A stretch of DNA of 64,000 nucleotides from an uncultured Clostridia bacterium. Lineage in GTDB: Bacteria > Bacillota > Clostridia > TANB77 > CAG-508. The DNA lies in NCBI GenBank assembly GCA_947626875.1, contig CANQTV010000001.1, positions 98,924 to 162,923 of the forward strand, read 5' to 3'. Each line of letters opens with the position of its first letter. Within the stretch, counting starts at the first letter, position 1. The notes beneath the pieces were generated by a model, which saw only the letters and a program-made list of their open reading frames with translations, made no database searches and had not been told where the DNA came from. Of the stretch, positions 1 through 64,000 are shown piece by piece. A program made the position numbers and the translations under genes.

Positions 1-1254
1 GTCAATATCTCCTGCTACATATTTAGCTACATATTTAGTAAATTCTTTAAATATGTCTTTTGCTAAATTTTGATAAATAATTTTAACATTTCCGTTTATA
101 GATTTTCTTCCAATATCAAATTTTAATGTTGCATCTTCAAATATAATAAATATATTTGGCCAATATCCTGTTTTTCCTGAACTTGGATTGTCTATTGTTA
201 TTCCTGTTGGCATTCCTTTTACTGATGTATATATTCCTGGTCTGTGTATTGAAAAAATTCTTTTTTCTATCTCTTCTTCATCATCGATCATTTCTTCTTT
301 TAATAAATTGTCTCTTACTGATAATACGTTCCATGTTTTTCTTTGTGGTACAAAACATGCCCAATATTTGATTTTTCTATATCCTTTGTAATTAATTTCG
401 TCTTGTTTATATATAATTTTATCTTTTAAGTATTCTCTTTTTTCTCTGTCTGATTTGCTAGAATCTGAAAATTGTGTTTCAAAAACTGTTAAATCACATA
501 AACTACCCTTATCTCCATTTAAATTTTCTATTGGTAATAAATACTTATATGGTAAGATTTCTTCATGTTTATTTCCATATAAATCTATCATTTTTAAATA
601 AATTTTTATTTTATTTGTTTCTTCAAATATATTTAATACATTTCCTACTGCTGTTTTTGTTCTTATTATGTATTTCATTGATGGAAAATCTAATTGAAAT
701 AATTCTTCATTTTTCACTCCTGTTACTGTTATTTCTGTACCATTTATGTTTTCTTCATTGTTTTGAACTTCCAATTTTAATATTTCGTTATTTGAGCTTT
801 CTTTCCATTGTTTTGCATTATTGATTATCATAAATGATGGCTCATTTGTTTCTAAATAATTTGTTTTTATTGTAAATTTATTGCTTTGAAATATTACATA
901 TTTCAGACCTACACCTTTTTCTCCTATTTCTGCATAACTGTTTTCTTTGTCTGTAGAAAATGGTTTTAATAATATTGGTATTTTTTCTTTTTTTATCCCA
1001 ATTCCTGTATCTTTAACTTTAATTGTTCCTGTTGTGCAATCAATTTCTATATGAATTTCTTCGTCTTTTTCTCCTACTTCTAATTTATTTCCTTGTTGTT
1101 CTAAAGTTTGTTTTTTCTTTGTTATTGCATCTACACTATTTTGTAGTAGTTCCGCTAGTATATCCCAAAAATTGTTATAGCTGTCATCTATCCCTTTTAT
1201 ACTTTTTCTTATGCTACTAATATCTGGTTGCAAAAAATCAATATAGTTTTCCAT
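1..1254 (-). CDS. GHKL-type ATPase (HATPase_c_3 / MORC-Hsp90-like), first ~418 codons; 3' end lies beyond the window
   Basis: Absent from the ORF track because it runs off the left edge. ATG at 1254-1252 is preceded by AAGGAG. Translation MENYIDFLQPD... contains the Bergerat N-box ELLQNSVDA, the G1 box DTGIGI, and GEKGVGLK. Confidence 0.7.
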   Translation of the reverse strand, partial: MENYIDFLQPDISSIRKSIKGIDDSYNNFWDILAELLQNSVDAITKKKQTLEQQGNKLEVGEKDEEIHIEIDCTTGTIKVKDTGIGIKKEKIPILLKPFSTDKENSYAEIGEKGVGLKYVIFQSNKFTIKTNYLETNEPSFMIINNAKQWKESSNNEILKLEVQNNEENINGTEITVTGVKNEELFQLDFPSMKYIIRTKTAVGNVLNIFEETNKIKIYLKMIDLYGNKHEEILPYKYLLPIENLNGDKGSLCDLTVFETQFSDSSKSDREKREYLKDKIIYKQDEINYKGYRKIKYWACFVPQRKTWNVLSVRDNLLKEEMIDDEEEIEKRIFSIHRPGIYTSVKGMPTGITIDNPSSGKTGYWPNIFIIFEDATLKFDIGRKSINGNVKIIYQNLAKDIFKEFTKYVAKYVAGDID

Positions 1255-1354
1255 TTTTTCTCCTTTCTTATACTATTTTTATGTTTACCATATCTTATCA
1301 TGTTTTTATTTTTTATGCAATATTTTACTAAAAGTTTTTTATTTACTTTTTAGT

Positions 1355-1708
1355 TTACTTCCATTTTTTCCAAATTTCTTCTTTAAAACCAATCAATATT
1401 CCCTTGTCTGATATTAATAATGGTCTTTTTATTAGCATGCCATCACTTGCTAATAGTTCTATTTTTTGTTTATCACTCATGTCTTTTAATTTTTCTTTTA
1501 AATTTAGTTCTTTGTATTTTAATCCACTTGTATTAAACCATTTTTTTATTTCTTGTCCGCTTTTGTTTATCCATTCACTTAGTTCTTTGATTGTTGGTGT
1601 ATTTTCAATTATATTTCTGTCTGTGTATTCAATATTGTTGTCTTCTAGCCATTTTTTTGCTTTCTTACATGTAGAGCATTTTGGGTATTCTATAAAAATA
1701 TTTTTCAT
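1355..1708 (-). CDS. ArsC/Spx-family thiol reductase-like protein
   Basis: 117 aa with N-terminal CSTC (CxxC) motif; length and KRPLLI region are typical of the ArsC/Spx/YffB fold. Confidence 0.75.
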   Translation of the reverse strand: MKNIFIEYPKCSTCKKAKKWLEDNNIEYTDRNIIENTPTIKELSEWINKSGQEIKKWFNTSGLKYKELNLKEKLKDMSDKQKIELLASDGMLIKRPLLISDKGILIGFKEEIWKKWK

Positions 1709-1786
1709 TTTATTTTTTCTCCTTTTTTATTTGATAGCTTTGATCATTTTCCACAATTATATCACAATATGTTAATTATTTGAATA

Positions 1787-3247
1787 CTAATATTCTACAC
1801 TCTCATCAATCCATTTCTCCATTTCTTCAGTTAAGCATCTTATCTCTGTTCTTGAAATAGCAGGAACTTGATAATCATGTATTGATTTTATTGTTTCAAC
1901 AATTTCATTTATTTTATCTGCCCTTGTTCTAAACTCAAGCTTAAATTCTTCCTTTGTTTCTATTTTTCCTCCCCACCAATAATCTGATCTAACTTTAGAT
2001 ATTTGACTTCCTGCAACTAACTTTTTCTCCATTAGAGTTTTTGAAATTCTATCTGCTATTTCTTGTTTATCACATAATGTTGTTACAATATAATATAAAT
2101 AGTGATAATATTCAGGTTCATCCTCATCTTCGTCATCATAAAATTCATAACCTGCAAAGTCTTCAGGCTTATATCCATATTTCTGCAGTTCTTCATCATT
2201 TTCTATCTTTTTAATAATTTGTTTCGTTCTGCTTACAGGAAAAGGTACTTCAGCGCCTAAATAGTATTTTGCTTTTGTTACCAATGCTACGACATCATCT
2301 CCTGCCCTATTTACAAGCACTTTATCGCCTGCTTTAACAGATTTATCATCACTTAAATAATTATAGAAACCATATACGTCTAAATTATCAGTATATAATA
2401 CTGTTACATAATAGTATTCTTTATCAAAATCTTCAATTTTAGGCATTCTTGATTTCATATTGTTAGTATAAATATCATATATTATGCCTATATCCTCTGT
2501 TTTTCCGTTTTCTAAATCGTTAAATAAATCATAAGGTATTTCTTTCTTATCTTTTAAATAAACACTTGTCCAAAATCCTTTTAAGTCTGCTATTTCTTTT
2601 GCTTTTCTTAAACTATCTATTGAATACTTTTTTATATATCTTTCATTTAATATTTTTGCCATAGTTTTATCTATCATAAACTCAAATTCGTTTACTATTT
2701 TTATTACCTTTTCATTTTCTATATTAACTGACGGATTTTCTATAGTGAAATCTATATAAGCATCTAATAGATGTTTTGCTACTTCTCTTAATTCTACAAT
2801 GCCACAAATAGAAGAAAATTTTACAAAAGCATATCCTTTTTCATTATTATTTTCTAATTGAAAACCTGCAATTACAACTCCATATCCTTCCCAATTTTCA
2901 TATCTTTCAAGTAATTTTAGAGATGGTTGCTTTTTATCTATTAATTTCAGTTCTTCAGTTATTTTGCCTTTAAATGGATAGAACGTTACCCATTCTTTTA
3001 TGTATTTTGAGCAAAAAGGTTTTATTTTTATATCTGGATAATTATAATACTTTTCATTCTTTAAATTTAATAATTCTTTACATATAATGTGTTCTTTTGA
3101 AAATTCTTCTTTTCTCTCTATTAAAACTACTGATATTTTTTCGATATCATATAAGAAATAGTCATCAATTTCGTATTTTTTAAAATTCCAGAATTTCTTT
3201 TCAAGATATTTTTCAAATTCAATTAAAAATTCTTTAAAACTATTCAT
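1787..3247 (-). CDS. Hypothetical protein with C-terminal CutA1-like domain
   Basis: 486 aa. The last ~105 aa (YYIVTT...SDYWWGGKIE...HDYQVPAI) match the CutA1 pattern S.Y.W.G.I / H.Y..P.I. I do not recognise the N-terminal 380 aa. Confidence 0.6.
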   Translation of the reverse strand: MNSFKEFLIEFEKYLEKKFWNFKKYEIDDYFLYDIEKISVVLIERKEEFSKEHIICKELLNLKNEKYYNYPDIKIKPFCSKYIKEWVTFYPFKGKITEELKLIDKKQPSLKLLERYENWEGYGVVIAGFQLENNNEKGYAFVKFSSICGIVELREVAKHLLDAYIDFTIENPSVNIENEKVIKIVNEFEFMIDKTMAKILNERYIKKYSIDSLRKAKEIADLKGFWTSVYLKDKKEIPYDLFNDLENGKTEDIGIIYDIYTNNMKSRMPKIEDFDKEYYYVTVLYTDNLDVYGFYNYLSDDKSVKAGDKVLVNRAGDDVVALVTKAKYYLGAEVPFPVSRTKQIIKKIENDEELQKYGYKPEDFAGYEFYDDEDEDEPEYYHYLYYIVTTLCDKQEIADRISKTLMEKKLVAGSQISKVRSDYWWGGKIETKEEFKLEFRTRADKINEIVETIKSIHDYQVPAISRTEIRCLTEEMEKWIDESVEY

Positions 3248-3275
3248 TCATATCTCTCCTGACTTATTATTAATA

Positions 3276-3677
3276 TTAGTAGTTTTCCTCTTTTAAAATT
3301 TTATTAAATAGTTCTTTTGTGTTATCATATGTAATCGTTTTTATTGCATCTTGAAATGTCATCCATTTCATTGCTTTTATTTCACTTTCTTGATATTTTT
3401 CATTACCACTTATTTTCTTAGCAATAAAAAAAACAACTTGCTTATATGTGCCTTTATCTGTAATGTATTCCATTGTGTATCTTTTATTTTCATTTATTTC
3501 TACATCTAAATTTGTCTCTTCCTTTACTTCTCTTATTGCTGTTTCTATTTCTGTTTCACCAGCTTCCATATGTCCTTTGGGAAATCCCCAATGTCCTTTT
3601 GTTTGTTGAATTAAAAGTACTTTGTCTTTTTCTATAATAATGCATCCACATGATTTTTCTTTTTTTAAATTATTCAT
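3276..3677 (-). CDS. NUDIX hydrolase
   Basis: Nudix box GHMEAGETEIETAIREVKEETNL; overlaps the upstream gene by 4 nt. Confidence 0.85.
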   Translation of the reverse strand: MNNLKKEKSCGCIIIEKDKVLLIQQTKGHWGFPKGHMEAGETEIETAIREVKEETNLDVEINENKRYTMEYITDKGTYKQVVFFIAKKISGNEKYQESEIKAMKWMTFQDAIKTITYDNTKELFNKILKEENY

Positions 3678-4522
3678 CTTATAATCTCACTTTCAAAATA
3701 TTGTTCTTGAAAACTTGTTAGCTTTCTTATTTCTTCATCAGTGTAATTTTTTCCTTTTGGTACAACAATTAATTTGTCATCATCTTCATTATTTCTATGT
3801 ATTACCGCTATGCATTTTCCTTCGAAGTTTTCTATTGGTTTATTAATTCCTAAAACATAGCAATCTAATTCTTCTCCATCTCCACTTATTGTATTCGGTA
3901 CAAATCCATAATTTACTGGATATGTAAATCCATGTTTTGGATGTTTGCTATTAAGTGGTCTATCTATTTTTACTTGAACTGTATTTCCAATATAGTTATA
4001 TGATTTTTTCTGTTCTAAAGAAATTGCCTTATTGTATTCTTTTATTCCAAAATCAACTGTTGGAATAATTTCTTTATTTTTATACATTCTTATAAATTCC
4101 TCTATTGTAACCCATTTTGCATCTATTGACTCTCCATCTTGGAAAATTATATCTTTTAAATTTATATTTCTTCTAAACAGCCCTAAGTCTTTAAAGTCTG
4201 GCTGTAGTTTATCTCTTCGTATTTCTTTTAAAAATATCGCTTCTTTCTTGGAAAATTCAATTCCTAACTCTTCTTTTAATTCTCTAATAATCCCTTCTAA
4301 ACTTGTTTCTCCTGCTAAAATCGAACCACCGTTGCATTCCCACATTAGTCCAAATTTTTTGTGTTCCGCTCTTTTACTTATTAGAATTTCATTTTTAGAA
4401 TTCATTATAATTCCTGTTACTACAATATGATACTCTCCTTCTTTGAATTGATATACATTTCTTTCAGCGGTTCTTCCTGTTTTATTTCTATTTATATCAT
4501 ATATATCCCATAGTTCAGACAT
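3674..4522 (-). CDS. NUDIX hydrolase fused to an inorganic-pyrophosphatase-like domain
   Basis: N-terminal Nudix box GGSILAGETSLEGIIRELKEELGI. C-terminal YPVNYGFVP...GDGEELDCYVLG resembles the family I PPase core. Confidence 0.65.
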   Translation of the reverse strand: MSELWDIYDINRNKTGRTAERNVYQFKEGEYHIVVTGIIMNSKNEILISKRAEHKKFGLMWECNGGSILAGETSLEGIIRELKEELGIEFSKKEAIFLKEIRRDKLQPDFKDLGLFRRNINLKDIIFQDGESIDAKWVTIEEFIRMYKNKEIIPTVDFGIKEYNKAISLEQKKSYNYIGNTVQVKIDRPLNSKHPKHGFTYPVNYGFVPNTISGDGEELDCYVLGINKPIENFEGKCIAVIHRNNEDDDKLIVVPKGKNYTDEEIRKLTSFQEQYFESEIIR

Positions 4523-4554
4523 ATTATAATTCTCCTTGAAAATTTTTTATATTT

Positions 4555-5325
4555 CTATTTATATTTCTTTATTTCAATTATCATTTTCCCCTTTTTGTTA
4601 GTTCCAATACATTTGCATACAATAAATTTTCCTACTTTTCTAATCGCTAGTATATCATTTTCCTTTAATAGCCTTGATGCTTTATTTTCACATTTATCAT
4701 TTACAAAAACTTTTTCTTCTACTAATAATTCATTCGTCTTATTTCTTGAAATTTTTGCTAGTTCAGATACAATGCTATCTATTCTCATTGACGCTACAGA
4801 AATTTGTATTTTTTTGAATTCTTGCTCTTTTATTTTTGCTTCTTTATAATTAATAATTTCTATACTTGCTTTACTTAATCTTATAAAGTTTTTTAAGTGG
4901 TCAACTATATATTTTGCATTTTCTTCTAATACAAATATGTATGCTCCATTTTCACTGACATTTATATCTCCTATTCTGTTTCTATTTAATCCTGCTTTCA
5001 TAGCCATTCCTAAATAGTCTTTATGTGAATATTTTCCAATAACTTCTTTTGGAAGTGTTATTTTTATTGCTTTTATTATATTCTCTAAATTTTTTGTTAC
5101 TATCTCTAAATCGTATTTTTCAGGATATATTACAAGTACTTCTGCTTCTGCACCTTCATATCCTCCAAAAAATAAATAGTTTTTTATTTTTTGTTTATTT
5201 AATTCTTTTTGTATTATTTCTTTCTGATATTTGTTTAAAAATTCTGTATTTACTATTTTATTTCGCGTTTTACAAATTTTAATTTTGTCCAATAGTTTTG
5301 CTATTATTAATTTATCATTAATCAA
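4555..5325 (-). CDS. YlmH-like S4-domain RNA-binding protein
   Basis: 256 aa; C-terminal S4 motif MRIDSIVSELAKISRNKTNELLVEEKVFVN; overall YlmH architecture. Confidence 0.65.
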   Translation of the reverse strand: MINDKLIIAKLLDKIKICKTRNKIVNTEFLNKYQKEIIQKELNKQKIKNYLFFGGYEGAEAEVLVIYPEKYDLEIVTKNLENIIKAIKITLPKEVIGKYSHKDYLGMAMKAGLNRNRIGDINVSENGAYIFVLEENAKYIVDHLKNFIRLSKASIEIINYKEAKIKEQEFKKIQISVASMRIDSIVSELAKISRNKTNELLVEEKVFVNDKCENKASRLLKENDILAIRKVGKFIVCKCIGTNKKGKMIIEIKKYK

Positions 5326-5519
5326 GTCTTTTACTCCTTTTATGTTTATTATTGATTGATATGATTATATCATATTATATTAATTAATTACAGCTATTTC
5401 TGCTAAAACTTGTGTATTTATGCAAAGTTTTACCCATAATTGTAACCAAAATGTGACAATTTTACCAAAATAATAATAAAAAGCACATGCCAAAATCTAG
5501 CCTGTGCTTCTTATTCTTT

Positions 5520-5564
5520 TGGTTGCGTGGGTAAGATTCAAACTCTCTACCTTCGGGTTATGAG
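5520..5564 (-). pseudogene. Displaced, diverged 3' half of tRNA-fMet (far att repeat of island 1)
   Basis: tggttgcgtgggtaagattcaaactctctaccttcgggttatgag aligns to the 3' half of the intact tRNA at 24272-24316, and 16 bp are identical (5549-5564 = 24301-24316). An acceptor-stem and a T-stem mismatch indicate decay. The original tRNA terminator hairpin lies just downstream at about 5484-5519. Confidence 0.8.
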
Positions 5565-5681
5565 GGCTTGATAAGTGATTTTGAGAAATTTTGTTAACTT
5601 GAGTTTTTATTAGTTTTAATAGGGTTAGATTAAATTGGTGTAATTATGAATTTGGTTAAATTAGGTCATTTTTTGCAATAA

Positions 5682-5701
5682 TTGTCCCCAATTTGTCCCC
5701 A
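5682..5701 (+). repeat. Tandem TTGTCCCCA x2, putative integrase arm-type site (island 1, distal end)
   Basis: ttgtccccaatttgtcccca; the same doublet occurs at 24182-24201 in the same orientation. Both copies are ~100-130 bp inside the att cores. Confidence 0.5.
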
Positions 5702-5731
5702 AAAATTTTAATAAAAATGGAGGTTAAAAGA

Positions 5732-6035
5732 ATGAAAATTAATGATATTTTTAAAGATGTAGAAAGTGAAAATTTATTAGAAAAATGGTTAGAATTTAGA
5801 GAGGAAGATTTATGTCATATGGAGAAAGAAGATAAAAAAACACTTGCTTAACTTTGATAATTTTGCTAAGAGAATTTTGAAAAATACTACTAAAGAAGGT
5901 TATAATTATGTTTCTAAACAATTGGAATTTATGCATGATGACTTTATTGATTATTGTTCATATTGGAATAACAAATATTATATGAATGGGTTTAGCGATG
6001 CAATTAAGTTAATTTTAAGTGGATTGAAATTATAA
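5732..6035 (+). pseudogene. Small hypothetical protein (~101 aa if joined), split by a frameshift in an A7 run
   Basis: GGAGG lies 8 nt before the ATG at 5732. Frame 1 stops at 5849-5851, and ORF 5844..6035 continues in another frame. Removing one A from the A7 run at 5834-5840 joins them. Confidence 0.45.
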
Positions 6036-6039
6036 CACC

Positions 6040-6065
6040 AAAAGGCGAGTAAATTCTCGCCTTTT
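6040..6065. terminator. Bidirectional rho-independent terminator
   Basis: aaaaggcgag-taaatt-ctcgcctttt hairpin between convergent genes, with A-run and T-run flanks. Confidence 0.7.
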
Positions 6066-6075
6066 ATAATATTAT

Positions 6076-7617
6076 TCATTCATAATTTTTTATTTTTTCA
6101 AATATGTTCTCATCAAGTTTTCTTTTTATATCTCTTATATTATTAATACTTTCATAATCAATATCAATAACTTCTAAATATTCTGCGGGGGATAATGTAA
6201 TATTTACATCATTTTCTTTTAAGTCTTTTATAAGTTCTTCAACATATTTTACTGCGTATTTTTTCTTTTCATCTATTCTTAATGGCATAAATTCATACAC
6301 GCAATCCACTCTTGACTGAAATTCACTCGGAATTTGCTGGCAAAACTCTTTTTTGCTTATATTACTTGTGAATATTATTAAAAATCCATCTAAATCATGT
6401 TCATTGCTCATCGAATCTGTAAATTTACCATCTTCAAGTAGTTCTAAGAAAAAATTAAATATTGCTTTATTTGCTTTTTCAAATTCATCACATAGTATTA
6501 ATCCTATTTTATTCTTAGATAGTTTCACAGATAATTCTCCAGATTCACATCCTACATACCCTTTAGGGCTTCCTATCAAACTATTTAGTGCATCTTGACT
6601 ACTATAATTTCCAAAGTTTATTTTTATAAAATTATCATTACCTGAATTCAAATTTTTAGCAATTATTCTCGCTACTTCTGTTTTCCCTAATCCCGTACCT
6701 CCTAATAAGAAGATTGATAATACTTTTTTTCTCTTTAGCTTATTGAGAACAATAAAATTGTCTATTTTATTAGAAAAATCTTCTTTAAATTTGTTATGTC
6801 CGAATAACTCTTCTTTAATTGCTTTTTTCATTAAAATTAATTTCTGTTCTTCAATATTTACGATTGTAGTTTTACTATTTTCTTCGTAATCTGCATCATA
6901 AGAATTATTCAACTTTATATTATTGAATAATTTATTTATTTCTTCATCATATTCAAATGTAAACGGATAATTTTCTAATACTTTTTCTTTTAGATCTCTT
7001 CTAACAATTGCATCATAGTCTTCAAAATTATTTAATAGTTGCTCAAACATATATACTGTTTCTGGGGTATGATCATTTGCCAAAACTATACTAGTAATAT
7101 CTATCAATATTTTCATTTTATTTTCTTTTATCTTTCCAATTAATTCATTATTAATTTTTGAAAAGCTTATAAATATTATTTGATTTTGTTGACAATATTC
7201 AATAACTTTATTTAATTCACTTAAATTATTGTATGTATAAATTATTTTTCTATTTATTGCTAGTTTATCTTGTATACTTTCTTCATTATTTTCTAATAAA
7301 TTTAAACATTCACTCTTATCAAATAAGTTTCTTAATAAATCCAATACGTATTCCGCATACTTTTCATCCACTACTATTTTGGTTCCACTTGTTATATTAT
7401 ATAAATTCAATTCTACTGAATATACATTAGCTTTATCATTTCTAACAAATGGAATAATATTAGTTATATCTATTATCACATTTGAATTTTCTTCTAGTAA
7501 CTCTAATGTATCTTTAAATTTGAATTGTGTAAATAAAATATCTTCTTTATCACATTTCTCTAATAATATATTAAATTCTTTTATCCCTTTATATGTATAT
7601 ATAGTCCATCTATTCAT
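6076..7617 (-). CDS. ClpB-D2-like AAA+ ATPase with duplicated N-terminal domain (DolB-like candidate)
   Basis: Walker A LLGGTGLGKTE, Walker B LILCDEFEKA, sensor-1 IIFTSN, and IPSEFQSRVDCVYEFMPL (Clp PEFLNRID-like). N-terminus has two ~125-aa repeats (TIYTYKGIKEF...IIDITNI / IIYTYNNLSEL...LIDITSI). Overlaps the upstream gene by 8 nt. Confidence 0.7.
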   Translation of the reverse strand: MNRWTIYTYKGIKEFNILLEKCDKEDILFTQFKFKDTLELLEENSNVIIDITNIIPFVRNDKANVYSVELNLYNITSGTKIVVDEKYAEYVLDLLRNLFDKSECLNLLENNEESIQDKLAINRKIIYTYNNLSELNKVIEYCQQNQIIFISFSKINNELIGKIKENKMKILIDITSIVLANDHTPETVYMFEQLLNNFEDYDAIVRRDLKEKVLENYPFTFEYDEEINKLFNNIKLNNSYDADYEENSKTTIVNIEEQKLILMKKAIKEELFGHNKFKEDFSNKIDNFIVLNKLKRKKVLSIFLLGGTGLGKTEVARIIAKNLNSGNDNFIKINFGNYSSQDALNSLIGSPKGYVGCESGELSVKLSKNKIGLILCDEFEKANKAIFNFFLELLEDGKFTDSMSNEHDLDGFLIIFTSNISKKEFCQQIPSEFQSRVDCVYEFMPLRIDEKKKYAVKYVEELIKDLKENDVNITLSPAEYLEVIDIDYESINNIRDIKRKLDENIFEKIKNYE

Positions 7618-8527
7618 TTAATAATTTCTCATCCTTTTTCCTAGAAATTTTTCTTATTAGTTTTTGATACCATTTTATCTTTATTTGTTTTTCTTCTTTA
7701 AATTCTATATTTTGTATAATACCTATCACATCAATAAAATTATATTTAGTATTTTTCTTATTATCTTCCGTTTTTATATTTTTAGTTGGTGTTTCACTAC
7801 TTTGTATTACTTTTGTTTCTACCTTTAGACTTTTTTCACCAATATTCGTAAAATATTGAAAAGTGCTATCATATATTTCTGATCCCATTACCTTTTGTTT
7901 ATATACTCCTATAATAGATACTTTTCCTATCAACAAATCATATATACTATATTTGTTTTCAAATTCATTATCTAATTCCATTGGTATTTTTAATATGATT
8001 TGATCATTAATACCATCAACTTTCCCCTTTAATACATAACAATAATCACGTAACATACTTGAAATCAAGTTGTTCATATCCAATCCTTCGACAGAAAATC
8101 CTTTTAAAGCATCTTTTCGTAATAATTGTATCTCTCGTAGATTACTTTCCTCATAAATTGATAAATGCACATTGTCAATTTTAATCAAATCTCCTTCTTT
8201 AATTCCAGTATCTTTATATTCTTTACATTTTCTTTCTATTTGCCTTAATAGAATTGATTTTGTAGTCTTTACATTTAAAGTTTCTACCATTTTATTAGAT
8301 GATGTTATAGTTTTACCCTTTTCGGTTCCTGAAATAGCTTTTATCTTAGCCAGATATTCTCCACTATCTAATGCTGCTTCTGTAGATGAACTTTTTCTCT
8401 TGAAAATTTCTTTTTTTATTCCTTTTTCCTTCTCTAACTTTTCTGGAATTATATTATTTATCATCATTGCTATTTCATATACTTTGTTAAAATTTAAATA
8501 ATATATATTAAATGATTTGTTATCCAT
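7610..8527 (-). CDS. Hypothetical protein, partner of the ClpB-like ATPase (possible DolA/DUF6414-like)
   Basis: 305 aa with no motif I can name. Translationally coupled to the AAA+ gene. The pairing resembles the Dodola two-gene architecture as I recall it. Confidence 0.45.
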   Translation of the reverse strand: MDNKSFNIYYLNFNKVYEIAMMINNIIPEKLEKEKGIKKEIFKRKSSSTEAALDSGEYLAKIKAISGTEKGKTITSSNKMVETLNVKTTKSILLRQIERKCKEYKDTGIKEGDLIKIDNVHLSIYEESNLREIQLLRKDALKGFSVEGLDMNNLISSMLRDYCYVLKGKVDGINDQIILKIPMELDNEFENKYSIYDLLIGKVSIIGVYKQKVMGSEIYDSTFQYFTNIGEKSLKVETKVIQSSETPTKNIKTEDNKKNTKYNFIDVIGIIQNIEFKEEKQIKIKWYQKLIRKISRKKDEKLLNE

Positions 8528-8546
8528 ATCTTTTCCTACTTTCCCT

Positions 8547-9368
8547 TTATAATAATCTATTATTGATATCCTTTTTTTCTATTATTTTTTCTTCTTCAAC
8601 TTCAAAGTCTATTATTCCAATATTTTCCCCGTTTTTACTAATATTAGTTGCTGTATATTTTACATTTATCACCTGTTCATACCAATTTGATAGTGCATCT
8701 TCGTAATATACTGTTATAAAAATATTATATGGTTCTTCTAAACTTTTTAAAGTAAAAAAACTATTTATTATAACCTCCTCTTCTTTATCTAAAACATATA
8801 TTGTATCTCTTCCTAAAATTCTTTGTTTAATATTTATCAAAGAATCCATTTTTATATCTACTTTTATACTTTTAACAGTATTTAACCCTACATTTTTTAT
8901 TAATATATTAAAATTATAATTAATTCCGTCATCAATATTAGTTAATATAAATTCCTCTAGTTTACTATTCTTATTTTCTTTTGAGTCTATTTTATATTTC
9001 AGTATTGGCATATTTTGTATGCGTAAATTTTGTTTATCTCTTTCAATACTATCTTCTTTGTTTCTGTTTATTTGCCATATTGTAACTATTACAAGCACAA
9101 TTGCTCCAATTACTGCTGACATAATTCCTGCCGAATAATTTGCTAAAAATGCTAACCAATTCTGAGAATTAACATTTGTAGTCCACCCCATATATGTTGG
9201 AACATTATATCTATCTAAATAATATATTACATTTGGAACTAATGTAATAAAAAATAACATAATATATAGTACTTTTTCTATATAGTCTTTACATTTTTTA
9301 TAATTATACCAACAAAAAAGTGCCATTCCTATTAATATTATTCCAACTACTACTATATTAATCAACAT
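8547..9368 (-). CDS. Membrane protein (3-4 N-terminal TM helices + soluble beta-rich C-terminal domain)
   Basis: 273 aa with hydrophobic segments at residues ~4-20, 34-50 and 80-100. It is the first gene of the operon, 19 nt upstream of the next gene. Confidence 0.55.
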   Translation of the reverse strand: MLINIVVVGIILIGMALFCWYNYKKCKDYIEKVLYIMLFFITLVPNVIYYLDRYNVPTYMGWTTNVNSQNWLAFLANYSAGIMSAVIGAIVLVIVTIWQINRNKEDSIERDKQNLRIQNMPILKYKIDSKENKNSKLEEFILTNIDDGINYNFNILIKNVGLNTVKSIKVDIKMDSLINIKQRILGRDTIYVLDKEEEVIINSFFTLKSLEEPYNIFITVYYEDALSNWYEQVINVKYTATNISKNGENIGIIDFEVEEEKIIEKKDINNRLL

Positions 9369-9492
9369 ATATTATCCTCCATTTATTTATATCATATTTA
9401 AATTGTATTTTTTGTCGAAACTTGTCTTTTATTATCAAAAAAGCAAAATAATTCTGTAATGTATAATTACTATTATTCTGCTTTTCTTTAGT

Positions 9493-10428
9493 TTATTTAT
9501 TTCCAATATAATATTTAATCATTTCTGTGTATTGATCTTGTGCGTTTAAACAAGTATCTATTAAATATCCTTTTTCTTTATTAGTTTGATATTGATTTAA
9601 TCCCCTATAAAAAAATAGTTTTTCTTTATCCAGAATAATAAATGGTACTATATTATTTTTTAAACATTCTTTAAATGCAATTATTCTACCAACTCTTCCG
9701 TTACCATCTTGAAAAGGATGAATTTTTTCAAACTTAGCATGAAATTCTATTATTTCATTAATTGTGATTTCTTTTAAAGATTCATACCATTCCAATAATT
9801 TTTTCATATCTCTTTCAACATTTTTGGGTTCTGTAGTTTTTAAACCTCCTACTTCATTTGGTAATTTTTTATATTCACCAATATTAAACCAAGCTTTTCT
9901 ACTATCTGATGTTCCTTCTTTTAAAATCTTATGAAATTCTTTTATCATTTTCTCTGTTATTTTTTTGTCTGCTATATCTAACATATAATCAACTAACTTA
10001 AAATGATTAGTTGTTTCTAAAACATCATCTAAATCTGTTATTGAATCCTTTTCTGTTAATAATGTATTAGTCTCATAAATATATCTAGTCTGGTCTTCTG
10101 TAAGTTTACTTCCTTCAATATGATTTGTATTATATGCAAAAATAACTTGTGTATTATGATATAAATTTCCTTTTAATTTCATATTTTTTTGTTCTCTTAA
10201 TACTTCTAAAATATTAATTTTAGATACATCAAAAGTATCTTCTTTTAATAACTCATCAATCGAAAGTTCAAATAATTCAGCTAATTTTTTTAATGATTCA
10301 ATATTAGGTTCTAATGTTCCCGCTTCATATTTGGAAATAGTTGCTGCCTTTACTCCTAATACTTCTGCAATTTCACTTTGAGTCATATTTTTATTTTCTC
10401 TATATGATTTTATTTTTTCTCCTAACAT
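9493..10428 (-). CDS. XRE-HTH / Fic (Fido) domain protein, class II-type
   Basis: N-terminal HTH (MTQSEIAEVLGVKAATISKYEAG). Fic motif HPFQDGNGRVGR. Upstream inhibitory-helix motif TNHIEG ([ST]xxxE[GN]). Confidence 0.85.
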   Translation of the reverse strand: MLGEKIKSYRENKNMTQSEIAEVLGVKAATISKYEAGTLEPNIESLKKLAELFELSIDELLKEDTFDVSKINILEVLREQKNMKLKGNLYHNTQVIFAYNTNHIEGSKLTEDQTRYIYETNTLLTEKDSITDLDDVLETTNHFKLVDYMLDIADKKITEKMIKEFHKILKEGTSDSRKAWFNIGEYKKLPNEVGGLKTTEPKNVERDMKKLLEWYESLKEITINEIIEFHAKFEKIHPFQDGNGRVGRIIAFKECLKNNIVPFIILDKEKLFFYRGLNQYQTNKEKGYLIDTCLNAQDQYTEMIKYYIGNK

Positions 10429-10557
10429 AATAAAAACTCTCCTTTTCAGATTATAATAATATTATATCATATCATTTCCAAAAAAGAAAGTTTTTATTTT
10501 AATTTATAATATATTTTCTAAAATAGAATATATAATGATTCTAGATAATTATATATA

Positions 10558-13500
10558 TTACTCTACTTTATAGTCTTCATTATCTTCTGCAATCATCAAT
10601 TCATTATTAGAAACATCTTCATCTATTTTATATTTCATGTTATTTTTAGTAAATATTGTATTACTTGTAATACTAAAGAATTTATCAAAGAAATTTAATA
10701 ATCTATCCATTACCACATTCTTTTTCTTTAGTCTAGACCTATCTTTAGAAAACATATCCATTGGTGGTAATATCGATGATATCTCCAACCCTTCTGTTTC
10801 TATATTTCCTCTCTCGAATGATTTTTCTACAAATTTATATGTTTTTTCTTCATCCAAATTTTCTTCTTCTATTATTTTATCCAATTCTTCTTTCTTCTTA
10901 CTATTCATAAATTTTTCAAAATCCTCATACACATCTGAACTAGTATTTAATGAGTCTATAAATGATAATATTAAATCTTTTTTATTTCTTAAGTCTGGAC
11001 TAGACATAATTGCTTTATTAATTGTTATTAGAACTTCTTTATCTTCCATATTACTTTCATGATATTTCTTAACTAAAGCTAAAATATAATCTATATTTAC
11101 TTCTATCTGTTTTATTAATTCCATCTCAAATACGATGTCTTCTGTTATGTCTGTTGATTCTACTTTAGATTTTCTTCTAAACTCTTCATAAATATCTTGA
11201 TATGTACTATGATAATCTTGAACATCCCTTTCCGTTAATAACTGCTCACTCTTAAATTGATCAAATGAATTTAAAATATTAGTAACCTTAAGAATTGCTC
11301 CATATAACTTTATAAATTCTTTTTGATTTTGCTCTCCAATTATAACTGTACCTAATGGGAATTTTTCTTTTAATTCTTTAATAAGTTCTTTATATCCTTT
11401 GAATTCTTTTCCTTGGTCATCCTCATAGCCATAGTAATAATCTTTATATGGTTTTAATAAAACTATACCTGAGGCATTATTATCTCCAAATAATGCTAAT
11501 GCATCATTTAATTCTTTCTCCAAATTTCTAAATGAAATAACATTACCATATGTTTTAACAGAATTTAATATTCTATTTGTTCTTGAAAATGCCTGTATTA
11601 ATCCATGATATTTTAAATTCTTATCTACCCATAATGTATTTAGTGTCACTGCATCAAATCCTGTAAGAAACATATTTGCAACTATTAAAATATCAATTTC
11701 CTTGTTTTTCATTCTTAATGAAACATCTTTATAATAATTTTGAAACTTCTCTCCTGTTGTATCATAACTTGTTCCAAACATTTTATTATAGTCTTCAATT
11801 GCTAATTCAAGGAAGTCTCTGTCACTTTTATTTAATCCATCTGTAGTTTCAGAGTTTTCATCAAAAACACCATCTGCCACTTCATCATTTATTCCATAAC
11901 TATAAATAAGTGCTACTTTTAAATTATGGTTTTTGTTATTTTTAAACTCTTGATAATATTTTTTTGCCATACTTATATTAGACACAGCGAAAATTGAATT
12001 AAATCCTTTAATATTAGATGTTCTCTTTATTTGATTTGCATCTCTGTTTTTCGCAACTTCTATTACATTTTCCAATGTATTATACACATAAGATTCATCA
12101 TTTTTGGTTTTAGTAGAAAAATGTTCAATAATATATTTAGTAACTGTTGCTATTCTAATCTTATTATCATATGCTTTCTCAACATCAATTTTATATATTT
12201 TTTCATCTTTCACATCTTTTTTTATATCCACTCTACCAATATATTCATATCTAAAAGGCAATACATTTTTATCGCTTATAGCGTTTACTATTGTATATGT
12301 ATGAAGTCTTTCCCCAAATATTTGACCCGTAGTTTGCATTATTCCTTTTCTTGTTTGAGCATTACCTGTAAAAATAGGAGTACCAGTAAATCCGAAAATA
12401 ATCCACTTTTTGAATTTACTTGTTATATTTTTATGCATATCTCCAAACTGGCTTCTATGACATTCATCAAAGATAAAAACTATCTTTTTATTAAATGCTT
12501 TCGAACTCTTATTTTTCTTAATAAAACTATCTAATTTTTGAATCGTTGTAATAATAATTTTAGATTTATTGTCTTCTAATTGTCCCTCTAATATTTTAGT
12601 ATTAGCATTTGAATTAGCACAACCTTTTTTAAATCTATCATACTCTTTCATTGTTTGATAGTCCAAATCTTTTCTATCTACTACAAAGATAACTTTATCT
12701 ATGTATTTAAGATTACTTGCTATTTGAGCTGTTTTAAATGAAGTTAAAGTTTTTCCAGAGCCAGTTGTATGCCATATATATCCACCTGCTTCAATTGTTC
12801 CATATTTATTATAATTATTTGCTACTTCTATTTTATTTATTATTTTTTCTGTTGCTGTTATTTGATATGGTCTCATTACTAATAAATCTTCTTCTGCAGT
12901 AAGAATGCAATATTTAGTAATGATATTTAATAATGTTCTTTTACTTAAAAATGTTTTTGCAAAATCTTCTAGATCACATATTCCATTATTATTTTGATCT
13001 GCCCAATATGATGTAAATTCAAATGAATTAGATTTTTTTACTTTTTTTCCATCGAGATGTTTATATCTAGTAGTATTTGAATAATATTTAGTAAATGTTC
13101 CATTGCTTATAACAAATATTTGTATATAATTATATAAACCAGAATTGTACCAAAAAGAATCTCTTTGATATCTTTCTATCTGATTAAATGCTTGTCTTAA
13201 TTCAACTCCTCTTCTTTTTAATTCTATATGAACCATAGGCAATCCATTAATTAAGATAGTAACATCGTATCTATTCTTTCTTTTGTCTGTTTCCACTTCA
13301 TATTGGTTTATTACTTGAACAAAATTATTATGTATTCTTTGTTTTTCTTTATATAATAAATAAATATTTTTTAACTCTCCATTTTCAAGCTGCAATGGAT
13401 ATTTATAGTCTTCTTGTATCTTTCTTGTTTTTTCAACTATTCCATCATTGGGATTTGCAATAAAATTGTTAAATAATTCGTTCCACTCTTTGTCTGTAAA

Positions 13501-13725
13501 TCTTATTTCATTTAGTTTCTCTAATTGTTCTCTTAAATTATTTATTAAATCATTTTCATTTTTTATATTTAAATACTCATATGATTGTTCCTGTAATATT
13601 TTTATGAATTCACTTTCAAGTTCAGCTTCACTTTGATATGATGTTTCTTTTCTTTTTATTGCTTTATATTCTGTTAAAACTGTTGAATTATCATTTTCAG
13701 AAATAATATTTCCTTTATTTTTCAT
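10558..13725 (-). CDS. hsdR: Type I restriction enzyme R subunit
   Basis: 1055 aa with helicase motif I HTTGSGKT and motif II FDECHRSQ. Size and operon context with hsdM/hsdS fit. Confidence 0.9.
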   Translation of the reverse strand: MKNKGNIISENDNSTVLTEYKAIKRKETSYQSEAELESEFIKILQEQSYEYLNIKNENDLINNLREQLEKLNEIRFTDKEWNELFNNFIANPNDGIVEKTRKIQEDYKYPLQLENGELKNIYLLYKEKQRIHNNFVQVINQYEVETDKRKNRYDVTILINGLPMVHIELKRRGVELRQAFNQIERYQRDSFWYNSGLYNYIQIFVISNGTFTKYYSNTTRYKHLDGKKVKKSNSFEFTSYWADQNNNGICDLEDFAKTFLSKRTLLNIITKYCILTAEEDLLVMRPYQITATEKIINKIEVANNYNKYGTIEAGGYIWHTTGSGKTLTSFKTAQIASNLKYIDKVIFVVDRKDLDYQTMKEYDRFKKGCANSNANTKILEGQLEDNKSKIIITTIQKLDSFIKKNKSSKAFNKKIVFIFDECHRSQFGDMHKNITSKFKKWIIFGFTGTPIFTGNAQTRKGIMQTTGQIFGERLHTYTIVNAISDKNVLPFRYEYIGRVDIKKDVKDEKIYKIDVEKAYDNKIRIATVTKYIIEHFSTKTKNDESYVYNTLENVIEVAKNRDANQIKRTSNIKGFNSIFAVSNISMAKKYYQEFKNNKNHNLKVALIYSYGINDEVADGVFDENSETTDGLNKSDRDFLELAIEDYNKMFGTSYDTTGEKFQNYYKDVSLRMKNKEIDILIVANMFLTGFDAVTLNTLWVDKNLKYHGLIQAFSRTNRILNSVKTYGNVISFRNLEKELNDALALFGDNNASGIVLLKPYKDYYYGYEDDQGKEFKGYKELIKELKEKFPLGTVIIGEQNQKEFIKLYGAILKVTNILNSFDQFKSEQLLTERDVQDYHSTYQDIYEEFRRKSKVESTDITEDIVFEMELIKQIEVNIDYILALVKKYHESNMEDKEVLITINKAIMSSPDLRNKKDLILSFIDSLNTSSDVYEDFEKFMNSKKKEELDKIIEEENLDEEKTYKFVEKSFERGNIETEGLEISSILPPMDMFSKDRSRLKKKNVVMDRLLNFFDKFFSITSNTIFTKNNMKYKIDEDVSNNELMIAEDNEDYKVE

Positions 13726-14812
13726 CTATTTTCCCCCATTTAAAATTCTCAACAAATTTATAATATGTACTTTTAAATAATTCCTTATCATCATATGTTA
13801 ATCCTTTATATTCTACATCAGACAATTTACTATGACTATATAAATTAATAATTCTCATAAATTCTTGTTTTTTATCACTTTCTACACACTCATTCCAGTG
13901 ACGATACCCTAAAAAGTTTGATGTCTTTTCTAACAGATTTCTAAATAGATTAAAATGATATTTTTGAATATCTTCTTGATTTATTGCCCTTTCTATTTCT
14001 TCTTTAATCATTAGGTGATATCCAAATGGACTATCTGCTTTTTGATTCTTTAATTTATACACATTATCATTCTTTTTTAATATAGATGGCTTGAAATTGT
14101 AATCTCCATTTTTCCTATATTGATTATATATAACATTATAAAATAAAGCATGGTGCGTAGTAATCAAAAATTTTAATTTATGATTGTTATTGTTTTTATA
14201 TCTCTCTATTATTTCTATTAGCATCATTGCAATAGAAATAATTTTTGAATCATCTATAGATGAAACCGGATCATCCACAATAATATACTCAAGGTTATCA
14301 AAAAATTCAGTAAGTCTATCATCCTTATCCATATTTAATGTATCTACTGCTGTCTCTAAAATAGTGTAGAAAATTGACCATATAAATACACTTTCTTCTC
14401 CTTTTGATATTTTTATTCCTCTATCATAATTACTGTCTCCTGTAGCAATATTAAAAGTTATTTCACCCTTGTCCAATTCAAAACTTGGCTCTACTTTTGA
14501 ATTAAGAATGTGTGTAAAATTTTCTATGATTTGATTTTCAAGCCCCTGCTCTTTAATTAATTCTACTAACCAACAAGATGGATTAATTTTAAAAATAAAA
14601 TTATCATTATCCCATGTAAATAAATCTTCTACAAATGCATTATAACATAATATCTTGTCAGCATCCATACTATCAGTTAATGTTGTAGATAACCTCGTTT
14701 TTCCTGTTGCATTAAAGGCATATAATAAAGATATATTCTTATTTTGGTTTCTTGAATTTAAACTATACTTTATATTTTTAGCAACCGCTTCAATTGAATT
14801 AAATTCACTCAT
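13715..14812 (-). CDS. PrrC-like ABC-type ATPase / anticodon nuclease candidate embedded in the Type I R-M operon
   Basis: Walker A-like FNATGKT, Walker B/D-loop IIVDDPVSSIDDS, H-loop TTHH. C-terminal R291-x3-E295 ... H327 (FRNLLE...NLYSHS) has the same spacing as the PrrC Arg320/Glu324/His356 triad as I recall it. It sits between hsdS and hsdR, as in the prr locus. Confidence 0.6.
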   Translation of the reverse strand: MSEFNSIEAVAKNIKYSLNSRNQNKNISLLYAFNATGKTRLSTTLTDSMDADKILCYNAFVEDLFTWDNDNFIFKINPSCWLVELIKEQGLENQIIENFTHILNSKVEPSFELDKGEITFNIATGDSNYDRGIKISKGEESVFIWSIFYTILETAVDTLNMDKDDRLTEFFDNLEYIIVDDPVSSIDDSKIISIAMMLIEIIERYKNNNNHKLKFLITTHHALFYNVIYNQYRKNGDYNFKPSILKKNDNVYKLKNQKADSPFGYHLMIKEEIERAINQEDIQKYHFNLFRNLLEKTSNFLGYRHWNECVESDKKQEFMRIINLYSHSKLSDVEYKGLTYDDKELFKSTYYKFVENFKWGKIDEK

Positions 14813-15957
14813 TAAGCAATCACCTCTTTAAAATTTAATAGTTTATTTCTATAATACTCATATTGCTTCCTTCTTAATTCTATTTCAGCCGGTAATCCTT
14901 CTGAAATGTCATTTATCAATTTATCAAACTTATCTAATATGTTTACTATTCTTTTTTGTTCTTCTAATGGAGGAATATTTAAATTTATTTTTTTTATCAT
15001 TGGAGTTGTTACCTGCTGTATTCCACCATTTGTAGACTCTATTTCTGTTATATATAAAGCATAATTTAAATATTTTGCTAATACAATTTTCTCATTTGGT
15101 ATAATAGTTATTAAACGGATTATTGGAGTATATTTTCCAATCCTATAAGTATGATACCCTACTGTTCCTCTAGCTGATATGGTAACTGTATTTCCACTTA
15201 CTTTATAACTTTTACTATATCCATAAATAGCATTTTCCCCAACACCATTTGAAATTACTGGATATATATATTCACCTTTGGGCTCTTTTAATCCCTTGAT
15301 TGTATTTTCTGGCACATCTCCTCCTGCAAATATTTTTTCTGTAATTTCACATATATTATAACTCTTATATATTCTTTTATCCTTTGGCTTTAACAAATTT
15401 TCTCTCCAAAATTCATATTGATACTGTCTTGCTTCTAATTCTGCTTCTAATTCTGCTTCTAATTCTGCTTCTAATTCACTAAATCCATCAAGAATCTTTA
15501 CTATTTCTTCTTGCAATTCTATTGGCGGTACAGCTATAACTAAATTTCTAAAATCTCCTTGATTTAACTTAGGTATATTACCATGTATTAAATCAGTAAC
15601 ATCTATAGTTTGAATATAGTGAAATAAATATCGTAACATTACCCCATCAACTTCTTCAATAATATGAGCATGATTATTAACCCATATTTTACCTTCTGCC
15701 CAATTAACTATTGGAGTTCCAACTTCAGTTATTACGCTTCCATCTTCTCCTACTAATACAAACTTTCCATCAAAAATATAATCTGACACATAATCTTGTA
15801 TCCCATTTGCTCCATAATATGGATATTGACCTTTTTCTCTTTCTCCCCTTTTTACAGGCTTTCTCATATTATCTAACAAATTACAACAATCCTCTAGTTT
15901 TCTATATTCCACATCATTAGCACACATCTTTTTAATTAAATCATTAATCTTACTCAT
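14812..15957 (-). CDS. hsdS: Type I R-M specificity subunit
   Basis: 381 aa with two target-recognition halves separated by a central helical spacer containing (ELEA)x4. Overlaps hsdM and the prrC-like gene. Confidence 0.85.
   Translation of the reverse strand: MSKINDLIKKMCANDVEYRKLEDCCNLLDNMRKPVKRGEREKGQYPYYGANGIQDYVSDYIFDGKFVLVGEDGSVITEVGTPIVNWAEGKIWVNNHAHIIEEVDGVMLRYLFHYIQTIDVTDLIHGNIPKLNQGDFRNLVIAVPPIELQEEIVKILDGFSELEAELEAELEAELEARQYQYEFWRENLLKPKDKRIYKSYNICEITEKIFAGGDVPENTIKGLKEPKGEYIYPVISNGVGENAIYGYSKSYKVSGNTVTISARGTVGYHTYRIGKYTPIIRLITIIPNEKIVLAKYLNYALYITEIESTNGGIQQVTTPMIKKINLNIPPLEEQKRIVNILDKFDKLINDISEGLPAEIELRRKQYEYYRNKLLNFKEVIA
15431..15478 (-). repeat. 12-bp tandem repeat x4 (gcttctaattct) encoding (ELEA)4 in the HsdS central spacer
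   Basis: Read directly from the sequence; there are four consecutive units and the last one differs at 1 nt. Confidence 0.95.
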
Positions 15958-17521
15958 TATCTTCCTCCAATTCTTGGATTATTTTATCAAGTTCAATTCT
16001 TATTTTGTTTTCTCTTTTAACTACTTCTTTTATTTTTTTATTTATTTCTTTTATATCTATTTTTTCTTCTTCTGAATTGCTTTTTATATATGTATTAACT
16101 GATATATTATAATCATTATTACCTATTTCTTCATTAGATACTGTTACTACTGGTTCATTTACTTTTCCTTGTCTATTTTTAATTTTTTCTATAATCCAGT
16201 CTATATTATCAGAAGATAATTTATTTTTATTAGTATTTCTTACAAATTCATTTGAGGCATCTATAAATAATACATCATTGGTTTTCTTTGATTTCTTTAA
16301 TACTAATATGCATGTTGCTATTGATGTACCAAAAAACAAATCGCTTGGTAATTGAATAACAGTATCTATGAAATTATTATCTATCATATATTTTCTAATT
16401 TTTTGTTCTGCCCCACCACGATACAAGACTCCAGGAAATTGAACTATAGCAGCGGTTCCTCTTTGACTTAGCCATGACAACATATGCATTGTAAATGCAA
16501 GATCTGCCTTAGATTCTGGTGCAAGTATTCCAGCAGGAGCAAATCTTTCATCATTAATTAATATTGGATCTGATTTTCCTGCCCAATGAATTGAATATGG
16601 TGGATTAGAAACTATCGCATCAAATGGTTCATCATCCCAATTCATAGGATTTGTTAAAGTATCTCCCCTTGATATATCAAATTTATTGTAATTAATATCA
16701 TGTAAAAACATATTTATTCTTGCTAAGTTATATGTTGTCAGGTTAATTTCTTGCCCAAAAAAGCCATTTTTTATATTTTCTTTTCCCAATATCTTTGCAA
16801 ACTTTAATAATAGACCACCCGAACCACAACAAGGGTCATATACTTTATTTATTTCTTTTTGGTCCATTATTACTATTTTTGCAAGCAATTCTCCAACTTC
16901 TTGTGGAGTAAAAAATTCTCCTCCAGATTTTCCTGCATTTGAAGCATACATAGTCATTAAATATTCGTATGCATCTCCAAATGCATCAATTGAGTTATCT
17001 GAATAATTACCTAATTTAAGTTCTCCTATTGCATCTAACATTTTAATTAGTTTTTCATTTTTTTCATCTACTGTATTTCCTAATTTATTACCTTTAACAT
17101 CGAAATCATCAAATAAACCTTTAACGTCTTTTTCAGAGGCAGTTCCCTTAGCAGAAGTTTCTATATTTTCAAATACTTTATGTATTGTTATATTTAAATC
17201 TGGATTAATTTTTGCTTTTTTTCTTACATTACAAAATAGTTCACTTGGTAAAATAAAAAAACCTTTATCTTTTAAAATATCCTCTCTTCCATATTCTGCA
17301 TCTTCATCTGATAAATTTCTATACTCAAAATTTTTCTTTCCTACTTTTCTTTGATTATTATTAACATAATTTTCTATGTTTTCTGATATAAATCGATAAA
17401 ATAATAGTCCTAACACATATTGTTTAAAATCCCAACCATCCACTGAGCCTCTTAATTCATCTGCCATTTTCCAAATTGTTTTATGAAGTTCTTCTCTTTC
17501 TCTTTCTTTCTTAATATCCAT
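15950..17521 (-). CDS. hsdM: Type I R-M N6-adenine DNA methyltransferase subunit
   Basis: Motif I DPCCGSGGLL and motif IV SNPPYS. Likely start is MDIKKERE at 17521, behind GGGAGG. Confidence 0.9.
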   Translation of the reverse strand: MDIKKEREREELHKTIWKMADELRGSVDGWDFKQYVLGLLFYRFISENIENYVNNNQRKVGKKNFEYRNLSDEDAEYGREDILKDKGFFILPSELFCNVRKKAKINPDLNITIHKVFENIETSAKGTASEKDVKGLFDDFDVKGNKLGNTVDEKNEKLIKMLDAIGELKLGNYSDNSIDAFGDAYEYLMTMYASNAGKSGGEFFTPQEVGELLAKIVIMDQKEINKVYDPCCGSGGLLLKFAKILGKENIKNGFFGQEINLTTYNLARINMFLHDINYNKFDISRGDTLTNPMNWDDEPFDAIVSNPPYSIHWAGKSDPILINDERFAPAGILAPESKADLAFTMHMLSWLSQRGTAAIVQFPGVLYRGGAEQKIRKYMIDNNFIDTVIQLPSDLFFGTSIATCILVLKKSKKTNDVLFIDASNEFVRNTNKNKLSSDNIDWIIEKIKNRQGKVNEPVVTVSNEEIGNNDYNISVNTYIKSNSEEEKIDIKEINKKIKEVVKRENKIRIELDKIIQELEEDNE

Positions 17522-17575
17522 TATTTTTCCTCCCTTATTATACATATACTTTTCTTTTTAATCTTATTTTTATAT

Positions 17576-17896
17576 TTATTTTATTATCTCCTCGTTTTTG
17601 AGTATTTCTCTTATCTTATTCCAACTATTTTTACTATGGAAAATTCCATCATATATGTCTGATGGAATATCATCTTTTTCTTTGGCTAGATTGTTAAAGA
17701 ATTTATTTCTTTCTTCCCCTTCAATTTCTAAACAATTTGCAATTTTAATTTGTAAATCTCTGTCTGGTGGTCCACTTTTACCATTTATCATTCTATTGAC
17801 ATATGTAGGCGTAACATCAATCATTCTTGCAAATTTGTTTTGACTTATTTTATTATTTTTTAATTTTTTATCTAAAAAAGTTTTAAATTTGCTCAT
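17576..17896 (-). CDS. XRE-family HTH protein upstream of hsdM (possible controller)
   Basis: ISQNKFARMIDVTPTYVNRMINGKSGP helix-turn-helix motif; 106 aa. Confidence 0.7.
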   Translation of the reverse strand: MSKFKTFLDKKLKNNKISQNKFARMIDVTPTYVNRMINGKSGPPDRDLQIKIANCLEIEGEERNKFFNNLAKEKDDIPSDIYDGIFHSKNSWNKIREILKNEEIIK

Positions 17897-18092
17897 TTGT
17901 ATAACCTTTCATATATAAACTATAAACTATTAGTTTGTAATTTATATATCATATTTACTATATTTAAGCAATATTTGTCGTAAAAATGTAAAGAAAATTT
18001 AATATATCTGTAATATTTTTTACTTAATACTCGTTTTAAAATTTCAATATATAAGAGGACTATATGTCAAAAAATAGTCCTCTTATATATTA

Positions 18093-18500
18093 TTATTTAG
18101 TTTTATTATAATTGATTTCTTGCCATACTTCTAAATCCAGTTTTTTATCAATAAGATTTAGTATTACCTTTTGCTTTTTATATATAGCTTGCATTAAATG
18201 TAAAAGTTCTTGTCGATCTATCTCTGAAATTTGTGTAGCAAATTTACAAATATGCTTTATATCTTTAACAATACTTTTAACTTCTCTTGTATTTTCGGCA
18301 TATGCTTTAAAAATTTCATCTTGCCCTTTTATATCCACATTAGTTACTCTCTCATAAATTGCTGCATCTCTAATATATGGTGCAAGCCTTTTATAACCAT
18401 AATTGTATGCTTTTGCTTCAATTAACTTTCTTTCTTCATCTGAAACCCATACTTTTATACTTTTTCTTCTATGATTTGGATTTAAATCTTCTCTAATAAT
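18093..18500 (-). CDS. Ribbon-helix-helix / MobC-like protein with non-canonical or damaged start
   Basis: The frame is open from 18503 and reads IIREDLNPNHRRKSIKVWVSDEERKLIEAKAYNYGYKRLAPYIRDAA (RHH pattern). AGGAG (18512-18508) abuts an out-of-frame ATG. In-frame ATT codons lie 7 and 10 nt after the RBS. Confidence 0.45.
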   Translation of the reverse strand: MIREDLNPNHRRKSIKVWVSDEERKLIEAKAYNYGYKRLAPYIRDAAIYERVTNVDIKGQDEIFKAYAENTREVKSIVKDIKHICKFATQISEIDRQELLHLMQAIYKKQKVILNLIDKKLDLEVWQEINYNKTK

Positions 18501-18512
18501 AAATCATCTCCT

Positions 18513-19133
18513 TTAATTTATTCCAAAATAATTATCGTAAGCATATCCAGCCTTAATATATTTCTCTGTTAATTCCATTTTATATTCTTCTAATAGTTCC
18601 AAATATTTTTGCTTGAAACAATTTTTACATAACCATTCTATTCCTTCTTTTGAAACATATAATTTATCATTATCACAGTATGTAAAAGTGTTTCCTGAAT
18701 TTGCTAGAGACATTTTCATCATTGCTCTATATATTGTATCTTTTTTCCTATGGAAATAGTTTTCTAAATCTAAAAAACATAAATCAATACTCCATAATGT
18801 TTTAGATTTTTCTCCTAGGAATTTTTCATATTCTTTTATTCTCATTTTAAAGAAATCGATATCAGCATCGATTTGTTTCTTTTCTGACTGAAAATATACA
18901 TATATTAGCCATAGGTATCCTTCGAATAAAATATAATATCTCTTACTTCTAACTTTTTCACTTTTCCATCTGCATGTAGGATGTTTTTTTACCATAATAT
19001 CTATGGCTTTTCTCAGATCTTTGTGTGTTATTTCTTTCCCACTTTTTGTTTTAATATTTAATATTTTAAATTTATCCAGTATTTTCCAATAAGGTAAAAA
19101 TACCTTATCAAATTCATCCATTATTATCCTCAT
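18513..19133 (-). CDS. Hypothetical protein (island 1)
   Basis: 206-aa ORF with GGAGG 6 nt upstream; no motif recognised. Confidence 0.5.
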   Translation of the reverse strand: MRIIMDEFDKVFLPYWKILDKFKILNIKTKSGKEITHKDLRKAIDIMVKKHPTCRWKSEKVRSKRYYILFEGYLWLIYVYFQSEKKQIDADIDFFKMRIKEYEKFLGEKSKTLWSIDLCFLDLENYFHRKKDTIYRAMMKMSLANSGNTFTYCDNDKLYVSKEGIEWLCKNCFKQKYLELLEEYKMELTEKYIKAGYAYDNYFGIN

Positions 19134-19496
19134 AATAAACCTCCATTTTTTTATTTTTCTAATTTTTCATTTTCTGAAACAGCGAATGCGAATTTCAGAA
19201 AATTTTGAGCAAATTTATTTGCTCCGAATAAAGTGGATTTTTTGGTGCCCTTTATTCGCCAGCTTGGTGTCTCGACCCCCTTTTTGCTGTTTATGGCAAA
19301 ATACCCTAATACCCTTTTTGCTCTCCGAGGGATATTTTTTCTCTTATTTTTCGCTTTTTTTCTTCCAAAATTAAGACAAGTTTGTAATTATTTTTTTACT
19401 TGCTTGTCCTAATTTTTTATTAATTTCTATTTACTTTTTTATTTAAATCAATTATAATTTTATTATCAAATTTATTAAAAAATATTGTTTTTTAGA

Positions 19497-20399
19497 TTAG
19501 CAATTGTTACCAGCATTGCTAATTTTTTTGCTATATAATTTATTACTACTTTTTAAATTTTCTGTTTTTATTCTATGATCTATATCATCAATTTTTACTA
19601 AATAACACATCTCATATAGTCTTGAAATTATTGATTTGGCTGTCTCAGTTTCTCCTCCTAAATTTAATCTATCTATTAAAGCATTTGGACTACAATTTGT
19701 TGTTATAATTACTGGTAAATTATTTTCATATCTACTATTAATTATAGTAAATAATTTTTCTAATCCCCATTCGCTTGGCTTTTCTTTTCCTAAGTCATCT
19801 ATTATTAATAAATTTATATTTTTATATAGTTTTATGATGTCTATTTCATTAATTTCATTTCCATCATTGTACGAATTTCTAATCTCTGCTAATAAATTTA
19901 TTAAAGTACCATATATAATTGGAATACCATTTTTTAATAGTTCATTTGCAATACTACAAGCTAAATGCGTTTTCCCCACTCCATTATTTCCTATAAGAAT
20001 TACTCCTTTTGTTTCAATTCCATTTACAAGATTTTGAGTATATTCTTTTAGATTTTGATAAGCTTTTTTGTTATTTTCATTAATTTCAAAATTCTCAAAT
20101 TTATAACCCAAATTTCTCTTACTCATTTTACTATTTTTAATGCTTCTTTCTACTTTTCTTGCAAATTCCTGCATTAATTCTAATTTCTTTTCTTCTTCTA
20201 ATAATTTAGATTTCTTTATGTCATATTCTAACCAAAATTGTTTTGCTTTAATGCAATCACATCTTTCGTAATCGCCCTTAATAATCCTTTCTGTTGCATA
20301 TAAGTTCCATTGTAATAACTTTCTATATAATTTTTTATTACAATATTCACATTTTATAAAATCTTCACTATCAATCAAATGTTTGAAAATTTGATTCAT
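19497..20399 (-). CDS. DnaC/IstB-like AAA+ helicase loader
   Basis: Walker A GNNGVGKTH and Walker B LLIIDDLGKE, plus N-terminal Cys cluster CEYC...CDC. Start chosen at the internal Met (MNQIF). Confidence 0.8.
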   Translation of the reverse strand: MNQIFKHLIDSEDFIKCEYCNKKLYRKLLQWNLYATERIIKGDYERCDCIKAKQFWLEYDIKKSKLLEEEKKLELMQEFARKVERSIKNSKMSKRNLGYKFENFEINENNKKAYQNLKEYTQNLVNGIETKGVILIGNNGVGKTHLACSIANELLKNGIPIIYGTLINLLAEIRNSYNDGNEINEIDIIKLYKNINLLIIDDLGKEKPSEWGLEKLFTIINSRYENNLPVIITTNCSPNALIDRLNLGGETETAKSIISRLYEMCYLVKIDDIDHRIKTENLKSSNKLYSKKISNAGNNC

Positions 20400-20847
20400 C
20401 TTCTCTATTCTCCTTCTTAATATTTTCTTCTCTGATCTTTTCTTTATCTCCTGTATTAAGTAATAAATTCTTTTCAATTAAATCTTCTTGAATTACTTTA
20501 TTAGAATTATTAATTTTTCTTAGTTTATCAGCACTTTGATACTTACTCCAATTTTTTATAAAGTAGGTATCATCTTTTAAAATTAACATCCCTAATTCCA
20601 CAAATTTTTGTAAAATTTTCGTTAATGTTTTCGAAGATTTTCCGATAATATTGGTAAAATCTTTGATTTTAAATGGTGTATTATCACTAATATATAAACC
20701 ACCATCTCTGTTACATTCTCCAGCAATAGTTAAAATTTGAATCCATATTCTAAAATAGGTGTCCCCTTCCCTTTCTTTTAGTAAGATTTTTATTTTTCTA
20801 TTGGAGAATATATCAGTATTAACTTTTATCCATCCAACTTGTGCCAT
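20371..20847 (-). CDS. Phage replisome-organizer N-terminal domain protein
   Basis: MAQVGWIKVNTDIFSNRKIKILLKEREGDTYFRIWIQIL resembles the Phage_rep_org_N pattern. Confidence 0.6.
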   Translation of the reverse strand: MAQVGWIKVNTDIFSNRKIKILLKEREGDTYFRIWIQILTIAGECNRDGGLYISDNTPFKIKDFTNIIGKSSKTLTKILQKFVELGMLILKDDTYFIKNWSKYQSADKLRKINNSNKVIQEDLIEKNLLLNTGDKEKIREENIKKENREDESNFQTFD

Positions 20848-20861
20848 ATCCTCCCTTCTTT

Positions 20862-21083
20862 CTAATTAAATTGTTCTACTACTATTGAATCATTTTCTTT
20901 TTTGCTCAAAAAAATATCTAAGGCTTCTTTTCTAAATAGTAATCTTTTCCCAACTCTTGAACATGGAATTTGTTTTCTTTTTACTAATTGAGTAATCAAC
21001 CAGTAAGAAATTCCTAAATAATCTGCTGCTTCTTTTGCTGTTAATGTTGTTCTATGTATTCTCTCTGTTGCCATATTGCTCAC
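20862..21083 (-). CDS. Excisionase-type HTH (HTH_17/MerR-like) protein
   Basis: LTAKEAADYLGISYWLITQLVKRKQIPCSRVGKRLLFRKEALDIFL; 73 aa; divergent from the int-side operon. Confidence 0.7.
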   Translation of the reverse strand: MSNMATERIHRTTLTAKEAADYLGISYWLITQLVKRKQIPCSRVGKRLLFRKEALDIFLSKKENDSIVVEQFN

Positions 21084-21120
21084 CTCCTAACTTTTAAATC
21101 GCTAAATTTCAAATTTTGTA

Positions 21121-21149
21121 TTGACAATTTAAAATTAGCTGTGTATAAT
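21121..21149 (+). promoter_or_regulatory. Consensus sigma-A promoter (TTGACA-17 nt-TATAAT)
   Basis: ttgaca at 21121-21126 and tataat at 21144-21149 with 17-nt spacing, upstream of the 21276 operon. Confidence 0.6.
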
Positions 21150-21266
21150 ATTGTTAACAATTTTATATTTTGTATTTTAATTGTTAATTTTGAAATAGTC
21201 AATAATTTCTTATGTTTTATGATATCAATTAACAATATTTTTTATAAGAATTAAATTGTTAACAAG
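21150..21266. promoter_or_regulatory. Operator array of TTGTTAAC/TTGTTAAT half-sites
   Basis: Perfect 12-bp palindrome ATTGTTAACAAT at 21150-21161, directly after the -10. attgttaatt (21180-21189) and its inverse aattaacaat (21228-21237). attgttaacaa at 21256-21266 overlaps the RBS. Confidence 0.55.
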
Positions 21267-21275
21267 GAGGACTAT

Positions 21276-22487
21276 ATGAAATTTGATGTTGTATCCAGAA
21301 TTTATTATATGAAAATGTCAACCATAAACAACATAGAACTTTTTACAAGAGATAGTTTTTCTACTGTAAATGCAACATATAATAAAGCCAATGACACATA
21401 CACAATACTTAAAGAAAGAAATGAATTTAAAACAAAAAAAGAATATACTAAGTATCTTTCAACCTATTCTGATAGTATTTGCAAATTATATAAATCTGAT
21501 TTTACTGACGAAAAAAATAAACTAGGAACAACTTTATTAAAATTTTTGAATTATGATTTCACAAATTTCAACTCTTTTGTGGAATTTATATATAATTATG
21601 GATTACCTGGTTTAGTTTTTAATAGTGATACTATGGATATGACTAATCCCTTTAATGAATATGCAAATTTAAATATTACTAATGATAAAGAAAACATTTT
21701 TTTTACTGAAAAAGACTTTATTTCAGCTTGCAAAAATAATTATAAAGAACGAAAAAAAATTTTAATAGAATATCAATCTCAGTTTAAAACAATTATCAAT
21801 TTTATAAATAATTTATCAAATTTAGACTATTTAAAATGTTTCTCTATTGCAGAAAGATTTTATATATATAAGCAAGCTGATTTTACTAATTATTCAGATA
21901 TGTCTATAGTATTAAATTCATATATATCTCTTGCGTATGATGTTCAACCAGTGAAATATTTAAATATAAATTCATGTCCTGATAAAGGCAATTTTGAAGA
22001 AAATGCTAAGACAATTTCAGAATATATAAAAAATTATCCTACAGAATATAATGATGAACTTTTTATATCTCTTTGTTTTAATTGTCATATAATTGAGGCA
22101 GCTTGTTTTATAAGTATTCTAGAGTTAATAAAAAATAATACACCAATATATATTTGTAAAAATTGTGGTAATTACTTTATTCCTTCTTCAAAAAAGAATA
22201 CTTTATATTGTAACAATATATATGAACATGGTAAAACATGCCAAGAAATTGGAGCTATGATTACTTATAATGAAAAGTTAAAAAAAGATCAAATAAATTC
22301 GCTATATAGAAAAACATTGTCAGCGAAAAAAATGTTAGCAAATAGAAATCCTGATATTCCAATGTATTTACAAAAGTATGAGCAATGGAAAAAAGATGCT
22401 AATCAGTTTAAAAAGGATATAAAAATTGGATTAAAGACAGAAGAAGAATTTAAAAATTGGATAGAAGAAACTAGAAAAAATTATTAA
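21276..22487 (+). CDS. Hypothetical protein with C-terminal Cys-rich zinc-ribbon-like region
   Basis: 403 aa; CKNCGNYF...YCNN...GKTC cluster; AAGGAGG RBS. Confidence 0.5.
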   Translation: MKFDVVSRIYYMKMSTINNIELFTRDSFSTVNATYNKANDTYTILKERNEFKTKKEYTKYLSTYSDSICKLYKSDFTDEKNKLGTTLLKFLNYDFTNFNSFVEFIYNYGLPGLVFNSDTMDMTNPFNEYANLNITNDKENIFFTEKDFISACKNNYKERKKILIEYQSQFKTIINFINNLSNLDYLKCFSIAERFYIYKQADFTNYSDMSIVLNSYISLAYDVQPVKYLNINSCPDKGNFEENAKTISEYIKNYPTEYNDELFISLCFNCHIIEAACFISILELIKNNTPIYICKNCGNYFIPSSKKNTLYCNNIYEHGKTCQEIGAMITYNEKLKKDQINSLYRKTLSAKKMLANRNPDIPMYLQKYEQWKKDANQFKKDIKIGLKTEEEFKNWIEETRKNY

Positions 22488-22506
22488 TAAAGAAAGGTTA
22501 ATTTTT

Positions 22507-22854
22507 ATGTTAGATATTGAAGAAAATTATGTATCAAAACAAGAATTATTTACTATCTATCATGAGTGGTATCAAATTTTTAATGTTATTCACATAAGAA
22601 ATAGAGTTCATACTATTGAATCAATAAAAATATATATCTATTCTGAAGATAATTCTCCTCATAATAGTCCTCATTTGCATGCTTATTATCAAGATAAAAG
22701 TATTGTAATTGATTTAAAAGAATTAAAAATAGTTAAAGGGAATTTGCCTATTCCACAGCAGAAAAAAGCCTTAAAATGGGTCGAAAATCATATAGATTTC
22801 TTAAACTTAAAATGGAATGAACTAAATTCCGGAATTCAAATTCCAGTAATATAA
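22507..22854 (+). CDS. DUF4160-like protein
   Basis: SPHNSPHLHAYYQDKSIVIDL matches the (P)PH.H..Y pattern of DUF4160; 115 aa. Confidence 0.55.
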   Translation: MLDIEENYVSKQELFTIYHEWYQIFNVIHIRNRVHTIESIKIYIYSEDNSPHNSPHLHAYYQDKSIVIDLKELKIVKGNLPIPQQKKALKWVENHIDFLNLKWNELNSGIQIPVI

Positions 22855-22900
22855 TTATTATCTTCCTGCCATAGGTATACTGAAAGGAGGTGAAAAAGTA

Positions 22901-24076
22901 ATGGCAGGGCATCTTGAAAAGAGAGGTAAAAACAGTTGGAGACTTATTGTATCACATGGATTTGATAGCTATGGAAACAGAATAAAATATACAAAATCCA
23001 TCCATGCAAATAGTAGAAGAGAAGCTGATAAAGAACTCACAAAATTTGTTTATGAAATTGAAAATGGTGTAATATTACAATCTTCTGGTATGACATTTGC
23101 ACAATTTACTGAAATGTGGACTAAAAACTATGCATTAAAAGAACTCGCACCTAAAACTTACGATAGATATAAAGGAATGCTAGAATCTAGAATTCTCCCA
23201 TATTTCGGTCATTTCAAATTAGACTTAATTAAACCTGCACACATCATACAATTTTATGATTATTTATCTAAAGATCATCAGTTGAAAAGATGTAAAAACA
23301 ATCAAGGAAAGACTACATTAAAAGCATTATCTTCTAAAACTATTCTTGAACATCACCGATTGCTTCGTTCTATGTTACAAAATGCTGTATATTGGCAAAT
23401 ACTACCTTATAATCCAGTTGCAAGAGTAAAACCACCTAAACATACCAAACCTAAAATTCACTATTATGATGATGTTGAATGTAAAAAATTACTTGAAGCA
23501 TTAGAAGATGAAGAAATTAAATTTCAAACAATAGTAATTTTAACTTTATTTACTGGTATGCGTAGAGGCGAAGTATTAGCTTTAGAATGGTCTGACATCG
23601 ATTTTAAAGAAGGATTTGTAACAGTTACTAAGTCTAGCCAATATCTCCCAGATAAAGGCATTTTCGTAAAAGACCCAAAAACAGAAAGTTCTGTTCGAAG
23701 CGTTGGAATACCAAAAGTGGTTATTGATATGCTTACCAAATATAAAGTCTGGTATGATAATCAAAAGAAGGAATGTGGAGATTTATGGATAGATTCTAAT
23801 AGGTTATTTGTTCAATGGAATGGAAAGCCTATGCATCCTGATACAATAACTGATTGGTTTCGTAGATTTATACAAAGAAAAAATTTACCACCAATTACAT
23901 TTCATGGTCTCAGACACACAAATGCTACATTGATGATTTCAAAAAATATTGATTTAGCAGTTGTAGCATCAAGACTAGGACATGCTCAAATAACTACTAC
24001 TTTAAACTTTTATGTTCATCCTGTTCAATCGCATAATAAAGCAGCTGGAGACATATTAGAAGAAATCCTAGTTTAA
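22901..24076 (+). CDS. Tyrosine site-specific integrase (full length)
   Basis: 391 aa with catalytic residues in GMRRGEVLAL (R), HGLRHTNATL (HxxR) and LGHAQITTTLNFYVH (H, Y). Adjacent to the target tRNA. Confidence 0.9.
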   Translation: MAGHLEKRGKNSWRLIVSHGFDSYGNRIKYTKSIHANSRREADKELTKFVYEIENGVILQSSGMTFAQFTEMWTKNYALKELAPKTYDRYKGMLESRILPYFGHFKLDLIKPAHIIQFYDYLSKDHQLKRCKNNQGKTTLKALSSKTILEHHRLLRSMLQNAVYWQILPYNPVARVKPPKHTKPKIHYYDDVECKKLLEALEDEEIKFQTIVILTLFTGMRRGEVLALEWSDIDFKEGFVTVTKSSQYLPDKGIFVKDPKTESSVRSVGIPKVVIDMLTKYKVWYDNQKKECGDLWIDSNRLFVQWNGKPMHPDTITDWFRRFIQRKNLPPITFHGLRHTNATLMISKNIDLAVVASRLGHAQITTTLNFYVHPVQSHNKAAGDILEEILV

Positions 24077-24181
24077 ATAAAAACTCTTTTCAAAATTTCT
24101 TGAAATTACTTTTATTTATTTTTAGTTTAACAGCAATTATAATTGTTAAAGTATGCTATTTATAGCATAAAAATGTAGGGA

Positions 24182-24201
24182 CTGTCCCCAAATTGTCCCC
24201 A
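24182..24201 (+). repeat. Tandem TGTCCCCA x2, putative arm-type site (island 1, int-proximal end)
   Basis: ctgtccccaaattgtcccca; matches the doublet at 5682-5701. Confidence 0.5.
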
Positions 24202-24271
24202 CTTTTGTAAAAATAGATTTTTAGTCAAAAAAATAAGAGTCCACAATCTCTTGCGACTCTAATAAAATTTG

Positions 24272-24347
24272 TGGTTGCGGGGGATAGACTCGAACTATCG
24301 ACCTTCGGGTTATGAGCCCGACGAGCTGCCAACTGCTCCACCCCGCG
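24272..24347 (-). tRNA. Initiator tRNA-fMet (CAT)
   Basis: Reverse complement is CGCGGGGTGGAGCAGTTGGCAGCTCGTCGGGCTCATAACCCGAAGGTCGATAGTTCGAGTCTATCCCCCGCAACCA. It shows the C1:A72 mismatch and three G-C pairs in the anticodon stem, both initiator hallmarks, and an encoded CCA. Confidence 0.9.
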
Positions 24348-24522
24348 ATGTATGACTTTTTTATTATACTACTCTTGCAATTTTTTGTCAATACATTTTG
24401 TTCAAAATCTTTCATTTCAGCGAAAATCTGATTTCTTTTTATTATATGCAAAATTATAAAAAATATTCCTTTTATTTCCTAATATATTATGATATACTGT
24501 ATTTGATTAAGATTTAGGAGGT

Positions 24523-24891
24523 ATGAAAATGTTATTAAAAAAATGTAAAAAATGTGGTGCTTTAGTCAAAGTTCTAAATGACTGCCCTGATTGTTCTATA
24601 CAATGCTGTGGAGCTGACATGGAGTCTGTAATTCCAAATTCTGTTGATGCTGCTGTTGAGAAACATGTTCCTACATATGAAGTATTAGGTGATACTATTT
24701 CTGTTCGTGTTTCTCATGTTATGGAAGAAGAACATTTTATTGAATGGATTTCTCTTGTAACTGACTCCAAAGAATATATTGTTAATTTGACTCCTAATGT
24801 TGATGCAGTTGCTGAATTTCCTTATGTTCCTAATTCTGTACTATACAGCTATTGCAATAAACATGGTTTATGGAAAGCAGATGTTATGTAA
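24523..24891 (+). CDS. Desulfoferrodoxin (superoxide reductase)
   Basis: N-terminal CKKCG...CPDCSIQCC desulforedoxin-like site. C-terminal EEEHFIEWI ... CNKHGLW neelaredoxin centre II pattern. Confidence 0.8.
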   Translation: MKMLLKKCKKCGALVKVLNDCPDCSIQCCGADMESVIPNSVDAAVEKHVPTYEVLGDTISVRVSHVMEEEHFIEWISLVTDSKEYIVNLTPNVDAVAEFPYVPNSVLYSYCNKHGLWKADVM

Positions 24892-24895
24892 TATA

Positions 24896-24934
24896 AAAAG
24901 TCAACTTTTCGGTTATCCCATAAAGTTGACTTTT
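24896..24934. terminator. Bidirectional terminator hairpin
   Basis: aaaagtcaactt ... aagttgactttt followed by a T-run, between convergent genes. Confidence 0.65.
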
Positions 24935-24943
24935 GTTTTTATC

Positions 24944-25579
24944 TTATCTCACACAAATCTTATCTTTTATCTTATCATATTTACTTTCTCCAATACCTTT
25001 TACATTCTTTATATCCTCAATTGTTTTAAATTTTCCATTTTCTTTTCTATGCTGTATTATTTTTGTTGCTGTTGATGGACCTATTCCTGTTAATGTTTCT
25101 AATTCTTCCTGTGTTGCTGTATTGATATTTATTTTTTGTGATGTTGCTTGAGTATATGTTTGTTGTTTAGTTTCACTTTCCTTGTTCTCTTTGCTTTCTT
25201 TATTATCTTGACTTTCTGTTTTACTTGGTATTGTAATTTGCATGCCATCTTCCAATATATATGCTAAATTTATTTCTTCAGAATTTGCTTCTTCTTTTAA
25301 TCCTTGCGCTTGTTCTACTGCATCTGCTATTCTGCTTCCTTCCTTTAATGTGTATACCCCTGGCTTGTTAACTGCTCCTGTAATGTATATTGTGACTTGT
25401 CCTGTTTCTTCTTGTGTTTCATTTTGTTGTGTATTGCTTTCTTCCTCATATTGCATTAATTCATTCACATCTAAATCACTTGTTTTTTCTTTTGTTACTA
25501 CATAATAAATAATAATTCCTATCAGAATTATACATATGCTTATGATAATTGTTCTTTGTTTTTTATAGTGTTCCTTCAT
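24944..25579 (-). CDS. comEA: Competence protein ComEA (SLBB + helix-hairpin-helix)
   Basis: N-terminal TM helix; C-terminal ININTATQEELETLTGIGPSTATKII...IKNVKGIGESKYDKI tandem HhH. Confidence 0.85.
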   Translation of the reverse strand: MKEHYKKQRTIIISICIILIGIIIYYVVTKEKTSDLDVNELMQYEEESNTQQNETQEETGQVTIYITGAVNKPGVYTLKEGSRIADAVEQAQGLKEEANSEEINLAYILEDGMQITIPSKTESQDNKESKENKESETKQQTYTQATSQKININTATQEELETLTGIGPSTATKIIQHRKENGKFKTIEDIKNVKGIGESKYDKIKDKICVR

Positions 25580-25670
25580 TTTTGTTTCCTCCTTTTTTAT
25601 TTGTATGCATATTGAAAAAAATGTGAAAATACGATATAGTATAATAAGATTAAAATATAGGTGATGATAA

Positions 25671-26885
25671 GTGAAAAAAAGATATATAGTTTGTTTTGTA
25701 ATGTTAATTGTAGTTTTATTGTCAGCAAATTTATCAAACGTTTTTGCAGTAAAAATGGAGCCAGTTGTTTCTGATGCTGCTGTTTTGATGGAAGTTTCTT
25801 CATCTAAAGTTTTATATGATAAAAATGCAGAAGCTAGAATGGAGCCTGCTAGTATTACAAAAATTATGACTGCAATTTTGGCGATTGAAAATTGTAATTT
25901 GAATGATGTTGTAACTGTTCCGCTTGATGCGGTTTCTAATATTCCTGAAGGGTATAGTATTGCAGAATTGCTTCCAGATGAACAATTGACGGTAGATCAA
26001 TTGTTGCAATTACTTATGGTTTATTCTGCAAATGATGCTGCAAATGTACTTGCTTTTCATGTTGATGGTTCAATTTCAAAGTTTGCTAATCGTATGAATG
26101 ATAAATTAAAAGAATTGAATATAAAAAATTCTCATTTTACAAATCCAAGTGGTATGCATGATGATAATCATTATTCTACTGCACATGATATTGCTTTGTT
26201 GATGCAGTATTGTATGAAAAATCCTACTTTTAAGAAATATTCTAGTTTAAAAAATTGTACAGTACCTGCAACAAATCTTTCTGCTGAGCGTACTTTTAAA
26301 AACACAAACCCTATGCTAGATCCAGAGAGTTCTTATTATTACCAGTCGTTGGTTTCAACTAAGACTGGTTTCACTACTCCTGCTTTATATTGCTTGACTT
26401 CATATGCAACTCAAAATGATTTGTCTTTGATTTGTGTTGTTCTACATGATGAAATTTCTGTTAATCGTTTTTCTGATACTATTCAATTATTTGAATATGG
26501 CTTTAAGAATTTTGCATTTCAGGACATTGCAAAAAAAGGAGATGTTGTAACACAAGTTACTGTTGAAAATGCTACTTCTGATACACAATTTCTTGATTTA
26601 ATTTTAGATGATACTATTCACGAATTAGCTCCTACTGATTTGGAAAATCTTTCCCCTCAAATCACTTTGCAAACTATTCCTTCTGCACCAATTAGTCAAG
26701 GAACTGTATTGGGTACTGCTACATATACACTTGATAATCAGGTTTATTCTGTTAATTTAATTGCTTCACATGATGTTTTAGTTAAAACCGATAATGTTTA
26801 TTATTTGTTAGTTGCTGGATTGATTCTTGTTATTATTGCTATTATATTAATTTGTTTATTTTGGAATAAAAATAAAGATAAATAA
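25671..26885 (+). CDS. D-alanyl-D-alanine carboxypeptidase (PBP5 class)
   Basis: Signal peptide; SxxK (SITK), SxN (SAND), KTG motifs; C-terminal TM anchor. Confidence 0.85.
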   Translation: MKKRYIVCFVMLIVVLLSANLSNVFAVKMEPVVSDAAVLMEVSSSKVLYDKNAEARMEPASITKIMTAILAIENCNLNDVVTVPLDAVSNIPEGYSIAELLPDEQLTVDQLLQLLMVYSANDAANVLAFHVDGSISKFANRMNDKLKELNIKNSHFTNPSGMHDDNHYSTAHDIALLMQYCMKNPTFKKYSSLKNCTVPATNLSAERTFKNTNPMLDPESSYYYQSLVSTKTGFTTPALYCLTSYATQNDLSLICVVLHDEISVNRFSDTIQLFEYGFKNFAFQDIAKKGDVVTQVTVENATSDTQFLDLILDDTIHELAPTDLENLSPQITLQTIPSAPISQGTVLGTATYTLDNQVYSVNLIASHDVLVKTDNVYYLLVAGLILVIIAIILICLFWNKNKDK

Positions 26886-26910
26886 ATAAGGGGCATATAA
26901 AATGCCCCTT

Positions 26911-28377
26911 TTAATTTTGATTAAAATCTTTTCCGATAACAATGGTTGCATCTACTTTACTGCTTAAATTTTTATTGTTTCCAATGCTTCCTTTTCCTAG
27001 AATTTTTTGAATATCTTTTAGCATTTCATCTTCTAATTCTTTTTTATTTGTAATGATTGTTTTTGATATTTCTGATGTCTGTCCTGTTTTAGTTACATTA
27101 TATCCATTCTGTTTTAATAGGTCAACTGCTTCTTGTAATTTAGCATTGCTTCCAGACCCATTTAATACTTCTATTGTAACATCTTCTTTTGTTTTTTGAG
27201 TGCTTGTTATATTTGTTTCATTTCCTGTTCCGTTTATTGTGTTTGTTCCTTCTTCTGTTGTTTCTAATGTTTCTGGATAGAATAGTTTTTGGATTAATGT
27301 TTCTGTCTCTGTTTCATTTGGTATAAAGAACCAAAATCTATTTTTTACACCTGTAGAAACTGGTGGTAGTTGGTCATTTACTCCTGGTAATGTATCTGTT
27401 GACATGTTTTCTGTACTGAATTCAACAGCATATGGAATATAATCCTTTAGGTAATTGAAGTCTAAGTTTGTTTCTAAGTTCTTACTTGCTATGTCTAATA
27501 TTTCTCCTATTTTAAATACATTTTCTGGTTTTAATGTTTGTTGCATAACTGCCATTATGAATTCTCTTTGTGTTCTCATTCTACCTGTATCGTTATCTCC
27601 ATATTCCATTGGATATGAACTACCATCTGTATTATGCCTAAAACGTAGTAATTGTTCTGCTTTATCTCCATCTAGCACTTGTTCTCCTGCTTTTAAGTCT
27701 ATTACTAGATTTTGTGTAGGGTCTTTATAATTCATGTCTATTGGTACATTAAATGTAACTCCATCTATTGCGTCTACTAATTCTATAAATGCTTCTGTTT
27801 TTACAACTGCATAATATTGAATGTCTAATCCTGTTATATTATTAACTGCTTCTAATATTTTGTCTATACTTGTGCTATATAAGCTGTTAATTTTGTCTGA
27901 TGGTGTTGCTTTATTTTTATTGCTTCCAACAAAAGTATCTCTTGGGATAGATAATAATGTTGCTTTTTGCGTATTAGGATTATATGATGCAACCATAATT
28001 GTGTCTGTTGGTGCTGAATCTCCTAAGTCTGTACTAACGCCTAGTAATAATACTTTAAATTCTGGTAGATTCTTTTTTGTATTTTCATCATGTCCTACTA
28101 CTGTTGCTAGCATTCCTGATAGTCCTCCACCATTTTTGTGTGTTTTATATGCAAACCATATACCATACGCAATTGCTGCAATTAAAATAATTAATAATAC
28201 CTTTTTCCACGTTTTCATTTTTCTTTTTTGACTTTTATTTTGGTTTTGATCTATTTTTTTCTTTTGATTTTGATTCATTTTTGGCTTTTGTTTTATATTT
28301 TTATTTACTTTTTCACTTTTTTCTATTTCATTTTCATTTATATTTTTGCTTTTTTCTACATTGTTTTTCTCTTTCAC
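26911..28377 (-). CDS. LytR-CpsA-Psr (LCP) family protein with LytR_C domain
   Basis: TDTIMVASYNP...LLSIPRDT core; C-terminal VTIEVLNGSG...NGYNV. Confidence 0.8.
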   Translation of the reverse strand: MKEKNNVEKSKNINENEIEKSEKVNKNIKQKPKMNQNQKKKIDQNQNKSQKRKMKTWKKVLLIILIAAIAYGIWFAYKTHKNGGGLSGMLATVVGHDENTKKNLPEFKVLLLGVSTDLGDSAPTDTIMVASYNPNTQKATLLSIPRDTFVGSNKNKATPSDKINSLYSTSIDKILEAVNNITGLDIQYYAVVKTEAFIELVDAIDGVTFNVPIDMNYKDPTQNLVIDLKAGEQVLDGDKAEQLLRFRHNTDGSSYPMEYGDNDTGRMRTQREFIMAVMQQTLKPENVFKIGEILDIASKNLETNLDFNYLKDYIPYAVEFSTENMSTDTLPGVNDQLPPVSTGVKNRFWFFIPNETETETLIQKLFYPETLETTEEGTNTINGTGNETNITSTQKTKEDVTIEVLNGSGSNAKLQEAVDLLKQNGYNVTKTGQTSEISKTIITNKKELEDEMLKDIQKILGKGSIGNNKNLSSKVDATIVIGKDFNQN

Positions 28378-28448
28378 TTTTTTCCTCCTAAGCTTGATGT
28401 GTCTAGTATATCAAATTTGTTTTCAAAAAGCAACAAATTTTTACATAT

Positions 28449-29036
28449 TTATTGTACTAATAAGTGAATGATGTTGTGCTTGTACATTTCTTTTGCTATA
28501 AATGATTTTTCAATTTCTTTTGTTGCAACATTTTCTGGGTTTACTTGTCCTACAAAATTGATGATTAATAATGCAATATAAATAATTGCAATTCCTCTAA
28601 TTGCTCCAAATATAATTCCTCCTGCTTCATTGAATTGTTCTAATACTGGTAATTTTGATACTAAATTTGCAAGAGCTGTTATAAATCTTAATACAATTTT
28701 AATAGCAAGATATAGTATAAGCATTACCCCTGTTCTAATAATGTTTACAGATAGTTCTCTTGCTGCTGTTGGTAGCATTTCGTTTTGAATTTCATTCTCA
28801 AGTTCCGTCTGCGTATTTTCTGTTTTTGAAAAGTTACCTATAATTGTTTGTTCAATAGATTCATCTAAATTTGTTGCGTTAATAACAAGATTTGTAATTG
28901 GCCTATATAGTATAAGTGTTGCTACAACTGCAATGACCACTGCACATAGTTTTATTCCTAATTCAATCAATCCTTTTTTGTATCCTAAAAATATTGATAA
29001 TGCTAAAATAGCTATTACTATGATATCTACTACCAT
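28449..29036 (-). CDS. CvpA-family membrane protein
   Basis: MVVDIIVIAILALSIFLGYKKGLI N-terminus and four TM segments, typical of CvpA. Confidence 0.65.
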   Translation of the reverse strand: MVVDIIVIAILALSIFLGYKKGLIELGIKLCAVVIAVVATLILYRPITNLVINATNLDESIEQTIIGNFSKTENTQTELENEIQNEMLPTAARELSVNIIRTGVMLILYLAIKIVLRFITALANLVSKLPVLEQFNEAGGIIFGAIRGIAIIYIALLIINFVGQVNPENVATKEIEKSFIAKEMYKHNIIHLLVQ

Positions 29037-29045
29037 AACTACCTC

Positions 29046-30230
29046 CTATAAATTTACAATTTCTATTTTATCTCTGTAAATAATTCCTGCTACATTTCCT
29101 GATAATACGATATTTGTTATTTCTTGTTCTGCTTTATATCTTTTTACTAGCCATCCGCCTGTATTGATAAATTCAATTTCTGTTCCTAAATTAAGTGCTA
29201 TTATATTTCCTGATGTATATAATTCTTTTGTAACTGAATTTACTGTATAATTTATAAGATTTTTATTTTCTGTGTTGATCATTGTTACTTTTGTATCTGC
29301 TGTAAATAAATTGGCTGCTACTTCTTCTAATGCCACAATATTGTCATTTAATTCAATTGCTTGAAATACAGTTTTTGTATTTTTATTATTATATAGTTCA
29401 TCTTTATTTCCTTCTAATGAAAATGCAATTATTTTGTCTTTTGACATGCATATTAGCTTGTCTTTGTTTTGATATTGTATATTTGTTATTAGTTCATTGT
29501 CTTCGATTGGATATGTTGCTATTTTTGAATCATTGTTAACATCTACTTGAGCCTTTTCTATTGAAAATACTTCTATTTTTGATTCTATTACAACTCCTGA
29601 GGTGTCTACTTCTGCTAATGCTAAATATTTATTGTCATCTGAAATAGAAATATCTGATACTCTAGTAGTTGATAAAAATATTTTGAATATTGATTCTCCT
29701 TTATCATTGTAAACTGTTATTATTGTTTTAGTTGTTGCATCCACTATTGCAACTGCTGTATATCCATTTTGACTTGTATAGATTTGTGATATATTTCCTT
29801 CTACTGAATCTTCCCAAATGATAGATTGGTTTTGTATAAAATAAATTTTTTGTCCATTTTCTTCTGCTATGGCTAAATTTCTTCCATTTGTATGGAATAA
29901 TGGGTTAGATATTTCTAATGATAAGCTTGCTTCTTGTTTTGCTGTGCTTCCATATATTTTAAATTCATTTTTGCTTAATACACCTATGTATTGATTAAAT
30001 GCAAATACTTCTGGATTTTCATCTTCTACAAGTTCAATCGATACTAATTTATCTTGATTTACTTCTTTTTGTAAAATTTTGGTGTCTGCCCATTCTCTAA
30101 ATTCTTCATTTTTAGTATATGTTATTCCAAGACTAATAATCGCACTTATGATTATGATTGTTATGATGATAATGCCTATTCTTTTTTTATTTATTTTCTT
30201 GGTTTCTGGTTCTTTCCAATAATCCTTCAT
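29046..30230 (-). CDS. Membrane-anchored hypothetical protein (DUF5711-like?)
   Basis: 394 aa with a single N-terminal TM helix and a repetitive beta-rich ectodomain. Confidence 0.45.
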   Translation of the reverse strand: MKDYWKEPETKKINKKRIGIIIITIIIISAIISLGITYTKNEEFREWADTKILQKEVNQDKLVSIELVEDENPEVFAFNQYIGVLSKNEFKIYGSTAKQEASLSLEISNPLFHTNGRNLAIAEENGQKIYFIQNQSIIWEDSVEGNISQIYTSQNGYTAVAIVDATTKTIITVYNDKGESIFKIFLSTTRVSDISISDDNKYLALAEVDTSGVVIESKIEVFSIEKAQVDVNNDSKIATYPIEDNELITNIQYQNKDKLICMSKDKIIAFSLEGNKDELYNNKNTKTVFQAIELNDNIVALEEVAANLFTADTKVTMINTENKNLINYTVNSVTKELYTSGNIIALNLGTEIEFINTGGWLVKRYKAEQEITNIVLSGNVAGIIYRDKIEIVNL

Positions 30231-30266
30231 TTGTTTTTCCTTTCTTCATTTGCTGTTTTTATTCTA

Positions 30267-31322
30267 CTATATATTTTTTGTTTTTTCAACTGTTTTCATT
30301 GTAAATATTTTTAGAATTTGTACTAATCCAAGATATCCAAATATTGGATATAGTAGTTCAATTAATCTTGCAAATCCGATTGTCGAAATTGGAATTGAAA
30401 TGATGCATATTGCAATAAAAATTTTCATTTTTGTCGTTTGCTTTGTTTCTATATTTTGCAATAATCCTGCGCCTAATGATATTGCTGTTGTTAAAATTGA
30501 TGCTAATATTACAACTCCATATATCATTTTTAGATATGGAAATCTTGTTGTAATTGCATATGTTATTGGCATTTCTAATAATTGAATGTCTACATCAATT
30601 TTTATCATTGCACTATAAATGCAAATTGCTAATATGCTTGTTATAATACTTACTCTTATTGAGATTTTTGCTATTTGTTTTTGTTTAATTATTTTATTGA
30701 GTGAAATCAATACTGGTATTAGCAAAATCATATTATAACTGGTGTATAGGACACTGCTGATTAGCCAATTTGTATGTTGTATTTGTATTACATAATATTG
30801 GAGATTAGTAATATCTATCTCTTTTAAACTCATTATTCCTATTATTATGATAAATATCATTAATATAGGGACAATTCCTTCACTTACTTTTACCATTCCT
30901 TTTATTTCTTTTGATAGAATAATAATACATAATATTGCTAATATGCTACTTCCTATTGTTTGTGGAATGTGAATATTTTCTGCTAAATATGTTCCAAATC
31001 CTGCTATCATGATAAAAAATGTTACTAATATAAATAAGTTTATTATGATATTGAATATCTGAATTATGCTTTTTTTGATTTTACTATCTGTTCCGATTAT
31101 TGTTTCTAAAAATTGTTTGTAGCTTTGAATGTCATTTTTTATAATAATATAAAATACTTTGTAAATAGCAATTCCAAATAATATGCTTGATATAAATATT
31201 CCTATAATACCTTTTAAACCATATGAAAAAAAGAACAAGTAAATTTCTTGCCCTGATGCAAATCCTGCTCCAATTAATGCTCCTATAAGAACAAATGTGA
31301 TTTTATTAATTTCTTTTAACAT
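30267..31322 (-). CDS. YkvI-family membrane transporter-like protein
   Basis: GALIGAGFASGQEIYLFF N-terminal signature; ~10 TM segments. Confidence 0.6.
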   Translation of the reverse strand: MLKEINKITFVLIGALIGAGFASGQEIYLFFFSYGLKGIIGIFISSILFGIAIYKVFYIIIKNDIQSYKQFLETIIGTDSKIKKSIIQIFNIIINLFILVTFFIMIAGFGTYLAENIHIPQTIGSSILAILCIIILSKEIKGMVKVSEGIVPILMIFIIIIGIMSLKEIDITNLQYYVIQIQHTNWLISSVLYTSYNMILLIPVLISLNKIIKQKQIAKISIRVSIITSILAICIYSAMIKIDVDIQLLEMPITYAITTRFPYLKMIYGVVILASILTTAISLGAGLLQNIETKQTTKMKIFIAICIISIPISTIGFARLIELLYPIFGYLGLVQILKIFTMKTVEKTKNI

Positions 31323-31367
31323 AAAAAAGACCCCATTTTATTATATGAGGTCTTTTTCTGCATATGC

Positions 31368-32894
31368 CTATTTTCTCCTTCTTCTTATAATCCATACAAT
31401 TATACCTGCTATCATGATAACGATTGGTACAGTAAATATAATTATTAGAATTACTGTGTTTTCAGCTTCTGTTGCTTGATAAGTTACTACCCCTGTATTT
31501 TTCCTTGCAGTAATATCTTCTTCCCTGTTTGATAGATATGCAATAGAATTTAAGGCTAAATCTTTATTTTGTCTATAATTGATGACTGGAACTGCTGATG
31601 ATTGACTTAGTGGTACATCTGATATGAAATATGATTCTCCATATATAACTAATTTTGATGTTTTTGCTGATTCACCTGTTTCTTCATTTGCCTCTGAAAG
31701 TGTTTTTGTCATCATTTGTCCTACTGTGAAACTTCCTGTTTCGTCGTCTCCTTCTTGTGGTTCATCTGCTTGAAGGCTAAAGTTTTTTCTAAAATATGCT
31801 TCTTCACTTGTTGTTAATAAATCTGTTTGTTCTACTTTTAATTCTGTTAGCTTTTCTTCTTCCATTGTATTGATTTTTGTTGCATCTATGAAAGTTACTC
31901 CTCCTGTGCTTTGGATTTTTTGTGTTACATCTGTGCTTTGTGCATCTGGTAGAATTAAATCTGGTGAATCCGCTAACATTTTTGTTGTATCTGTTTCTCT
32001 TATAATTCCTGCTGTAAATGGATTAATTCCATACATTGCTAATATTTTATTAATATTTGGCATTTCTGTATTTTGTGCTATTGCTGATTGAAACCATAAA
32101 ATGTTTCCTCCTTTGTTGATATATTCTATAATAGCATTTGTTGCTAGTTCATCTATATCTTTTGATGGTGCTATTATAACCAGTGTACTACAATCATCTG
32201 GCACTTTCCCTGTTGTTAAAATATCAACATTTTCTACTTCATTTACTTCGTTTTGTAGATATATGTTTAAAAATTGTAGCCCATTTTCTAGTGATATATT
32301 TGAATATCCTGATAAGAAATATATTTTTGGTATTTTTTCAGTTGTAACTGAGGCAATAGCTGCAGTTAGTTTTTCTTCCGCTATATCTATTGTTTCATAT
32401 GTCGAAGTATCATATGTTACTAAGTCTTCTGACGTTAGCACTTTATATCTTTCTCCACACTCTACAATAATTCCTTCTGTTCCTGATTCAATACCATACT
32501 TTTGTACTAAATCTGGTCTGTCATTTGCTTTTACAACTTCTGTTGTAATCCTTTCATTGACTTTTTTGTATTGTTTTGCTAAATCGATTGTTGTGTCATC
32601 TTCTGAATATTCTATAAAATATATTTTTACGTCTTTTTCAATATCCTTTACTTTTTCTTTACTTTCATCTGTTAGTGTAAATAATTTTTCTTGGCTTAAG
32701 TCGATTGGCGTTAGTTCTAATGATTGCATAACAAGATTAATAGCAATAAATACAGCAACGATAGCTGCTATTAGTATGATTGTTTTAGTTCCATCTATAA
32801 GCCATCTTTTTTTGATGATTTCAATAAATTTATTTGATTTTTTTTCTTTTGCTTTTACTTTTACCAATTTGTTATTTTCGTTTCCTTCTTTCAA
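31368..32894 (-). CDS. GldG-like ABC-transporter auxiliary protein
   Basis: 508 aa with N- and C-terminal TM anchors. Sits downstream of an ABC-2 permease/ATPase pair, which is the typical GldA/F/G arrangement. Confidence 0.6.
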   Translation of the reverse strand: MKEGNENNKLVKVKAKEKKSNKFIEIIKKRWLIDGTKTIILIAAIVAVFIAINLVMQSLELTPIDLSQEKLFTLTDESKEKVKDIEKDVKIYFIEYSEDDTTIDLAKQYKKVNERITTEVVKANDRPDLVQKYGIESGTEGIIVECGERYKVLTSEDLVTYDTSTYETIDIAEEKLTAAIASVTTEKIPKIYFLSGYSNISLENGLQFLNIYLQNEVNEVENVDILTTGKVPDDCSTLVIIAPSKDIDELATNAIIEYINKGGNILWFQSAIAQNTEMPNINKILAMYGINPFTAGIIRETDTTKMLADSPDLILPDAQSTDVTQKIQSTGGVTFIDATKINTMEEEKLTELKVEQTDLLTTSEEAYFRKNFSLQADEPQEGDDETGSFTVGQMMTKTLSEANEETGESAKTSKLVIYGESYFISDVPLSQSSAVPVINYRQNKDLALNSIAYLSNREEDITARKNTGVVTYQATEAENTVILIIIFTVPIVIMIAGIIVWIIRRRRK

Positions 32895-32906
32895 CTTTCT
32901 CCCCCC

Positions 32907-33599
32907 TTATTTTACACTTTTTCTTCTTTGCATTAATGTAATTGTTAAGATGATACAAGTAATTGTAAAGGTGATAAATGTAACTGTATCTGCAATATCA
33001 ATTTGTCCTTGTGTATATCCATAGAACATATTTATAAATGACATTCCATTTAAGTTTGGATTAAAATCTGGTAATACCCATGTAATAATGAAAAATCCTA
33101 TGGAAATAACTCCGGCTATAATTTGATTTTCTGTTATGCTTGATGCAAATATTCCAAAAGATATATATACCATGCAAAATAGTATAAATCCTAGCATTGT
33201 ACAAATTGTTGTTTTAATATCTGGCATACCATAATGACATATTATTGCAAAATACATAAATGTACATATTTCCGTAATTAGTATGATGCTTAATGCTGCA
33301 ATGAATTTTCCTATTACTACTTTTGTGATGCTAAGTGGTGATGTTAATAATAATTGTTCTGTTCCTGTTTTTCTTTCTTCTGCAAATGATCTCATTGTAA
33401 GTAATGGTATAACAAAAGCTAATGCTAATATACTTGGTAATGTGCAATATATGTTTTCAAATTTGACGTTTCCACTGCTTATTACTGTAAAATAAAATGC
33501 TACACTAAATGCAATTAAAAATACACCGATGAATATATAACCAATTGGTGTTGCAAAATATGATTTGAATTCTTTTTTAATTATTGCCCACATCGTCAT
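32907..33599 (-). CDS. ABC-2 type permease
   Basis: 230 aa, 6 TM; overlaps the ATPase gene. Confidence 0.7.
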   Translation of the reverse strand: MTMWAIIKKEFKSYFATPIGYIFIGVFLIAFSVAFYFTVISSGNVKFENIYCTLPSILALAFVIPLLTMRSFAEERKTGTEQLLLTSPLSITKVVIGKFIAALSIILITEICTFMYFAIICHYGMPDIKTTICTMLGFILFCMVYISFGIFASSITENQIIAGVISIGFFIITWVLPDFNPNLNGMSFINMFYGYTQGQIDIADTVTFITFTITCIILTITLMQRRKSVK

Positions 33600-34587
33600 T
33601 ACCCCCTTCTATTAGTTTCATGAATGCATCTTCAAGTGTTGTGTCTGGTTTTTTCATCTCAAATATGGTTATATTTTCTTTTGCAAATTCTTGGAATATA
33701 ATTTTTCGTAAATCAGTTTGTTCATCTGATTCAATCATATATTGTTTTGTTTTGTCTTCATTTTCCTTTACTAGTTCGATTTTTGTTATTTCCTTAATAT
33801 TGTTAGCAACTGTATTTATTTTATTGTCGATGTCTTCTATAGTTACATATACACAATTCTTTCTAGATACTTTGTTTTCTAGATTTTCTGGTGTATCTAT
33901 TGCTACAATTTTTCCCTTATTTATGATAATTACTCTTTCACAGATTTGGCTTACTTCTGATAGTATGTGTGAACTTAAAATAATCGTGTGTGTTTTTCCT
34001 AACTCTTTTATAAGACTTCTAATTTCTGTAATTTGTTTTGGGTCTAGTCCAACTGTTGGTTCATCTAAAATAAGAACTTTAGGTTCTCCTACTAAAGCTC
34101 CTGCCATACTTACTCTTTGTTTGTATCCTCTTGATAGGTTTTTAATAAGCTTTCTTTCTACATCTTTTAGCCCTGTTTGTTCTATAATTTTTTCAACTTT
34201 TCCTTTTCTTTCTCTTTTGTCTACTTTCTTTATTTCTGCCATAAAAGTAACAAATTCTTTTACTGTCATATCTGTGTATAATGGTACTCCTTCTGGCATG
34301 TATCCTATTTCTTTTTTGGCTTTCTTTGGTTTTTTAGATATGTCATATCCATCTACAATAATAGTACCTTCTGTTGGCTCAATAAATCCTGTTATCATGT
34401 TCATTGTTGTACTTTTTCCTGCACCATTTGGTCCTAACAATCCTATAATTTCCCCGTCGTTGATTTCAAAGCTAATGTTATCTACGGCTGTGAATTTTCC
34501 GTATTTTTTTGTTACATTTTTGATTTCTATCACGGTTTGTCCCTCCTCCTTTTTGGTTTTCTCTTTTTCGGATTTCCCTAGTATCAT
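33577..34587 (-). CDS. ABC transporter ATP-binding protein
   Basis: Walker A GPNGAGKST, signature LSRGYKQR, Walker B LILDEPT. Start chosen at the Met behind AGGTGG. Confidence 0.85.
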   Translation of the reverse strand: MILGKSEKEKTKKEEGQTVIEIKNVTKKYGKFTAVDNISFEINDGEIIGLLGPNGAGKSTTMNMITGFIEPTEGTIIVDGYDISKKPKKAKKEIGYMPEGVPLYTDMTVKEFVTFMAEIKKVDKRERKGKVEKIIEQTGLKDVERKLIKNLSRGYKQRVSMAGALVGEPKVLILDEPTVGLDPKQITEIRSLIKELGKTHTIILSSHILSEVSQICERVIIINKGKIVAIDTPENLENKVSRKNCVYVTIEDIDNKINTVANNIKEITKIELVKENEDKTKQYMIESDEQTDLRKIIFQEFAKENITIFEMKKPDTTLEDAFMKLIEGGNDDVGNN

Positions 34588-34727
34588 ACCACCTTTGCTT
34601 TGAATTGTAAAGTTTTTCACAAACTTTTCACATTTATCTTTTGAAATCTTTTGCATATTCATTCTTTTAAATTGCATATTAGAGGCTTTTCTCTCATAAT
34701 AATTAATATCTTGTGAGGTTGATTTAT

Positions 34728-35339
34728 ATGAATTTTATATATACATTTTTTCTTGCTTTTATTTTAATTTTTGTTTCTGAACTTGGTGACAAAACTCAAT
34801 TGATTGTTTTGTCTTTTTCTAATAAATTAAAGGCTTCTCGTATTTTATTAGGTGTTGCAATTGGCACTTTGCTTAGTCATGGTGTTGCAATTCTTTTTGG
34901 AAGTCAGCTTGGTTTGGTTAATGAACAGTTTCATTTTTATCTGTCTATTTTAACATATATTTCTTTTATTTTTTTTGGTGTTTTTGGCTTTTTGCATAAT
35001 CAGCCTGATAATTCTGATTTGTCTGTTCCTGATAATAAAATGAAGTCTAAGTTTTTGAATTCTAAATTACATTATGTATTTTTGATTGCTACTAGTATTC
35101 TTGTTGGAGAATTAGGTGATAAGACTTTTTTGGCTTCATTAGGGCTTGGTGTCCAATATCCATATTATAAATTTTCTTTAGTTCTTGGTTCTGTTTCTGG
35201 TATGGTTGCTAGTAATAGTATTGCAATTTTGTTTGGTAGATTTTTGGAGGATAAGTTAAATCCTACTTTTATTAAAGTTTTGTCAAATTTGTTGTTTATT
35301 GTGTTTGGAGTTGTTGGATTTTTGAAAATTTTATTTTGA
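34728..35339 (+). CDS. UPF0016/GDT1 (TMEM165) family cation transporter
   Basis: Two E-x-G-D-K-(T/S) repeats: ELGDKTQ and ELGDKTF. Confidence 0.8.
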   Translation: MNFIYTFFLAFILIFVSELGDKTQLIVLSFSNKLKASRILLGVAIGTLLSHGVAILFGSQLGLVNEQFHFYLSILTYISFIFFGVFGFLHNQPDNSDLSVPDNKMKSKFLNSKLHYVFLIATSILVGELGDKTFLASLGLGVQYPYYKFSLVLGSVSGMVASNSIAILFGRFLEDKLNPTFIKVLSNLLFIVFGVVGFLKILF

Positions 35340-35413
35340 TTTTATGAATTTTTGATTGGTTTTGGTTGACATCTGTGTTTTTTTGTGTTATGATAGTTAT
35401 TGTTCATGGTTAT

Positions 35414-35452
<39 letters not shown>

Positions 35453-35513
35453 TATTGTGGTCGGTCTTTCAAGACTGCTGGTATATCTGGGTTACAGGTT
35501 TTGCTTTGATTTT

Positions 35514-35535
35514 CTCTAACAAAAACTCTAACAAA
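35514..35535 (+). repeat. Tandem CTCTAACAAA x2, putative arm-type site (island 2, int-proximal)
   Basis: ctctaacaaaaactctaacaaa; the same doublet occurs at 42695-42716. Confidence 0.5.
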
Positions 35536-35556
35536 TTTCTTGTTAGTTTTTAAAAC

Positions 35557-35633
35557 GGGTCAATAGCTCAGGTGGATAGAGCACAAGCCTTCTAAGCTTG
35601 GTGTCGGGGGTTCGAGTCCCTCTTGGCTCACCA
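35557..35633 (+). tRNA. tRNA-Arg(TCT), intact, element-borne copy
   Basis: 77 nt: gggtcaatagctcaggtggatagagcacaagccttctaagcttggtgtcgggggttcgagtccctcttggctcacca. Cloverleaf stems pair. It differs from the split host gene at several positions. Confidence 0.9.
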
Positions 35634-35688
35634 TTCAAAAAAAATTCTAACAAGATTTAACGACCTATAAACCCCACTTAAGTTACTT

Positions 35689-35724
35689 GGAATATTCATA
35701 TTGCAGTATGAATATTCTTTTTTT
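35689..35724. terminator. Hairpin + T7 terminator
   Basis: ggaatattcata-ttgcag-tatgaatattc followed by ttttttt. Confidence 0.7.
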
Positions 35725-36418
35725 ATAATAAATTTTCAAATATTTTTTCTACAACATTAGCAGTTGCAACTTGTTTCTTATAGTCGCTTCTAGTATATCT
35801 ATTAGTAGAACTAATACTTTCATGTCCTAACCAATCTTGTAAATCTCTAATATCTACTCCTTGTAAATGTAATAAAGTAGCATTACTATGTCTTAAACCA
35901 TGAGGTGTTATCTTCTTCAAATTGTATCGTTTAATAATTTTTTCTAATCTCTTCGTAAAATAATTTGGTTGCATTATATCACCATTATCGTGAACAAATA
36001 TATATCCATCATATTTATAATTGTATGAATTACCAAAGATTTTTTTACATTCTTCGATTCTTTCTAATTTTTTAATAATCATTGTTTTTATTTCAGGCAA
36101 TAATGGAAAACTTCTATATCCCTTTTTAGATTTTGTTTTATCTTTAAAATATACTTTTTCTTTATTTTTCTTTCCATCAGTTTGTATTGCTACATGATTT
36201 ATAATAAAGTTATTATTCTCGAAATCAAATACTTGCTTTCTTAATCCTATTATTTCACTTCGCCTTAATCCATAATAAGCATCAATATATGTAGGTAATT
36301 CTATTGGATCTTCTTTTAATATTTCAAATAGTTTCATAATATCTGCCTTATTGTAAGTATCTACCTCTACTACCTCCTCAACAATAGGCTCAATTAAATC
36401 TGTTGGATTATATCTCAC
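35723..36418 (-). pseudogene. N-terminally truncated tyrosine integrase (catalytic domain only)
   Basis: 231 aa with YYGLRRSEIIGL (R), HGLRHSNATL (HxxR) and LGHESISSTNRYTRS (H, Y). It lacks the ~150 aa N-terminal/core-binding region present in the 391-aa island 1 integrase. GTG start, with an in-frame stop 6 codons upstream. Confidence 0.75.
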
Positions 36419-36637
36419 TAATTTTTTTCTTCTTTACTTCTTATAATTTCTTTTATTGATAATTCTTCCAATATCTCACCCCCAAATAAAAGACAGATAA
36501 TTTCAAGAATCATCTGTCCTACTTATTTTTATTTAATTAATAATTACAATTATAAGTAATTCTTAAGATTAGATATAATATTAGAATATAAGTTGCTATT
36601 CAAACTTTTTTTGCATTTTCTTAAATAAAAAATCATT

Positions 36638-37066
36638 TTATCTATCAATATCTAGCTCTTTTGAAACGGCTCTCTTTTTTTCATTTATTATACTTTTTCT
36701 TTGATATTCTTGCATAATTGTTTTTGCTTTCTTTTCAATTTCTTTAGTCATTATTATTGAACATTTCATAGCATCTATATCTCCAGGACCATATTCTTCA
36801 ATTCTACAAAAATAAATATTTTCTGTCTTTGTTTTAAACATCTTCAATAACTTAAAATATGTCTCATCACCAAAACTTTCATCTATTACTGGAGTTTCAC
36901 AATCATTACAGCCTAAAGTTTCCATTAACAAGTCATAATTTGGAATAGAAAATCCTAAATTTATTTCGTTTTCTTTATTTGTAGTTAAAAATTGCATTTG
37001 CTGTTTTTCTATTATATTTTGTATCTCTTCTTTTATTCCTTTATTTAAAATTTCCATAAAATTCAT
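36638..37066 (-). CDS. Hypothetical protein (last gene of the island 2 operon)
   Basis: 142 aa from MNFMEIL behind GAGGAG; overlaps the end of the upstream gene; no motif recognised. Confidence 0.5.
   Translation of the reverse strand: MNFMEILNKGIKEEIQNIIEKQQMQFLTTNKENEINLGFSIPNYDLLMETLGCNDCETPVIDESFGDETYFKLLKMFKTKTENIYFCRIEEYGPGDIDAMKCSIIMTKEIEKKAKTIMQEYQRKSIINEKKRAVSKELDIDR

Positions 37067-64000: not shown

What the first reader, a model, noticed from the sequence alone, without database searches (positions are those of the whole stretch)
6076..9368. Three-gene operon: TM protein + unknown 305-aa protein + ClpB-like AAA+ with duplicated N-domain (Dodola-like variant)
The last two genes overlap by 8 nt. 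They pair an unannotatable 305-aa protein with a Clp D2-type AAA+ ATPase (GGTGLGKTE, LCDEFEKA, FTSN). As far as I recall, this is the architecture of the two-gene Dodola anti-phage system (DUF6414 protein + ClpB-like ATPase), whose mechanism is unknown. Two features go beyond that description. A 273-aa multi-TM protein is encoded 19 nt upstream in the same operon. The ATPase also has a tandemly duplicated ~125-aa N-terminal domain. The operon is on a mobile island next to a Type I R-M and a Fic protein, which fits a defence role.
Basis: partly seen in the sequence, partly recalled or inferred. Interest (0 to 1): 0.6.

Follow-up and report, generated by a model that had tools for sequence, protein, structure and literature searches.

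The report
Dodola-related defence pair beside an unrelated membrane gene
Two of the three genes are an ordinary copy of an already catalogued but untested candidate anti-phage pair (PADLOC PDC-M37, a distant cousin of Dodola), and the membrane-protein gene upstream is not part of it but marks one edge of a slot where mobile elements of this gut bacterium swap defence genes.

Summary
In detail: three co-oriented minus-strand genes (TM 8547-9368, A 7610-8527, B 6076-7617), a 19-nt gap, an 8-nt overlap, intact Clp-D2 motifs and a real N-domain duplication in B.

A and B match PADLOC's candidate system PDC-M37 over their full length (2.8e-81 and 1e-139). The 518-position B model already covers both N-domain copies. 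A itself fails DUF6414/DolA, but the A family is a remote DolA relative: 25 of 108 cluster representatives hit DolA, and hhalign gives E 2.5e-4.

The TM gene is not a third subunit. None of 80 A-B loci carries a homologue. TM homologues instead precede Gabija, DRT8, AbiD and other cargo. Together with a convergent ~97-aa gene they frame a variable defence slot in 8 of 12 contexts.

Three further results: 27% of A-family clusters carry their own fused N-terminal TM anchor; the B family keeps the Clp pore-loop tyrosine, which three DolB sequences lack; and A has a confident fold with no match in PDB or BFVD.

The mechanism is inferred only: an AAA+ unfoldase acting on, or through, its partner A. 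This is a new member of a known candidate kind, of moderate interest.

The parts
9425..9492 (-). Hairpin followed by U6 between the HTH-Fic gene and the TM gene. It is the likely terminator of the upstream unit.
   Evidence: RNA fold: -16.9 kcal/mol, z -6.45, none of 200 shuffles as good. Sequence read.
9391..9418 (-). Best promoter-like site upstream of the TM gene (TCGACA-16-TATGAT), followed by a GGAGG ribosome-binding site.
   Evidence: Consensus scan, 10 of 12 matches. The number of promoter-like sites in the region is no higher than in shuffles, so this is weak evidence. Sequence read.
8547..9368 (-). 273-aa membrane protein with three predicted N-terminal TM helices and a beta-rich C-terminal domain. 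It forms the 5' edge of a variable defence-cargo slot and is not part of PDC-M37.
   Evidence: No Pfam, NCBIfam or PADLOC family; a weak hit to phrog_20636. Only 110 homologues. 0 of 80 A-B loci carry it.
7610..8527 (-). PDC-M37A: a 305-aa soluble protein of unknown activity and a remote relative of DolA/DUF6414.
   Evidence: PDC-M37A 2.8e-81 over residues 4-278. No Pfam match. AF2 pLDDT 84, pTM 0.73. No fold match in PDB or BFVD. hhalign against DolA gives E 2.5e-4. 25 of 108 family representatives hit DolA.
7252..7617 (-). B residues 1-122: the first copy of the alpha/beta N-domain. This copy is absent from the short-form B proteins.
   Evidence: The short PADLOC model PDLC04606 starts at residue 125.
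6868..7251 (-). B residues 123-250: the second copy of the N-domain, present in all B homologues.
6076..6867 (-). B residues 251-513: a ClpA/ClpB D2-type AAA+ module with all catalytic motifs and the GYVG pore loop.
   Evidence: AAA_2 1.8e-24. The ClpB model TIGR03346 matches only its positions 548-826. Motifs are conserved across 73 homologues.
6034..6073 (.). GC-rich hairpin with T-runs on both strands. It is the likely two-way terminator shared by B and the convergent small gene.
   Evidence: RNA fold: -15.7 kcal/mol, z -4.78. Sequence read.
5732..6035 (+). Convergent ~100-aa gene forming the 3' edge of the cargo slot. Here it is split by a frameshift at an A7 run.
   Evidence: Translation in frames 2 and 0. 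HMM hit 6.8e-27 to the family; intact copies occur in L014, L001, L005, L109 and L121. No Pfam family.
5517..5564 (.). Island end: a 48-nt copy of the 3' half of tRNA-Met. The intact gene lies at 24272-24347.
   Evidence: Direct repeat D3, 83% identity. tRNA found.

Best explanation
Genes A (7610-8527) and B (6076-7617) are a complete copy of the two-gene module that PADLOC lists as candidate defence system PDC-M37. That module is a distant sister of the validated Dodola system (DolA/DUF6414 plus DolB).

Shown for B: it is a single-ring ClpA/B D2-type AAA+ ATPase with every catalytic motif and the substrate-threading pore-loop tyrosine. One or two degenerate alpha/beta N-domains precede the ATPase; this clade has two.

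Shown for A: it is a well-folded protein with no recognisable fold. It is always encoded immediately upstream of B, usually with overlapping codons, and is once fused to B.

Inferred mechanism: B forms a ring that binds A and uses ATP-driven threading either to switch A from a latent to an active state on infection, or to unfold a phage protein that A presents. In about a quarter of the family A is membrane-anchored, so the membrane is a likely site of action.

The upstream TM gene is probably co-transcribed but is not a subunit of the pair. With a convergent ~97-aa gene it forms the conserved frame of a slot in which mobile elements of this gut genus carry interchangeable defence cargo. PDC-M37 is the cargo here. 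The whole lies at the attR end of an 18.8-kb tRNA-Met island.

The confidence given is for identity and architecture. The mechanism alone deserves about 0.3.
For: Identity of the pair.
- A scores 2.8e-81 to PDC-M37A and B scores 1e-139 to PDC-M37B, both over the full length.
- All 108 cluster representatives of the A family hit PDC-M37A.

Link to Dodola.
- B hits DolB at 6e-30. It is 27% identical to a genuine DolB, E 1e-15.
- 25 of 108 A relatives hit PADLOC DolA (best 7e-9) and 2 hit Pfam DUF6414.
- P0377 bridges the two families: E 4e-40 to A and 2.8e-6 to DolA over the full length.
- hhalign gives E 2.5e-4 over 132 collinear columns.
- Genuine Dodola pairs show the same 8-nt overlap.
- DefenseFinder calls B. 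cereus PDC-M37 pairs Dodola (PMC11811056 supplement).

A-B coupling.
- 74 of 80 loci have B directly downstream of A, with gaps of -74 to +9 nt. There is one A-B fusion.

B as an active motor.
- The pore loop GY[IV]G is kept in 70 of 73 homologues and FTSN in 73 of 73. Walker A, Walker B and the Arg finger are conserved.

Membrane link.
- 25 of 108 A clusters carry 2-5 fused TM helices, and 4 more carry one. One such protein is followed directly by B.

TM gene is separate.
- 0 of 80 A-B loci hold a TM homologue. Only 1 of 76 has any multi-TM ORF just upstream.
- A occurs in 1 of 61 related genomes and TM in 6 of 61.
- TM homologues precede PDC-S48+DRT8+PDC-S06, Gabija, a Ppl-like ATPase, and PDC-S57+AbiD.
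- The frame of TM, cargo and convergent 97-aa gene is found in 8 of 12 contexts.

Transcription unit.
- Strong hairpins flank TM-A-B on both sides.
Against: - No PDC-M37 system has been tested against phage. The one paper that mentions it calls it an unpublished candidate.
- The Dodola mechanism is still unknown (PMC13660305).
- The window's own A is below threshold for DolA and DUF6414. The profile-profile probability is only 43%.
- A's fold gives no functional clue.
- The A-B physical interaction rests on gene order and a single fusion.
- The trio TM-A-B moves as one ~3.95-kb block at ~90% identity between two contexts. The 19-nt spacing makes co-transcription likely, so a functional contribution of TM in this clade cannot be excluded.
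Confidence: 0.72

Rival explanations
1. This is a genuine three-component system. The TM protein would be a functional partner of A-B in this clade. It might supply in trans the membrane anchoring that other family members carry fused to A, or act as the membrane effector.
For: - 19-nt spacing and one apparent transcription unit bounded by terminators.
- TM-A-B is kept together at ~90% nucleotide identity in a second context, L014, L016 and L017.
- 27% of A-family clusters have a fused TM anchor, so membrane association recurs in the family.
Against: - 0 of 80 A-B loci have a TM homologue, and only 1 of 76 has any multi-TM ORF just upstream.
- The next closest pair, 70% identical, lacks it.
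- The TM family sits in front of at least six unrelated cargos.
- There is no similarity between this TM protein and the fused anchors: hhalign E 0.13.
- One trio copy has a truncated TM gene (L015).
Confidence: 0.12
2. The TM protein is itself a stand-alone defence or superinfection-exclusion gene that merely clusters with other defence genes. It would be neither a passive slot flank nor a PDC-M37 subunit.
For: - It is always embedded among defence genes on mobile elements.
- It has its own promoter-like site and ribosome-binding site.
- Its C-terminal domain weakly matches a phage protein family, phrog_20636, at 7.8e-4.
- Small membrane proteins are classic Abi and Sie effectors. This last point rests on my own knowledge.
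Against: - No PADLOC model matches it.
- Its fixed position at the 5' edge, paired with a convergent 97-aa gene at the other edge in 8 of 12 contexts, looks more like a structural frame of an element.
- It is a pseudogene in two genomes whose cargo appears intact.
Confidence: 0.2
3. A-B is not an anti-phage system. It would be an addiction or stability module, or a proteostasis module, of mobile elements. A toxic protein A would be held in check by the unfoldase B.
For: - The pair is found on islands and on four plasmids and on no phage record.
- No phage test exists for PDC-M37.
Against: - It lies in defence neighbourhoods here (Type I R-M, an HTH-Fic gene matching PDC-S04) and in relatives.
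- It is kin to Dodola. Papers read here cite Dodola as protecting B. subtilis against phage SPP1 (PMC11514479).
- Distribution is patchy: 1 of 61 related genomes.
Confidence: 0.1

Closest known systems
PADLOC candidate system PDC-M37 (PDC-M37A + PDC-M37B)
   Same: Both proteins match the models end to end (2.8e-81 and 1e-139). Gene order and adjacency are the same. The long B model of 518 positions already includes the duplicated N-domain.
   Different: Nothing of substance: this is a member. The system is only a bioinformatic candidate, described as unpublished and untested (PMC11811056).
Dodola (DolA, DUF6414/PF19952 + DolB, ClpB-like ATPase)
   Same: - Two genes in the same order with the same 8-nt start/stop overlap.
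- B resembles DolB: 6e-30 and 27% identity.
- The A family is linked to DolA by bridging sequences and by hhalign.
- DefenseFinder labels some PDC-M37 pairs Dodola.
- The mechanism is unknown for both.
   Different: - The window's A does not reach the DUF6414 or DolA thresholds.
- B has a second N-domain copy.
- The B family keeps the GY[IV]G pore loop. The three DolB sequences examined lack it through a 5-residue deletion.
- Part of the A family carries fused TM anchors. Two over-length DolA-family hits that I checked had none.
ClpB/ClpA/ClpV class AAA+ unfoldases (D2 ring)
   Same: Walker A and B, sensor-1, Arg finger, sensor-2 and the pore-loop tyrosine are present and conserved. The Pfam family is AAA_2.
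   Different: - B has only one AAA+ module. It scores 114.7 bits against a ClpB cut-off of 1232 and matches only model positions 548-826.
- It has no Clp N-domain, no D1 ring and no coiled-coil M-domain.
- Instead it has one or two degenerate alpha/beta domains without Walker motifs. These resemble AAA+ cores only weakly: Foldseek best E 1.7e-3, and Vps4 at rmsd 4.1 over 121 columns.
Defence hotspots flanked by conserved genes in mobile elements (for example P2/P4 satellite hotspots; comparison from my own knowledge)
   Same: Two conserved flanking genes, TM and the convergent ~97-aa gene, bracket interchangeable defence cargo: PDC-M37, Gabija, DRT8+PDC-S06+PDC-S48, a Ppl-like ATPase, and AbiD+PDC-S57.
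   Different: - The flanks here are an uncharacterised membrane protein and an uncharacterised small protein.
- The frame occurs in at least two element types, a tRNA-Met island with a DnaC-like loader and a relaxase/TnpV element.
- It appears confined to one gut genus and its metagenomic relatives.

Membership tests
PDC-M37 (PADLOC candidate) | Protein A matches a PDC-M37A profile. | tested here: met
   PDLC04602 at 2.8e-81, residues 4-278 on positions 3-276 of 277.
PDC-M37 (PADLOC candidate) | Protein B matches a PDC-M37B profile. | tested here: met
   PDLC04605 at 1e-139, residues 1-510 on positions 1-512 of 518.
PDC-M37 (PADLOC candidate) | A and B are adjacent and co-oriented. | tested here: met
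   8-nt overlap. The same arrangement holds in 74 of 80 relatives.
PDC-M37 (PADLOC candidate) | Anti-phage activity. | not testable with these tools
   No experimental report was found. The only paper mentioning it calls it an unpublished candidate.
Dodola | First protein belongs to DUF6414 (PF19952, cut-off 25 bits). | tested here: not met
   No Pfam hit for A at E <= 0.1. No PF19952 hit anywhere in the genome. 2 of 108 family representatives do reach E 5e-6.
Dodola | First protein matches the PADLOC DolA model. | tested here: not met
   No hit for the window's A. 25 of 108 relatives hit it, best 7e-9. P0377 hits at 2.8e-6 over the full length. hhalign between the two families gives E 2.5e-4, probability 43%.
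Dodola | Second protein is a ClpB-like ATPase matching DolB. | tested here: met
   DolB PDLC03838 at 6.4e-30, residues 169-510. This is much weaker than the PDC-M37B match.
Dodola | The pair is called Dodola by DefenseFinder. | not testable with these tools
   DefenseFinder is not available here. In B. cereus the same protein pairs are called Dodola by DefenseFinder and PDC-M37 by PADLOC.
ClpB/ClpA chaperones proper | Two AAA+ rings (D1 and D2) with a Clp N-domain, and an M-domain in ClpB. | tested here: not met
   TIGR03346 scores 114.7 bits against a cut-off of 1232, and only model positions 548-826 are matched. The N-region is two alpha/beta domains without Walker motifs.
ClpB/ClpA chaperones proper | D2-type catalytic motifs and the pore-loop tyrosine. 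| tested here: met
   K312, D377/E378, N419, R436, R495 and Y354 were read from the sequence. They are conserved in 73 homologues.

The most novel reading that the evidence does not exclude
The TM gene and the convergent ~97-aa gene are more than passive flanks. They would form a shared chassis for defence cargo, for example a membrane effector or sensor plus a small regulator, that works with whichever cargo sits between them. For PDC-M37 the TM protein would supply in trans the membrane anchoring that 27% of A-family proteins carry in cis. That would make this a modular defence architecture not described before, and it would give a first handle on where Dodola-type systems act.
Probability: 0.1. 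Interest if true: 0.7.

Novelty: new member of a known kind. Interest (0 to 1): 0.35.

Why it matters
The finding itself is ordinary: a catalogued candidate system on a defence island. Four by-products are useful.

1. PDC-M37 and Dodola can now be treated as two branches of one superfamily. Anything learned about one informs the other.
2. There is a concrete, testable difference between the branches. The Clp pore-loop tyrosine is kept in the PDC-M37 B proteins and deleted in the DolB sequences examined. This bears on whether these ATPases thread substrates.
3. Membrane-anchored variants of A point to the membrane as a possible site of action.
4. The frame formed by the TM gene and the 97-aa gene is a ready-made bait for finding new defence genes in gut Clostridia. 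Several cargos between the flanks have no match in PADLOC or Pfam.

Tried and rejected
- **Fold of A.** Foldseek found nothing against PDB (best E 0.5) or BFVD (best E 0.24). A profile search of PDB sequences also found nothing.
- **A as a beta-pore former.** The model has a 20+20-residue beta-hairpin (residues 30-83). It draws weak local matches to haemolysin and lysenin pore stems. The hairpin is rich in Lys, Glu and Ser, is not amphipathic, and has the lowest pLDDT of the model. Rejected.
- **A as a PD-(D/E)xK nuclease.** The idea came from D161 and E190-x-K192. K192 is not conserved across the family and no nuclease fold is matched. Rejected.
- **The TM protein as a split-off of the fused TM anchors of other A proteins.** hhalign gives E 0.13. 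Rejected.
- **Direct BLASTP of A against DolA.** E 0.03 over 35 residues, inconclusive on its own. hhalign with only close A homologues gave E 0.024, which is also inconclusive.
- **The search for related loci with the diverse alignment A1.** It failed because no stretch was conserved enough. I repeated it with the closer set A2.
- **One MAFFT run** hit the time limit.
- **CGG codons.** This genome is reported to recode CGG. There are no CGG codons in TM, A, B, Fic or the R-M genes, so the reading frames are unaffected.
Full report
**Observation**

- The TM stop and the A start are 19 nt apart, with an AGGAAA-type ribosome-binding site. A and B overlap by ATGAATAG.
- B carries Walker A GGTGLGKTE (K312), Walker B LILCDE (D377/E378) and sensor-1 FTSN.
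- Pfam gives AAA_2 at 1.8e-24. The ClpB and ClpA equivalog models match only through their D2 halves and far below cut-off.
- The N-terminal duplication is real. Residues 2-111 against 124-235 give 32% identity, E 4e-8.
- Strong hairpins with U-runs lie just upstream of the TM promoter region (9425-9492, -16.9 kcal/mol, z -6.5) and just after B (6034-6073, -15.7 kcal/mol, z -4.8). TM-A-B therefore looks like one transcription unit.

**Setting**

The genes lie at one end of an integrative island.
- tRNA-Met is at 24272-24347. A 48-nt copy of its 3' half, 83% identical, is at 5517-5564.
- Between them are an integrase, DUF4160 and DUF6076 proteins, a phage replisome organiser and a DnaC-like loader. 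There is also a Type I R-M operon with an extra 365-aa gene, and an HTH-Fic protein.
- HTH-Fic matches PADLOC PDC-S04 at 1.7e-106 and SoFic at 5e-24.
- The host is a 1.35-Mb, ~25% GC gut Clostridia MAG. It is reported to recode CGG, but none of these genes contains CGG.

**What A and B are**

PADLOC profiles identify them as PDC-M37A (2.8e-81, full length) and PDC-M37B (1e-139, residues 1-510 on positions 1-512 of 518).
- The DolB model also matches B, but at 6.4e-30. A shorter PDC-M37B model of 390 positions aligns from residue 125 on.
- A has no Pfam, NCBIfam or PHROG family and no DolA hit. DUF6414 (PF19952) finds nothing in the whole genome.
- PDC-M37 is mentioned in one paper of the library, as an unpublished PADLOC candidate. 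That paper's supplement shows that the same B. cereus protein pairs are called Dodola by DefenseFinder and PDC-M37 by PADLOC.
- Public annotation of a plasmid copy (Listeria seeligeri pLIS4) reads "hypothetical protein" plus "AAA family ATPase".

**Is A related to DolA?**

I fetched a genuine Dodola locus, L026, with DolA 283 aa and DolB 377 aa.
- BLASTP of A against DolA is marginal: E 0.03 over 35 residues.
- Profile-profile comparison improves as the A profile becomes more diverse. It gives E 0.024 with 120 close homologues. With 108 cluster representatives from the 1.84-billion-protein library it gives E 2.5e-4, probability 43%, over 132 collinear columns (75-217 against 87-231).
- The clearest result comes from scanning each of those 108 representatives on its own. 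All 108 hit PDC-M37A, 25 also hit PADLOC DolA (best 7e-9), and 2 hit Pfam DUF6414 (5e-6).
- One bridge is P0377. It scores E 4e-40 to the window's A and 2.8e-6 to DolA over positions 22-253 of 258.
- Genuine Dodola pairs have the same gene order and the same 8-nt overlap.

I conclude that PDC-M37 and Dodola are two branches of one superfamily. The window's A itself fails the Dodola membership tests.

**Family anatomy**

In 80 reference-genome loci encoding an A relative (Bacillota, Bacteroidota, Gastranaerophilales), 74 have a B homologue. Nearly all lie directly downstream, with gaps of -74 to +9 nt. The exceptions are mostly contig ends, plus one locus (L061) where A and B are 2.5 kb apart. 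In one case A and B form a single 674-aa ORF (Flavobacterium covae, L098).
- B comes in two sizes. 45 of 73 are about 490-533 aa and carry both N-domain copies. The rest are about 386-427 aa and carry only the second copy. The duplication is therefore a clade trait that the PADLOC models already capture.
- Across the 73 B proteins the pore loop GY[IV]G (70 of 73), FTSN (73 of 73), Walker A and B and the Arg finger are conserved.
- Three DolB sequences from separate Dodola loci lack the pore loop through a 5-residue deletion. This is a small sample.

**Structure**

- AlphaFold2 on A with the 108-sequence alignment gives pLDDT 84 and pTM 0.73. The fold is mixed alpha/beta with a long, lower-confidence beta-hairpin at residues 30-83. 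Foldseek finds no match in PDB or BFVD. No PDB sequence is related.
- The N-region of B gives pLDDT 87 and pTM 0.83. It folds as two equivalent five-stranded alpha/beta domains.
- The best PDB matches to this N-region are AAA+ and RecA-like cores: FtsH at E 1.7e-3, Vps4 at probability 1.0 and rmsd 4.1 over 121 columns, Cdc48, ClpX and RFC. None passes E 1e-3.
- The repeats have no P-loop. Each keeps a hhhD-x-[TS] motif (IDIT) at the end of its third strand. Reading them as degenerate nucleotide-binding-like domains is plausible but not shown.

**An unexpected point**

25 of the 108 A-family clusters, plus 4 with a single helix, carry an N-terminal extension with 2-5 predicted TM helices. One of them, P0419, is followed directly by a B homologue. 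Membrane anchoring of A therefore recurs in the family.

**The TM gene**

It has only 110 homologues, against more than 835 for A.
- It is absent from all 80 A-B loci (phmmer E <= 1). Only 1 of 76 evaluable loci has any ORF with two or more TM helices just upstream of A.
- Among 61 related genomes, A occurs only in this one. TM occurs in six, five of them without A.
- Across 399 genomes of the class, TM is found only in this genus.
- The TM-A-B trio is kept only in copies with A at least 93% identical (L014, L016, L017; TM is truncated in L015). Those copies share one ~3.95-kb block at ~90% nucleotide identity with window 9502-5550. The next closest pair, 70% identical, has no TM gene.
- TM homologues at 33-65% identity stand in front of quite different cargo:
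  - PDC-S48 DEDDh exonuclease + DRT8 + PDC-S06;
  - GajA + GajB, after a DpnII R-M;
  - a Ppl-like AAA_23 ATPase;
  - PDC-S57 + a metallophosphoesterase + AbiD;
  - others, next to HinfI R-M or a methyltransferase.
- In 8 of 12 distinct contexts the far end of the cargo is marked by a convergent ~97-100-aa gene of one conserved family with no Pfam match. In the window this gene lies at 5732-6035 and is split by a frameshift at an A7 run.
- The simplest reading is that TM and the small gene frame a slot for exchangeable defence cargo in mobile elements of this lineage.
- The TM protein shows no similarity to the fused anchors of other A proteins (hhalign E 0.13).

**How it most likely works**

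Shown:
- B has everything a Clp-type threading motor needs.
- A and B are tightly coupled genetically.
- Part of the A family is membrane-anchored.
- The pair lives in defence islands and on plasmids and is not found in phage records.

Inferred:
- B assembles as a ring.
- Its N-domains bind A, a phage cue, or both.
- ATP-driven threading either remodels A into an active, possibly membrane-directed, effector, giving an abortive-infection outcome, or unfolds a phage protein that A presents.

I favour the first version, at about 0.3. A is the conserved, family-specific partner, and it has a flexible hairpin loop that a pore could engage. I cannot separate the two versions computationally. Papers up to July 2026 still describe the Dodola mechanism as unknown.

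**Verdict**

The pair is a new member of a known candidate kind, PDC-M37 in the Dodola superfamily. The two features said to go beyond the known description do not hold up: the duplication is already in the model, and the TM gene belongs to the surrounding slot rather than to the system. Interest is moderate to low for the finding itself. The cargo-slot frame and the pore-loop contrast with DolB are the parts worth following.

Noticed in passing
window 5732-6035 (+): A ~100-aa gene convergent with B is split by a frameshift at an A7 run near 5845. Intact homologues of 96-100 aa, with no Pfam family, lie at the far end of the cargo in L014, L001, L005, L109 and L121.
   Followed up: partly
L001 5998-12263; L005 5989-10480; L109 4977-8964; L121 1778-5511; L123 6239-12954; L120 3078-10433: The TM gene and the convergent ~97-aa gene bracket different defence cargos: PDC-S48+DRT8+PDC-S06; Gabija; a Ppl-like ATPase; PDC-S57+phosphoesterase+AbiD; and unknown genes. 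This looks like a defence-cargo slot specific to this gut genus. Some cargo genes have no PADLOC or Pfam match, for example the L120 459-aa protein. An unmatched 350-aa protein also lies downstream of the TM gene in L115, where no convergent small gene was detected.
   Followed up: partly
proteins P0414-P0491 (A-family representatives); L118 1508-2857: About a quarter of PDC-M37A clusters have 2-5 N-terminal TM helices fused to the A domain. One of them is followed directly by a 533-aa B homologue.
   Followed up: partly
L026 2297-3430; L129 3818-4945; L131 3839-4972: Three genuine DolB proteins lack the Clp pore loop GY[IV]G through a 5-residue deletion. The PDC-M37 B proteins, long and short, keep it.
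   Followed up: partly
L098 5004-7028 (Flavobacterium covae): A and B are encoded as one 674-aa ORF. This is either a natural fusion or a sequencing frameshift.
   Followed up: no
L061 (Amphibacillus sp. Q70), between 5858 and 8425: The A and B homologues are separated by about 2.5 kb, probably an insertion.
   Followed up: no
window 9493-10428 (-): The HTH-Fic protein matches PADLOC PDC-S04 (1.7e-106) and SoFic (5e-24). A similar-looking 311-aa protein sits inside the TM-framed slot of a related genome (L120 5853-6788); I judged this from its N-terminal sequence only and did not align it.
   Followed up: no
window 13715-14812 (-): A 365-aa gene is embedded in the Type I R-M operon between hsdS and hsdR. 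It has no Pfam family but a strong match to phrog_23661 (3.9e-87).
   Followed up: no
window 15430-15477: A 12-nt unit is repeated in perfect tandem inside hsdS.
   Followed up: no
L014 685-5030: In the second context of the TM-A-B block, the upstream neighbours are a ubiquitin-like conjugation set (Multi_ubiq, ThiF-type E1, BubE) and an AAA_14/DUF4143 ATPase. This is a different defence cargo set that ends with the same TM-A-B block.
   Followed up: no
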